Of a DNA stretch of 64,000 bases, positions 1 through 64,000 are shown in pieces; position 1 is the first letter of the stretch; every line of letters starts with the position of its first letter. Location of the stretch: NCBI GenBank assembly GCA_000004695.1, contig CM000154.2, forward strand, positions 3,104,001 through 3,168,000. Reading direction: 5' to 3'. The notes beneath the pieces were generated by a model that made no database searches, was not told the DNA's origin, and saw only the letters and a list, made by a program, of their open reading frames with translations. Origin of the DNA: Dictyostelium discoideum (taxonomy: Eukaryota). Both the position numbers and the translations under genes were made by a program.

Positions 1-1739
1 TAAATTCATTAATTTGGTCATTAGGTAGTGGTAATAATAATAATAATAATAATAGTACAAGTACATTATTATTATTATCAATAACAGATATTAAAAATAA
101 ATTTACAAGTAAAGAATTAGAAACAAATATTATTGAATTATTAATTACAAGTGAAAAGAATGAAATAATTTTTGGATTATATCGTTCATTATTACCATTT
201 ACTCATCATTTAAATCATTTTATTGATAATTGGAATTTTTATCAAATTAAAAGGGAAAATAATTATCAAGATTATTTAAAAATTAAAAAACATACTATTA
301 TTACAACAGATACTGTTTTTCATTCAAAAATGTTTGCACATTATAAATTTCAAGAATTTATTGATGATTGTCAAGATGATAATAATTTATTTAGATTTTG
401 TAAAACAAAAGATTCCCAAATTAATTTTATCAATAATTTTAATAAAGATTTAATAATGACAAATCAACCAAAGAAATATAATCTTTATAAAAATATTCTT
501 TCAAATTTAGTTTGGTTAGATGATATTGAATTAATAAATTTATTAAAGAAACCAGTTGAAGTTGAATTTAAACAAAATGAGAAATTATTATTAATTTCAA
601 AATTAAAATCAAATGAAATGTTTGATATAGTTTATCAAGTTTTAAAAATGGCAAATGAAATGGAAAGAAATTTAAATATATTAAAATCAATTGATTATAG
701 TATTAGTTCAACAACAACAACAACTACTACTTCTACCACAACAACAAATACAGTATCAAATGTTACTATTGGTAATGATGGACAACCTATAAAAAGAATT
801 TTAGAAATGTTAATCTTATGTGAAAAATCAAATATTTTACAACATTTTAAAAATAATTATACTCTTGATTATCTTTCACAAGTGAATTATATTGATTTAA
901 CAAATAAAACATTTAAATTTGGAATTTTTAAATTTGTTTATGATAATTTATCAGATTTTTCAGTTTATGAGAGAGTTAATGCTTGGAGAAATAATCTTAG
1001 TTTCATAACAAATGTTCAAGAATTTAAATATTTAGTTGAACGTACACCATCATCATCAGATTATAAACTACCATCAGATAATGGTTTATCATATTTTAAA
1101 TATATGGTACAAGAAAGATTATTTGATTTACAAAGTGGTAGATGTAGTTTCGAATCACATAAATATCCAATTTATCAATACTTTAAATTGGTTAAAGATA
1201 AAAGACAAGGTAAAGAAACTAATGAAGATGATATTAAAGAGGAATTTAATGATTTAATTTATCCAAAAAAATCAACATTTAGTAGTTATACACTAAGAAG
1301 TACATTTTCAAAAATTTGTCAATACAATGATTTGGATTTAATTGATCTTATTTTTACCGATGCTTCAAACTTCACCAATTTTGGTGATCAAAAAACAACA
1401 AATTCCAAATCGTATGTACAAATACTTTTGGAAGTAATAACATCACAAGGTGATTTAGAACTTTTTAAATATGTAAATTCAAAATTTCCAGAAATAGTTT
1501 TAATCATTTTAAAAGATGGTTCAAAATCAAGTTGGGTTAACGGTTTTTATCGTTGTTGTCGCCCTGTTCAACTTGCACTTACAAATGGCCATATTGACTT
1601 TTTATTATATATTTTAAGTTTAAAGAAAACAAATAAAGTCTTTTTAAAAATAACTCATATCTCAATTACATTCAATAATAAATGTTTATTAAATCATTTA
1701 ATAAATATAGACAATAGTTATTTATTTTTTGAACATTAA
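1..1739 (+). CDS. Hypothetical N/T-rich protein. The 5' end lies outside the window: the frame is open from base 3, and the first in-window ATG is at 330.
   Basis: Frame 3 is open from position 3 to the TAA at 1737-1739. I checked codon by codon and found no stop between 3 and 330. The codon usage is AT-biased and typical of Dictyostelium. A poly-Thr tract is present. The C-terminal 'GFYRCCRPVQLALTNGHIDFLL' looks weakly like a partial ankyrin repeat. No other recognisable domain. Confidence 0.55.
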   Translation, partial: NSLIWSLGSGNNNNNNNSTSTLLLLSITDIKNKFTSKELETNIIELLITSEKNEIIFGLYRSLLPFTHHLNHFIDNWNFYQIKRENNYQDYLKIKKHTIITTDTVFHSKMFAHYKFQEFIDDCQDDNNLFRFCKTKDSQINFINNFNKDLIMTNQPKKYNLYKNILSNLVWLDDIELINLLKKPVEVEFKQNEKLLLISKLKSNEMFDIVYQVLKMANEMERNLNILKSIDYSISSTTTTTTTSTTTTNTVSNVTIGNDGQPIKRILEMLILCEKSNILQHFKNNYTLDYLSQVNYIDLTNKTFKFGIFKFVYDNLSDFSVYERVNAWRNNLSFITNVQEFKYLVERTPSSSDYKLPSDNGLSYFKYMVQERLFDLQSGRCSFESHKYPIYQYFKLVKDKRQGKETNEDDIKEEFNDLIYPKKSTFSSYTLRSTFSKICQYNDLDLIDLIFTDASNFTNFGDQKTTNSKSYVQILLEVITSQGDLELFKYVNSKFPEIVLIILKDGSKSSWVNGFYRCCRPVQLALTNGHIDFLLYILSLKKTNKVFLKITHISITFNNKCLLNHLINIDNSYLFFEH

Positions 1740-1858
1740 TAATAATAAATAATAATAAATAATAATAAAAATAATTAATAATTAAATAAAAAAAAAAGGA
1801 ATAATTAACTTTATTGAATATATAGATGTTTTTTTTTTATTTTTTTATTTTTTAATAT

Positions 1859-3448
1859 TTATTGTTGTAAAAATGATTGTAGTTGTTTTAAATTTTCATT
1901 ATTTTGTAAATTACGACCGATATCACTCATTGAATGAGTGATTGAGATAGAGGTTTGAGTATGTTCAACTTTAATTCTAGTTGGTCCATTCTTTCCAATC
2001 ATAAATACACCATAGATGATTGGAACTTTGTCACCAATTATTGAACGAATTGATTTAATTTTGAAAGCATCTCTTTCGGAATCAGTTCTAGCACCCATAC
2101 AAGAGACAGCATATAATACAAAAACATTTTCAAAATCACCTACACTATAGCTATTATCATTTAACCCAATTTTAGTAAGGTCTTTTACTTCTTGGACTGT
2201 TACATCTTTCAATCTACTTTGTAATAATGTTGTCATATTTGGAAAGAAATCACTTTGTTTGTACACCAATAGCTTTTTATTTGTGATTACTTGTTGTTTT
2301 GTTACAAATGTAGTTTCAGCAAACAATGGTGTTTTCAATGCTTCAACTTCCATCTCTGCAGTAGATACATCATCATTGGAAGACCTTGGGTGTGTATCAA
2401 CTTTAATTTCTAAAGTTTCATTTTGTGGAATTTCAATAATAAATTCTTCACCATTTTTTTGTTTATCTTCTAGTTTTTCTTCTTTTTGTTTATCTTCTTC
2501 TTGTTTATCTTCTTTCTTATCTTCTTCTTTTTTATCTTCTTTTTGTTTATCTTCTTCTTGTGGAATTTCAATAATAAAATTTTCACCATCTTGTTGTTTA
2601 CCTTCTTCTTTTTGTTTTTCTTCTTCTTGTGGAATTTCAATAATAAAAATTTCACCATATTTTTGTTTACCTTCTTCTTTTTTATCTTCTTCTTTTTTAT
2701 CTTCTTTTTGTATACCTTCTTTTTGTTTAACCTCTTCTTGTTTAACCTCTTCTTGTTTATCTTGTTTCTCTTCATTTTGATGTGAAGGTGAAGTTGATGA
2801 AAATGTTTGTTGATTAGTCTCTGTTTGAGTTTGCTGTTTTACAGTTTTTATTGATTCTTGTGGAATCTCATTGGTAATATTATTCACTTGATTTTGTTTT
2901 TCTTCTAGTTTGTGTGATGGTGATGATTGTTGGGATTGGTCACTTTTTATTTTAAAAAAATCGAGTTCAATAGATTTATCAATGGAATCACCTTCACTTT
3001 GTTTTTTATCAATACTAGTAGCTCCCATTGTTGTCTTAGTGGTAGTAGTAGTAGTAGTGGTGTCTATGACATTGATAAAACTATTGATTATTAAGTCTGT
3101 ATTGGTGGTGCTATTATTGTTGTGATATTCGTCGAGTTTTGTTTTCAAATCTTGAATTTCATTTTTTAAAAGTTTTGATTCATTATTTAATCTAGCAATA
3201 TCTAATAGTTTTTCAAACATTATTTCATACAATAGATCTCTATGAATCTTTGTTCCTAAATCTCTAATTTGCACGATATGAATGATACCCCTGAATTTAG
3301 GAACTTTGGAAAAATCTTTTTCTGTATAAGTGGTTCTCCAATTGAGGTTTCCTGGTCCATCAATCTGGTTATCTAGGTTTTGTAAATTCTTCTTTTCCAA
3401 AAGTCTAAAAAATTCATCTACGTCTTTTAAATGGAAAAAATCTAACAT
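1859..3448 (-). CDS. Hypothetical 529-aa protein. It has a globular N-terminus, a central E/K/Q-rich linker with a triplicated 'GE(I/N/E)FIIEIPQ' motif, and a conserved-looking C-terminal domain.
   Basis: True ATG at 3448-3446 and a long uninterrupted minus-strand ORF. The central region carries (GAAGAAGATAAA)-type nucleotide repeats. The C-terminal ~150 aa ('FVLYAVSCMGARTDSERDAFKIKSIRSIIGDKVPIIYGVFMIGKNGP') reads like a folded domain, but I cannot name it. Confidence 0.6.
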   Translation of the reverse strand: MLDFFHLKDVDEFFRLLEKKNLQNLDNQIDGPGNLNWRTTYTEKDFSKVPKFRGIIHIVQIRDLGTKIHRDLLYEIMFEKLLDIARLNNESKLLKNEIQDLKTKLDEYHNNNSTTNTDLIINSFINVIDTTTTTTTTKTTMGATSIDKKQSEGDSIDKSIELDFFKIKSDQSQQSSPSHKLEEKQNQVNNITNEIPQESIKTVKQQTQTETNQQTFSSTSPSHQNEEKQDKQEEVKQEEVKQKEGIQKEDKKEEDKKEEGKQKYGEIFIIEIPQEEEKQKEEGKQQDGENFIIEIPQEEDKQKEDKKEEDKKEDKQEEDKQKEEKLEDKQKNGEEFIIEIPQNETLEIKVDTHPRSSNDDVSTAEMEVEALKTPLFAETTFVTKQQVITNKKLLVYKQSDFFPNMTTLLQSRLKDVTVQEVKDLTKIGLNDNSYSVGDFENVFVLYAVSCMGARTDSERDAFKIKSIRSIIGDKVPIIYGVFMIGKNGPTRIKVEHTQTSISITHSMSDIGRNLQNNENLKQLQSFLQQ

Positions 3449-3575
3449 ATTTTTTTTTTTATTATTTATTGTAATTTAATTTGGTATTATTTTATTGTTG
3501 ATTATATAATTTTTGTTTTTTTTTTTGAATTAATAATTTTTTTTTTTTTAATACAGTTTATTAAATTAATTTTCA

Positions 3576-3606
<31 letters not shown>

Positions 3607-4149
3607 TAAAACTTAATATTTTAAAAAAACTTATTTAAAATGATATTTTTGTGTTAAATTCAGTTTCAAAAAAAAAAAAAAAAAAATAATTTCTGAACTT
3701 AAATTTTCCAGTGGCAATTTAAAATATTTTTACATGGGGGCTCATATAAAATTAATTTGTATAATTTTCAAATTTTGAAAAGTGCTGGCTTTTACAATAA
3801 TTAATTCATTTTTTATAAAAACTTTTTAATTATTTTTCTATTTTTGTTATTAAATTATTTAGATATAAAAAGGTAATAAATTGTTGAAATGAATATTGGG
3901 ATTATTTAAAATTAACACTTTATAAAAAAAAAAAAAAAAAAAATAGAAAAAAGTTGGAGATATCCTAGGTTATTAAAAAAAAAAAAACAATTAAATTTAG
4001 AAATAAATAATAATAATAAAAATTATAACTAAAACACGATTGGCAAAATAAAATAATCCCATTCAATTATCTATTAAAAAACTTGATTTATTTTTGACTC
4101 TTTTTTTTTTTTTTTTTTTTTTAATAAATAAAAGTGTTGATTTAGTAAA

Positions 4150-7100
4150 TTAAGAACCTTGGGTTCCAATTTTTTTTAGTTTTTTAGATAATTGATTTTC
4201 AACAAATTTCTTTTTATAGATATAGAAAGATAAAGCAATAACCAAAGCCACACCTAATACACCAGAAACAACCACCACAGGAATTAAATAAGCAGGTCTT
4301 TCACTTTCACCACAATCATTTTTAAAAGATGTCGTAACTAAAACGGAAAAATCAGGGTCAATTATACAATTTGTACAATATGGTAAATTTAAACCAACAA
4401 TAACTGAATCACTTGATTTTGTAACAAGCTCAGATGTGATAATTGAAGATCTACCATCTGAAAGTATTCTATTTAAAAATCTGGCTTGCATAATTTTTGA
4501 ATCCTTTTTAATTGTTATATAATTTAATAATTCGTTATTACTATTTTGAATATCTGTATCTTGTTGATTACAATCATTATTATCACTTGTTACTGATGAT
4601 TGAAATTGTAATTGTAAATTATTTAAGAATGAATTATATTGATAATTATTAATTGATACCGAAATTTTAATTGAACCACTATCTAAAGTTAAATTATAAC
4701 CTGCAAATGAGTAATGTTTTGATTTCTCTTTAATCTCCTCAACTGTATATGATACAGTACAATTTGTTAATGATTGAACTAATGTTTGAGAGAATTGATA
4801 AATATTATTACTATTATTATCATCTGTATTTTTCATTTCTGTTACCCATTTATTATCTAATGTATACTCTTTAATTACATTTTTATCAACATCAAATTCA
4901 ATTAATTTTGTAATTAAAATTTGGTAACTTGTTTTTTGATTATTTATAACTGTTGTACCATTATTATCAATTGTTGTATTTGATGATGGTACTCCACCAT
5001 TACCATTACCACCACCACCACCACTAATGATGCTACAATCAAATCCTGTATATCCAGATCTACAATTACATTCACCTGTATTTACAATACAATCACCATT
5101 TTTTGAACAATTATTTAAACAACTTTTAACACTTGTTTCATAAATGAAATAGCCTGACCATGAAACTCCATTTTGTTGAATTGATAATGACTTTTTACCT
5201 GTACCTGGCCAAATAGTACATTGTATTGAAACATTTGTTATGGTATTTTGAATTAATGGACAATTTTGATTATCAATGCTAACTATTAAATTATTATGAG
5301 AATTTGAAAACCAACCATATAAAGTTATATCACCACCCATTTCATTAACAGAATCAATCGAGGATACATATATATTGGTATTTATACTACAATCATCACC
5401 ACTCCATCCAACTGCGCAAACACATTTTAATGAATTTGTATCACAATATTCACCAATGTTACACTCTCTATAACATTTAGGTGGAAGTTGTGATTGAGTT
5501 GCATTTACTGTTTTAACAATTTCTTTAATACTTGAAAAATAAATTGTAAAAATACCATTTGATGGTAATAATTCATTAAAATAGTATGAAGATTCAAATC
5601 TGTATGATGGAATGGTTGGTTCCCAACTAAAAAATGGTACCGTATAAAAATCTTGAGAATTAAGTCCAATATCATTTCCCCACATTATTAATTTTTTATT
5701 TACTCTATCAATATAAATATTAACTTTAATTGTAGAACATGTTGGGTCATATTTCAAATTACTATTAAATAAAAAAATATTTCTTGATGATGATGGGTAA
5801 CATGAAAAACATGAAGGTAAAGTTCCAGATAAATTATTAAACTTTAAATCTAAAGACATTGAATTCATTGTACAATAACTTGAATCAACTGTTCCTGATA
5901 TCTTTTTTATAAAAAAAATAATAAAAATAAAAACATAATTATAAAAAAAAAAAAAAAATCAAAATTAATATTATTCAAATAATTTGATTTTTAAATTTTT
6001 AAAAAATACATACCATATTATTACTTAAATCTAAAATTGAAAAATTATTTTTTGGTAACTTTACATTTAAATTGGAATACAATATTTTTAATTCGTCAAC
6101 ATTTGAAAATTTATTCAAATCTTTTTCATTTGGAAAATTTCCTCCATTTATTTCAAATTTTTTGATATTTGGAAGTGATAAAAATGGGATCATACCATTT
6201 ATTGAAAATTCACCAAAAGTATATCCAAATCTTAATTCTGTTATATTATTGTTTTCTGGTAATTCAATCATTTGGGTTGGTTTATTTATCATTCCACCTA
6301 TTGATCTTTTTTTTTTTTTTTTTTTTTTATAATTATTATTATTATTTTTATTATTTTAAACGATTAAAAAAATTTAAAAAAAAATATTTACAATGATGTC
6401 ATTATTGAATTTTGAATATTAAATATTGATATTGGGAAATCTATAGTAGAATTATTAATGAATGCACTAAAAGATAAATAAAACTTTATTAGTTTACAAT
6501 TTCTAATAATAAAACTATAATTAATAATACATACAATTTTTGAACTTTGGTCATTGTTGCCAAGTTTGATACATCATTATTAATGTATGAAAAATAATCT
6601 GTTAAATATAAATTCAATTCTTTTACATTTACATTTGTAAAAGATGGTATAGAATTTGCAACTAAACTTAAAAAATCAATATCCAAAACACTTTTAAGGT
6701 CATTTACATAAGTAACTGAAATTTCTCCAATACTTGTATTAGGAACAATTTCTAGTATTCCAAATTTATTTAAATATGAAAATTTAAACTCTCCTTGAAA
6801 ACTAGGTGGATGAACTATTGATCTATTATGAAACAATTAATAATAAAATTTATGAATAATGATAATAAAAAAAATAAAAAAATAAAAAAATAAAATAAAC
6901 TTACAAATATGTTTGAGAAATTGGTGAATCAATCTTTACAACATTACATAGAGTTAAAGTTATAGATTCCACATAAACATTGCTTAAAAAATCTGGTGAT
7001 AGGTAACAATTTGAGAGTTTTCTTATTTTTTTTTTTTATTTTTAATATTGAAAATTAAAAAATAATTAATAAAATAAAAAATAGTTTAAAATAATTAAAA

Positions 7101-7510
7101 AATAAAATAAAAAAAAAACCTACAATTTACTTAAACTTGAAAATGAAAAACTACTTGATTCAATAATTTGAGTATTAGTTTGTATAATGTCTGCATAGAT
7201 TAAAACAACTTTATTTGAAATAGTTGTACAAGAAAACATATATTGATTTGAGTAATTACAAAAATCATAAACACCCTCACTTATTATTGGAAACCCTGTC
7301 ATATTAACATTCATACTATTAACTAAATCATTTAATAGTTGGGCTTATATTATTTTTAAAAATTTTAATAATAACTTCTTTATTTTTTATTTTTTATTTA
7401 TTTTTAAATAATTTTTAAATACCTTCCGAGGGGTCTAGAATTAGAGATGAAGCACATATATTTAAATAAAAATAAAAAAAAATAAAAACAAACATATATA
7501 TTTTTTTCAT
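4150..7510 (-). CDS. Type I membrane protein with a signal peptide, leucine-rich repeats, two EGF-like modules and one C-terminal TM helix. Five-exon model, ~879 aa.
   Basis: Exons on the minus strand: 7510-7423 (MKKIYMFVFIFF... signal peptide, donor GTATTT), 7343-7124, 6822-6535, 6305-6014, 5901-4150. Donors are GTATTT, GTAGGT, GTATGT, GTATGT. Acceptors are aag/tag/aag/aag. The phases 1, 2, 2, 0 close the reading frame across four separate ORF-track fragments. The LRR motif 'LDLKFNNLSGTLP' and 'LDLSNN' are present. Two EGF-like Cys patterns are 'CYRECNIGEYCDTNSLKCVCAVGWSGDDCS' and 'CLNNCSKNGDCIVNTGECNCRSGYTGFDCS'. The TM helix is 'AYLIPVVVVSGVLGVALVIALSFYIYKKK'. Confidence 0.7.
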
Positions 7511-7514
7511 TCTC

Positions 7515-7548
<34 letters not shown>

Positions 7549-7605
7549 ACACAACCAAAACCAAAATTTAGATAAAAGAAATGATCTTTATTTTATTTTT
7601 TTTTT

Positions 7606-7638
<33 letters not shown>

Positions 7639-7861
7639 ATTTGGGATTTTGAAAAAAAAAGATATTTATTTCGGAAGTTTTTTTATTAAAGTGGGAAAAG
7701 ATATTATTTTGGTTGCGTATCTTTTCCACCTCCAATGACTTACAACAATGTTATTTGAAATAAATGTGACAAAAGTGGGAAATAATTTATTTTTAAATTT
7801 TTTTTATTTTTATTTTTATTTTTCTTTTTTTTTTTTTTTTTTTTTTTTTTCTTTACAATTT

Positions 7862-8551
7862 TTAATTTTCTGAGATAGATGCATTAATACTTTTTAAATT
7901 TTTATCATTAATTTCAATGTCATTTGTAATATTTTGTTGAAACCTCTTTATAAAATATTTTAAAAAAATAAATGTACCTAAACCTCCAATAATTATTAAA
8001 CCAACTATTGAGACTACAATTACAATAACTATAATTCCGGTGCCTGGATCATCATCATTTTGGTCACTACTAATTAAACCACTACTATTTATATTGGTGC
8101 TACTGTCACTATTATTATTTGAATTTTGTTCTATAAATTCAATTTTATTATTGCAATTAAAATCCTTTACAAGGAATTGGCAATCAATTTTTAAATTTTT
8201 AATTATTGCTTGGGGTTGGAGGACTTGTTGATTTTTGTTGATTTTAAAAATGGCAATATCATTATAATTATCATTTATCAAATTATAAAAACATTTTATT
8301 TCATAATCAGAACTTTGATTAATTTTACAATATTTATTTGAAATTGAAACCATTAATTTCAAAATATTATTATAATTATTATTATTATTACTATTATATG
8401 TGTGATTAAAATTTATTAAAAAGAAAATTTGTGTTGAATTATTGTTAATTTTTATCATTTCAATTTTTGATTGTTTAAAATATTCACTAGAATTTATTTT
8501 ACTAATATCTATTAAAAAAAAAAATAATAATGATATCAAGTATAATTTCAT
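7862..8551 (-). CDS. Hypothetical small type I membrane protein of 229 aa with an N-terminal signal peptide, an Asn-rich ectodomain and a C-terminal TM helix.
   Basis: ATG at 8551. Hydrophobic N-terminus 'MKLYLISLLFFFLIDIS'. TM segment 'GIIVIVIVVSIVGLIIIGGLGTFIFL'. Single exon. Confidence 0.5.
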   Translation of the reverse strand: MKLYLISLLFFFLIDISKINSSEYFKQSKIEMIKINNNSTQIFFLINFNHTYNSNNNNNYNNILKLMVSISNKYCKINQSSDYEIKCFYNLINDNYNDIAIFKINKNQQVLQPQAIIKNLKIDCQFLVKDFNCNNKIEFIEQNSNNNSDSSTNINSSGLISSDQNDDDPGTGIIVIVIVVSIVGLIIIGGLGTFIFLKYFIKRFQQNITNDIEINDKNLKSINASISEN

Positions 8552-9095
8552 TTTATTGTTTTTTTTTTTTTTTTTTTTTTTTGAAAATATATGGGCACAA
8601 ATTGGAAGAAAAAATAATGATAATAATTTTCTAAAAAATCATTTCTTTTCTTTTTTTTTTTTTTTTTCTCTTTTTTTTTTTATTAAACTTAAAACAAAGA
8701 TTGGGATGTTTTTTTTTTTAATAATGAAATATAGACTTGAAAGGTAAGAAAATAAAAGTTTATAATAAAATGAAAAGATATTTATGATTGTTTTTTTTTT
8801 TTTTTTCATTTTTTTAAATTTATTTGAAAACTTTGGATATTATGATTGATTTGATAATCAAAAAATCAAAAAGTGTTTTGAAAAAAAATCTTTTTTTTTT
8901 GTAATCATTCATCATTTTTTAAAATTTTAAAAAATTGATTTTTGTTTTTGATGACCTAAAATTAGATTTTTTTTTTTTTTTTTTTCATATTAAAGATGTT
9001 CATATTAAAATTTTTTTTGTGTTAATTTGAATTGGAATGACTTGAACAAGTTTCTAACTGGGGATAATAGTCAAGAGGACTTTCTAATATTATCA

Positions 9096-9106
9096 GGAAT
9101 CGAACC
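9096..9106 (-). promoter_or_regulatory. Extra B box (ex-B), about 30 nt downstream of the tRNA-Lys 3' end
   Basis: Minus-strand GGTTCGATTCC is a perfect B-box consensus lying 29 nt 3' of the tRNA. There is not enough room for a second tRNA, because no partner acceptor or anticodon arm is present. This matches the known Dictyostelium arrangement of an extra B box in tRNA 3' flanks. Confidence 0.6.
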
Positions 9107-9135
9107 TATGATCTGTTTCATCACAATTAAAATTT

Positions 9136-9208
9136 CGCCCAAAGGGGGGCTCGAACCCCCGACCACAAGGTTAAAAGCCTTGCGCTCTACCGACTGAGCT
9201 ATCTGGGC
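9136..9208 (-). tRNA. tRNA-Lys, anticodon UUU
   Basis: The minus-strand sequence is GCCCAGATAGCTCAGTCGGTAGAGCGCAAGGCTTTTAACCTTGTGGTCGGGGGTTCGAGCCCCCCTTTGGGCG, 73 nt. It has a 7-bp acceptor stem (GCCCAGA/TTTGGGC with one G-U pair). The A box is TAGCTCAGTCGG. The anticodon loop is CTTTTAA (UUU). The B box is GGTTCGAGCCC. The discriminator is G. The CCA is not encoded. Confidence 0.92.
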
Positions 9209-9882
9209 TTTGATGATGAGAGTTAAAAAAATTAGTAAAAAAAAATTATAATATTATAATTTAAAAATCTTAATGTATTTATTCATTTATTCATTTATTT
9301 TTTCATTTATTCATTATTCAGTTATTTAAGTTATTCATTTATTAAGTTATTCATTTATTCATCTTTTTATTTATATATTCCTTTATTTTTTTATTTATTT
9401 ATTTATAGTTTATTTATTTATTTAATTATTTATTAATTTATTATTTATTTAAAAAAAACATTTGGCGTGGCTATGCTCATGCATAATATTTTTTTTGTAA
9501 GAATCTTGTTTTGAACAAAAAAAAAAAAAAAAACAATAATACAAAATAATTACCTAATAAATAAGGAAAGATTAAAATCACTCCTATAATATAAAGCAAA
9601 GTTTATTTTATTTTATTTTAAAAAAATTTTATTTGTTAATTTAAAATTATATATTTTTATTAAATTTTTTTTTCTTTTTGGAAAATTTAAATTCTAAAAA
9701 AAAACTACGCCACATAAAAATTATTCTCCAAGTAGAAATTAAAATAAATAAATAAATAAATAATAAATAATTTAATTAAGTTTTTTTAAGTCATAGTATT
9801 TTTCTTTATTTTTGATTTTTTTTTTTTTTTTTTTTTTTGTTTTTTTTTTATACAAAAACTAAATTTTTTTTTTTTTTTTTTT

Positions 9883-10242
9883 TTAATGTTTTTGTTTAAT
9901 TAATTTTTGTTCATTCTCTTTGTATTTCTTTCCTTCATAGAATTTCCAAGCAAATAAACCAAATACACCCAAAGCTAGGAAACCAATGAATTTATTTGAT
10001 CCAGGAGCTGGTACCTTTGGTGGATAACCGGTTCTTTGAGCATTATGGACATTTTCTTCAATAGTATGTTTGGCATTATTCAAATTGCTTGAAATGTTCT
10101 CTTTAATATTTTTGAAATTTGAATTTAATTGATCTTTTGATGCATTTATTCCAGAGGCATATGAGGATGCAGTATTCTTGGCATTCTTTAAACCTTCTGC
10201 TGCTTTTTTAGCAAGTTTTTCTTTATCCCAATTATCAGTCAT
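9883..10242 (-). CDS. Small 119-aa hypothetical protein with a single C-terminal TM helix, tail-anchored-like
   Basis: ATG at 10242. The N-terminal half is hydrophilic and K/A/N-rich. C-terminal 'FIGFLALGVFGLFAWKF' is followed by a basic tail. Confidence 0.5.
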   Translation of the reverse strand: MTDNWDKEKLAKKAAEGLKNAKNTASSYASGINASKDQLNSNFKNIKENISSNLNNAKHTIEENVHNAQRTGYPPKVPAPGSNKFIGFLALGVFGLFAWKFYEGKKYKENEQKLIKQKH

Positions 10243-10379
10243 TTTCTTCTATCTTTTAATTTATTTGAAATTAATAATTTTTATTTTTATAAATTTTTTA
10301 AAAACAAATTAATAATATAATGAATAATAAAAAAAAAAAAAAAAAAAAACCTTTTTAATTTATAATCGATTATTGAAAC

Positions 10380-10410
<31 letters not shown>

Positions 10411-10891
10411 AAATAATAATTAAAAATTAATTAAATTAAAAAATTAAAATAAAAAATAATTATTAAAAAAAAAAAAATTATATTCCAATAAAATAATATT
10501 ATTTACATTTGTTCCAATTTGAGAAATGTTTTATCAATGAAAAAAAAAAAAAATAATAAAAATAATAATAAAAATTAAAAAAAAGAATATCACATGTAAT
10601 ATGTTTTTTTTGGTTATTTACAAATTGTTTTTTTATTATATTTACTTGAACACACACCCACACCCCCCATAGTGAATACTTTTTTTTTTTTTTTATTTTT
10701 TTTTTATTTTGTACAATTTGATTTTGGGTGTCTTCTTTTTTTTTTTTTTTTTTTTTGTATTTTGGGGTGTTGTGATATGAAATTTTTATTATTTTATTAT
10801 TTTATTATTTTTGAGAATATTATTTATTATTATTACTACTATTATATTGTTATTATTTTTTTTTCTTTTTTTTTAAAAAAATGAAAAAAAA

Positions 10892-11392
10892 CTATTCTGT
10901 TTGTTTTTGTTTTTGAGTTGAAGAAGTTAAATCATGAGCTTTGTTTACAAATTTAAAACCTAAATAACCTATGATTCCAATTGTCGCAGCAATACCCCAT
11001 GCATATGAATTAAATCTAACAAAACCTTTATACATTTCAGGTACATTTAAATTTACAGGTTTATTTGGATTATTACCTCCTTTACTTTCGAAATTCTTAT
11101 TACTTGTATTAAAATAATCTGAAAAACTTTCATAAGGTTTAAATGAGTTTGGATCATTTGACCATAAATGTTTTGGACCACCAGGTCCACCGAGTTTTGC
11201 ATTTTCTGCATTTATTTTTTGATTCTCTTGATATATCTTTTGATTCTTATCGATTTTATCCTTTAAATATTTTGGAATATGTGTATTATGCATTAAATTT
11301 TCATTCTCTAAATTTGGTGGTATCATTGAATCTTTAACATTTTTAATTGTTTGTGCTGTATCTTTATCAAAAAATGAATTCTTTTTTACCAT
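10892..11392 (-). CDS. Small 166-aa hypothetical protein with a single C-terminal TM helix
   Basis: ATG at 11392. TM segment 'YAWGIAATIGIIGYLGFKFV' near the C-terminus. It sits head-to-head with the oxidase gene that starts at 11871. Confidence 0.5.
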   Translation of the reverse strand: MVKKNSFFDKDTAQTIKNVKDSMIPPNLENENLMHNTHIPKYLKDKIDKNQKIYQENQKINAENAKLGGPGGPKHLWSNDPNSFKPYESFSDYFNTSNKNFESKGGNNPNKPVNLNVPEMYKGFVRFNSYAWGIAATIGIIGYLGFKFVNKAHDLTSSTQKQKQTE

Positions 11393-11520
11393 TTTGTTTT
11401 TTTTTTTTTTATTTTTTTAATTTATTATAAAGTATTACTGTTATATTTTTTTTTTTTAAAGAAAATAAAATAAAAAAAAAATTTTGAAATTAAATTAAAA
11501 AAAAAAAAATTAAAAATAAT

Positions 11521-11557
<37 letters not shown>

Positions 11558-11870
11558 AAAATAATTAAATTTTTGGTAAGATGAGAAAAATGAAAAAAGT
11601 GAAATAAACTAAAAAAGGGATATAAATAAAATTTTTGAATTGGTTATAGATTTCTTCTAATTCAGAATTTTAATTTTTGTTTTTTTTTTTTTTAAAATTT
11701 TATTTTTGTTTTTTTTTTTTTTTGTTTTTTTTTTTGTTTTTTTTTTTATTTTTATTGTTTAGTTTTTTTATTGTTTTGTTTTTTTTTTTTTTTAAAATCT
11801 TTTTGAAATATATTATATTTATTTGTATTTATTTATATTTATTTAGAGAAAAAAAAAAATAAAAAAAAAG

Positions 11871-13229
11871 ATGGAATCAAATCAAAAATGTGGTGCAACA
11901 CAAATTGTAAATGAATTTTGTGAATCAATTGAAGGAATTGTTTTTAGAAAAGGATCAGAAGAATATAAACAAAATGTTAATAAACGTTGGAATATTGATG
12001 TTGTGAATACACCATTATTAATAGTTTATCCAAAGAATATTCAAGATGTTGTTAAAGCTGTTAATTTTTCAAGAGAATGTCAACTTGATTTTGCAGTGAT
12101 TGCAGGTGCTCATGGATTTAAATCAACTTGTGACAATGGATTACTATTGAATATCTCAAGTATGAAAAATATTAAAGTTGATGAAGCAAGCAAGACTGTT
12201 GTTGTTGAGACTGGTTGTACATTGGGTGATTTAGATAAAGAAACTTCAAAATTTGGATTAGGGATACCTTCTGGACATGTTAGTCATACTGGTTTGGGTG
12301 GATTAACATTGGGTGGTGGTATAGGTCACCTTTCAAGATCACTTGGATTAACATCAGATAATTTAATTGGTTGTACATTGGTAAACTATAAAGGTGAGAT
12401 TGAAAAGGTCACTGATCAATCAAATAAAGAACTTATCTATGCAATTAGAGGTGCCGGTAGTAATTTCGGTGTTATCACTGATTTCACATTTAAATTACAT
12501 CCAGTGAAGGATGTTTACTTGGGTACTTTTGTTTACCCACATGCAACCTCAAAGGAGCCATTGACATTACTTGGTGAGTATGCGTCAAGTAAAGATGTTC
12601 CAAATGAACTCTCATGTGCAATTTCAATTACACCAGAGGGTGTTGTAGTTATGGCGATTTATAATGGTACTGAGGAACAAGGTAAACCATACATTGAAAA
12701 GATCGCTAGCTTTGGTGTGCCAGTAGTTTCGAAAATTTCAATGATACCATATGTACAATTACAATGTTTAATCGATAATAAAGTTCCACATGGTTTGAAA
12801 TATTATCAAAGAGGTCCATTCATTAAAGAGGCATTAAATGCTGACATGATTGAAATCATTTTGGATGCTTACAATAAACATCCAACTAAATCTTGTGCAA
12901 TTCTTTTAACTCATTTAGGTGGTAAAGTTAGAGAACCAGTTGAAGATGATTTCTCTTCATTTGCTCATAGAAATTCAGAATACCAAATTATCTTTGCCTC
13001 AATCATTCCATCTGATCAAGATAAACCATCAATTAAACAATGGACTGCCGATGTTCATACCAAATTAATGCCATATTGTTTTGGTGATTATTCAAATACT
13101 ACCGATGGTACTCAACCAATTGAAATTATCTATGGTAAACATACAAATAAATTAATTCAATTAAAAACAAAATATGATCCATTAAATTTCTTTAAAAATA
13201 ATACAAATATTAAACCAATTCAAAATTAA
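11871..13229 (+). CDS. FAD-linked oxidoreductase of the berberine-bridge-enzyme / vanillyl-alcohol-oxidase family, 452 aa
   Basis: It has an FAD-binding PCMH-type domain. Motifs include 'PLLIVYPKNIQDVVKAVNFSRE', 'AVIAGAHGFKS' and 'GLGGLTLGGGIGHLSRSLGLTSDNL'. The C-terminal BBE signature is 'YDPLNFFKNNTNIKP'. Single exon. Confidence 0.85.
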   Translation: MESNQKCGATQIVNEFCESIEGIVFRKGSEEYKQNVNKRWNIDVVNTPLLIVYPKNIQDVVKAVNFSRECQLDFAVIAGAHGFKSTCDNGLLLNISSMKNIKVDEASKTVVVETGCTLGDLDKETSKFGLGIPSGHVSHTGLGGLTLGGGIGHLSRSLGLTSDNLIGCTLVNYKGEIEKVTDQSNKELIYAIRGAGSNFGVITDFTFKLHPVKDVYLGTFVYPHATSKEPLTLLGEYASSKDVPNELSCAISITPEGVVVMAIYNGTEEQGKPYIEKIASFGVPVVSKISMIPYVQLQCLIDNKVPHGLKYYQRGPFIKEALNADMIEIILDAYNKHPTKSCAILLTHLGGKVREPVEDDFSSFAHRNSEYQIIFASIIPSDQDKPSIKQWTADVHTKLMPYCFGDYSNTTDGTQPIEIIYGKHTNKLIQLKTKYDPLNFFKNNTNIKPIQN

Positions 13230-13342
13230 AATAATAAATATTTAAATAAATAAATAAATATAATTATGATGTATTGAATTTAATAGTTTATTACATTTTT
13301 TTTTTTTTTTTAATAAATAAATAAATAGGGGGAGGGGTTCTT

Positions 13343-13384
<42 letters not shown>

Positions 13385-13431
13385 ATTGATCGGTAGTTCT
13401 AAGTTTTCAAAGTTTTCTAATTTTTTTTTCT

Positions 13432-15277
<1,846 letters not shown>

Positions 15278-16271
15278 ATTTTAATTTTATTACACTACTT
15301 TTTTTTTTTTTTAAAACAACTTGGACAACCTTTATTTTAATTATTAAAAAAAATTGTATTACATTAATATTTACTTTTTTTTTTTGTTTTTTTTTTTATT
15401 TTTTTTTTTTTGATGATTTTAATTTATTGTAATGCAAATTGGGTGTGGGTTTTTTTTTACAAAAAAAAAAAAATCAAGATATTAATTAAATTCTTTGAAA
15501 AAAAAGAAAAAAAAAATAAAGACTGATTATTTATTTTTTTTTATTTTTTATTTTTTATTTTTTTTTTTTAAATGTTATTTATTTATAACTTACTTTTGGA
15601 GTAACTAGGTATATTTTATAATGCAATATTTAAATGCAATCTATAAAAAGTTGTTGTGTTCTAAAAAAAAAAAATTATTATAAAATAAAAAAAAAAAAAA
15701 AAAAAAAAATAAAAATCCACTTTTTTTAAAAAAAAAAAAAAAAAATAAAAAAAAAAAGGTTGGAAAATCTAGACGTTGCGAAAATTGATATAAAATTGGA
15801 TTTTGGTATCTTTTATTTTTCATTTTATTTTACTTTCAATTAATATTTAATAACTAAATTATTATTATTATTTCATTTTTTCAATTAAAAATTAATTATT
15901 TATAAATTAATTCGATTTATTTTATTTTATTTTATTTTATTTTATTTTATTTTATTTTACTTTATAATTAAAAAAAAAAAAAAAAAAAATTAAAAATAAA
16001 AATAACAAAAAAATAATAAAAAAATAAAAAAAAATAAAAAAGGATGGAATATTTATAGTTAAAAGAAAAAAAAAAAAAAAAAAAAAAAAAAGAAATTTTA
16101 TCTTTTTTTTAATCAATTTTAGACTTAAATTTCAAAAAAAGAAAATGGGAAAAAAAAAAAAAATTAATTAATTAAAATTAAAATTGGTTCGGTTTAAAAA
16201 TTAATAATTTTTTTTTTAATTTTAAATTTTTTTTTTTTTTTTTTTTTTTTTCAAATTTTTTTTTATCACTC

Positions 16272-16307
<36 letters not shown>

Positions 16308-16416
16308 CATTATCGAAAGAGGTCAATCAGATATTTCAAATTTTTTATTTTTTTTTTTTCTAAACAATTATTTTTTTTTTCCTTCAAATTAAATAATCAA
16401 ATACAATTTATACATA

Positions 16417-16851
16417 ATGTCATCATCAGAAAGTGAAAGTGAAGCCCCAAAAAAATTATTTTTATCACCAATTGCAAAACCACTTGCTGATCCAAAACTT
16501 ACACTCAAATTATTAAAGTTGGTTAAAAAAGCATCAAAAGATAAGAAAATCAGCAGAGGTGTAAAAGAAGTTGTTAAACAAGTTAAAAAAACCAAAGATT
16601 CAAGCAGAAATAAAAATAGAATTTGTATTATTGCTGGCGATGTCAGCCCAATCGATGTCATTTCTCACATCCCAGTCTTATTAGAAGAATCTGGTATTAA
16701 ATATATTTATGTTCCATCAAAAGAATCTTTAGGTACTGCTTCATCAACTAAAAGACCAACAAGTATTGCTTTAGTCGATTTAGATAATGATTCTGAACAC
16801 AAGAAATTATTATCTCAATGTCTTGAAAAAATCCCAGCTGTAAGTATTTAA
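16417..16851 (+). CDS. nhp2: H/ACA ribonucleoprotein complex subunit NHP2 (L7Ae/L30e fold). The 3' end may be spliced.
   Basis: 'RGVKEVVKQVKK...ICIIAGDVSPIDVISHIPVLLEESGIKYIYVPSKESLGTASSTKRPTSIALV' aligns well with NHP2 'RGVKEVQKFV...VLAGDTLPIEVYCHLPVMCEDRNLPYVYIPSKTDLGAAAGSKRPTCV'. A perfect GTAAGT donor follows codon '...KIPA' at 16840-16845. Two acceptors are possible: aatag near 16957 giving an immediate stop, or tttag near 17113 adding Leu then stop. The last 1-4 residues are therefore uncertain. Confidence 0.75.
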   Translation: MSSSESESEAPKKLFLSPIAKPLADPKLTLKLLKLVKKASKDKKISRGVKEVVKQVKKTKDSSRNKNRICIIAGDVSPIDVISHIPVLLEESGIKYIYVPSKESLGTASSTKRPTSIALVDLDNDSEHKKLLSQCLEKIPAVSI

Positions 16852-17179
16852 TTTTTTTTTTTTTAAAAAAAAATAAATTTCATATACTAATATTATTTCT
16901 TTCTTTCTTCCTTTCTTTTTTCTTTCTTTATTTTATTTTTTTCAATTTAATAATAGTAAATAAAGAAAATAATTAAAAAAAAAGAAAAAATAAAAAACAA
17001 ATAAAAAAAAAAAAATAAAAAAAAAAAAAAAGAAAAAATAGTTTTAAAAAAAAAAAAAAAAGAAATCTATTTATATTTTAGTTTTATTTATTTATTTATG
17101 TTTAGTTATAAAGAATCGATTGAATTTTTCTTTTTTTTTAATTGTTTTTATTAAACTTATTGATTTTTTTTTTTTTTAT

Positions 17180-20100
17180 TTATTTACCAAAACTACCTCC
17201 ACCAAGTGATGCAAATGAAGGTGCACTATTTGAACCAAATTGTGAACCAAATACTGATGAGGTTGGTTGAGAACTAGTTGAACCAAATACACTACCACCA
17301 CCAAATGCACTGGTAGTTGGAGTGCTACCAAATGCAGAAGTACCACCAAATGCAGGAGTTGAGGAACTACCAAATGCACTGGTAGTAGGGGCACCACCAA
17401 ATGCAGAAGTACCACCAAACGCAGGAGTTGAGGAACTACCAAATGCACTGGTAGTTGGAGTGCTACCAAATGCAGGAGTTGAGGAACTACCAAATGCATT
17501 GGTAGTTGGAGCGCCGCCAAATGCACTGGTAGTTGGAGTGCTGCCAAATGCAGATGTACTACCAAATGCACTTGTAGTTGGAGTGCTACCAAATGCACCT
17601 GTAGTTGGAGTGCTACCAAATGCACTGGTAGTAGGAGTACTGCCAAATGCACCTGTAGTTGGAGTGCTGCCAAATGCACCTGTAGTTGGAGTGCTGCCAA
17701 ATGCACTTGTGGCTGGAGTGCTACCAAATGCACTTGTAGTTGGAGCGCTACCAAATGCACCTGTGGCTGGAGTGCTACCAAATGCACTTGTAGTTGGAGC
17801 ACTGCCGAATGCAGATGTACCACCAAATGCAGGGGTTGAGGAGCTTCCAAATGCGCTGGTCGTTGTGGTTGGAGCACTGCCAAATGCACTTGTAGTTGGA
17901 GCACTTCCAAATGCAGGTGTACCACCAAATGCAGGAGTTGTTGAGGAGCTTCCAAATGCACTAGTTGTTGGTGTTGTTGTTGATCCACCTCCACCAAATG
18001 CAGATGTGTTACCAAATACGGATGGTGTTGTTGAAGTACTTCCAAAGGCGCTTGTTGTGGTAGATGGAGACGAAGTGGAACCAAATACAGATGAAGTTTG
18101 TGGAGCTGGTTTTGCACCAAATACACTACCACCTCCACCAAATGGTGTTGGTGTTGCTGTTGTTGCACCAAATGAAGATGTTGTGGTAGAACCACCAAAG
18201 GCACTAGCAGTAGATGGAGCGGAACCAAATACAGATGAAGTTTGTGGGGCTGGCTTTGCACCAAATACACTCCCACCAAATGGAGATGGTGGAGAATTTG
18301 TTGATGCTTGAGAAAAGATACTACCCCCTCCGGTGGTAGTAGAGGCACTATTACCACCAAATACTGATGGAGGAGTAGGAGTGGCTGCAGTTGTTGTAGG
18401 TGTTGTAGTTGTACCAAATAAACCACCAGAACCAAATGGAGAAGAACCACTTGCAGTAGATGTGGTGTTGCCACCAAAATTCAATGCACCCAATGCATTA
18501 TTAGCATTGGCGCTATCTTTTTCAGCTTTTTCTTTTGCCTCCTTTTCTAATTTTTCTTTTGCTTCTTTTTCTAGTTTTTCTTTAGCTTCTTTTTCAGCTT
18601 TTTCTTTTGCTTCTCTTTCAAGTTTTTCTTTTGCTTCTCTTTCTAGTTTTTCTTTTGCCTCCTTTTCAATTTTTTCTCTTGCTTCTTTTTCAGCCTTTTC
18701 TTTAGCCTCTCTTTCTTGTTTTTCATTTGCTTCTTTTTCAGCTTTTTCTTTAGCCTCTCTTTCTTGTTTTTCTTTTAACTCTCTTGCTTGTTTTTCCTTT
18801 GCTTCTCTTTCTAGTTTATCTTTTAATTCTCTTGCTTGTTTTTCCTTTGCTTCTCTTTCTTCTCTTTCTAGTTTATCTTGTAATTCTCTTGTTTCTCTTT
18901 CAATTTTTTCTTGTCTTTCTTTTGCTTCCTTTTCTAAATCTAAATTCTTTGTAAATAAACTATTTGAATTTGTTGGTTGTTGTGAATTAAATAAATTACC
19001 AAAGTTATTATTGTTACCAAATTGTTGTTGTTGTTGTGGTTGTTGTTTATTTAATGAAGGGATAGGATTTATTGGTTCTTCAATATATTCTTCATCATCC
19101 TCATCATATTGTTCGTCATCATCATCATCATCTTCATCATATTCTTCATTACCATCTTGATAATCATCATAGGATTGATTATTATTAATGAAATTTTGAG
19201 CAGTTGAAGCAAAAGAGATATGAGAAGTTGGAGTAAAAGAAGAAGTTGTTGAAGAAGGTGAAGAAATTGTACCACTAGTTTTAATTGGAGTTATATTTGA
19301 AGTGAATTTATAACTTGAATTTGCAAATGCATTATCTTTTGATAAACTTATACCCCTCAATGCTGGTGGTGGTTCAATGATTTCACTATTATTATTATTG
19401 TTGTTGTTATATTCATTATTAATGATATCATCATCAAATTGTGGATCATCAATTTGTTCACTCTTAAAGAAACTTGTAAAATCTGGATATTGTGGTTTAA
19501 TAACTTGACTAGATTTTCTCTTTAATACTGAAATTAAATTCTTATAACCATTTGATTTTGAAACATTAACTTCATGACGATAATTTTCAATAGTTGGTTT
19601 TGTTGTTGATTTAATATCTTTACCACTACCATTATCATTTAAAATATTTACATTATTCTCTAATGATAATCTTGATAATTGTAATTCAGTATATTGATTA
19701 ATATCAATTGAATCTTTTAATCTATCCATTTTATCTTTATTCAATTTCAATTTATTTAATTTCTTTTCAATCTTTTCAATTTCACATCTTAAATTTGTTT
19801 CAGTTTGTGAAATATTTGAAAGTGATTGATAAATTAATGACATACTATTAATATGAACTTTTTCAATATTGTTTTGATTATTTTGATTATTTTGATTATT
19901 TTCTAAAAATTTAAAATGAGTTTGTTCAAAATTTTGAATATCCAAAGATAAATTACGATAGTTTGATAAAAGTTTATCTTTTTGTTCTAAAGTTGAAGGA
20001 TCTAAATTTCTATTTGCTAAAATTTGTTTATAATTTGTTGAGGAATATTGTTGAGTATGTGATTCTAAATCCAATGATAATGAAAGGTTCTTTAAGACTT

Positions 20101-21580
20101 GTGATTTCAAAAGTGATGATTGCTTATCATTCTTTTTGAATTCAGTGGTCAAAGAGTTTATTGATTGTTGAAATTCTTCAATTTCGGTTTTAGTATTTTG
20201 ATGATTGGCTAAAAAACCATTCTTTATAGTTTGGTGGATTTTATTACCTTCAATTGAATTCCTTCTAATTGCTTGATAATAATTTTCAATTGATTTCAAA
20301 TTCTTTCTAATTTGTTGAGATATTGGTGATTGACCATTATAAACATTACTTGTATTTTCAATCTTTTGCATATATTTCTTTAATGTTGAATTTGGATATA
20401 CATTTGAATTACCACTTAATTCATTCTTTATTGGTGTAGAAATTGGTGTTGAAATTGGTGTTGGTGCTGAATTTTGTCTTTTAAATGGTTGTTGTTGAGA
20501 TTGTTGTTGTTGAGATGGTTGTTGAGATGGTTGTTGTTGTTTTTGTGATGGTGCAGTTGATACACTATTAGTAAATGTAGTTGACATTGATTTAATTGGG
20601 CTGATAGTTGGGATGGTTTTTGGTTTTTGTTGTTGTTGTGTTGATTGTTGTTGTTGTTGTTGTTGTTGGAAGATTGAAGTTGTTGGTGCTTGTTGTTGTT
20701 GGAGGATTGAAGTTGTTGGTGATTGCTGTTGTTGTTGGAAGATTGAAGTTGTTGGTGCTTGTTGTTGTTGTTGAAAGATTGAAGTTGTTGGTGCTTTCGG
20801 TTGTTGAAAGATTGAAGTTGTTGGTGTTTGTTGTGGTTGTTGGAATAAGGATGGAGCTGGTGTTTGTGTTGTTTGGAATAAAGATGAGGATGGTTGTTGT
20901 GGTTTTTGTTGTTGGAAAAGGGATGGGGTTTGTGATTGGAAAAGAGATGGTGTTTGTTGTTGTTGTTGTTGCTCTTGTTGTTGTTGTTGTTGTTGTTGTT
21001 GAATTGATTTTGGTGATTGAATTATTGATAAATTTTTTGAATTAATATTGAAAAGGTTTGAAAATTTGAAATGAGCAGAATCATCAACAATTAATAAAAT
21101 TGGAACAGGTGGGAAAGTACCATTGGTAGTATATTTTTGAATACCATTTAAATTTTTTGGTTGAGTTGGATAACATGTAATTAATTGCATACCCAATACA
21201 ACAGGATTTGGTAAAGTTATACCAAATTCGTCTTCTAATTTCAATGTTTTCCATTCTCTAGTTTTTGTATCGAGTTGAAGTAAATCTGGGCCCATACCTT
21301 TATTTGAACATACTATTAATAAATTCCAATCCTTAATAAAACTACTAGCTAAATGAATAGCCGATTGAAAATTACCCTCTGGCATAATAGATAATTGAAA
21401 TTCTTGGGACTTAGATTCATCATCTTTAAGATCAAATAAAAATGCTGGTGAATCTTCATATTCATCCATTCTAACAATATAATATTGAACTAATAAAAAT
21501 TCATCTGCAACTAAATTTATTGATGAAACTATATATATTTATTTTTAAAATAATTATTATTAATTAGTTTAAATTTCTAT

Positions 21581-21620
<40 letters not shown>

Positions 21621-22079
21621 CATTCAACTTACCATAGTAATTTAATTCTTCCTCTTCTTCATCTTCATCTTCATAATTAGTAATTGGATTTTCAATTCTA
21701 AAGATTTCATGACCTGGTTTACTTGAATCAATTAAAATAATACTAGAATCTTCTAATGCAACATAAATTTGTTTACTTTTTTTAACATCCCAACAAACTA
21801 TAATAATAAATAATAATAATAATAATATAGTTAGAAAAAAGAAATGGTATTGAATAATCATAAATAATAACAATATAAATATATATTTACCATCAACAGC
21901 AGGTTCTTCAATTTTATTTAAAGAACCATTTCCAATAGAAACAAAGAATAATGATGAATTTGCAGTTACAACAGCAATAGTATCATTTGAATGATTCCAC
22001 TTTGTTGATGCAATATTACTATCAAATTTACCATTAATTTCAACGATTGGTTTAATATTGACCCATTTCTATATAATAG

Positions 22080-22118
<39 letters not shown>

Positions 22119-22609
22119 ATTAGTATACTAATTTAATAGTTTATATGTATATTTTATATTTAAATAATTTTAATAAATGATGTTACCTTTGAAATTGAAT
22201 CTTTTGTTGAATAAACTTTTAAAGTTTTATGATAAGAAATTGAAAAGTAATCACCATTTGGTGAGAATAATAAATTGATTTTAAAAGATGTTTTGGTACT
22301 TGATGGTATTTCAAATACTTTTCCTACTTTAATAATGGTTGGACATGATAAAATGGTTGTTTGATCATTTGTATCTTGGTCATTGCTTTGAATGTAATTT
22401 AATAAACCCTCGATTGGTGTAACTAATAAATCATTCAACTCAGGTGATACAATTAATAATATACCATATTCATTTGAAATTGTAATAACATTGGAATCAA
22501 AATCAATCTTTGAATTATCATAACCTGATATATCTTGACCAATTTCAAAATCCTCTATATCTGATTTAAAATCATTAAATTTTAAATAATCTATATCTTG
22601 ACTTTCCAT
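17180..22609 (-). CDS. FG-repeat nucleoporin, about 1704 aa. It has an N-terminal beta-propeller region, a coiled-coil/charged middle and C-terminal xxFG repeats. Nup214/Nup159-like architecture.
   Basis: Exons are 22609-22187 (donor GTAACA), 22068-21891 (acceptor tatag, donor GTAAAT), 21797-21633 (acceptor tatag, donor GTAAGT) and 21528-17180 (acceptor tatag). Phases are 0, 1, 1. The C-terminal ~450 aa is '(S/T)AFGS(T/A)PTT(S/G)' repeats. The middle carries the heptad-like 'EKQARELKDKLEREAKEK' and a Q/P/T-rich 'SLFQQ' region. Confidence 0.75.
17290..18010. repeat. Tandem nucleotide array of ~24-27 bp units (CCAAATGCACTGGTAGTTGGAGTGCTA) encoding the nucleoporin's FG repeats
   Basis: More than 25 near-identical units are visible. 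They also give rise to spurious long ORFs on both strands (17176-18477 -, 17322-18311 +). Confidence 0.85.
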
Positions 22610-22754
22610 TGATTATATAAATATATATATATATAATTTTGTTTGTTATTTCGTTATATATATATAAACAAACAAATTAACAAAGAATCAAACAAACTCT
22701 AAATTTATTTAGTGTGTGTGGGTGTTTATTGCTTTGTGTATCAATTTCAACAAA

Positions 22755-22792
<38 letters not shown>

Positions 22793-22809
22793 AACACAAA
22801 AAAAAAATT

Positions 22810-22843
<34 letters not shown>

Positions 22844-22955
22844 TTAATTTAATATTTTTATTTCTAAAATTACAATTACTCTTTTGGGAATCATTTTAAA
22901 TTAATAAATAAAATTTTAAAAAATAAAATATTAAAATATTTAATTTATTTAATTT

Positions 22956-22992
<37 letters not shown>

Positions 22993-23026
22993 TTATTTTT
23001 TTTTTTAAATTTTAAAATGGCTTCGG

Positions 23027-23060
<34 letters not shown>

Positions 23061-23156
23061 TTTTTTTTCTCTTTCAGACCAAGCCTAGATTTTTGTAAAA
23101 TTTAATTTAATATATGAAAATTTTACATTTTTTTTTTATAAAATAACAAAAAAAAT

Positions 23157-23351
23157 ATGATATTTCAAGATGTCAGAGGATTTGAAGAAGAAGAAGATGA
23201 TTCAATCCTAATAACAGTTGATAACAATTATTTAAATAGATATAAAAATAAACATAATGGAAATAATCGGAGTAATAATAATAATAATAATAATAAAAAT
23301 AAAAATAATAATAATAATGATAGTAATAATGTAAAAATTAATAATGATAAC

Positions 23352-23415
<64 letters not shown>

Positions 23416-26194
23416 TTAGTAGTAATAATAATAATAGTAATAATAGTAATAATAATAATAATAGTAATAGTAATGGTAATAATAATAGTATTAATAATAG
23501 TATTAATAATGATAATAGTAGTAATAATAATAGTAGTAATAGATTATATGATAATGGTAGTGAAAGTTTAGATATAGGTGGTAGTAGTAGTATAAATGAT
23601 TTTGAAATGCCAGTTGATGCATATGACCATAATCAATTATATTTAAATGGTGGTATTGGTGATAGTGGTGGTGGTGGTTTAAAAAAAAGTTTAAAATTTT
23701 CAAAATTTTTAATTAAAAATAATGATGATGATAATAGTAATTTTGAAGAATTAGAAATTGAAATGATTAATGATGGTGATGACGAAGATGAGGACGATAT
23801 TAATGGTGATGATGAAGGTGGTAGTGAATCGAATAAAACACCATTTAGAAGGAACAGATCATTATTAGAATTTACACAAGGTTATGAAGATGGTGATGAA
23901 TTGGAAATTTCATGTGAAGGTGGTTCAACAATTAGTAGTTTATATAGGGATGAAGTAATTGCAGATTATTTCGAACCAAATGTTGATGAACAACCATACT
24001 ATAATAAATTAAAAATCAGACAACAACAACAATATCAACAACAACAATTAGCAATTCAACAATATCAACAACAGCAACAACAACAGCAGCAATCACAACA
24101 ACAACAACAACAACTTTCAACATCACCATCCTCAATAGCATCACCAATGTTACAAGCTGATCATCATAATTATTCTGAAAGAAAGATTAATATACCAAAG
24201 GTTAGATTTGGTAATAATGAACAACAACAACAACAACAAAGTGTACCAACTACACCAAGAACGACTACAACTGCAACTACAAATAAAAATACAAATATAA
24301 ATCAACAAGTTCAAGAACAAAGTAATAATAATAAACATATTAATGATAATATATTAGTTGAAGAAAGAAATAAAAATTATGAAAAACAAAGAAAAGAAAT
24401 TAATCAAGAAAAGAGGAATCAGTTTATACAAAAACATCAACAAAATTATAAACAACAAAAAGATAGTGATTCAGATATAATTGAGGAATCAGCAGGTGAA
24501 GGTGATGGACCAGAAGGTTCAAATAGTAAATTTGAAGATGATGATGATGATGATGAAGAGGATGATGATGATGATGATGATGATGATAAAGCAGAGTTAG
24601 TTTATTCATTTGATGAAATTAAAGGATGTAGTTGTTTTTCACCATATTTTAAAATTGTAGGAACAAATAGGAATTATACATTGTTATGGGTAGCATCATT
24701 AATTTCATTAGCAGGTGATTGGTTGAATGAAATTGCATGTTTGACAATACTAGATAATTTTCAAACAAGTAGTTCAGTGGTGGCAATGTTTTTAGTAGTA
24801 CGTGAGTCACCACCATTCCTATTCCAATTTTTAACAGGTGTTGTATCGGATACATTCGATAGAAGATACATTATGATTGTAGCAGATATAGTAAGAATGA
24901 TATTGGTTTTATTCTTTTTATTTGTTAGATCAAAAAGTTTAACATGGCTATTATTCGTATTGGCATTCCTACAATATGGTACAGGTAGTTTCTATAATCC
25001 AAGTAAAAGTGCACTATTACCATCGATCGTACCAAAACAAGACCTAGTAACAGCAAATGCCCTCGACCAAAGTTCATACTCTTCAATGATGCTTTTGGGT
25101 GCATCAATAGGTGGTATCATTTCATTCACACTTGGTACAGATGTCAATTTCATTTTAGATTCTCTAACATATGCCTCTTCAGGAATTTGTATATTTTTAT
25201 TAATTAAAAATACTAAATATTTATCAAAATCATCAAAAAATAAAAATAAAAATAAAAGTAATATAGTAAATGAAAAAGATCAAGAATTAAATAATAATAG
25301 TATAGAATTAAAAAATAATAATAAAGATAATATATCATTAATTAAAAATGATCAATTAAATCAAAATCAAAATAATAATAATAATGAAGAAGAAGAAGAA
25401 ATAGACGTTAATAATAGTAATAATAATAATAAAAAAAGTATTGGTAATTTATTTAAAGAATTTTTTTCAACTTATAAATATGGTTTCAAATATTTAATGG
25501 AAAATAAATATATATTTTTAATTGTATTTTCAAAAGCATGTGGATCATTAATTTGGGGTGTTGCAGATATGGTTAATATTCAAATTGCAAAGACAACATT
25601 TAAAATGGGAGATGAAGGATCTTTAAGCTTAGGTATTATTTTAGGTGCTGGTGGATTTGGAATTTTAATGATTCCATTATTCTTTTCAAGAATTGTTAAA
25701 GATGTACCAAGTAATTATAACAAAATATTAAAAGTTGGTTTCTTTATGAATGGATTTTGTACTTTTTGTTTGGGTTTATCAGCTAATCATTTCCCACTTT
25801 ATTTAATTTTCAATGCAATAAGATCAAGTTCAACATGTATAATTTGGATGTATTCTTCATCATTCCTTCAACAATTATTACCTGATGAAGTTAGAGGTAG
25901 AGTTTTCTCTTTAGAATATGCTTTAATTACAATTTGTAAGTTATTATTATTATTATTATTATTAAATATTATTTATTATTTATTATTTATTATTGTACTA
26001 ACTTTAATTTTTTAATTTTTAATTTTTTAAAAAAAAAATTAGTTAATAATATATCAAAATTAGTTGTTGGTTATTTAATTGATAATACAAAATATTCACT
26101 TAAAGAAATATTAATATCAACTGGTTTCATTGGTATTTTAATGTTTGCAATTTGGTTAATGTTATTTAAAAGATTCAAAAGATCAAGTAAATAA
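23157..26194 (+). CDS. Major facilitator superfamily transporter. About 490 aa of N/Q/D/E-rich low complexity precedes a 12-TM MFS core. Two exons.
   Basis: Exon 1 is 23157-25935 with a GTAAGT donor at 25936. Exon 2 is 26043-26194 after acceptor ttag and encodes the last TM 'NNISKLVVGYLIDNTKYSLKEILISTGFIGILMFAIWLMLF'. MFS-like helices include 'LLWVASLISLAGDWLNEIACLTIL' and 'VVSDTFDRRYIMIVADIVRMIL'. Confidence 0.7.
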
Positions 26195-26674
26195 TAATAA
26201 TAATAATATTATGGAAAATAAATAAAAAAATAAATAAAATTATATATTTTCCAAATTGTAAGGTTACAATAAAATTTCAAATTTTTCTCATTGTTTTCAA
26301 AAATTAATGGAGACTTCACACACATACATATGAAATATTAAAAATAAAAATAAAAAAGTATCTTTGTCGATTAAAAATAAATATCGAACCAAATAAGGAT
26401 TTTTTTTTTTTTTTAAATAATTTTATTTTTATTTTTATTTTTTTTATTTTTTCTTTTTTTTATCGAATCAGAAATCATTTTAAAATTAAACATAGAAAAG
26501 TATAACTAAAAATTATTTTTTATTTTTTTTATTTTTTTATTTTTTTTTTATTTTTTTTTATTTTTTTGTCATTTTTGGTGGGCGAAAGTGCGTATGTACT
26601 TGGCGAATAAAATGAATTTGGAGGTGTGGTGGTTTTGGAGTTAATAAATTAAACTTTCATCTTTAAAAAAATCT

Positions 26675-26712
<38 letters not shown>

Positions 26713-27081
26713 AACTTTTTATTTAGCATTGTTTAAATATTAATATTTATTGGATGGAATTTTTATTTAATTTAATTTTTTTTTTTTTTATTTTTTTTTT
26801 ATTTTTTATATTTTATTTTATTTTTTTTTTATTTTTTTTTTTTGTATACAACATATTTCCATTTTATTTTTATTTTTATTTTTATTTTTTTTTGTTTTAA
26901 ATTTCAAAACCTTAAAATATCTCAAAAAAAAACAATAAAAATTTCAAAAAAAAAAAAAAAAAAAAAAAAAAAATCGATTTTTTTAACAACGTTTTTTCAT
27001 TTAAACAAAAATTTCAAAAAAAAAAAAATAAAAAATTATGATAATTTATTTATATATTATTTTTTAATAATAATAATAATA

Positions 27082-27164
27082 ATTAAAATAATTAAAATAA
27101 TTAAAATAATTAAAATAATTAAAATAATTAAAATAATTAAAATAATTAAAATAATTAAAATAAT
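27082..27164. repeat. (ATAATTAAA)n tandem 9-mer of about 9 copies, ending ~15 bp upstream of the start codon of the 27180 gene
   Basis: AATAATTAAAATAATTAAAATAATTAAA... is read directly from the sequence. Confidence 0.9.
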
Positions 27165-27179
27165 AATAATAATAATAAA

Positions 27180-30890
<3,711 letters not shown>

Positions 30891-31427
30891 AATTAAAATT
30901 AAAATATTTATATTTAATTTTTTTTTTTTTTCTTTATTTTTTTATTTTTTTTTATCTTTATTTTCATTGTTTATGGATTTACTATTTTAATATCTATATT
31001 TTATATATAAATATATATATATATATATATTTAAATAATTTAATAAAAAAATAAAAAAAAAAAATAAAAAATTTCAATCGGATGAGATTTTTTAAATTAT
31101 TTTGTGTATTAAAAATAGATTTGGGAAAAGACAAACTAAAAATAATTGTGACGGGGTTATTTTTATTTTTTAATTTTTTTTTTTTTTTTTTTTTTTAATT
31201 ATTATTTTTTTTTTTTTTTTTTTTTTTTTGTTTATTGAATTTTGATAAAATATAAAATAACAATATAAAACAACCCACAACGAACTAATAATATAAATTA
31301 AACAATTTTATCAACTTTTTTTATTTATTTATTTTTTTCAATTTATTATTTTCAATTTATTTATTATTTTTTTTTTTGATTTTTTTTTTTTTTATTATCA
31401 CTATTCAGTTGTGTCTTATTCAAATAA

Positions 31428-31508
<81 letters not shown>

Positions 31509-32741
31509 TAATAATAAAATAATAATAAATCATTAATTATAAACACAAAATCATTATTTTTTTTTATTTTTATTTTTATTTTTTAATTTATTTTAATATA
31601 TCTTTTTTTATTTTTTTTTTTTTTATTTTTTTAATTTTTTCACAATTTTAAATTTTTTTTTTTTTTTTTTTTCATTTTTTTTATTTTTTTCACCTAAACC
31701 AATTTACAGGCTTGTCCTGCAATAATATAAACTTTATAGTTTTTATTTATTTTATTTTATTTTATTTTTTTTAATTGTAAGTGCTTATAATAATATAGTG
31801 ATAATAACTATTATTATTTTAAAAAAAATATATTAATATTTATATTCAATTAAATTATTATTATTATTATTATTTTTATTATTTTTTTTTTTAAAATTCC
31901 ATATAATCTATTTTTACATATCCAATAACATCACACCTAAAAATAACAAAAAAAAAAAAAAACAATAATAATAATAAATATTATTTATTATCACATATAA
32001 ATATATATAAATACATAGAAAAAAAAAATAATAACAGTAACTATAATAAAAATAATAAGTTGTAATTAACAAGATAGATAAAGGCACAATAAGAGTAGGT
32101 ATTCCATCGCTCATATGATCTGATTTTTTCGTTGTTTTCAAATAATTTCTTTCAAAAATAAAAACCGTTTTTTTTTTTTTTTAAAAAAAAAATTTTTATT
32201 TTTAATTTTTTTTTTTTTCACAAAAACACAAACCAATCCTTTTTTCCAAAACACTTTTTTTTATTTTTTTCAAAAAGACACCATCACAAAAAAATAAACC
32301 ATAACAAAAATAAAAATAAAAATAAAAAAATAATAATTAATTGATTATAAAAATAAAATAAAATAAATAAAATAAAATAAAATAAAAATAAAAAATAAAA
32401 ATAAAAATAGAAAACAATTTAATAAACATATATATATATTTACAAATAAAAAAAAAATAAAAAAAAAATAAAAAAATAAAAAGTGCACAAATAAAAAAAG
32501 GCCCTAAAAATTTTTTTTTTTTTTGTGTGTTGGTGAGATTTGATCGACCAATCTCGCATTGTGCAAATTTTTAATTTTTAATTTTTTTTTTAATTTTTTT
32601 AATTTTTTTTATTTTCTTTTATTCTCTCAAAGGAATACACAATAATAATAAATAAATAAATAAATAAATAATAAATAATAAAAAAATAAATAAATAATAA
32701 AAAATAAATAAAAAAATAAAAACATATAAATAAAAAAAAAA

Positions 32742-35700
32742 ATGTCATCCAAAGGATCTAGTAAATCTAGTATCCAACTAGGTAGTAAATATAATAAGGT
32801 GACACCACCACCAACAACACCAACTACTACATCCACACCATCAACCCCAAATAATACATCACCATCACCAAAGTCACCTCGTGGTAGTGTTGCGAGTGGC
32901 ATTAAATCGAAATCATCCATAACATTTTCATCATCATCATCATCACCATCATCACCTGTATTATCATCTACATCATCACCTGTATTATCATCATCCTCAT
33001 CATCATCACCTATGAGAATCACATCATCTGTATCATCAAGTTCATTCCAATATTGGAAAGAAAAAGAAACAACATCATCTGCACCAACATCAACATCAAT
33101 AACACCTCTAACTGTATCACCAAAATTGTTATCTAGTAATACCTCTACATCCACCACCACCACAAACACAAACATTAATACAACAGGAACAGTTGGTAAA
33201 TCTAGTAATACTAATTCACCAATAAAGAAATCGATATTTAGCATAGGAAAAAAGTCATCATCAACATCATCACCATCAACCACAACTACTATACCTCTAT
33301 CGACATCATCACCACCATTAGCAACATCCCCACCAGCTACTATATCAGCAGGATCAAAAGTTTCATTTAAAGATAGCAGTGGCAACAGCAGCAGTAGTGG
33401 TAGTAGTAACAGCAACAACAACACCAACAACGGCAACACCAATCAATCAAACAGTCCTCACTTGGTTTCATCTACATTACCTAATCGAATGAATAGTAAT
33501 AGAAAGAGCTTAAAAAATCCTTTAAATATATTTTCACTTGATTTTTGGTCTACAAAGAATGAAGATAACAACATGGCAAATACAGACGAACCTTTAAATA
33601 CACAACAAGAGCAATCAAATGATTCTCAAAAAATTACACAACAATCAAATGTAACAACAGCAACAACAACAACAACAACAAACACAACAAACACAAATGT
33701 AAATAATAGTATTAAAACACCACCAACAAATTCACCAATTTTAACAAGTATTAAAACACCAATAACAAATAATAGTAATACCACCACCAATAGTAATAAT
33801 AATAATAATAGTTCAGTAAAGAAATCATTTATTTCAAATTCATCAAATCCATCAACACCAATTACAACATCACCAATTTCAATTAAACAATCCAATACTA
33901 CTACTCAACCATCAAATGGTACCAGTTCCAACAATGTTAAATTATCAGCAGCTACAAAATCAAATTCAATGAATTCAGCAGTACCAAGAAAGAATAGTAC
34001 AACTACCACTAATAATACATCTTTATCAACATCAACATCACCATCAATATCAGCCAATTCAATGCCACCACCATCATCAACAACTCCAATAATGAAATCA
34101 AATTCAAGTTCTTCATCTAAAAAATTTGTATCATCACCAATACAAACACCATCAACAACAACCACCAATATTAATAATAATAGTAGTATTTCAGATGATA
34201 CATCATCAGAATCAACACCACATAATACACCACCACTTTCAGGTAGTGGTGGTACTATACCAAATGGGTTATCATCATCAATTGATCCTTTTGATCCAGA
34301 CGAATTAAATGTAACAAAGTTAAAGAGTAAAATTAATAAATCAGATTTTGAACGTTTAGTTAATTTAGAATTTTATACACGTGTTTTATCAAAGGATTTA
34401 GAAGATGTAACTTCAAAATTAGTGAATGAATCATCAATGAGAAAAGATTTAGAATCACATACTAAAGAATTGGAAGCACGTTTAAGAATTTATGAAGCAA
34501 GATTAAAAAGATATTCAACAATGCCACCACCACCACAACCTGAACCAATTCCACAACAACAACATCAATTAGCAATTGGTGATTTATCACCATTATCATC
34601 TTCACCACCAACTACTGGTATTTCAATTAATCATGATAGTGGTAATACAATAGTTTTAACAGCACCACCAAATGTTTCAACACCACCACCAGTTCCACCA
34701 AGATCTTATTTAAATTTAATTCAAGCAGAAAAGGATCAATTGGAATTGGAGGAGACTGAAATATCAAAAGCTAAAGAGGAAAGAGAAGATCAAAGATTTA
34801 ATTCATTGGTTGTAAGATTGGAACAATTGGAAAAGAAAGTTTATTCATTAGAGCAAAGAAATGGTCAATTGTTGGAAGAGATTCATCATTTACAAACTGA
34901 AAATCAGTTACTTAATCCAGATAGAAAGAAAACTTTAAAGAAATTAGAAAAAGAAAAAGAAAAAGAATTACAAAAGGAACAAGAAAGAATACTACGTGAA
35001 AAAGAGAAAGAATTGCAAAAAGAAAAAGAAAGGGAGAAACAAAGACAAAAGGACTTTTTAAAACAACAAAAAGAAAAAGAAAAAGAACAACAAAAACATC
35101 AAAAACAATCTACTCATCAACTTTCACAACAAGATCATTTTGAAAATTCAAATTCTGCCACGGCTCCAGATTTAGATACTTTTGATTCAGATTCAAATGA
35201 TACAAATTCAGAGAATGATAATAGTGGTAATAATAATAATAATAATAATAATGAAAAGAAATCAAATCTAAAGAGAAAGGATTACCCAATGTCATTAGTT
35301 AGTGATTTATCACCAAATAAAAAGAATGTAGTTTTTAATGATGGTAAATCAGCAGCACCACCAACAACAGCCACCACCTCACTTAAATCTTCAAATTATT
35401 TATCATCAGTAACTTTAAGAAAAGGTGCAGCAAAGAGAATGTCTGCTCATTATACTTCAACAACAACAGGTTCACTAATTGATGATGATAGTAGTTTAGA
35501 TGATAATCAATCAACTACCTCTGAAAAGGTTAAAGCTATTTTCCATGATATTTACGATGGTAATATTGAAGAAATGAAAAATTCAAAATTAACTAGAATG
35601 AGAAGTAAATCACTATCAAAGGATGCTTCATCAGGCAGTAATTTAGATGACGATGATGATGTTTATAATAGTCAGCCATCATCTGCTGCTAAATTAAGTT

Positions 35701-36119
35701 TCACACAACAACAGCAACATAGTCAATTACCACCCACCCAACAACAACCAAGTCCACCACTTCAATCAACTTCAACATCTAGTATAGCATCAGTACTTAT
35801 TAGTAAAGAGAGTCTTTCAATTCCATTATGCACTTCAGTTGATACAAATGTTACAACTACAACTACAACCATTCCTACACCAGTGGTTCAACCACCAACA
35901 GTTTCACCAAATGTACCAATTTCAAAACCAGATGCAATGGAAAAAATTAGACATTTAACAATTGGTAGAATGTCAAGTAAAAAGAAACCAGGTTATAAAG
36001 ATGCTCAATTACAATTAAGTGAAAAATTAAATCATAGAGCTTCGAAAAATGAATTAATTTTTAAAAATATTATCAAAGCAGGTAAAGTATATTTATTTTT
36101 AAAATTATTATTATTATAA
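32742..36119 (+). CDS. S/T/N-rich hypothetical protein of 1125 aa with a C-terminal coiled coil and a terminal RPEL-like motif
   Basis: The first ~600 aa are poly-S/T/N. The K/E-rich heptads 'LEKEKEKELQKEQERILREKEKELQKEKEREKQRQKDF' suggest a coiled coil. The C-terminal 'LSEKLNHRASKNELIFKNII' matches an RPEL-type pattern (LxxKLxxRxxxxELxxxNI). A possible GTAAAG donor sits at 36079, but I found no downstream exon. Confidence 0.6.
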   Translation: MSSKGSSKSSIQLGSKYNKVTPPPTTPTTTSTPSTPNNTSPSPKSPRGSVASGIKSKSSITFSSSSSSPSSPVLSSTSSPVLSSSSSSSPMRITSSVSSSSFQYWKEKETTSSAPTSTSITPLTVSPKLLSSNTSTSTTTTNTNINTTGTVGKSSNTNSPIKKSIFSIGKKSSSTSSPSTTTTIPLSTSSPPLATSPPATISAGSKVSFKDSSGNSSSSGSSNSNNNTNNGNTNQSNSPHLVSSTLPNRMNSNRKSLKNPLNIFSLDFWSTKNEDNNMANTDEPLNTQQEQSNDSQKITQQSNVTTATTTTTTNTTNTNVNNSIKTPPTNSPILTSIKTPITNNSNTTTNSNNNNNSSVKKSFISNSSNPSTPITTSPISIKQSNTTTQPSNGTSSNNVKLSAATKSNSMNSAVPRKNSTTTTNNTSLSTSTSPSISANSMPPPSSTTPIMKSNSSSSSKKFVSSPIQTPSTTTTNINNNSSISDDTSSESTPHNTPPLSGSGGTIPNGLSSSIDPFDPDELNVTKLKSKINKSDFERLVNLEFYTRVLSKDLEDVTSKLVNESSMRKDLESHTKELEARLRIYEARLKRYSTMPPPPQPEPIPQQQHQLAIGDLSPLSSSPPTTGISINHDSGNTIVLTAPPNVSTPPPVPPRSYLNLIQAEKDQLELEETEISKAKEEREDQRFNSLVVRLEQLEKKVYSLEQRNGQLLEEIHHLQTENQLLNPDRKKTLKKLEKEKEKELQKEQERILREKEKELQKEKEREKQRQKDFLKQQKEKEKEQQKHQKQSTHQLSQQDHFENSNSATAPDLDTFDSDSNDTNSENDNSGNNNNNNNNEKKSNLKRKDYPMSLVSDLSPNKKNVVFNDGKSAAPPTTATTSLKSSNYLSSVTLRKGAAKRMSAHYTSTTTGSLIDDDSSLDDNQSTTSEKVKAIFHDIYDGNIEEMKNSKLTRMRSKSLSKDASSGSNLDDDDDVYNSQPSSAAKLSFTQQQQHSQLPPTQQQPSPPLQSTSTSSIASVLISKESLSIPLCTSVDTNVTTTTTTIPTPVVQPPTVSPNVPISKPDAMEKIRHLTIGRMSSKKKPGYKDAQLQLSEKLNHRASKNELIFKNIIKAGKVYLFLKLLLL

Positions 36120-36426
36120 TAATAATCTATTTCAATTTTTTTTTTTTATTTTTATTTTTCAAATATTTGTTTCCAAACCTTTTTTTTTTATTTTTATTTT
36201 CAAACATTTTTTATTTTTTTTTTTTCTAAATTAACCACACACACACACCATGTGTTTGTTTTTTAAATCAATCAATTCATTTTTTTTATTTTGATTTTTT
36301 TTTTATTCATATAAAAAAAATTAATTAATTTAAATGAAATAGAAATTTTGTGTTTTTTTTTTTTTTATTTTTCTTTTTCCTCTTTCCTTCTTTCTTTTGT
36401 ATATATATATATATATATAAAATATA

Positions 36427-38433
36427 ATGGGTAATAGTAAACAAATTAAAAGATCACTAACTGGTTCAATTTTATTAAAAAAACAAATTTCACAAATATT
36501 TTTTAAAAAATTAGAATCAATATTTGGTATTGCATTAGCAGAGGATACATCAGATAGATTAATGGATTATTTAAATAAATCAATTGATTATTTATTGGAT
36601 CATTCAGTTATTGAAGGATTGTTTAGTATTGAAATTGAAGAATCAAAATTAAAATCAACTATAGAATCAATTGAAAGTACATTGATTACAGATTTCTCAT
36701 TAACAACTGATCCATGTTATGTTGCATCAACTTTTATTCTTTATTTTTCAAAATTACCAAATTTATTATTATCAAAGATTTCAAGTCAATTAATTCATTC
36801 TGTAGAGATTTCACATGAAGAATATCGTATCAATGTTATTAGATCATTATTATATTCATTACCACTTCAAAATAGAAATATTTTAAAAATGGTATTACAT
36901 TTTTTAAAGAAATTTAGTTTAGCATGTAATAATAATAATAATAATAATAGTGAAAACAATAATACAATAGTTGAAGATATTGAAGTACAATCAGCATATA
37001 ATAGATTTACAAAAGCATTTATGTCAACAACACCAGGTAATTTTGAAATATCATGTAAAGCTATTAGATTAATGGTGATGGATATTGATGAATTTGATAA
37101 ACTTCCACAGGATATTCAATATATGGTAAAGGATGGTGAATCAATTGTAAAGGCAGCAACATTTGATAGATTGGTTGAGAAATTATTTGATTTATCTTAT
37201 GGATTTAAAGATCCAGATTATAATTATACAGTTTTTCATACATATGATTATTATACGACGAGTGTTGAATTGTTGGGTAAAATCGTTCACTATTATCGTA
37301 TAGCATGTACATTAACAACTAAATTACAAATGGAGGTTTCAATTACGATTTTATCAGTTGCAATGTTTTGGATGAAAATTCATCATAATCATTTAATGAC
37401 TGATCTTCAATTCCTTCAAAAGTTAAAGATATTCCTTGACTCTGTACCACAGGTACCACCAACTCAAGTAACTTATTTCACCTATTTTCAAACTTTCTTT
37501 AAACCTGTAATCGAACCATTAAAACCATTATATGAACGTGGTAACAGTTTCTTGGGTCCAAATTTAACTCAATCATCTGGTACAAGTAAAAAGAAAAATC
37601 AATTAATTGAAAAAATGATGATAAATAATAATATTAATAATAATAATAATATTAATAATAATGTAAATAGTAATAGTAATAATAATTTTAATAATAATAT
37701 TGATATAGATATTTATAATATTGGTTCAAATATAATAGCACAACAAATTACGATAATTGATAATGAAATGTTAATGGCAATACCGCCATCACAATTTTTA
37801 CATAAATCATTTTCAAAAGAGAGTAAATCACCACAATTTCATGATATGGTTAGTAAATTTAACGAATGGGCACGTTGGACATCTTCAGAGATTTTGTCAA
37901 AAGAGAAATTGGTTGAAAGAGTTGTCACTTTATCATTCTTTATCGATTTAGCAAAGAGTTGTGTAGAGTTGGGTAACTATAATGCTGCCAATGCAATCGT
38001 TGGTGGTTTGAATCATTCTTCAATCTCTCGTTTGAAATTGACTTGGGAAAGATTATCAACAAAGGTCACCCAAGATTATGATCGTCTATTGTCATTATTC
38101 GATCTTTCAATGAATTATAAGAATTATCGTGACGAAATTAAATCTACCAAAGCAAAGATTATACCTTATCTTGGTTTATTCCCAAAGGATTTAATTGCAA
38201 TTGAAGAGGGTAATGATAATTTTACAAATAATAATCTAATTAATACTGAGAAATTCCGTTTACTTTATCAAACTATTAAAAAGATTCAATCTTATCAACA
38301 ACCACTTTTCACTTTTAAAACTTCTGAACCAATTAAACAATATCTTAAAAATATTTCAAATGGTTTATCAGAAGAAAAAGATTTCCATTCAATTAGTCAT
38401 AAACTTGAACCAAGACAACAACAAACTCAATAA
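36427..38433 (+). CDS. Ras guanine-nucleotide exchange factor of 668 aa with an N-terminal RhoGAP-like region
   Basis: A CDC25-homology domain is present: 'IIAQQITIIDNEMLMAIPPSQFL', 'VELGNYNAANAIVGGLNHSSISRLKLTW', 'YRDEIKSTKAKIIPYLGLFPKDLIAIEEGNDNF'. It is preceded by a REM-like segment. The N-terminus 'LYFSKLPNLLLSKISSQLIHS...SLLYSLPLQNRNILKMVLHFLKKFS' resembles the RhoGAP fold (LYLRELPEPLL.../LLxLLPxxNxxxLxxLLxHL). The N-terminal MGNS could be myristoylated. Confidence 0.8.
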   Translation: MGNSKQIKRSLTGSILLKKQISQIFFKKLESIFGIALAEDTSDRLMDYLNKSIDYLLDHSVIEGLFSIEIEESKLKSTIESIESTLITDFSLTTDPCYVASTFILYFSKLPNLLLSKISSQLIHSVEISHEEYRINVIRSLLYSLPLQNRNILKMVLHFLKKFSLACNNNNNNNSENNNTIVEDIEVQSAYNRFTKAFMSTTPGNFEISCKAIRLMVMDIDEFDKLPQDIQYMVKDGESIVKAATFDRLVEKLFDLSYGFKDPDYNYTVFHTYDYYTTSVELLGKIVHYYRIACTLTTKLQMEVSITILSVAMFWMKIHHNHLMTDLQFLQKLKIFLDSVPQVPPTQVTYFTYFQTFFKPVIEPLKPLYERGNSFLGPNLTQSSGTSKKKNQLIEKMMINNNINNNNNINNNVNSNSNNNFNNNIDIDIYNIGSNIIAQQITIIDNEMLMAIPPSQFLHKSFSKESKSPQFHDMVSKFNEWARWTSSEILSKEKLVERVVTLSFFIDLAKSCVELGNYNAANAIVGGLNHSSISRLKLTWERLSTKVTQDYDRLLSLFDLSMNYKNYRDEIKSTKAKIIPYLGLFPKDLIAIEEGNDNFTNNNLINTEKFRLLYQTIKKIQSYQQPLFTFKTSEPIKQYLKNISNGLSEEKDFHSISHKLEPRQQQTQ

Positions 38434-38708
38434 GAAAAAAAAAAAAAAAAAAATAGAATTAAAAAAAAAAAGAATTAAAAAAATAAATATCCAAAAAACA
38501 AATCAAACAATAAGAAAAAAAAAAAAAAAAAAAAAAAGAAAATATTTTTAGAACGACAACAAAATATTTTATCAAAAAAACATTATCAAAAGTTAAAATA
38601 AAATAAAAAAAAAAAATGTATTTTTAATTTTAATTATTTATTTAATCTTTTCTTTTTATTTTTTTTATTTAAATTTTAAAAAAATTTATTTGAATTTATT
38701 TAGTTAAT

Positions 38709-38741
<33 letters not shown>

Positions 38742-38935
38742 CTTCTTGGATTAATAATTATTATAAAAAAAAAAAAAAAAAAAAAAATCAATTAAAAAGA
38801 TTAGAATAATTTGATGTTGAGGTAAAATGAATAAATAGATTTATTTATCACATAAAGGTTAAGATGGTTTAAACATTTAAAATTATCCAAAAATAAAAAT
38901 TATAAAAAAAAAAAAATCCCTCGGGATTTTTTTTT

Positions 38936-38969
<34 letters not shown>

Positions 38970-39049
38970 CATTTTTTGTGGTTTTTTTATTTTTTTTTTT
39001 TTTATTTTTTTTTTATTATTTTTTATTTTGTTAAAGTTATCATTCCTCG

Positions 39050-39216
39050 TTGGATAGATTTTCAATAGGAACAAATATGTCAAGCAAAGCATATAATAGA
39101 TTAAATATTAATGAAAGTATTGAAAATAATGAAAATGAAAATGAAAATGAAATTTATCGTGAAAATGAAGATTTAAATAATAATAATAATAATAATGATG
39201 AAAATAAAAATGAAAG

Positions 39217-39247
<31 letters not shown>

Positions 39248-40263
39248 GATAATAATGATGATGATGATAATAATAATATAAATAATGGAATAATAAACAA
39301 TAATAATAAAAATAATAATAATAATGAAAATAATAATGAAAATAATGAAATTGAAAGAAGTCAAATTATATTACAACCAATTATTAGGAAACCAAAGATT
39401 GAAAAGAAACAATCATTTTTATCAAAATATTTAAAGAGTATTATATATGGTGGTATGGATGGGTTAGTTAGTATTTTCGTATCGATAGCAGTTAGTTTTT
39501 CAAGTTCCGATGCAAAGATATCAGTATTATTAATTATTGTATTAAGTAAATTAGTTGCTGGTGCAATTTCAATGGGTATGGGTGACTATTTGGGTACTCA
39601 AGCAGATATAGATTTCGCAAGGGGTGAAAGAAAGAGAGAAGCTTGGGAAGTTGAATATTATTTAGAGGGTGAAAAAAGTGAAATGGTTGAAATTTATACT
39701 AAAAAAGGAATTCCTGAAGAAGTGGCACGTGAAGTAGTCGATATTCTATCCTTGAATCCAAAAGGATTTGTAGATGTAATGATGGTTGAAGAATTGGGTA
39801 TTATGCCAGACGTTGAGTCTCAAACACCTTGGAAAAATGGGTTAGTGAATTTCACCTCTTTTGTCTTTTTTGGAATTTTACCATTATTACCATACTTGGC
39901 TTTCTTGGCAATTGCAACCGTTGCTAAAATTCCATCTGATCAACATTTATATTTATTTTTAATTGTTATTGGTATAACTGCATTAACTTTATTTTTAATT
40001 GGAATATTTAAAGTAACTTATTTTTTTTTATTTTTAAAAAAATAATCAATTAATTTTTTTTAATTTATTAACAAAAAAAAAAAATCTATTTTTATTATTT
40101 TTTTTTTTTAAAAATTTTTATTTTCCAGGCAAAATCAACAGATACTAAATGGTACAAGAGTGGTGCTACAACAGTTATTTTTGGGGTAATTGGGGCAGCT
40201 GCTGGATTAGGTACTGTTGAATTAATAAAAGTTATTTTTCCAAATGTGGATATTTCTCAATAA
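39050..40263 (+). CDS. VIT1/CCC1-family vacuolar iron transporter-like membrane protein. Two exons, about 365 aa, with an N/D-rich N-terminus.
   Basis: Exon 1 is 39050-40012 with a GTAACT donor. Exon 2 is 40129-40263 after acceptor ttccag. VIT signatures include 'GGMDGLVSIFVSIAVS', 'AGAISMGMGDYLGTQADIDFARGERKREAWEVE', 'EMVEIYTKKGIPEE' and the C-terminal TM 'AKSTDTKWYKSGATTVIFGVIGAAAGLGTVELI'. Confidence 0.8.
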
Positions 40264-40873
40264 ATAAAATTTTATTTAATCTTAATTTTAATTTTTTTTT
40301 TTTTTTTTGGAAAAAATAAAAAAAAAGTGTAGAGAGTGTCAACCTCACAAAAAAAAAAAAATTTCATTATTTATTTTAAAAAGAGCAAGTAATAAAGATA
40401 ATTATTATTTTAGAAACTTTTTTAATATTTTTTATATTTTTTATTATTATATTTTTTTTTTCAAATACCAATTGGAATAGTTATTCAATTTTTCAGTAAT
40501 TTTATTTCAGAATCAATTAAATTGGGAAGAATTATTTTTGTAAAAAAAAATTTCAGATATTTTTTAATTTTTTTTATTTTTTATTTTTTTTTTTATTTTA
40601 TTTTTTTTTTTATTTTTTTGTGCGTTTTTTGTGTGAAAATGTGGAATTAGTTTATCGCATTAAAACAATAAAAATAAAATAACCCACACATTAATTTTAC
40701 CATCCTTCAAACACACATACACACACATTTTCATTGTGTGAATAAAATAAAAAATAAAAATTGAACAATAATAATAAAAAAAAAAAAAAAATAAAAATAA
40801 AAAAAAAAAAAAAAAAATAACACTCCCAATTATTTATATATATATATATACACAAACCAAATTTAAATAAAAG

Positions 40874-42982
40874 ATGAAAAAATTACCGTTTTTGATAATA
40901 ATTATATATATATTTTTAATATTAATTTCAATTTCATCATCAATAGATTATAACTATAATAATGATATTGATAATAATAATAATAATATAATAAATCGAA
41001 ATAAAAATAAAAATAAAAATAATTTGTATAATAATAAAGTAATAATAAAGAATGATGATAATGATGATGAAATAAATAATAAATTTAAAATTAGGTTAGA
41101 TGATAATGAAGATCAAGATATATATAATGAATATCATTTTTTAAGTAAAGTGCATAATAGATTAGCATTTAATATTTTTGGAAGTAGTAGTGAAAATAGT
41201 GGTAGTGGTAGTAATAGTAATAGTAATAGTAAGAATACAGATTCATCAACTGGTCCAACACCATCACCAATATCAATTAATGGCACATTAAATTCAACAG
41301 CTACTGTTTATTGGTCAGGTGGTAAATCAAGTTGTAAATCAGTGAATTGTACAGAAGAAGGTTTTTCAACGGGTGATAGTTATGCGTGTAGTTATGAAAT
41401 TACGCCAACATATCAAAGAGGTCAGTGGGAGAAGGGTGTAAAATATTTTAAAGATCCTTTACCAAAATCAATTTTAACAAGTCAAGTGGTTGGTGTATCA
41501 TTTGTAATCAATGGTGTGGTTGGGTGTACGCCATTGAAACAAGAGTTGACAACTATCGAATTCTTAATTCAAGATGTTCAAGTTGGTCAAACCATTTCAA
41601 CCAATAGAAGTGACGATTGTTCGTGTGGTATCTGTTATAAAGATTATGAAATTTTACCACAATCTTATGATTTATTAGGGTATAATAAAAGTGGGTTAAA
41701 TAAAGTTCAATTGTTATTATTGGATAATTCAATTTGTGCCACGAGTTTAGATATCATTTTCTATTATCATCCCTCAACAATACCACCAACACCAACTCCA
41801 ACACCATCTAAACCAACAATATCACTACTTAAAAAGTATTTAATTATAGGTTTTTCAATAGTTGGTGGTTTATTAATTATTGGTGGTTGTTTTCTATTAA
41901 TTAGAAATCGTTATAGATCAAGTGGTTATTATAAACCTGATAAAAATGATTACACTCAAATTAAAGATGGTAAAGATATTGATATTCATCAAATTAAAAT
42001 TGGTGTTAGAATTGGTAAAGGTAATTATGGTGAAGTTTATCTTGGTACTTGGAGAGGTTCTCAAGTTGCTGTTAAAAAATTACCTGCTCATAATATAAAT
42101 GAAAATATTTTAAAAGAATTTCATAGAGAAATTAATTTAATGAAGTAAGTTATTATTATTTTTAATTTTTTTATATTTTTAGTTTTATTAATTATTTTAT
42201 TATTTTTTTCTCTCCTATAGGAATTTAAGACATCCAAATGTTATTCAATTTTTAGGATCATGTTTAATACCACCAGATATTTGCATTTGTACAGAATATA
42301 TGCCAAGAGGTTCATTATATTCAATTTTACATGATCAAGCATTACAATTACAATGGTCATTACTTATTAAAATGATGATTGATGCCGCAAAGGGTGTTAT
42401 TTATTTACATAATTCAACACCAGTTATTTTACATAGAGATTTAAAATCTCATAATTTATTAGTAGATGAAAATTGGAAAGTTAAAGTTGCAGATTTCGGT
42501 TTAAGCACAATTGAACAACAAGGTGCAACAATGACTGCTTGTGGTACTCCATGTTGGACTTCACCAGAGTAAGTTTGTTTTTTTCTAATAATAAAAAATA
42601 ATCAAATAATCAAATAATTATAAATATTTTTTACTAATAAATTAAATATAATAATAATTATAAACATAATAGAGTATTAAGAAGTCAAAGATATACAGAA
42701 AAAGCAGATGTTTATAGTTTTGGAATTATTTTATGGGAATGTGCAACTAGACAAGATCCATATTTTGGTATACCACCATTTCAAGTTATTTTTGCTGTTG
42801 GTCGTGAAGGTATGAGACCACCAGTTCCACAAAATGGTCCACCAAAATATATTCAACTTTTAATTGATTGTTTAAATGAAAATCCATCACATAGACCAAC
42901 GATGGAACAATGTTTAGAGAGATTAGAATCAATTGATTCAAGTGGTTATTCAGATTTACAATATGTTCGTCAACAACTTTAA
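40874..42982 (+). CDS. Receptor-like TKL-group protein kinase with signal peptide, Cys-containing ectodomain, TM helix and kinase domain. Three exons. Dictyostelium drk/VSK-like.
   Basis: Exons are 40874-42144 (donor GTAAGT), 42221-42568 (acceptor tatag, donor GTAAGT) and 42673-42982 (acceptor aatag). The phase-2 junctions rebuild 'K|[14 protein letters not shown]' and 'TSPE|[22 protein letters not shown]'. Kinase motifs are '[23 protein letters not shown]', '[12 protein letters not shown]' and 'VADFGLS'. The TM helix is 'LIIGFSIVGGLLIIGGCFLLI'. Confidence 0.85.
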
Positions 42983-43412
42983 AAAAAAAAAATAAAAATA
43001 AAAAAAAAATGAAAATATAATAAAAAATAATAAAAAAAAAAAATATCTAAATATATTTTTCCCCTCTCTAATCACATTTTATTTTTTTATTTTTTTATTT
43101 TTTATTTTTTCTTTTTCTTTTTCTTTTTCTTTTTTCCAATGGTTCGTTAAAAATAAAATAAAATTTTTTAAAAAAAAATAAAAATAAAAATAAAAATTAA
43201 AAATAAAAATAAAAATCTATTTTTTTTTTATTTTTTTTTTAAGATATCTCTCTCCCGCAATAATTTTTTTTTTTTGATTTTTTGGTTTTTTGGTTTTTGG
43301 TTTTTTTTTTTATTTTTTATTTTTATTTTTATTTTTATTTTTCTTCTTTTTAGTGTGTTTGTGTTGATCAATGATAATAATATAATAATCAATTTCTTTT
43401 AAAAAATAATCA

Positions 43413-43468
<56 letters not shown>

Positions 43469-43574
43469 TAATAATATATTATTATATTAATAATATATTA
43501 ATAATATATTAATATATAATAAAAATAATAAAAATAATAAAAATAAAGTTTAGCGAAAATATATAAAAGATAAA

Positions 43575-45927
43575 ATGAAAGTTCAAATAGTTTTTTTTAG
43601 TATTACAGTTTTTATATTTGTTCTATTTTTATTATCAGTCGAATCAAATACAAAAATTAAAATAGTTCCATCATTTTTAGAAAATAGTAACGAAATTGAA
43701 GATTTATATATTAATTTAGATAGTGATAGTAAAAGTAGCGAGCATACTACTAGTAGTAGTAGTAGTAGTAATAGTAAAAATAAAGGAGATAGCAGTAGCA
43801 GTAGTAGCAATAGTGGTAGTAGTAGTAATAGTATTATTAGTGGTGATAGTAATAGTAAAGATGCACCAACTACTTCAAGTGATAGTTTATCACCAGCAAC
43901 ACCAATACCGACAGATGGATTATTATCAGCTTCTACCTATGTTACATTTGTATGTTATATAAATATAAATATTCAACATAATTTTAATATACATAAAAAA
44001 AAAAAAGTATTAATATTTTTATTTTTTTTTTAAAAAAAAAAAGACTGGTGGTAAAGTTTTATGTGAAAATATAACATTTTGTCCAAATGGTTATATGTAT
44101 TCAAGTGATTATGCATGTAATTATGATATTGTACAAAATGATCCAGCAACACATAGAGGTGATTGGAATGATGGTATTAAAATGTTTGAAGATCCTTTAC
44201 CAAAGAATACGACTATAGATCAAGTTGAGGGTATATCATTTACAATATCAGGGGCAGTTGGATGTCAAGTTACAAGTAGTGCTACTACATTGGAATTCTA
44301 TATTCAGGATTTACTAGTTCTAACTAATACTACATCAAGATATGATATATGTACATGTGGTTCATGTTATGTTACATTTGGTACAGAAGTTTATAAATAT
44401 AATATGTTGGGATATAATATAACTGGTGAAAATAAATTTCAAATTCAAGTTAGTGTAAATTCAATGTGCGCAACTACCATTGGTATAACACTTTATTATA
44501 AACCTCCAACCATTACACCAACACCAACCATTACACCAACACCAACCATTACACCAACACCAACCATTACACCAACTGTAACACCAACTGCAACACCAAG
44601 TACAACACCAAGCACTACACCAACTACAACACCATCAACACCAACTCCAACTCCTACAAAGTCACCCTATAGTGGTGCATTATCACCTCAAGTTAAAAAA
44701 TATATTATCATTGCATCATCGATAACAGGTGGTTTATTAATTTCAATATTTTCATTTGTTTTCATTAGAAAGAGATTAAATTCAAAAAGATCTGGTTACA
44801 CTCAAATTAAAGATGGTAAAGATATTGATACTCAACAAATTAAAATTGGTGTTAGAATTGGTAAAGGAAATTTTGGTGAAGTTTATCTTGGTACTTGGAG
44901 AGGTTCTCAAGTTGCTGTTAAAAAATTACCTGCTCATAATATAAATGAAAATATTTTAAAAGAATTTCATAGAGAAATTAATTTAATGAAGTAAGCTATT
45001 ATTATTATTATTACTATTATATATAAATTTAATTTTTATTAATTATTTTATTATTTTTTTTTCTCTCCTATAGGAATTTAAGACATCCAAATGTTATTCA
45101 ATTTCTAGGATCATGTTTAATATCACCAGATATTTGCATTTGTACAGAATATATGCCAAGAGGTTCATTATATTCAATTTTACATAATGAAAAAATTAAA
45201 ATATCTTGGTCATTAGTAAAGAGAATGATGATTGATGCTGCAAAGGGTATTATTTATTTACATGGCTCAACACCAGTTATTTTACATAGAGATTTAAAAT
45301 CTCATAATTTATTAGTAGATGAAAATTGGAAAGTTAAAGTTGCAGATTTCGGTTTAAGCACAATTGAACAACAAGGTGCAACAATGACTGCTTGTGGTAC
45401 TCCATGTTGGACTTCACCAGAGTAAGTTTGGTTTTTTCTAATAATAAAAAATAATCAAATAATCAAATATTTTTTACTAATAAATTAAATATAATAATAA
45501 TAATAATAATTAAAATTATAATAGAGTATTAAGAAGTCAAAGATATACAGAAAAAGCAGATGTTTATAGTTTTGGAATTATTTTATGGGAATGTGCAACT
45601 AGACAAGATCCATATTTTGGTATACCACCATTTCAAGTTATTTTTGCTGTTGGTCGTGAAGGTATGAGACCACCAACACCAAAATATGGTCCACCAAAAT
45701 ATATTCAACTTTTAAAAGATTGTTTAAATGAAAATCCATCACAAAGACCAACGATGGAACAATGTTTAGAAATTTTAGAATCAATTGAAACCAAAGGTTT
45801 TGATGATATACCTGTTAATAATAATAATAATAATAATAGTAATAATAATGAGAATAATAATGAAAATAATAATAATAGTGATAATAATAATAATGATATT
45901 AATTATAGTAACAGGGTGATAAATTAA
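43575..45927 (+). CDS. Second receptor-like TKL kinase in tandem with the first. It has a Ser-rich stalk and a (TPTPTI)n region. Four exons.
   Basis: Exons are 43575-43949 (donor GTATGT), 44044-44990 (acceptor aag, donor GTAAGC), 45074-45421 (acceptor tatag, donor GTAAGT) and 45525-45927 (acceptor aatag). The kinase exons and both kinase-domain introns are nearly base-identical to the upstream paralog. The N-terminal exon encoding the signal peptide plus '[27 protein letters not shown]' is specific to this gene. Confidence 0.85.
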
Positions 45928-45951
45928 AAAAAAAAAAAAGTTGTATATTTC

Positions 45952-45982
<31 letters not shown>

Positions 45983-46154
45983 GGAAATTAAATAATTAAA
46001 AAATAATAAATTGTAAATTTAGTTGTACAATTGTCATTTAAAAAAAAATAATTAATAAATTTACAAAATAATTAAATAAATAAATAAAAAAATTAATTAG
46101 TTACATGTAATAATTATTACTTTTTTATTTTTATTTTTTTATTTTTTTATTTTT

Positions 46155-47253
46155 TTATTCTGATTGATCCCAAATTCTAATTGTACAATCAGTTGAAGAA
46201 GTAATGAATTGATTTTTTGATGGATGAGAATCAACATGAGTTATAATATTTGAATGACCAGATAATTTTGATAATAATTTACCACTTAATAATTCATAGA
46301 TATAAAAATCATTATCTTCACTACCACTAATTATTAAGGAATCATCAAAATTTGAACAACTATTAATTTTATAAACTTTATTTTTATGACCTTTATATTC
46401 TTTTAATGTTTCATATGAATCTATATCTATTAATTTAACAGTTTCATCTGTACAACTTGCAATAAAACATTTTTTATCTTTTGTAATTGAAACTGATGAT
46501 ATTGGAACTTTTTTTTTTAAAAAAAAAAAAAAAAAAAAAAGAGAATTAATATTTAATTATTGTATTGGAACTTTTTTTTTAAAAAAAAAAAATAAAATAA
46601 ATAAATAATGAATTAAAAAAAAACTTACTTGTATCTTCATAAGTTACCAATGTACCCATTCTAACATCATATGTTCTAATACAACCATCAACACTACTTG
46701 TAATAACTTCTTTTTGAGTATGAGTATGAGGTTGATTATTATTATTATTGCCATGAGAATGACCATGGCCATGACTATGATTATGAGTTATAGTTTGTTC
46801 ATTGACAATGATTGATGTAATTGTATCTTTTGCATCATCTAAAATTTGAACTGGATTAATTGATTTAGTTCTAAGATCCCATGCTTTAACTAATCTATCA
46901 GATGAACCAGAGAAAAGTAATGTTGAATCTAAATTTACACAAACACTTGTAATTGTATCATTATGAGCATTTTGAAATCTTCTTATAACTTGACCACTTG
47001 CAATATCCCATTGATAAAGTTGTTTCTCTGCACATGAAAATAATTGTTTATTATCTGATGTTGATACTAAATCACCAATACCATATCCATGCTCTTCAAA
47101 TGAATGAATCATACTACCTTTTGAAACATTATATAGTTTAATTGATTTATCTGATGAACCACTTAAACAATATCCACCATCACTATTATATTTTACAACT
47201 GTAACTGATCCAGAATGATTACTTAATACTTTATTACAACTTATTTTAACCAT
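46155..47253 (-). CDS. wdr83: WD40-repeat protein, ortholog of WDR83/MORG1 (MAPK organizer 1). Two exons, about 325 aa.
   Basis: Exon 1 is 47253-46629 with a GTAAGT donor in phase 1. Exon 2 is 46507-46155 after acceptor aaaaaag. Matches to human WDR83 include 'WDIASGQVIRRFQNAH' (WDVASGQVVRKFRGH), 'PVQILDDAKDTITSI' (PVQTLDEARDGVSSV), 'SSVDGCIRTYDVRMGTL' (GSVDGRVRRYDLRMGQL) and 'KEYKGHKNKVYKINSC' (GEYKGHKNQEYKLDC). A His/Gly/Asn insert 'HNHSHGHGHSHGNNNNN' is lineage-specific. Confidence 0.85.
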
Positions 47254-47657
47254 CTCTCTTTTTTTTTTTAAATTATTATTATTATTATTATTATTATTAG
47301 TTTATTGTTGGTTCTTTAATTTGTAAAAAAAAAACTAAAAAAATTAAAAAAATTAAAAAAAAAAAAAAATTTTGAAACTTTTTTCAAATAATTTTTTTAA
47401 TTAATTTGAAAATGATAAATTTAATTATTTTTTACGTATTATGTAATAGTTTTTAGTGTTTATATTATTAATAAAAATATCTAAAATTAATTATTTAATT
47501 CCTTTTTTATTTTTTATTTTTTTTTTTTTTTTTTGAGTTTTTTTTTTTTTTTTTGGTTTTTTTTTTTTTTTTTTTATTCCATTTATTATCAATTTTTTTT
47601 TTATTTCAAACATAAGAAAAAAAAAAATAAATAAATAGTATTTAGGATATAAGTAAT

Positions 47658-49325
47658 ATGATATCAATTGGCAATCAAAATAATAATAATAATAATAACT
47701 TTAATAATAAAGAAGCAATAAATGAAGAAACACTTTATAATTCATTATGTTTTTTAACATTTGAATTATTATTAGATTCATTAATATCAATCGGATATGA
47801 AAATGATATTGATACAATTGGCAATTCAAAAACATCAGTATTGAATAGACTAGTTAACGATGCAAGAGAATTAGGTATTGAAGAATTTATTCAACGTTTA
47901 AATTTTGATACGATTACAGAAACATGTTCATTGTTATCATTATCTGGTGTTAATGGTGATACCGATGATGAAATTATAACCAATTCACGTAAACAATTAG
48001 AAGAAAGAATGAAAAAGGATTCATTAGATCAATTCTTTTTTTCATTAACTCCACATATACTTTATAAATTTTGTGACTGTTTAAAAATTATATTACCAAA
48101 ACCAACAACAACAACATCAACACCAACATCAACAAATGAAACTATTGAAAAAAACACTAATGGTAATAATGAACAATCATCATCATCATCATCATCAAGT
48201 AGTAGTAGTAGTAGTGAAGAAACAGTTACAAAAACAATATCAAATTCAATACCATCAATTAAAGTTGGAGCAGATGGTACAACAGTATTATCGACATTAA
48301 CAACCAAATCATCTTATAAAAAGTTTAAAAAGGATAGAGGAATTCAATATGGTGATAGTATAGTTGAAGGATTATTCTATGAGAATATCATTAGGTTAAT
48401 AAAAGAGGAGATATTAGTTTCAGGTACTGAAAATTTATTCTCTTTTCTAAGTAAAGCCAAATTATTCTCAATTTGTGATTGTTTGAGAATCACTTTAAAA
48501 CCAACTGATAAAATGTCTGATATCATCACAAAAATCATTTCAAAATTATTTAATATCGATCATAATCCATCACAATTATTACAAAATCAAACAACAATTA
48601 GTACAACTAAATCTTCACAACAACAACAATCATCATCATCATCATCATCATCATCACAATCATCATCACAATCATCACAATCATCACAATCATCATCATC
48701 ATCACAACTACAACAAACACAACAGCAATCATTTAGTACACCAATTAGAAGTAAAAGTAATCTTCAATATCCAAAAACACCATTATCTCCTGATGATGTT
48801 GATACTTCACATGTTGTTGAAAAAGTTTTAGAAAGTGAAAATATTATAATTAGAGATGAAGAAAAAGAAAAAGAGAAAATTGAAAATGAAAAGATTAAAG
48901 AAACTGAAAAAATTGAAAAAGAAGAAATATTAAATGATAATAATAAATCAAATAAAAGAAAATATGATGATGTTGATGAGTTTAATGTTCAAGTTATTGT
49001 TAATGAAACTGATGATTCAGAGATTGATTCACCAGCAAAAAGACCATCAATAATTGATATTAAAATGGGTATTAAAAAACAAGATTTAGAATTTTATCTT
49101 GTTAAAGATTTAAGAAGTTGGTGTCAAAACAAAGGTTTAAAATATAATGATAAAAAATCAATTTTAATTAATAGAATTTTAAAATATTTAGAAAATGATC
49201 AAGCAACATCTGCATCTGAAAACGATGATTCAATCATTGATTCAACACCAACTAAAAGATCAAAAAGATTAAAAAAACAAAATTCAACAATTTCAACAAC
49301 AACCACCTCAACAACTACTAATTAA
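47658..49325 (+). CDS. SAP-domain protein of 555 aa with two copies of a novel 'FxxxCDCL(K/R)IxLKP' module and S/Q-rich linkers
   Basis: The C-terminal 'LEFYLVKDLRSWCQNKGLKYNDKKSILINRILKYL' fits the SAP motif (LxxLxVxELRxxLxxRGLxxxGxKxxLIxRL). The modules 'DQFFFSLTPHILYKFCDCLKIILPKP' and 'NLFSFLSKAKLFSICDCLRITLKPT' are repeated. Confidence 0.65.
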   Translation: MISIGNQNNNNNNNFNNKEAINEETLYNSLCFLTFELLLDSLISIGYENDIDTIGNSKTSVLNRLVNDARELGIEEFIQRLNFDTITETCSLLSLSGVNGDTDDEIITNSRKQLEERMKKDSLDQFFFSLTPHILYKFCDCLKIILPKPTTTTSTPTSTNETIEKNTNGNNEQSSSSSSSSSSSSSEETVTKTISNSIPSIKVGADGTTVLSTLTTKSSYKKFKKDRGIQYGDSIVEGLFYENIIRLIKEEILVSGTENLFSFLSKAKLFSICDCLRITLKPTDKMSDIITKIISKLFNIDHNPSQLLQNQTTISTTKSSQQQQSSSSSSSSSQSSSQSSQSSQSSSSSQLQQTQQQSFSTPIRSKSNLQYPKTPLSPDDVDTSHVVEKVLESENIIIRDEEKEKEKIENEKIKETEKIEKEEILNDNNKSNKRKYDDVDEFNVQVIVNETDDSEIDSPAKRPSIIDIKMGIKKQDLEFYLVKDLRSWCQNKGLKYNDKKSILINRILKYLENDQATSASENDDSIIDSTPTKRSKRLKKQNSTISTTTTSTTTN

Positions 49326-49406
49326 ATAATTAATTAATTAAATAAATAAATAAAAATAAAAATAAAAATAAAAAGTAATTTAAAAATTATTAATTAAAAT
49401 TATATT

Positions 49407-50347
49407 TTATTGTGCTTTTTCAATACCATAACCTATCCAAAATGCAACTAAAGTTGTAACAGCACCATTGATTAACATTTGAATACCAGATATGAACCAA
49501 TTTTTATTTGAGACGTAACCTTTGAAACAACCTAATAAAAAGAGAACAAAGACGAATAATGCAATTGAGATGATAAAGATTGAATCGAATTCGCCTTTAC
49601 TATTATAATGACCACTACAAAGGTATGCTAAAAGTGGTATACCACCACAAACTAAAAATGATGCAAATGTAACTAATGCACTCTTGATTGCGCCATAATC
49701 TGTACCACCACCACCTTCCTCATCATCGTCATCATCAACGGTAGCACCATGTTCTTCCATCATCATTATCGAAGTGACAGTTTTACGATATGGGAATAGT
49801 AATTCAACGATTCTAGATGCTTGTGAATTTGTAAACCCTTTCTTTTCATATATTTCAATTAATATTGATTTCTGTTCATCTGGATTACTATCTATATCTT
49901 GTTCAAGTTTTTTATATTCTAATTTTAGTTGATCCTCTTCCGCTATTTCACTAACATAATCACCAACTGCCATACCTATTGCGTCACCTAATAAATTGGC
50001 AAATGCTATAATTAATATTACACCTCTTGTTAATCCTGCTCCTGTTGCTGCTGCTACAATTGCAAATGTTGTCATAATACCATCTAATCCTCCAAACACA
50101 ATTGATTTAATAAATTCTCCTGATTCTCTAAATTTTTTAATAAAAAAAAAAAATAAAAAATAAAAAATAAAAAATTAAAATTATTTAAATTATTTTTATT
50201 TATTATTTATTTATTTATTTACTCTTTGTGTGGTTCTTTTCTATCTTCTTCATCTATTAAAGGTTTTCCATCATGTGCATCAATTGATTTTCTTATATCA
50301 TTTTCTTCATAAGCACTACGTGCTCCTTTTAAATTTCTACTTGCCAT
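49407..50347 (-). CDS. Second VIT1/CCC1-family iron-transporter-like protein. Two exons, about 281 aa.
   Basis: Exon 1 is 50347-50223 (MASRNLKGARSAYEENDIRKSIDAHDGKPLIDEEDRKEPHKE, donor GTAAAT, phase 2). Exon 2 is 50127-49407 after acceptor tttag. VIT signatures include 'VFGGLDGIMTTFAIVAAATGA', 'GMAVGDYVSEIAEED', 'IEIYEKKGF' and C-terminal TMs. It is a paralog of the 39050 gene. Confidence 0.8.
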
Positions 50348-50989
50348 TTATTGATATTTGTTACTACACTTATAGGAGATTTTTTTTAAAAAAAAAAAAA
50401 AACAAATAAATAAATAAAATAAATAAAAAAAATAAAAAATGTAGTGTGTAGGGAATGATCAAAAATCAAAAACGTTTTATTTTTTATAAAAATCAAAAAA
50501 ATCTTTTTAATTTTTATTTTTTTAATTTTAATTTTTTTTTTTTTTTTTTTTTTATGGAAATAGGGTAAAAAAAAAAATACAACCTTTTTTTATTATTAAA
50601 TAAATTTCCATTTCTTGTTTATTGTAATTTAATTGAAAACAAGAAAAATGTAAATTTTTTTTTTTTTTTTTTTTTTTTGTTTAATAGTTATTAATGAAAA
50701 AAATTTTTTTTTGTGATAGTGTCAAAACCAAAAATGTTAATATAATAAATTATAAAATTTTTTATTTTTTTTTTATTTAATTGTTATTAATGATAAAATT
50801 TTTTTCTTTTTTTATTTAATAGTTATTTTTTTGTTTCTTTTTTAAAAATTAGATATTCCCAAATTTGGGAATTTAAAATTAGAAATATGAAAAAATATGA
50901 AAAAAAATAAAAAAATGAAAAAAAAAAAATAAAAATTAGGTTGGCCTTCTCCCATAAATAATCTAATTTCAAAATAAAAAATCAATAAA

Positions 50990-51260
50990 AATTATTTTTT
51001 GAAAATAATTGTTTGAGGGAATTAAAAGGTGCATGGTGTTCGGTTACTTCGATTACAATATAATTTAAACAAAATGGATTTGTCTGAATATGTTACATTA
51101 ATTTAATGGGTAGAGGGTAGTAATCCTCAGCCTGTAGAATCAATTGAAACCTTCATTTGTGTATAAAATGGAATATTAGTTTAGTCTGGATCGGTTGACC
51201 CATAGGAAATTACTCTGGACTGAGTCTCAAAAACCAAACACCGACACTGCAATCACTCAA
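50990..51260. ncRNA. Candidate structured non-coding RNA or conserved non-coding element: a GC-rich island with no ORF. Strand and identity are unknown.
   Basis: About 270 bp at roughly 45% GC inside ~15% GC flanks, e.g. 'GGTGCATGGTGTTCGGTTACTTCG' and 'GGGTAGAGGGTAGTAATCCTCAGCCTGTAG'. Local hairpins are present (GAGG-GTAGTAAT-CCTC). No reading frame is longer than ~30 codons. The GUAAUC/CCUGUAG strings recall SRP-RNA Alu-domain motifs, but this is unverified. Confidence 0.3.
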
Positions 51261-51550
51261 TAATTCCTTTTTAATTAAAATTTTATTTTTAGAATCTAAT
51301 TATTTATTTTGTAAAATTTGTGATTGTGATTAACCTTTTTTATATGTGAAATAAAAAAAATAAAAAAAAAAAATAAAGTGACAATATCCAATACTAACCT
51401 TAGTTTATTGATACCACCAATTTAGAACTACAAAAATACCAGAAATAGATAATCAATTAAGAACTACTAAAAATAAAAATACCCTGTGTAATCTATATTA
51501 AAAAAAAAAAATGATAATAATAATTAATAATAATTATTGTATAATTTAAT

Positions 51551-51694
51551 CATATCTCTTTTCCATTATTTCCTTTAATAATAATAATATCGATAATTCA
51601 AATAAATTAAATGAATATGATAATCAAATCATTGATTTCAATAATCAAATAATTGATGATATTATTATCAAGGAAATAATGGAAAAGAGATATG
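51551..51694. repeat. A 25-bp perfect inverted repeat (CATATCTCTTTTCCATTATTTCCTT / AAGGAAATAATGGAAAAGAGATATG) enclosing a 94-bp inverted duplicate of a coding segment of the adjacent B-box/FNIP gene
   Basis: Arms at 51551-51575 and 51670-51694 are exact reverse complements. The enclosed 51576-51669 is about 95% identical to the reverse complement of 53309-53396 (codons ...NNNNIDNSNKLNEYDNQIIHFNNQIIDDI... of the 54082 gene), with 3 mismatches in ~88 bp. The copy has no start codon and is not in a usable frame. Confidence 0.8.
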
Positions 51695-52041
51695 ATAAAC
51701 TTGTTGAAAATATATAATTCGCAAAAAAATCAGGGCTTATTTTTATTTTATTTTATTTTTATTTTTTTTTTTTTCAAAAGAAACAATTTGATTTGGTATA
51801 ATTTAATTTAATTTTTTTTTGACAAGAAACGATTTTTGATTTGATTTGATTTTTTTTGTAGTTTAAAACTTTTGGAAACATTTACAGTTCTAGAAATTGT
51901 TTATTCAACATTAAAAATAAAGCACTCTGCAAATTCCTTATTAAATTATTTTTACATTTTTTGATACTTAAGGTTCAATTTGATGTTTAAAACTTTTGGA
52001 AACTTTTACTTCCTTTACAGTATTAGGAATTGAACCAATCA

Positions 52042-54082
52042 TTATTCTTGTTTAATATCACATAAATCCAACCATTTAACACTATCTGGTAATATACGTG
52101 GTGTTAATTTTTGATTGAATCCATCTTCTAAACATACATTCGTTACAGTATTAGGAATTGAACCAATCAATAATTCTTGTTTAATATCACCTAAATACAA
52201 CCATTCAACACTATCTGGTAATATACGTGGTGTTAATTTTTGATTAAATCCATCTTTTAAAGATACATGAGTTACAGTATTAGGAATTGAACCAATTATT
52301 AATTCTTGTTTAATATCACCTAAATTCAACCATTTAACACCATCTGGTAATATACCTGGTGTTAATTTTTGATTGAATCCATCCAATAGAGAGACACTCG
52401 TTACAGTATTAGGAATTGAACCATTTATTAATTCTTGTTTAATATCACCTAAATACAACCATTCAATACCATCTGGTAATATAATTGGTGTTAATTTTTG
52501 ATTGAATCCATCCAATAAAATGACACGAGTTACAGTATTAGGAATTGAACCAATTATTAATTCTTGTTTAATATCACCTAAATACAACCATTCAACACTA
52601 TCTGGTAATATACCTGGTGTTAATTTTTGATTGAATCCATCTTTTAGAAAGACACTCGTTACAGTATCAGGAATTGAACCAATTATTAATTCTTGTTTAA
52701 TATCACATAAATACAACGATTTAACACTATCTGGTAATATACCTGGTGTTAATTTTTGATTGAATCCATCCAATAAAGAGACACGAGTTACAGTATTAGG
52801 AATTGAACCATTTATTAATTCTTGTTTAATATCACCTAAATACAAGGATTTAACACTATCTGGTAATATACGTGGTGTTAAGTTTTGATTGAATCCATCC
52901 AATAAAGATACATTCTTTACAGTATTAGGAATTGAACCAATTATTAATTCTTGTTTAATATCACCCAAATACAAGCACTTAACACGATCTGGTAATATAC
53001 CAAGTGTTAATTTTTGATTGAATCCGTCCAATAGCATTACATGTGATGGTAATTTATTTTTTAATTCTGATAAAATATTACAATTGTCTTTGAATGCTAT
53101 ACCTTCCTCAAATTTAAAAAGACCACCTTCTATATAAATATAAAACTTTAAATTATTCCCTATATTTGGTAATTAGTAATGTGAAAATCATTTATTAAAA
53201 AAAAAAAACATTTTAAAGCTTACATTTAAAAAATTTATTATTATTTTCATCGATTTCAATTTTAAATCTACAATTATCTAAGGTATAAATTGATTTTAAA
53301 TTATTTTTAATATCATCAATTATCTGATTATTGAAATGAATGATTTGATTATCGTATTCATTTAATTTATTTGAATTATCGATATTATTATTATTATTTA
53401 ATACTATTAATGATTGTTGATATTGTTTAATAATTTTAATAGTATCTCTATCGATAATAAAATCATCTCCATTATCATAAATTTGTTGATCATTAAATTT
53501 TATAATTTCATTTAATTTTTCAATGGTTGTAATATTATCATTTTCATTTTCATTTTCATTTTCATTTTCATTTTCATTTTCATTTTCATTTTTATAATTA
53601 ATTATAGTTGAAAGTATTTGATTATCATTATTGATTGAAGAATTTATAATTGTATTTATTAATGTATTATTTTCAAAGGTTTTTTCTAATTGTTTTTGAA
53701 TATCTAATTCTATGATTGAAATGATATCATGAATTTTTTTAATTTCTTTTTTTAATGAATTATTATTAATATCAAATTGTGATTGAATTTTATTATATTT
53801 ATCATTTGATTGTTTTAATATTTTTTCATTGGTTTCTATTCTGTCAATTACTTTTTGATGTATATCATCTTTAAAATTATTCATTAATGAAAGAATATTT
53901 GAAGTTGATTCTAATGGATCAGTTTTGTGACCATGATGTTCACCTTTACTTGATGTACATTGAATACAACATGGTATTAATTTACAATCTAAACAAAAGA
54001 ATATTATATCTTTGTTTGGGTGAAGTGTACACTTTTTATTATTATCAATATTATTATTTATTATATTTTGATTGGATATCAT
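52042..54082 (-). CDS. B-box zinc-finger, coiled-coil and FNIP-repeat protein. Two exons, about 658 aa.
   Basis: Exon 1 is 54082-53224 with a GTAAGC donor in phase 1 and a 62-nt intron. Exon 2 is 53159-52042 after acceptor atatag. The B-box is 'CTLHPNKDIIFFCLDCKLIPCCIQCTSSKGEHHGH'. The exon also carries a poly-(NE) tract. Exon 2 contains ~15 tandem 22-aa FNIP units 'LDGFNQKLTPGILPDSVKSLYLGDIKQELIIGSIPNTVT...'. Confidence 0.75.
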
Positions 54083-54261
54083 TGTGTTTGGAAAATTAAT
54101 ATGTAAAAAAAAAAAAAAAAAAAATTATTTTTAAAATTTTGTGCCTAGAAATTTTTTATAGGGGTAAAAAACAAAATCTTGAAATAAAAAAATAAAAAAT
54201 AAAATAAAATCACTTAAAAAATAAATTTTATGAAAAAATGAAAAGTTAGTTTAAATATTTT

Positions 54262-54326
<65 letters not shown>

Positions 54327-54407
54327 TTATCTGTTATCTGTTAGTAACAAAAGAGTAAGTAGAAGAGTCAATAATTAAAATAAAAAATTAAAAAAAAAAA
54401 ATTATTT

Positions 54408-54438
<31 letters not shown>

Positions 54439-54606
54439 GTAATTTATTTTTTAATTCTGTATATCCACATATTTTTTTTTTTTTTCAATTTTTTTGTTCA
54501 TCGCAAACCAAAAAATAATGCACCAATATCCAAAATCTTTTAATTGAATCTAAAAATATTGAAAAATCCATATTAAAGATAAATAAAATTAAATATTGTT
54601 TGAAAT

Positions 54607-54637
<31 letters not shown>

Positions 54638-54972
54638 TTTTAATTGGAAGAAATTGAGAAATTTAATTTAATTTTATAAATCGATTTAGTTTGTTTTTTT
54701 TTTAATAATCAAAAAAAAAAAACATGAAAAAAATAAAAATAGTTAAAAAAAAAAACAGAAATTCCAAAATTAATTCTTGGAATTCTTGTTTTTTTAAAAA
54801 TTTAAATTTTTTCAAACTTTTAACCGCAATTTTTTTTTTTTTTTTCGTATCAATATTTTTTTTAATTTTTATTTTCATTTTTATTTTTTTTTATTTTTTC
54901 AATTCAAATAAAGTTTTATTTGAAGGATAATAAAACTATTTGATTGTTTTTTATTTATTTTCAAATATATTT

Positions 54973-55006
<34 letters not shown>

Positions 55007-55162
55007 CAAAATTGTTCAATATATTTTCAAAATTTTGTTCAGTATATTTTCAAAATTTTTGTATGCCTATTTTCATAAATTAATTTTCTTAATTCTTTCC
55101 ACTTGCAATATAAATAAATAATTTAAAAAAAAAAAAAAAAGAAAAGAAAAAAAAAGAAAAAA

Positions 55163-59422
<4,260 letters not shown>

Positions 59423-59716
59423 GAGCTCACATAAACTATAAAAACTGTTAAATATTTAAAAAACATATTTGTATATATGTTTTTTTTTTTTTCTTTTTTT
59501 TTTTTCAAAAAATTAAATAAAATCCTTTGTTGGTAAATACTATAAATTAAACTAAATATCTATTTTTTTTTTTTTTTTTTTTATTATTATTATTATATAT
59601 ATTTTATTAAGTGAAATAGTACATTATTTATTATGTTTTGTTTTTTATTTTTGTTGGTTTTTTTTTTTTTTTTTTCCTTTACATTTTGATTATGGTGATA
59701 GTTTTTAAAAAAAATT

Positions 59717-59993
59717 TTATGGTAAATTATCTAAAAATTCCATTCTTTGTAATATAACATGTTTACTTGGTTCCATTAATTCACCAGCAAGGAAAACTTC
59801 ATCAATAATAGCGTAAACTTTATAAAAATTAAAAACAAGATCTAATTCACATACATTTCCAAAATATGCATCCAATACTTCAACAAATAAGTGAATTGCT
59901 TCTAAACAAAATAATTCGTTATCTGTTGGATCAACACAAACTGAAAAGAATAAACCTGCATATCTTCTATAAACAATACGATGTGTTCTAAAC

Positions 59994-60024
<31 letters not shown>

Positions 60025-60413
60025 GTTTATTGATTTATTGATTTATTGATATATTGATTTATTGATATATTGATTTATTGGTTTATTGATTTATTGATTT
60101 ATTAATTTTTATACAATTATTATCAATATGTTAATAGGGTACTTTTAAACATCGAAAAAATAAATAATATTTAAATATATAAATACCTCAACGAAATTTG
60201 TAAATTTGGTTTCTCTTGAATTAACTATTTTATGTATTTCGTGTGATAATTTTCTTTTTTCTACATCTTCATATGGTGTATACCATTTTGATAAACGAGT
60301 TTTACCCTGTCTATTTTGAATTAAAATGAAATGAATCTATAATTTATTTATAAAATTAATATTTTATTGAATGTATGAAAAAAAAAAAAAAGTTGGGGGT
60401 TTGACCATACCAT
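59717..60413 (-). CDS. ap2s1: AP-2 adaptor complex sigma subunit (sigma-adaptin). Three exons, 142 aa.
   Basis: Exon 1 is the ATG alone (60413-60411) followed by donor GTATGG. Exon 2 is 60336-60187 after acceptor tatag ([19 protein letters not shown]...TNFVE, donor GTATTT). Exon 3 is 59992-59717 after acceptor atag ([71 protein letters not shown]...). It is near-collinear with human AP2S1, which is also 142 aa. Confidence 0.88.
60025..60103. repeat. Tandem 10-mer (TTGATTTATT / TTGATATATT)n of about 8 copies inside intron 2 of the AP-2 sigma gene, next to a ~30-nt poly-T run
   Basis: GTTTATTGATTTATTGATTTATTGATATATTGATTTATTGATATATTGATTTATTGGTTTATTGATTTATTGATTTATTAA. Confidence 0.85.
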
Positions 60414-60846
60414 TTTTTATATTATATATATTGCAATAAAAAAAAAAAAAAAAAAAAAATTAAAAATTAAAAAAAAAAAAAATTAAAAATTAAAAAAAAA
60501 AAAAAAAAAAAAAATGAATATTTTTTTTTTTTTATTTTTTTAATTTTTTATAGATTTTTATTTGAAATAAATATGTTCTTTTTTTTCTTTTTCCAAAAAA
60601 TAAATTTTTTGTGATTAAAAAAAATAAAATAAAATAAAATAAAATGATAAAATGGTTAAAAAAAAAAAAAAAAGAATAAAATAAAATGATAAAATGATTA
60701 AAAAAAAAAAAATAAAAAATAAAAAATAAAAAAAAAAAGGAAGTTTGGATTTAAGGTTTTGAAATATTTGTTTTTTTATTTTTTTTTTATTTTTTATATG
60801 TTTTTTTATTGTTTGCGGTAATTGTTTTCGATATTGTTTTTTTTTT

Positions 60847-61359
60847 CTTTAATTATTAAAATGCGGAATAGGAAGACCTATTCAAAAAAATAGTGAAAGC
60901 TGCCTTTATGACTTCGGTTCACGGAAGTATTTTAGTAAAAGGCGAAAATCTTTTTCGTTATTGAACCGAAGTCGGAAGCGATAAAAAAAAGAAAATATGA
61001 TCAAATAATTTTTTTAATACTAATAATTCATTATATTAAATTATGGGTTTCAAATTTAAAAAAAAAAAAATTGATGTTCAATTTTTTTTTTTGAAATTTT
61101 TTTTTATTTTTATTTTTATTTATTTTTTTTTCAATTTTCAAAAAAAAAAAATTAAAATAACCCATAATTAAAATTTTATGAGTTATTAGTATTAAAAAAA
61201 TTTATTTTTCATTATAAAATTTTATCGCTTCCGACTTCGGTTCAATAACGAAAAAGATTTTCGCCTTTTACTAAAATACTTCCGTGAACCGAAGTCATAA
61301 AGGCAGCTTTCATTATTTTTTTGAATAGGTCTTCCTATTCCGCATTTTAATAATTAAAG
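60847..61359. mobile_element. A ~510-bp element bounded by ~138-bp near-perfect terminal inverted repeats. It resembles a MITE or hairpin-type non-autonomous DNA element, and is possibly thug/DDT-S-like.
   Basis: The left arm at 60847-60986 (CTTTAATTATTAAAATGCGGAATAGGAAGACCTATTC...GAACCGAAGTCGGAAGCGATAAAA) is the reverse complement of the right arm at 61220-61359, with 1 mismatch in 138 bp. The arms are about 40% GC and contain CG dinucleotides, in a region that is otherwise >85% AT. The ~230-bp spacer is AT-rich and has a weaker internal palindrome (ATTATGGGTTT / AAACCCATAAT). There is no ORF. It lies between the ap2s1 5' flank and the hydrolase 3' end. Confidence 0.6.
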
Positions 61360-61540
61360 AAAAAAAAACAAATTAAAAATATATTATTATTTGATATATT
61401 TAAAAATATATATTATACTTCCTATTTAAAAATAAATAAAAATATCATTTTAGAAAATAAAAAACTTATTACTGTGCTCTATTTTATTTTACCCAAATTA
61501 TATATTTTTTATAATTTTGTTTTTATTATTTTTTATTTAT

Positions 61541-62827
61541 TTATTCAGTTTTATTATCATTATCATTATTATTATTATTATCATCTAAAAAAGTTGAAAG
61601 ATATTCAACAGCAGCTTTATCAGACCAAGACATATGATCTTCATAAGAGATAAAACCTAAATGACCACCCCATCTACTAACACATAAGATTGTATTTGGA
61701 TTTGATTTAAAATCTTTCCAAGGGAAACCAGAAGTTGGAGCGATTGGATCATCGATAGCATTGATGAAAAGGATTGGTTTAACTAAATTACGAATACTCT
61801 TTGAACTACTAGCGGCTAAATAATAATCATGAGCAGTTTCGAAGCCAAACATTTTACTTGTGATAAGATCATCGAAATCTGCAATGGTTTGGGCAGCCAT
61901 AATTTGTTCTTTGGTTGCATATTTATCTAAACGGCCATCGAATTTACGGAATAAACGTTTTAAATTATTTGCTAAACCTTTGTTATAAATTAAATTATTG
62001 ATATAGGTTGAAGAGAGATTCTTTGTACATTCTACCATATTCATTGGATTTGAAATTGAAACGTGAGCCAAGTAAGGTGAGTCTTTACCAGCGTCTGCCA
62101 TATAATTGACTAAAATGGCAGAACCTAAACTAAAACCAACTAAAAACCATTTCTTTACCAATGGTAATGCAGTTTTTGTTAAATATTCTGTAACAAATTT
62201 AATATCATCCAATTGAACTGCACTATATGCACGGTCTGCTGTAATTGGATTACCAGCACAACCTCTATAATTGAATACAACACTTCTAAATCCTTTCTCT
62301 TTATATGCACGTTGAGCAAAATATTGAACATAACGTTCATGTGATCCACCTGTTAAACCATGATTAATTACAATTGTTGGTGTATCTTCTTTAAATTCTC
62401 CTAATTCAAAAAAGTCTAATGAAATTGTACCACCATCAATTGGATTAACTAAAATTTCACTTTTAATTAATAATAAAAAAAAAATAAACAATTAATATAT
62501 TAGTTTAGAATAAAAAAAATAATAATAGTAATAATAATAATAATAATTTATAACATACCGTCTAGTTTTTAAATTTAATTTTGGAATTTTATAAGAACCA
62601 TAATAATTCATAAAATGAGAATTATATAAATAATATGGTGGATAAAATGTAACACCATTTTTAATTGTTGGTTCTGAATCTTCAATATTATTAATTCTAT
62701 CATTTATTGTTACATCTTTATCATACTTTTGATATAAATGTGGGCATTGATCTAAAATTTTTTGATTTTCTTCATTGTTTGAATCAAAATATAATTTAAC
62801 TTCTGCTTTATCTCTTGAGGAAAACAT
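61541..62827 (-). CDS. Alpha/beta-hydrolase of the ABHD1/ABHD3 (YheT-type) family. Two exons, about 395 aa.
   Basis: Exon 1 is 62827-62559 with a GTATGT donor in phase 2. Exon 2 is 62459-61541 after acceptor ttaaaag. Together they join 'KTR|R|EILVNPIDGGTISLDF'. The nucleophile elbow is 'GFSLGSAIL'. 'INHGLTGGSHERYV' and 'FNYRGCAG' are typical of this subfamily. The exon-1 end is inferred from the ORF-track frame and may be off by ±1. Confidence 0.8.
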
Positions 62828-63500
62828 TTTATATGTATATTATTTATTTAATTTTTTATTTTTTTATTTTTTTATATGTGTATATTATATACTATTATTA
62901 CAATGTTTGTATTATTACGTGTGTGTGTTTTTTTTTTTTTAATACTTTATATATATATATATATTTGTAATTATAACTATAAATTAATTAAAATGTTTTT
63001 TTTTTATTTTTTTTTTTTATTTTATATCTTTTAAAAAAAACATTTTATATATTTAAATTTTTTATTTTTTTAATTAATTTTTTATTTTATTTTTAAAAAA
63101 GGAATTCTTGTCGTGAAAAAAAAAAAAAAAAAATTAAAAAAAATGTTTTTTAAAAAAAAAAAATAAAAAACAATTCGATTATAATGCCAAATATTTCTTT
63201 TTTGGAATAGAATTTGAGATTTTTTTAAGGGACTTTGGGAACTGTTTTGGTTTTTTTTAACTTTTTTTCTTTTTTTTTATTTTTTTTTTTTATTTTCGTG
63301 TGGATAAAAAAAACCTCCATATTGATTTAGGAATTTTTACACATCATACAATATTAAAAAGGAAATTTAGATATTTTTATTTTTATATTTATTTATTTTT
63401 ATTATTATTATTTTTTCAATATTTGCAGTTTGTGAGTGCCAGTTATTAAAAATTTACTTTAACCATATTACTGTCTTTAATCACAATTATTTTTATTATT

Positions 63501-64000
63501 TTAATTATTTTCATCATTATTGCTATTATTATTAATATTTTTATTATTAATTTCATCTTCTTCATATTGTTCTTCCTGTACTGGTGAAATGATACTATTT
63601 AAAATTATGTTATTTTTTTCTTCTAAATGTTTAAATTGATTAATCATACTATTATTATTATCAAAACTTTCAACCATAAATACATTCACATTACCATTTT
63701 CTGATAATTTTTGACTTGATAATGGTTCATTTTGTTGACTATTATTTAAATTATTTTGACTATTTTTTAAATTATTATTAATATTTAAATTATTTAAATT
63801 ATTTAAATTGTTATTATTATTTAAATTATTATTATTTAAATTATTATTTAAATTATTATTTAAATTACTGTTACTATTACTATTACTATTATTATTATTA
63901 TTATTATTATTACAACTAAAATTTACAACTTTTAATTCTTCATCAACAGTTGAGAAATCTAATGAAGCACCATCCAATCTTATAAAATATTTTTTAAAAA
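63501..64000 (-). CDS. Asn-rich hypothetical protein whose 5' end lies beyond the window edge
   Basis: The minus-strand frame is open from 64000 down to the stop at 63501. There is no in-frame ATG inside the window; the ORF track 'M' is a TTG. It contains poly-N/L-N repeats and an acidic C-terminus. Confidence 0.45.
   Translation of the reverse strand, partial: FKKYFIRLDGASLDFSTVDEELKVVNFSCNNNNNNNNSNSNSNSNLNNNLNNNLNNNNLNNNNNLNNLNNLNINNNLKNSQNNLNNSQQNEPLSSQKLSENGNVNVFMVESFDNNNSMINQFKHLEEKNNIILNSIISPVQEEQYEEDEINNKNINNNSNNDENN

Follow-up and report, generated by a model that had tools for sequence, protein, structure and literature searches.

The closest described relatives of the genes considered here are the DRK receptor kinases of Dictyostelium, in which DrkA, DrkB and DrkC, with published sizes of 642–749 residues, are equated with rk1-3 and VSK1-3 (PMC1420674, PMC2064856, PMC7003747). 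The sole DRK member with experimental data is DrkC/VSK3, a TIG-domain protein with Tyr-kinase activity that is located on late endosomes/lysosomes and takes part in phagosome maturation; according to an unpublished remark in the same paper, VSK2 is found on late endosomes/lysosomes and VSK1 on vesicles of other kinds (PMC2064856). Goldberg et al. 2006 (PMC1420674) drew attention to an "extracellular drk domain" in rk1 and rk2. The DRK-family papers examined (PMC1420674) make no mention of exchange between the drkA and drkB genes, and a limited literature search found no report of conversion for this pair.

In the catalytic domain, DrkA and DrkB resemble the Raf/MLK-like TKL kinases (CTR1 and others), with which they share kinase sequence and an HRDLKSxN-type catalytic loop. 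The CTR1-type kinases, however, are cytosolic MAP3K-type enzymes that lack a signal peptide, ectodomain and transmembrane segment, whereas DrkA and DrkB have all three. Outside the amoebae, domain-restricted interlocus conversion is known from primate red/green opsins, gamma-globins, RHD/RHCE, KIR and plant receptor-kinase/R-gene clusters. These systems show sharp block boundaries, homogenised introns and paralogs closer than orthologs, as drkA/drkB do, but the present locus differs in belonging to a social amoeba that is haploid and has an AT-rich genome, in conversion of the catalytic domain with exclusion of the sensing domain, and in the lack of a GC-bias signature.

We analysed the drkA/drkB pair within a 64,000-nucleotide window of the D. 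discoideum AX4 genome (CM000154.2:3104001-3168000) and compared it with the pair in four other genomes, one each of D. discoideum and D. cf. discoideum and two of D. citrinum.

Identity and architecture of the tandem kinase genes

Gene 1 is D. discoideum DrkA (rk1/VSK1): its spliced translation (642 aa) agrees exactly with AX4 XP_636072.1 / UniRef100_Q54H46, "Probable serine/threonine-protein kinase drkA", which bears out an earlier guess at the drk/VSK family. Gene 2, its tandem neighbour, is almost certainly DrkB (rk2/VSK2), a name based on position, length and literature, as the exact 690-aa sequence had no match in the protein collection in which gene 1 was matched. A 690-residue gene is called at the drkB position in another D. 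discoideum assembly, and the D. citrinum drkB ortholog is 86% identical to gene 2; UniProt Q54H45 is probably DrkB. The two genes lie on one strand with the limits given in the first-pass annotation, from the first ATG at 40874 to the end of the second gene's stop at 45927 (Table 1). The pair is present in all four further genomes, and the gene order VIT1 - drkA - drkB - WD40(-) is conserved in these assemblies; D. purpureum and P. violaceum have only one gene at the syntenic position.

The order of parts is the same in each protein, namely signal peptide, low-complexity segment, Cys module, Pro/Thr stalk, one transmembrane helix and TKL kinase. By inspection of the translations, with their N-terminal hydrophobic leader, one internal 22-residue hydrophobic segment and a kinase domain C-terminal to it, both would be type-I membrane receptor-like kinases. 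The DRK family is characterised by a signal peptide, one transmembrane segment and a TKL kinase at the C terminus; in contrast to DrkC/VSK3 and MET-like TIG receptor kinases, in which the TIG domain is extracellular, neither DrkA nor DrkB has a Pfam match to that domain (PF01833). The Ser-rich 5' exon, (TPTPTI)-type linker and poly-Asn tail previously ascribed to gene 2 are all present in its translation. Pfam PF07714 matches DrkA residues 375-624 (E = 1.3e-63) and DrkB residues 392-640 (E = 1.4e-63), and the nearest solved kinase domain is Arabidopsis CTR1 (3ppz, E = 3e-68), followed by MLK1, TNNI3K, TAK1 and B-Raf. As protein, the kinase domain is conserved across Dictyostelia, with 67-84% identity as far as Physarum.

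Table 1. Features of the drkA/drkB locus (window coordinates)
Feature	Position	Strand	Remarks
drkA gene	40874..42982	+	exons 40874-42144, 42221-42568, 42673-42982; 642-aa type-I receptor-like TKL kinase (from translation)
Presumed drkB gene	43575..45927	+	exons 43575-43949, 44044-44990, 45074-45421, 45525-45927; 690 aa
DrkA ectodomain Cys module ("drk extracellular domain")	41297..41770	+	residues 142-299
DrkB ectodomain Cys module	43932..44502	+	residues 120-278; interrupted by 5' intron 43950-44043
drkB 5' intron	43950..44043	+	94 nt, between VTF and TGGK; no intron here in drkA
DrkB Pro/Thr-rich stalk	44503..44661	+	residues 279-331, ending TPTPTK (translation); DrkA counterpart short, 41771-41818
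DrkA transmembrane segment	41837..41902	+	YLIIGFSIVGGLLIIGGCFLLI; hydrophobic by inspection; DrkB counterpart 44701-44766
Homogenised block, drkA copy	41947..42936	+	juxtamembrane (D/G)YTQIKDG to LESI at the kinase-domain end, both introns inside
Homogenised block, drkB copy	44793..45788	+	2846-2853 nt downstream of drkA copy
drkA first kinase intron	42145..42220	+	76 nt, between LMK and NLRHP; drkB counterpart 44991-45073, 83 nt
drkA second kinase intron	42569..42672	+	104 nt, between TSPE and VLR; drkB counterpart 45422-45524, 103 nt
Largest, putatively conversion-resistant patch	42333..42371	+	DQALQLQWSLLIK in DrkA vs 13-residue DrkB segment (drkB 45186-45224)
DrkB Asn-rich C-terminal tail	45814..45903	+	outside the homogenised block; no such tail in DrkA

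An old duplication with distinct ectodomains

The DrkA and DrkB ectodomains are 44% identical in protein, and the AX4 modules differ by a dS of 0.91 and a dN of 0.58. Ectodomain divergence amounted to dS 0.91-0.97 and dN 0.57 between paralogs, whereas orthologs of D. discoideum and D. citrinum differed by dS 0.22-0.51 and dN 0.04-0.05. Because the two ectodomains are as unlike each other as each is unlike the single D. purpureum gene (47% identity for A, 45% for B), the duplication is old. The ectodomain tree groups by paralog, with A and B clades at 100% bootstrap, and 293 paralog-specific ectodomain sites are common to D. discoideum and D. citrinum in the four-sequence alignment of AX4 and D. 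citrinum. Between species, dN/dS values of ~0.09 and 0.17 indicate purifying selection on the two ectodomains, and the earlier remark that the ligand-facing regions diverge is correct historically but not for the comparison between species.

The first-pass annotation also had the second gene gaining a separate 5' exon, which reverses the direction of change. Since D. purpureum, with its one gene, has an intron at exactly this place (between VTF and xGGK, running GTAAGT...ATATAG between GTTACATTT and AGTGGTGGTAAA), the split 5' exon of drkB is ancestral, and drkA is the copy without that intron.

The motifs YAC[SN]Y[ED]I, RG[QD]W, G[VI]K[YM]F[KE]DPLPK and C[ST]CG[IS]CY occur in both genes; the shared Cys module had been recognised beforehand, although the motif reads YAC in both genes and not Y(A/Y)C. 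An alignment of nine dictyostelid/Physarum sequences has 17 invariant columns, six of which are Cys. The published view that the ectodomain of rk1/rk2 occurs in Dictyostelium alone can no longer be upheld: the module is found across Amoebozoa, with relatives in Physarum, Pelomyxa, Gocevia and Vermistella, in receptors that have the N-terminal Cys module and the kinase family in common with DrkA/DrkB but carry one to four TIG domains between module and membrane, where DrkA and DrkB have a Pro/Thr stalk instead. Its fold, initially described as unknown, is predicted by structure modelling to be a Cys-stabilised lumenal/extracellular beta-sandwich of ~160 aa, a beta-jelly-roll resembling CBM6/35. 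In structure comparison, CBM6/CBM35/CBM36-type folds and Cry-toxin domain III were matched with Foldseek E values of at least 1.4e-3 and 6-13% identity. The module differs from the CBM6/CBM35/CBM36 jelly-rolls (galactose-binding-domain-like fold) in that neither ectodomain matches any Pfam family, CBM families included, at E <= 0.01 and in its own invariant amoebozoan Cys pattern, C..YAC..C..CxCxxC. The predicted fold suggests that the DrkA/DrkB ectodomain may bind a carbohydrate-type ligand.

A sharply bounded block of near-identity spans the kinase exons and introns

Over a block of ~990 nt, the coding parts of the two genes are 95.2% identical (39 of 809 bases differ); coding identity is 45-72% upstream of 41932 and jumps to 88-100% within the block. 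A direct-repeat search independently found 41947-42935 versus 44793-45787 at an offset of 2846-2853 nt (families D4-D6). The differences inside the block are clustered far more than chance would allow, with one coding run of 307 nt, the longest, free of any difference and 16 differences packed into a single 40-nt window (each permutation p < 1/5000). At aligned bases, the first shared intron is 91% identical between drkA and drkB (69 matches, 7 mismatches, 7 gapped bases) and the second 98% (92 matches, 2 mismatches, 19 gapped bases), counts that are approximate because intron alignments in AT-rich DNA are uncertain. The near-identity of the kinase exons and both introns reported from the first reading is thereby upheld, but the phrase "base-for-base the same" is too strong, given four substitutions in the exon stretch (41985, 41989, 42022 and 42027) and an intron that starts with GTAAGT in one copy and GTAAGC in the other and contains 7 mismatches and 3 indels. 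The position of the first kinase intron is common to D. purpureum and A. subglobosum; the second has no counterpart in D. purpureum, P. violaceum or A. subglobosum. No GC-biased signature of conversion was seen in the block (GC3 = 0.08), and no Rfam family matched the region.

Recurrent conversion in separate lineages

In the kinase block of the AX4/D. citrinum four-sequence alignment, 25 sites were species-shared, with one state in both paralogs of a species that neither paralog of the other species has, versus 1 site of the crossed control pattern (binomial p = 4e-7); the ectodomain in the same alignment has 2 species-shared versus 2 crossed sites (Fisher p = 6e-20, block versus ectodomain). 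Restricted to exons, every D. discoideum-group/D. citrinum pair showed 12-16 species-shared sites versus 0 controls. Kinase dS between the AX4 paralogs (0.057) is lower than between orthologs of the two species (0.125 and 0.177). The D. citrinum paralogs, at 0.129, are no lower than the orthologs, suggesting that the conversion rate differs between lineages. A neighbour-joining tree of the block, built without amino-acid-differing codons so as to retain near-neutral sites, grouped the genes by genome, with an A+B clade at 100% bootstrap for D. citrinum and at 95% for D. cf. discoideum, and gave distances of 1.9-5.6% between paralogs within a genome versus 7.4-8.5% between orthologs of different species. 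Different parts of the same genes thus conflict, the ectodomain grouping by paralog and the block by species or genome (83-100%).

The shared changes are nested. D. citrinum-specific changes present in both paralogs occupy 12-16 exon sites and D. cf. discoideum-specific ones 2 exon sites; substitutions private to D. cf. discoideum and to each of the two D. citrinum genomes, in every case found in both paralogs, point to recent events. The second intron is species-specific yet identical between the paralogs of one species: those of D. citrinum agree at 124/124 aligned positions and differ by one 4-nt indel, and orthologs between species are 57-63% identical, gaps counted. No fixed paralog-specific site was found among ~170 aligned intron bases in the five genomes. 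Concerted evolution is therefore evident at the species, sub-species and strain levels. The 25-versus-1 site pattern, the low paralog dS and the tree by genome indicate that conversion is recurrent and ongoing and exclude a recent duplication. We conclude that recurrent, ongoing interlocus gene conversion very probably homogenises the kinase halves of drkA and drkB while the old, distinct ectodomains stay apart. Of the two origins named in the first-pass annotation, ongoing conversion is the one borne out, by site patterns, dS, tree and permutation test alike. Its accompanying rule, by which introns about as diverged as synonymous sites would count against conversion, is ill-posed: within the block both divergences are equally low (~0.05 each), as expected under homogenisation, and the valid comparison is with orthologs.

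The other origin, a very recent tandem duplication in which the kinase half has not yet diverged and the N-terminal half has evolved fast under positive selection or been replaced, would fit the near-identical kinase exons and introns and the single syntenic gene of D. purpureum and P. violaceum. It is hardly tenable, as D. citrinum and D. cf. discoideum carry both paralogs, with the 293 shared paralog-specific ectodomain sites, the ectodomain dS is near saturation, which positive selection on the protein cannot yield, and one pre-speciation duplication cannot make paralogs closer than orthologs at silent sites or produce a tree by genome. A single past event, be it a conversion or an unequal crossover by which one gene received a new 3' half, with nothing ongoing, would give a sharply bounded high-identity block, as seen, but is improbable: the changes shared by both paralogs at the level of D. 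citrinum, D. cf. discoideum (the 95% clade) and single D. citrinum strains call for independent events in lineages that had already split, and one long tract would have erased the six paralog-specific patches described below, between which homogenised sites are interspersed.

Strong purifying selection acting directly at the nucleotide level, through codon usage, splicing signals or a functional element in the introns, might keep the copies alike without exchange, and both the strong conservation of the kinase protein and an extremely low GC3, with few codons in use, are compatible with it. We judge this very unlikely, since such selection cannot create derived states common to both paralogs (25 versus 1 control), the introns differ considerably between species yet are nearly identical between paralogs, and the Rfam search returned nothing. 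Near-identical 1-kb repeats 2.8 kb apart can also mislead short-read assemblers, so that one copy's reads build the other; an artefact of this kind is nevertheless extremely unlikely, because the structure is the same in five independent assemblies, the finished AX4 reference among them, each of which keeps all six patches intact and has private differences of its own. The preferred reading remains recurrent conversion.

Paralog-specific patches within the block

Twenty-nine paralog-specific block sites, all of them exonic, are fixed in all five genomes; they fall in 20 codons, 19 of them nonsynonymous, and form six patches whose 19 amino-acid differences are present in every genome. The largest patch holds 16/29 of these sites, each in an amino-acid-changing codon, and would span the alphaD-alphaE loop and the start of alphaE as placed by canonical kinase architecture, the AF2 kinase model being poor. 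Because silent sites and introns around the patches are homogenised while the 19 residues survive, selection probably keeps the patches, and conversions that erase their residues are presumably removed by it. The species-shared site 42392 lies ~20-40 nt from conserved patches on either side, implying very short or patchy tracts, or occasional parallel mutation. A parallel may be drawn with the opsins, in which spectral-tuning sites escape homogenisation, as a few functionally important residues may do in drkA/drkB.

Mechanism and implications

We propose that the ~1 kb 3' part of each gene would be repeatedly overwritten by its neighbour 2.85 kb away through non-reciprocal interlocus conversion, the likely route being homologous-recombination repair of breaks with the paralog as template. 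Conversion would stop where similarity collapses, on the transmembrane/ectodomain side upstream and at the C-terminal tails downstream, and the boundary would therefore be self-reinforcing. Both drkA and drkB are already named genes, and their conversion pattern adds a new instance to a familiar process, a clean yet ordinary case of partial gene conversion. Between DrkA and DrkB the kinase engine varies at no more than a few surface positions, which lie in the C-lobe and Gly-loop; the net effect would be a nearly identical catalytic engine behind each of two old and distinct sensing domains.

Results

The DNA has a G+C content of ~22% and homopolymer-rich intergenic sequence, as usual in Dictyostelium, and splicing of the obvious GTAAGT...AG introns yielded two co-oriented genes, whose first ATG and last stop are exactly the limits drawn in the first-pass annotation. 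The 642-aa translation of the first gene exactly matches XP_636072.1/Q54H46, the AX4 "Probable serine/threonine-protein kinase drkA". For the second gene, presumed to be drkB, an exact look-up of the 690-aa protein in the protein collection returned no match; a 690-residue gene is called at this position in a second D. discoideum assembly, and the D. citrinum ortholog is 86% identical and adjoins D. citrinum drkA. The kinase domain was the sole Pfam match in both proteins (PF07714, E ~1e-63), and the nearest solved kinase domains are those of CTR1 (3e-68), MLK1, TNNI3K, TAK1, and B-Raf, consistent with the TKL group. Published work places rk1 and rk2 among the TKL receptor kinases of the DRK family and notes the close relation of their extracellular domains (Goldberg et al. 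2006, PMC1420674), and their proteins have been named VSK1 and VSK2 (Fang et al. 2007, PMC2064856). With the exact DrkA match and these names, the earlier guess at the drk/vesicle-associated kinase group proves right to the gene level, and the genes, previously annotated and named, are not new as objects.

The gene order, RasGEF, a VIT1-family gene, drkA, drkB, and a WD40 gene on the minus strand, is kept in the other four assemblies compared. Two VIT1/Ccc1-family genes flank drkA-drkB-WD40 in inverted orientation, likewise in D. citrinum; reading this flanking pair as a sign of a larger recent segmental duplication was rejected, as the two are only 31% identical. Further along lies an open reading frame of repeated ~45-residue units (LLDGFNQKLTPGILPDSVK.LYLGDIKQELI.GSIPNTVT), unrelated to the drk pair, presumably resembling a Dictyostelium FNIP-repeat protein.

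Features of the drkA-drkB locus and paralog-specific patches in the kinase block
Feature	Coordinates	Strand	DrkA	DrkB
Gene 1 (drkA), exons	40874-42144, 42221-42568, 42673-42982	+	642 aa	
Gene 2 (presumed drkB), exons	43575-43949, 44044-44990, 45074-45421, 45525-45927	+		690 aa
Ectodomain module, drkA; drkB	41297-41770; 43932-44502			
Direct repeat (homogenised block), drkA; drkB	41947-42935; 44793-45787			
Second kinase intron, drkA; drkB	42569-42672; 45422-45524			
Patch before strand 1			DIDIH	DIDTQ
Gly-rich loop patch			Y	F
Patch after hinge	42333-42371		DQALQLQWSLLIK	13 residues, not shown
Patch before HRDLK			N	G
Fifth patch			VPQN	TPKY
C-terminal helices patch			I, and R	K, and I
VIT1/Ccc1-family gene	39050-40265	+		
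VIT1/Ccc1-family gene	49407-50099	-		
Repeat-unit open reading frame	52042-53037	-		

An independent repeat search of the window recovered the kinase halves of the two genes as a direct repeat with an offset of 2846-2853 nt. Nucleotide identity along the codon alignment stays at 45-72% as far as 41932 and is then 88-100% until ~42950, with one dip inside the block (75% at 42309-42368). Of the 809 coding bases in the block, 39 differ (95.2% identity), only 4 of them silently; when aligned, the first shared intron shows 69 matching, 7 mismatched, and 7 gapped bases, and the second 92, 2, and 19, respectively. The coding differences are clustered: a single 40-nt window holds 16 of them, and the coding sequence runs identical for up to 307 nt (permutation p < 1/5000 in each case). 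The first-pass annotation had called part of this stretch base-for-base the same, an observation that is real, if somewhat overstated: near-identity holds, but there are four exon substitutions, an intron that starts with GTAAGT in one gene and GTAAGC in the other, and several intron differences. The Ser-rich 5' exon, TPTPTI-type stalk, Asn-rich tail, and Cys motifs that it listed were all found in the translations. The drkA and drkB introns gave no Rfam match to a functional RNA at E <= 0.1, and we saw no sign of GC-biased conversion, GC3 in the block (0.08) being no higher than elsewhere.

We compared the locus in four further assemblies (a second D. discoideum, D. cf. discoideum, and two D. 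citrinum), all four of which carry the tandem pair. In a four-sequence alignment of AX4 and D. citrinum drkA and drkB, the ectodomain half contains 293 sites that split the paralogs in both species, and 2 species-shared sites against 2 crossed control sites. In the kinase block, the paralog sites number 34, the species-shared sites 25, and the control sites 1 (25 vs 1, binomial p = 4e-7; block vs ectodomain, Fisher p = 6e-20). Nei-Gojobori distances follow the same division: in the ectodomain module, paralogs differ by dS 0.91-0.97 and dN 0.57 and orthologs by dS 0.22-0.51 and dN 0.04-0.05, whereas in the kinase block paralog dS is 0.057 in AX4 and 0.129 in D. citrinum, compared with 0.125 and 0.177 for orthologs. 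The second intron matches at 124 of 124 aligned bases between the D. citrinum paralogs, with one 4-nt indel, and is near-identical between those of AX4; between orthologs its identity is 57-63% with gaps counted.

Extending the alignment to ten sequences, we found 12-16 species-shared exon sites and 0 control sites for each pairing of a D. discoideum-group genome with D. citrinum, and strain-private substitutions occur in both paralogs of the same genome in both D. citrinum assemblies and in D. cf. discoideum. In a neighbor-joining tree of the block (836 columns, codons differing in amino acid left out), the two D. citrinum paralogs form a clade with 100% bootstrap and those of D. cf. discoideum with 95%, paralogs within a genome being 1.9-5.6% apart vs 7.4-8.5% for orthologs between species. 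Concerted evolution of the block is thus seen at three time depths. As a separate observation, the first kinase intron of the drkB ortholog in the second D. citrinum assembly carries an (ATT)n expansion of well over 100 nt, missing in the other nine sequences, which indicates that indels change such introns quickly.

The high intron identity had initially been put down to either very recent duplication or ongoing gene conversion. The former is not a live option, as it is contradicted by the old divergence of the ectodomains and by the presence of the pair in all five genomes; the latter is borne out by the species-shared sites, dS, and grouping of the tree by genome. Comparing intron with synonymous divergence, proposed as a refuting test, cannot discriminate here, both being ~0.05 in the block, as homogenisation predicts. 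Beyond recent duplication, near-identical kinase halves might reflect one past replacement event, constraint acting at the nucleotide level, or an assembly error, and taken together the site patterns, dS, introns, and tree exclude all four. Jointly, they establish recurrent gene conversion between drkA and drkB, confined to the kinase half and continuing down to the strain level.

Within the block, 29 paralog-specific sites are fixed in all five genomes; all are exonic and fall in 20 codons forming six patches, and none was found among the ~170 aligned intron bases. Nineteen of the 20 codons change the amino acid, and the lone silent one abuts a changed codon. Silent sites between the patches are homogenised, which implies either that the conversion tracts are short or patchy, or that long tracts are removed by selection. 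We infer that selection keeps the patch residues different between DrkA and DrkB. By canonical kinase architecture, the patches would lie mostly on the C-lobe surface, in the loop between alphaD and alphaE and the start of alphaE, the alphaG-alphaH loop, alphaH, and alphaI; the 19 resistant positions also include the Gly-loop (Y/F) and the residue before the catalytic loop. This placement follows the canonical architecture and not the AlphaFold2 kinase model from a nine-sequence alignment, which reached a pLDDT of 43.

As to how the pair arose, a single gene adjoins the same WD40 neighbor in D. purpureum and in Polysphondylium violaceum, which marks drkB as the positional ortholog and drkA as the inserted copy. 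DrkA, DrkB, and the D. purpureum protein lie equally far from one another in the ectodomain (44-47% identity), and in the ectodomain tree D. purpureum joins DrkB at only 40% bootstrap; the duplication must thus be old, of an age roughly like that of the D. purpureum split. In the kinase domains, DrkA and DrkB are 91% identical, and either is 82-84% identical to D. purpureum. D. purpureum has an intron exactly where drkB has its 5' intron (VTF|TGGK); the split 5' exon, previously taken as a gain by the second gene, is therefore ancestral, and it is drkA that is without the intron.

The first kinase intron (LMK|N) is common to D. purpureum and Acytostelium subglobosum. The second occurs in drkA and drkB alike in D. 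discoideum and D. citrinum, and is absent from D. purpureum, A. subglobosum, and the intronless P. violaceum gene. Judging from this distribution, it may have been gained in the D. discoideum lineage and then carried by conversion from one paralog to the other; alternatively, it was lost repeatedly. A. subglobosum carries two drk-like receptor kinases in tandem, a pair of its own (5001-7134 and 8160-10020 of that locus), in whose kinase domains we looked for homogenisation and found none; one copy groups with a Heterostelium album gene in both domains.

The ectodomain module, of ~160 residues, has no Pfam match and can be aligned throughout Dictyostelia and with Physarum; 17 columns are invariant, six of them cysteines. 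A query with the full DrkB protein gave at least 12 matches among 8000 candidates, with low-complexity words dominating and the list of relatives incomplete. A profile search with the ectodomain gave only six fragments, whereas an exhaustive profile search with the module recovered 355 cluster representatives at E <= 1e-3, of which 151 reach E <= 1e-10. The named carriers are Pelomyxa, Mastigella, Gocevia, Vermistella, and Physarum, whose proteins often continue from the module into TIG domains and the same kinase, or have the module twice in tandem. The rk1/rk2 extracellular domain was stated in 2006 to be unique to Dictyostelium (PMC1420674); on these sequence matches, it is a widespread amoebozoan module, and that statement no longer holds. 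The family, with P0018, P0026, P0029, P0115, and P0139 among its members, includes ~330-aa proteins with two tandem modules, and the module also occurs in very large proteins from metagenome or assembly contigs, with MopE/FG-GAP/CARDB or ASH/HYDIN-type Ig repeats.

AlphaFold2 modeled the module, from a 13-row alignment, as a beta-sandwich (pLDDT 80, pTM 0.78), and Foldseek matched this model weakly to CBM-like classes (E >= 1.4e-3). A CBM-like fold is predicted, and a carbohydrate-type ligand is no more than a reasonable guess. The divergence of ligand-facing regions noted earlier is evident between the paralogs (44% identity) and does not extend to the present: D. discoideum and D. citrinum ectodomains share 90-93% protein identity with dN/dS of ~0.09 and 0.17, which argues against current diversification. 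GC3 of the drkA module is 0.205 in both species, about twice that of the drkB module (0.08-0.10) and the kinase block (0.08-0.09). In D. purpureum, the annotated protein DICPUDRAFT_159186 leaves out a 45-nt in-frame segment annotated as an intron (~8715-8759 of that locus), which when read through encodes GICVSEIFINFFYSKA, the conserved last strand of the module including a conserved Cys; the public gene model is probably in error at this point.

Discussion

Gene conversion of this kind is a textbook process. The literature searched held no report of it for drkA and drkB, and the five genomes apparently document for the first time that it continues between these genes and is limited to the kinase half. 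Under the usual view of ectopic recombination, a break in one drk copy would be repaired from the copy 2.85 kb away, heteroduplex formation would fail at 45-72% identity and so fix the ends of the block, and selection would remove tracts that overwrite paralog-specific residues. The outcome would be two distinct lumenal or extracellular sensors driving a near-identical kinase. The sole functional hints for DrkA and DrkB are the phenotype of their relative VSK3, which has been linked to the maturation of phagosomes, and an unpublished mention of VSK1 and VSK2 on different vesicle populations (both PMC2064856).

These results do not overturn current understanding. They correct two statements, on the uniqueness of the ectodomain to Dictyostelium and on the split 5' exon of drkB as a gain, and they imply that kinase-domain trees of the DRK family will mis-date the duplication. 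The pair provides a well-controlled instance of partial concerted evolution in Amoebozoa and a possible teaching or reference case. Two bolder readings, which together we hold to be rather unlikely, are that the 19 resistant residues are the full set of determinants giving DrkA and DrkB different partners, substrates, or vesicle addresses, and that the second kinase intron was gained recently in one gene and passed to the other through conversion; if the former is true, these residues would amount to evolution's saturation "swap" experiment mapping kinase specificity. The surviving patches offer a short, testable list of residues that likely underlie how these two receptor kinases, otherwise uncharacterised, differ in function.

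Follow-up and report, generated by a model that had tools for sequence, protein, structure and literature searches.

Small non-coding RNA genes of Dictyostelium that are driven by the upstream element DUSE reportedly include, in the accounts of Hinas et al. from 2006 and Kjellin et al. from 2021, those of the U1–U6 snRNAs, the Class I and Class II RNAs, SRP RNA and others. Class I RNAs are 42–65 nt long and display a 5′ GUUGA stem and an 11-nt motif, CCUUACAGCAA. Box C/D snoRNAs carry a C box (RUGAUGA) and a D box near their ends, and H/ACA snoRNAs an ACA positioned 3 nt from the 3′ end. Vault RNAs, with known lengths of 84–141 nt, have an internal box A (TRGCNNAGTGG) and box B (GGTTCGANNCC) as hallmarks. 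Stable Pol III RNAs that serve as scaffolds for bound proteins typically have a panhandle shape. The DUSE has the consensus [AT]CCCA[CT]AA, is situated about 60–63 nt 5′ of the start and is found at both Pol II and Pol III ncRNA genes of Dictyostelium (PMC3188802, PMC7919456). Small-RNA loci that are species-specific and non-syntenic are the rule in the dictyostelids (PMC11193728, PMC7919456).

The locus reported here is a GC island within a 64-kb stretch of Dictyostelium discoideum DNA, which is referred to as the window. It shares with the DUSE-promoted ncRNA genes an upstream element and its distance (66 nt), and like them it is an intergenic GC island within AT-rich DNA. It is found between the VIT/CCC1 gene DDB_G0289715 (positions 49407–50347, − strand), whose 5′ side it faces, and a B-box/FNIP gene (52042–54082, − strand), whose 3′ flank it faces, which is the placement given in the first-pass annotation. 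The VIT start codon is 670 bp away, with the island upstream. The GC content of positions 51016–51267 is 0.349, compared with 0.112 in the left flank (50400–50935), 0.171 in the right flank (51275–51900) and 0.225 in the whole window. The description of the segment as GC-rich and non-coding, made before any search, thus stands (34.9% GC, longest open reading frame 25 aa), with stop codons interrupting all six frames at least three times each. The accompanying statement that its GC content is three times the local value is correct for the left flank (about threefold), but the ratio to the right flank is only about twofold. The window sequence is 99.96% identical to CM142511.1 of assembly GCA_054883475.1.

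A scan of the window for segments with a GC content of at least 0.28 over 150 nt, outside stop-free runs of 60 or more codons, showed three loci: 50982–51341, which is the island, and approximately 60849–61048 and 61180–61353. The latter two are U5 snRNA genes, situated about 10 kb from the island and recognized by Rfam matches at 60866–60980 (− strand) and 61226–61340 (+ strand).

Syntenic loci from related genomes were compared by way of the VIT locus. The island is present at the same site in two genomes labelled D. discoideum, ACTFIR and ACTFIW, with about 92% identity (92.3–92.7% over the whole predicted RNA) and without the FNIP gene. Relative to the window these two have diverged by about 3% in the VIT exons (identity 96–98%) and about 15% in the VIT intron (identity 85%, or 74–78% with gaps counted). 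Four other genomes, those of D. cf. discoideum ACTFIZ and ACTFIY, D. citrinum and D. firmibasis, can be aligned in the genes on either side, and in the intergenic DNA between these they have neither the island nor any GC island. D. purpureum was kept outside this count of presence and absence, as its contig has only 866 bp upstream. The island is contained in about 1.25 kb of extra DNA (1614 nt in ACTFIW versus 361 nt in ACTFIY). By this comparison the 1.25 kb segment, with the island, arose before AX4 and ACTFIR/ACTFIW separated, in their common ancestor, and the B-box/FNIP gene (approximately 51550–54460) was inserted later, in the AX4 line. The gene would be young: AX4-type D. discoideum and the ACTFIR/ACTFIW lineage alone have the extra DNA that contains it. 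Such a lineage-specific and non-syntenic distribution resembles that seen for Class I RNAs and for miRNAs. The island was also considered as a part of an FNIP duplication unit, and this was rejected; four paralogous loci are similar to the window only up to position 51931.

No homologue was found outside the three closely related lineages, and an nhmmer profile search of 218 kb of Dictyostelium sequence gave no paralogue of the island. Bacterial and archaeal genomes show no match to a 20-mer of the island, and metagenomes show none to a 21-mer. Five metagenome matches to a 19-mer are at chance level; the best of these, in a grass promoter repeat, has dissimilar flanks (P = 0.16 and 0.46).

The proposed promoter element is the DUSE TCCCATAA at positions 50950–50957 of the + strand, which fits the consensus [AT]CCCA[CT]AA. 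It begins 66 nt before position 51016, and the AT-rich spacer that follows it (50958–51015) gives way to GAGGGAAUU exactly at 51016, the predicted start of the RNA. The corresponding distances for the two U5 genes in the window, measured to the Rfam start, are 66 and 68 nt. Seven matches to the DUSE motif are present in the window. Four of these are outside long open reading frames, where 0.38 would be expected from the base composition of 17 kb. Two of the four are at the U5 genes, one is at the island and one is at position 31273, after which no GC island was found. Sequence features of a DUSE gene are thus seen together at the island, with motif and spacing on the same strand of an intergenic, non-coding segment whose GC content is above that of its surroundings.

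Directly 5′ of the DUSE is a GC-rich patch, GGTTGGCCTTC (50939–50949, + strand), which may be an extension of the promoter; the string GGTTGGC within it is kept in ACTFIR and ACTFIW. The DUSE of these two genomes is GCCCATAA, situated at the same distance from the start. The core CCCATAA is retained and the first base is G, which is outside the published consensus. Over the promoter (50940–51015) the alignment to ACTFIR and ACTFIW has 69 matches, 7 mismatches and no gap column (91% identity, no indels), whereas the adjacent intergenic DNA is rich in indels; positions 50601–50939 display 72–86% identity, which falls to 59–60% with gaps counted. Conservation extends into the predicted RNA, where the first 85 nt (51016–51100) are 97.6% identical and the first 56 nt are invariant. 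The flank at 51268–51370 is also fairly conserved with respect to substitutions (86–93%).

The predicted RNA body occupies positions 51016–51267 of the + strand. It is about 252 nt long, or about 256 nt with a U tail, has 35% GC and is non-coding. It is followed by a run of five T residues (51268–51272), the first run of four or more past the predicted start, which is proposed to be a Pol III terminator; the run consists of seven T in ACTFIR and five in ACTFIW. Within 51016–51267 the + strand has no TTTT and four AAAA runs, and transcription of the − strand would meet four runs of four to five T. Shuffling shows that a segment of this kind would be free of TTTT with a probability of about 0.18, and the T-run pattern is therefore supportive of a Pol III transcript but weak. 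Three lines of evidence place the island on the + strand: the direction in which the DUSE points, the uneven distribution of T runs between the strands, and the energetics of the shared fold, which gives −39 to −67 kcal/mol on the + strand while its mirror image on the − strand gives only −18 to −28 kcal/mol. The range marked in the first-pass annotation, 50936–51300, happens to span promoter motif, RNA body and T run alike.

RNAalifold finds one fold that fits all three sequences, with 98.8% of cells paired. In this fold the ends of the RNA are predicted to be joined by a closing helix, P1, the 5′ strand of which (GAGGGAAUUA, 51015–51024) pairs with the 3′ strand (UAAUUCCUUU, 51261–51270), which runs into the T run. 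P1 is seen in the minimum free energy folds of both lineages as well as in the consensus of three sequences, where it is given as 51017–51024 with 51261–51268. The sole substitution in P1, A51263G, changes a U-A pair to U·G. By itself P1 is weak evidence (P of about 0.01–0.055; 3% in a genomic control). A second long-range helix, P2, is predicted between 51028–51045 and 51232–51257 (RNAalifold columns 13–30 with 218–243) and consists of 17 pairs, invariant save for one break in ACTFIR.

The two helices enclose four predicted hairpins, all on the + strand. H1 (51048–51088, consensus columns 33–74) shows one wobble-compatible change, from U-A to U·G; in this region the fold of AX4 alone differs from the consensus. 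H2 (51092–51150, columns 78–136) has a variable tip, 51108–51135, that carries seven substitutions and a 4-nt indel and still forms a hairpin, and at columns 100/113 an A-U pair is replaced by G-C, a compensatory change. H3 (51152–51172, columns 138–158) consists of 7 bp and a 7-nt loop, the stem being invariant with one change in the loop. H4 (51176–51229, columns 162–215) contains the apical hairpin UGGAUC-GGUU-GACCCA and shows one compensatory change, U-A to A-U (columns 173/188), and two wobble-compatible changes; two mismatches of AX4 in H4 are paired in the other lineage. The shared fold thus has two compensatory pairs, four wobble-compatible single changes and one break in one strain. 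Several stem-loops had been noted from the sequence by eye, and folding predicts them, but the fold z-scores are modest and alike on both strands (−2.47 on the + strand, −2.12 on the − strand). Conservation between species with compensatory changes had been named as a mark of such a gene; it is seen across the three lineages that have the island, with two compensatory pairs, but the syntenic site is empty in four others.

In a substitution test the 18 observed substitutions were moved to random positions of the same base and the broken pairs were counted. With the structure of ACTFIW alone, as few broken pairs as observed were obtained in 0.06% of trials; with the structure of AX4 alone the result is not significant (P = 0.12). 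Folds of the − strand give similar significance, and the test therefore does not resolve the strand. The observed covariation is reached by 58 of 500 shuffles. The power of the covariation test is low because there are only two independent lineages, and its result is suggestive, not conclusive.

The best explanation of these data, held with moderate confidence, is that the island is a young, lineage-restricted, DUSE-driven gene on the + strand for an unclassified structured ncRNA of about 256 nt, probably transcribed by Pol III. This agrees with the first-pass annotation, which had proposed a structured RNA gene; the U5-like spacing of the DUSE, the T run, the closing helix and the conservation in two divergent lineages all support the proposal. 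In the mechanism envisaged, the DUSE at 50950–50957 would recruit the snRNA-type transcription machinery and set the start about 66 nt downstream, at 51015–51018. Transcription would stop in the T run at 51268–51272, which would make RNA polymerase III the likelier enzyme. The transcript would then close by P1 (51015–51024 with 51261–51270) and P2 (51028–51045 with 51232–51257), with the four hairpins enclosed, and such an RNA may form a ribonucleoprotein and may have a function.

Among described RNAs the island is similar to many Class I genes, in which a T run is likewise found downstream, and the predicted pairing of its 5′ and 3′ ends is as in Class I RNAs. However, the predicted RNA is four to five times longer than a Class I RNA and is without the GUUGA start and the 11-nt motif. 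The string CCTTACAG is absent from the island, the length is about 256 nt and there is no Rfam match to the class. The island also differs from the known DUSE genes in having no Sm site, no snoRNA boxes, no family match and no paralogue seen so far.

The main rival, which is possible though clearly the less probable reading, takes the island for a relic without function: a piece of mobile or duplicated DNA, similar to a solo LTR or a MITE or consisting of a dead gene copy, that came to lie here in the D. discoideum lineage and in which a DUSE-like octamer and a T run are present by coincidence, the genome being AT-rich. The lineage-specific occurrence within the 1.25 kb of extra DNA would be expected of such a relic, and the same intergenic region also took up the FNIP gene in AX4. 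At about 8% substitution divergence, shared ancestry could account for much of the identity between the lineages, and the modest fold statistics are compatible with a relic as well. In AX4 the island can even be read as an element with TG...CA ends between two ATAAT flanks (51005–51264), the ends being weakly inverted. However, this arrangement is found in AX4 only, and the TG start is lost in the other lineage (TTGTTTGAGGG versus TTTTTTGAGGG); a solo LTR was rejected on these grounds. Neither a second copy in the 218 kb searched nor a protein-coding remnant is present. A relic would also leave jointly unexplained that the DUSE has exactly the U5-like spacing, without an indel, that the first 56 nt are invariant, that compensatory changes occur, and that T runs and G·U pairs are asymmetric between the strands.

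A different lead comes from the vault RNAs. The 12-mer CGGUUACUUCGA, at positions 51041–51052 of the + strand, reproduces nt 19–30 of human vault RNAs 1-1 and 1-2 exactly, and with 1-3 it agrees at 11 of the 12 nt (human sequences from PMC10087102). It is inside the block that is invariant between lineages, and its distance from the 5′ end, 27 nt against 19 nt in human, is comparable. Local alignments to the human vault RNAs give P = 0.0003–0.005 per comparison, the best being that to vtRNA1-2 (20 of 23 positions identical, P = 0.0003); these values are post hoc, the match having been noticed after many families had been considered. Vaults, MvpA/B and a TEP1 orthologue (Q54CB5) are present in D. 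discoideum (PMC13100048), and no description of a Dictyostelium vault RNA was found in the vault and Dictyostelium ncRNA papers searched. The predicted RNA would be similar to vault RNA (RF00006) in its Pol III-type termination, its predicted end-to-end panhandle followed by a T run, and, by the post hoc match, 12 nt of the conserved segment that follows box A in human vtRNAs. On this evidence the island could encode a vault RNA of Dictyostelium, or another RNA bound by a TROVE-domain protein, in the form of a Pol III panhandle that would be bound by TEP1 and packaged in part into vaults. This is quite improbable.

Several observations weigh against the vault reading. The RNA would have an external DUSE in place of internal boxes, and neither box A nor box B is found within 51016–51272 at up to two mismatches. 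At 256 nt, compared with 84–141 nt, it would be two to three times longer. The Rfam Vault model gives no match at E ≤ 10, and a covariance model built from human vtRNA1-1, 1-2 and 1-3 scores only 2.2–2.3 bits on the island. The conserved 3′ vault segment GGUUCGAGACCCGCGGG is absent. The extension of the match beyond the 12-mer hits the centre of vtRNA1-2, which is unconserved even among the human paralogues, and sister species that have vaults have an empty syntenic site. A divergent and enlarged vault-type RNA, in which the A and B boxes were exchanged for a DUSE while CGGUUACUUCGA and the panhandle were retained, and which would have the vault or TEP1 as its partner, is equally improbable. 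The 12-nt identity is treated as a low-probability lead and not as a sign of membership in the family.

A reading of the island as DNA rather than RNA, either as a cis-regulatory module (enhancer or insulator) of VIT or a neighbouring gene or as the remnant of a coding exon, is also very unlikely. Proteins can bind at GC-rich patches of Dictyostelium intergenic DNA, and a site 670 bp 5′ of the VIT start codon would suit a regulatory module. However, the VIT gene works without the island in four sister lineages, and 250 contiguous nucleotides of 35% GC with helix-preserving changes are unlike a set of binding sites. A 17-mer shared with a nearby coding gene (45776–45792) could suggest an exon remnant, but the similarity does not extend beyond it; the 17-mer is in the same sense as that gene, and the island RNA therefore cannot base-pair with its mRNA through this segment. 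Six-frame peptides of the island, compared with 5.8 billion proteins, gave no match at E ≤ 10. Together with the three or more stops per frame this argues against an exon remnant, and a pseudogene or exon relic was rejected.

Searches for known RNA families were negative. None of the 4227 Rfam families reaches its gathering score in the whole window and none matches at E ≤ 10 in a search of 651 nt; with 276 nt the only match at E ≤ 10 is a Rickettsia leader at E = 9.3, a chance match. The Rfam search that had been suggested in the first-pass annotation thus assigns the island to no family. ARAGORN predicts no tRNA or tmRNA. The island has no C box (no UGAUG), no canonical Sm site (RAU3-6GR) and no ACA 3 nt from the end, the nearest ACA being 28 nt before the T run. 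A telomerase RNA was considered and rejected, since the island contains no sequence that could template the D. firmibasis repeats GGGGAGAGACA or GAGGAGAGAGTCCCTTTTTTT (PMC11193728). Sequence strings of the island have no match in the full text and supplements of the Dictyostelium ncRNA papers searched.

SRP RNA (7SL) is alike in overall form, with a similar length (about 250–300 nt), an elongated fold with long-range closing helices and a suggested Pol III gene. The first-pass annotation had likened CCUGUAG and GUAGUAAUCC to motifs of the SRP Alu domain. This likeness is not supported: no match to an SRP covariance model, the Dictyostelium_SRP family of the Rfam clan included, was obtained at gathering score or at E ≤ 10, and no helix 8 or GNAR-loop domain is recognizable. 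The string GUAGUAAUCC is situated in a hairpin tip that is rewritten in the other lineage (GGGUGGGGGUUGUCCCC) and is replaced by GUUGUCCCC in ACTFIR and ACTFIW, and the Alu-like motif is thus not conserved. That the island encodes a divergent form of a housekeeping RNA already known (SRP RNA, RNase P/MRP, U3, a snoRNA or a Class I RNA) is compatible with its size, GC content and DUSE, but is barely credible given the absence of an Rfam match, C box, Sm site, Class I motif, terminal ACA and tRNA, and four sister lineages would not lack an essential RNA at the syntenic site. Known families for the island RNA are essentially excluded.

Two rules taken together, a GC island outside open reading frames and a DUSE at −66, single out ncRNA genes in this genome; in the window they select three of three loci, two of them known U5 genes and the third the unclassified RNA gene proposed here. 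The vault lead is unlikely, yet it bears on the RNA component of Dictyostelium vaults, and it matters because these vaults are now studied in situ without a named RNA component. If the island is untranscribed, it amounts to a commonplace lineage-specific insertion without broader interest. If it is transcribed, it would represent a new family of Dictyostelium ncRNA, of a size unusual for a DUSE gene. Its origin is datable, with the island present in AX4 and in ACTFIR/ACTFIW and absent from four sister lineages, and in a model organism that is genetically easy to work with, a transcribed island would thus be a clean case for the study of the birth of a small-RNA gene and of the gain of a promoter.

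The pair of U5 snRNA genes at 60866–60980 (−) and 61226–61340 (+), both found as Rfam matches (78.9 and 78.3 bits), served as internal controls for the spacing of DUSE, the upstream sequence element of Dictyostelium. The two genes are divergently oriented and almost identical in sequence. Each carries the DUSE ACCCATAA 66–68 nt upstream, at 61041–61048 (−) and 61160–61167 (+), respectively. D. citrinum keeps the + strand U5 copy (positions 138–360 of locus L002), with the DUSE at equal distance. The fourth DUSE match outside open reading frames in the window, ACCCACAA at 31273–31280 (+), is followed by neither a GC island nor a recognisable RNA; the 300 nt downstream have a GC content of 11% and long AAT repeats. 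This match shows that the DUSE motif by itself is insufficient.

The tRNA gene at 9136–9208 (−) is probably a Lys-UUU gene because its anticodon loop reads CUUUUAA. A second, perfect B-box, GGTTCGATTCC, is situated at 9096–9106 (−), about 40 nt downstream of the gene. An external B box is known for many Dictyostelium tRNA genes, and this one fits that pattern.

Some short sequences are common to the GC-rich island (51016–51267) and other DNA. A plant-like JGI metagenome contig, Ga0314759_1003583, has at positions 2380–2720 of locus L011 a roughly 220-nt tandem repeat, which stands upstream of an apparent arabinofuranosidase gene. It has one 20-mer (TGGATCGGTTGACCCATAGG) and two 8-mers in common with the island; the match was judged chance, since the flanks show no significant similarity. 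The exact 17-mer TAGAATCAATTGAAACC is present in the same sense at 51135–51151 in the island and at 45776–45792, where it forms part of the coding sequence of a gene lying 5 kb from the island (E-value = 0.004, BLAST search within the window). Sister species also keep the 17-mer in that gene. The match between the two sites does not extend, and is thus probably chance.

The B-box/FNIP gene at 52042–54082 (−), of 658 aa with one intron, is an insertion in the AX4 lineage (window ~51550–54460); neither ACTFIR nor ACTFIW nor any sister species has it at this site. The same chromosome carries its closest paralogue, DDB_G0289849 (83%). The 110 nt past its stop codon (51931–52041) match the 3′ ends of the coding regions of paralogues at four loci with 84–95% identity, and from this match the gene seems to carry a premature stop compared with its relatives. 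An imperfect palindrome of 165 nt at 51543–51702, 78% self-complementary and with perfect 24-nt arms at 51552–75 and 51672–95, contains a fragment (NKLNEYDNQII.FNNQIIDDI) that is similar to the end of B-box exon 1 but runs in the opposite orientation to the gene. The palindrome looks like debris of a rearranged FNIP-family copy.

Both the ACTFIR and ACTFIW assemblies bear the label D. discoideum. Compared with window positions 49300–51550, they differ by about 3% in the VIT exons and, within the VIT intron, by about 15%, and their VIT proteins show 97.2% identity to that of the window. This divergence is far above usual within-species variation and suggests that the D. discoideum complex includes cryptic species.

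Follow-up and report, generated by a model that had tools for sequence, protein, structure and literature searches.

A perfect hairpin beside a B-box/FNIP gene of Dictyostelium discoideum as a probable repair scar of a lineage-specific gene insertion

Introduction

On the 3' side of a gene for a B-box/FNIP-repeat protein of Dictyostelium discoideum lies a hairpin with two perfectly complementary arms, and between them an inverted copy of a coding piece of that same gene. The question raised by this locus is whether the hairpin is a regulator of the adjoining gene, a mobile element, or a by-product of the way in which this part of the chromosome came about. We analysed the 64-kb window containing it (i.e. 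the whole stretch of 64,000 nucleotides, AT-rich with a GC content of ~22% and with intron-split genes), together with orthologous loci of other isolates and species and with the paralogs of the gene. The hairpin is probably a DNA-repair by-product of the insertion of a FNIP paralog in the AX4-type lineage of D. discoideum, and as such it adds one more case to a familiar class of structural mutations.

Structure of the hairpin

The hairpin consists of the following elements, with positions given on the window.

51549 to 51575, no strand: left arm of the perfect inverted repeat, defined by pairing (26 bp from 51550, 27 bp with 51549)
51576 to 51664, + strand: 89-nt copy of B-box/FNIP exon 1, gene-sense on the + strand and inverted relative to the gene
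51581 to 51591, no strand: inner inverted microhomology ATAATAATATC, a possible site of fold-back priming, perfectly complementary to 51658-51668 with 66 nt in between
51665 to 51669, no strand: five nucleotides, TTATC, that separate the copied piece from the right arm and are absent from the source gene
51670 to 51696, no strand: right arm of the perfect inverted repeat, defined by pairing with the left arm

The arm, TCATATCTCTTTTCCATTATTTCCTT, is present in exactly two copies in the 64-kb window, at 51550-51575 (+) and 51670-51695 (-), with 0 mismatches and with 0 occurrences expected by chance. The preliminary description had reported a perfect inverted repeat of 25 bp; the pairing is perfect as stated, but the arms measure 26 bp, and the pair 51549/51696 extends the perfect stem to 27 bp. 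With 26-bp arms, the hairpin unit is 146 bp in size and the spacer between the arms is 94 nt. This stem (51549-51696) is the one complex perfect inverted repeat of at least 20 bp with a spacer of at most 400 nt in the window, and none of this kind was found in 30 simulated windows of matched composition. The corresponding RNA is predicted to fold with -59 kcal/mol for the minus strand and -55 kcal/mol for the plus strand (z of about -10 relative to shuffled sequences), the inner 11-bp microhomology forming an extended stem in the predicted folds.

The segment of the neighbouring gene that resembles the loop is 53308-53396, within exon 1, to which positions 51576-51664 are 97% complementary over 89 nt (86/89 identical). 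The loop had been described as an inverted copy of ~95% identity spanning 51576-51669; it is an inverted copy, but its true limits are 51576-51664, and the last five nucleotides, TTATC, do not belong to it. The copy sits within a 55-codon open frame lacking a start codon. A coding exon or pseudogene on the + strand was considered for this frame and rejected, as it has no ATG and a phmmer search against 1.84 billion representative proteins returned only FNIP paralogs, through the copied piece, and an unrelated repetitive protein.

A chimeric or fold-back read in the reference could give rise to a structure of this appearance, and palindromic artefacts do occur with some sequencing chemistries. 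The window is nevertheless 99.8% identical to an independent chromosome-level assembly (GCA_054883475.1, CM142511.1, 5.29-Mb record, ~3.23-3.25 Mb; L004), with 100% identity over 50553-51900. The identical sequence in this second assembly indicates that the hairpin is not an assembly artefact, and the divergence of the copy from its source at 3 positions would be unexpected for one, so that we regard this explanation as extremely unlikely.

Orthologous loci and boundaries of the insertion

The DNA between the hairpin and the upstream region of the gene can be divided into five segments.

54083 to 54468, - strand: upstream (promoter) sequence of paralog type that came in together with the gene, defined by alignment to paralogs
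52042 to 54082, - strand: B-box/FNIP-repeat gene encoding 658 aa, with exon 1 at 54082..53224, an intron GTAAGC...TAG, and exon 2 at 53159..52042
51886 to 52041, - strand: former C-terminal coding sequence and 3' UTR, defined by alignment to paralogs
51861 to 51885, - strand: 25-nt direct templated copy (24/25) of 51985-52009, with a score of 22 against a shuffle maximum of 18.5, located in a gap in all paralogs
51697 to 51860, no strand: AT-rich junctional segment with short microsatellites (TTATTT, TAATT, TTTGA)

Orthologous loci were located through the neighbouring SAP-domain and VIT1 genes, the latter being DDB_G0289715 of strain AX4. The FNIP gene and the hairpin are absent from all six of the other loci, namely those of D. 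cf. discoideum (L005, L010), D. citrinum (L006), D. firmibasis (L007), and the D. discoideum isolates ACTFIW (L008) and ACTFIR (L009). In the first four of these, VIT1 is followed after 0.6-1.3 kb by a large RING-finger gene, with no FNIP gene between them. In ACTFIW and ACTFIR, too, the RING gene comes directly after VIT1. Homology of the ACTFIW locus to the window is unbroken from VIT1 to position 51550, the outermost base of the left arm, including a GC-richer island within the spacer, and resumes at ~54460-54469. This places the left junction at 51550/51551 and the right junction between ~54440 and 54468, beside a T-run. The dinucleotide AT at 51549-51550 represents both the outermost bases of the stem and the last bases of the ancestral flank in isolates without the insertion. 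Homology to paralogs covers the whole gene unit, from ~51880 to ~54436, and up to ~54436 the sequence upstream of the gene is almost the same as that of one paralog (L001b). Since homology with ACTFIW stops at 51550 and paralog-type sequence reaches ~54436, the region from 51551 to ~54440-54468 is, as judged from these alignments, an insertion of ~2.9 kb in the AX4 lineage which comprises a whole paralog gene unit, with the hairpin as its terminal piece.

The insertion takes the place of 510-600 bp of fast-evolving spacer. The empty sites of ACTFIW and ACTFIR align well with each other; the sequence that fills them has no counterpart in the outgroups, and the polarity of the event thus rests on presence or absence of the gene rather than on spacer sequence. 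Two other readings of the boundaries were examined and discarded. Apparent resumption of homology just right of the hairpin (AGGGCTTATTTTTA followed by a T-run) is of low complexity, with a score of 51 against a shuffle maximum of 52, and a junction at ~54160, suggested by an A-rich local alignment, is ruled out by the paralog-type upstream sequence that reaches ~54436.

The boundaries bear on the possibility that the hairpin is itself a small non-autonomous element of the foldback or MITE type, with 26-bp terminal inverted repeats and a captured gene fragment (a "Pack-MITE"), inserted at a TAA target. The perfect terminal repeats of 26-27 bp would fit this proposal. When arms of 26 bp are assumed, the hairpin is flanked by TAA on either side, which may be a 3-bp target duplication like those of PIF/Harbinger elements; a gene for a DDE_Tnp_4 transposase exists in a related genome (L003), and foldback repeats which yield small RNAs (thug-S) are known in D. 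discoideum. The hairpin would thereby share with Pack-MULE and Pack-MITE elements and with thug-S the terminal repeats around a captured gene fragment, the small size of the unit (146 bp) and the possible TAA/TAA flank. Unlike these, it has no clean empty site: excision of the 146 bp alone does not restore collinearity with ACTFIW or ACTFIR (z at most 0.7 relative to shuffled sequences). We estimate the chance of a TAA/TAA flank at ~4% in such AT-rich DNA, and one base of each TAA is a possible 27th pair of the stem. The preliminary description had pointed out that an arm found at many loci would indicate the terminus of a repeat family; no arm besides those of the hairpin was detected in the window or in ~259 kb of Dictyostelium loci when up to 5-6 mismatches were allowed, a sample that covers ~120 kb (0.35%) of the AX4-type genome and in which a low-copy family may have escaped notice, and exact matches in a metagenome collection numbered 0. 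The hairpin further differs from the elements named above in having no second copy in the sampled DNA, and its arm resembles nothing else in the window or in the compared loci. Taken together, a mobile element is unlikely.

Several additional features of the VIT1-RING region emerged from these comparisons. The ACTFIR locus has a small perfect palindrome of its own, AGACCCTATAGGGTCT, at ~8970-8990 of L009, orthologous to ~51575 of the window and ~25 nt right of the junction point at which AX4 carries the hairpin; ACTFIW has half of this palindrome (TATAGGGTCT). The spacer seems prone to palindrome formation. The GC-richer island mentioned above, at ~51020-51260 in the AT-rich spacer, is ~91% conserved in ACTFIW and ACTFIR and absent from the loci of the sister species. 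Neither a match in Rfam nor a convincing open reading frame was found for the island, and two sequences within it read as near-matches to the DUSE motif; the island may represent a regulatory element or a small RNA gene that has escaped annotation. In the VIT1 exon at 49407-50099, ACTFIW and ACTFIR, both labelled D. discoideum, differ from AX4 by 3.5-4%, a divergence not far below that of the loci labelled "D. cf. discoideum" (4.7-5.7%). This suggests that the one species name covers deep lineages or cryptic species.

The truncated 3' end of the B-box/FNIP gene

The model of the B-box/FNIP gene given above agrees with a gene of 658 aa annotated in the independent assembly. It is a member of a family with clusters at a distance of ~100 kb on its own chromosome (L001/L012, L011) and in related species, which are 88-94% identical to it. 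Relative to all nine paralogs examined, the gene has lost one nucleotide at ~52045 (CAAGAA-TAATG), and this deletion creates the present stop at 52042, with a C-terminal truncation of ~35 codons. The ancestral stop lies at ~51938 and is followed by an AATAAA at 51900-51905 that is conserved in the paralogs. The stretch 51886-52041 is now untranslated because of the deletion, and the inserted FNIP copy may be on the path to becoming a pseudogene.

Homology to the paralogs at the 3' end stops at ~51880. The adjoining 25-nt direct copy was found with strict alignment settings, gap-permissive local alignments being dominated by poly-A runs, and its template (51985-52009) lies in the former C-terminal tail of FNIP. 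The region 51850-52040, which had been interpreted as decayed FNIP units, is instead composed of old C-terminal coding sequence cut off by the frameshift, the old 3' UTR, and this local 25-nt duplicate. Between it and the hairpin, the segment 51697-51860 resembles neither paralog flanks nor the empty sites of other isolates to a significant degree. The hairpin does lie 3' of the stop codon as first described, but at 347-492 nt past the present stop (52042-52044) rather than at a distance of ~470 bp.

Donor and age of the copied piece

Four positions of the 89-nt piece are informative on its origin.

Position 43: T in the hairpin copy, C in the neighbouring gene, both states among other family members
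Position 59: G in the hairpin copy, C in the neighbouring gene, C in every other family member
Position 65: A in the hairpin copy, A in the neighbouring gene, C in all D. discoideum cluster paralogs
Position 73: A in the hairpin copy, G in the neighbouring gene, A in other family members

The piece is 94-98% identical to the cluster paralogs ~100 kb away, and matches one of them (L001b, L001:5675-5763) at 87/89 positions, i.e. with 2 mismatches. The neighbouring gene is thus not the sole possible donor: the match to it on which the earlier attribution was based is confirmed, whereas its status as only candidate is not. The most plausible donor, on the distribution of these variants, is the neighbouring gene or its direct progenitor, and changes have accrued after copying in both the copy (private G at position 59) and the gene (private G at position 73). 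The divergence between copy and gene, 3/89 or 3.4%, is of the same order as that between AX4 and the insertion-less isolates in coding sequence (3.5-4%). This correspondence is consistent with a hairpin as old as the insertion.

The direct donor locus of the inserted gene was not found, the nearest of the paralogs compared being 91-94% identical in exon 1, and the hairpin could therefore have pre-existed in the 3' flank of the donor and been carried along. According to this scenario it would have been copied in with the gene from downstream of the donor paralog, and a hairpin in the nascent strand would have stopped synthesis and so fixed the end of the insertion. Such a hairpin would remain a structural by-product, though one of greater age. 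The coincidence of the junction with the outer end of the stem would be accounted for in this way, the ~165 nt that separate the hairpin from the last paralog homology could be donor flank, and a divergence of 3/89 permits a copy older than the insertion. Nothing similar is present, however, in the 3' flanks of the nine paralogs examined, and the copy is linked to the lineage of the neighbouring gene by the A that both have at position 65. We consider prior existence in the donor a minor possibility.

A probable fold-back or template-switch repair scar

The 3' junction of the insertion contains three templated pieces, i.e. the 25-nt direct copy, the 89-nt inverted copy and the 26-27-nt inverted arms. 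Remodelling of this 3' flank, which had been suspected from the supposed decayed FNIP units in it, is evident in these pieces and the microhomologies that accompany them. The flanking inverted repeat had likewise been taken for the footprint of the duplication mechanism, such as a foldback or template switch, and this view is strengthened by the outer end of the left arm, which is the insertion boundary to the base. Of the 11 bp of inner microhomology, 7 (TAATATC/GATATTA) are already present in the source gene, at the two ends of the piece. The outer junction has a 2-nt (AT) overlap with the old flank.

The preferred reading, which we hold to be probable, is that the hairpin was formed by repair synthesis during the insertion. 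A complete B-box/FNIP paralog, with promoter, gene and 3' end, would have been copied into the spacer between VIT1 and the RING-finger gene. At the 3' end of the copied unit, repair synthesis would have changed template several times on short microhomologies and added three pieces: 25 nt copied directly from sequence close by, 89 nt of exon 1 taken in inverted orientation from the same unit 1.6 kb away, and a 26-27-nt reverse complement of sequence 94 nt off. This last piece would have been produced by folding back on the 11-bp ATAATAATATC/GATATTATTAT, a step that would yield the perfect arms, and the new end would have been joined to the old chromosomal flank by the 2-nt AT overlap. The order of these steps, the identity of the arm that is the copy, and the enzymes involved (Pol delta or MMBIR-like synthesis, or Pol theta-type synthesis and end joining) we infer; the position of the junction, the templated pieces with their donors, the microhomologies and the absence from six other orthologous loci are observed directly. 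With a simple fold-back at the inner microhomology, the right arm should be preceded by TTATTATTA or TATTA; the TTATC actually found there calls for one further small indel or substitution at the least.

Sequence related to the arm was found neither in the ancestral flank, nor in the empty-site sequence, nor in the paralog flanks, and the translated arm gave no protein match among 1.84 billion representatives. A candidate origin of the arm in the ancestral flank or in deleted empty-site sequence, with 13/26 matches by eye, was dismissed as not significant (z of about 1 relative to shuffled sequences).

Close parallels are available from yeast, in which single-stranded DNA folds on inverted microhomologies of ~10 bp with a 41-nt spacer, followed by short synthesis, unwinding of the new strand, and its capture, at a median microhomology of 2 bp, by the other end (PMC11724301). 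The resulting insertions are inverted, range from 2 to ~150 bp, include complex multi-donor cases, have features in common with MMBIR, and depend on Pol delta (PMC11724301). PolQ, Lig3 and classical NHEJ are present in D. discoideum (PMC8529158). As in synthesis-dependent mechanisms of this group, i.e. SD-MMEJ or Pol theta "snap-back", Pol delta fold-back (PMC11724301) and MMBIR/FoSTeS, the hairpin lies exactly at a rearrangement junction, and as in templated repair insertions in general, several pieces occur in a row, from nearby donors and in direct as well as inverted orientation. More specifically, priming on an inverted microhomology of ~10 bp, with a spacer of some tens of nucleotides, would extend the inverted repeat as in the yeast fold-back, the capture microhomology is 2 nt, and the pieces of 25, 26-27 and 89 nt fall within the range of 2-150 nt. 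The present case differs from the yeast system in being a natural, fixed event without an induced break, which ends an ectopic gene copy of 2.9 kb, in having one donor 1.6 kb away on newly copied DNA, and in a junction sequence that requires one extra small indel.

A hairpin of this origin is most likely without selected function. The spacer of 94 nt would make extrusion of a cruciform unlikely, and for this reason the hairpin may persist.

Possible RNA functions

Could the hairpin nevertheless act as RNA? The preliminary description had noted that, on the strand of the gene, the copy would be antisense to its own coding sequence, and the geometry is indeed correct, the copy being antisense to exon 1. 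A putative read-through transcript of the FNIP gene might then fold on its own coding region to give an 89-bp duplex, or a local hairpin might be diced, and the predicted siRNAs would down-regulate the FNIP gene and, in trans, its 94-98% identical paralogs. In addition to the orientation of the copy, the very stable fold predicted for both strands, the identity of 94-98% between the piece and the cluster paralogs, and the silencing machinery of D. discoideum (Dicers, Argonautes, RdRPs) would favour such a function; hairpin-triggered silencing in this species is reported to spread in an RdRP-dependent manner (PMC3661229). Against it, the hairpin is separated from the stop by seven canonical AATAAA/ATTAAA poly(A) signals, of which the first is conserved in the paralogs, the structure is lineage-specific and absent from the six other orthologous loci, and the adjoining gene is truncated by a frameshift. 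The paralog clusters have no equivalent arrangement, inverted coding fragments in them being low-complexity pairs only. A literature check with 12-mers of the arm, which covered the two main catalogues of D. discoideum miRNAs, did not find the arms in searchable main texts, in the searched supplements of PMC6161686 and PMC11014262 (the two catalogues) or in the miRNA table of PMC4894637 (Meier 2016), and no paper was found that links FNIP genes with small RNAs in Dictyostelium. We therefore regard an RNA function as quite unlikely.

Membership in a known RNA family was examined separately and dismissed, Rfam giving no match at E of 1 or below in 49000-55000. No T-rich motif of transcription start sites can be read from the sequence upstream of the hairpin on the + strand.

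It is conceivable that a scar of this kind was co-opted after it had formed. Occasional read-through, or transcription of the hairpin itself, would give the 89-bp duplex with exon 1 or the 27-bp stem, and putative siRNAs from these might damp the paralog family. They could act in trans on the whole family since the piece is 94-98% identical to the cluster ~100 kb away. We judge this very unlikely; if true, it would reveal a lineage-specific silencing locus of an amoebozoan at the time of its birth. Young MIRNA genes of plants are reportedly born by inverted duplication of the target gene, as Allen et al. are said to have described in 2004. The present locus resembles them in the inverted copy of a coding fragment near a family member, within a hairpin-forming locus. 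It differs in that both arms of a young plant MIRNA gene derive from the target, whereas here the gene fragment is single and lies in the loop, and the arms match nothing in the gene; in contrast to the plant genes, no published small RNAs from the hairpin are known. With the DrnB-dependent miRNA hairpins of D. discoideum (mir-1176, mir-1177 and others), it has in common an intergenic stem-loop with very favourable predicted folding energy, and it departs from them in its perfect stem of 26-27 bp, its 94-nt loop, its lack of conservation and its absence from the published lists searched.

Implications for genome evolution and annotation

The locus provides a natural, cleanly resolved case of how a dispersed gene duplicate was laid down in Dictyostelium, with a multi-piece templated junction as a record of the repair. 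Striking hairpins beside genes of expanding families can be mechanical scars rather than regulators, and scans of genomes for such structures call for corresponding caution. The locus is polymorphic between D. discoideum lineages, and may thus serve as a lineage marker. Unless small RNAs arise there, the hairpin poses no new biological question.

Other inverted repeats and RNA genes

An inverted repeat of 124 nt and 90% identity with a 25-nt spacer lies at 15899-16171 of the D. cf. discoideum locus L003, immediately upstream of the DDE_Tnp_4 (PIF/Harbinger-type) transposase gene, and is probably a transposon terminus or a foldback. Within the window, a 154-nt inverted repeat of 98% identity (60833-60986 and 61220-61373, with an AT-rich spacer of 233 nt) is a head-to-head (divergent) pair of U5 spliceosomal snRNA genes (RF00020), at 60866-60980 (-) and 61226-61340 (+), with 78-79 bits relative to a gathering score of 40. 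The sole tRNA gene of the window, for tRNA-Lys(UUU), is located at 9136-9208 (-).
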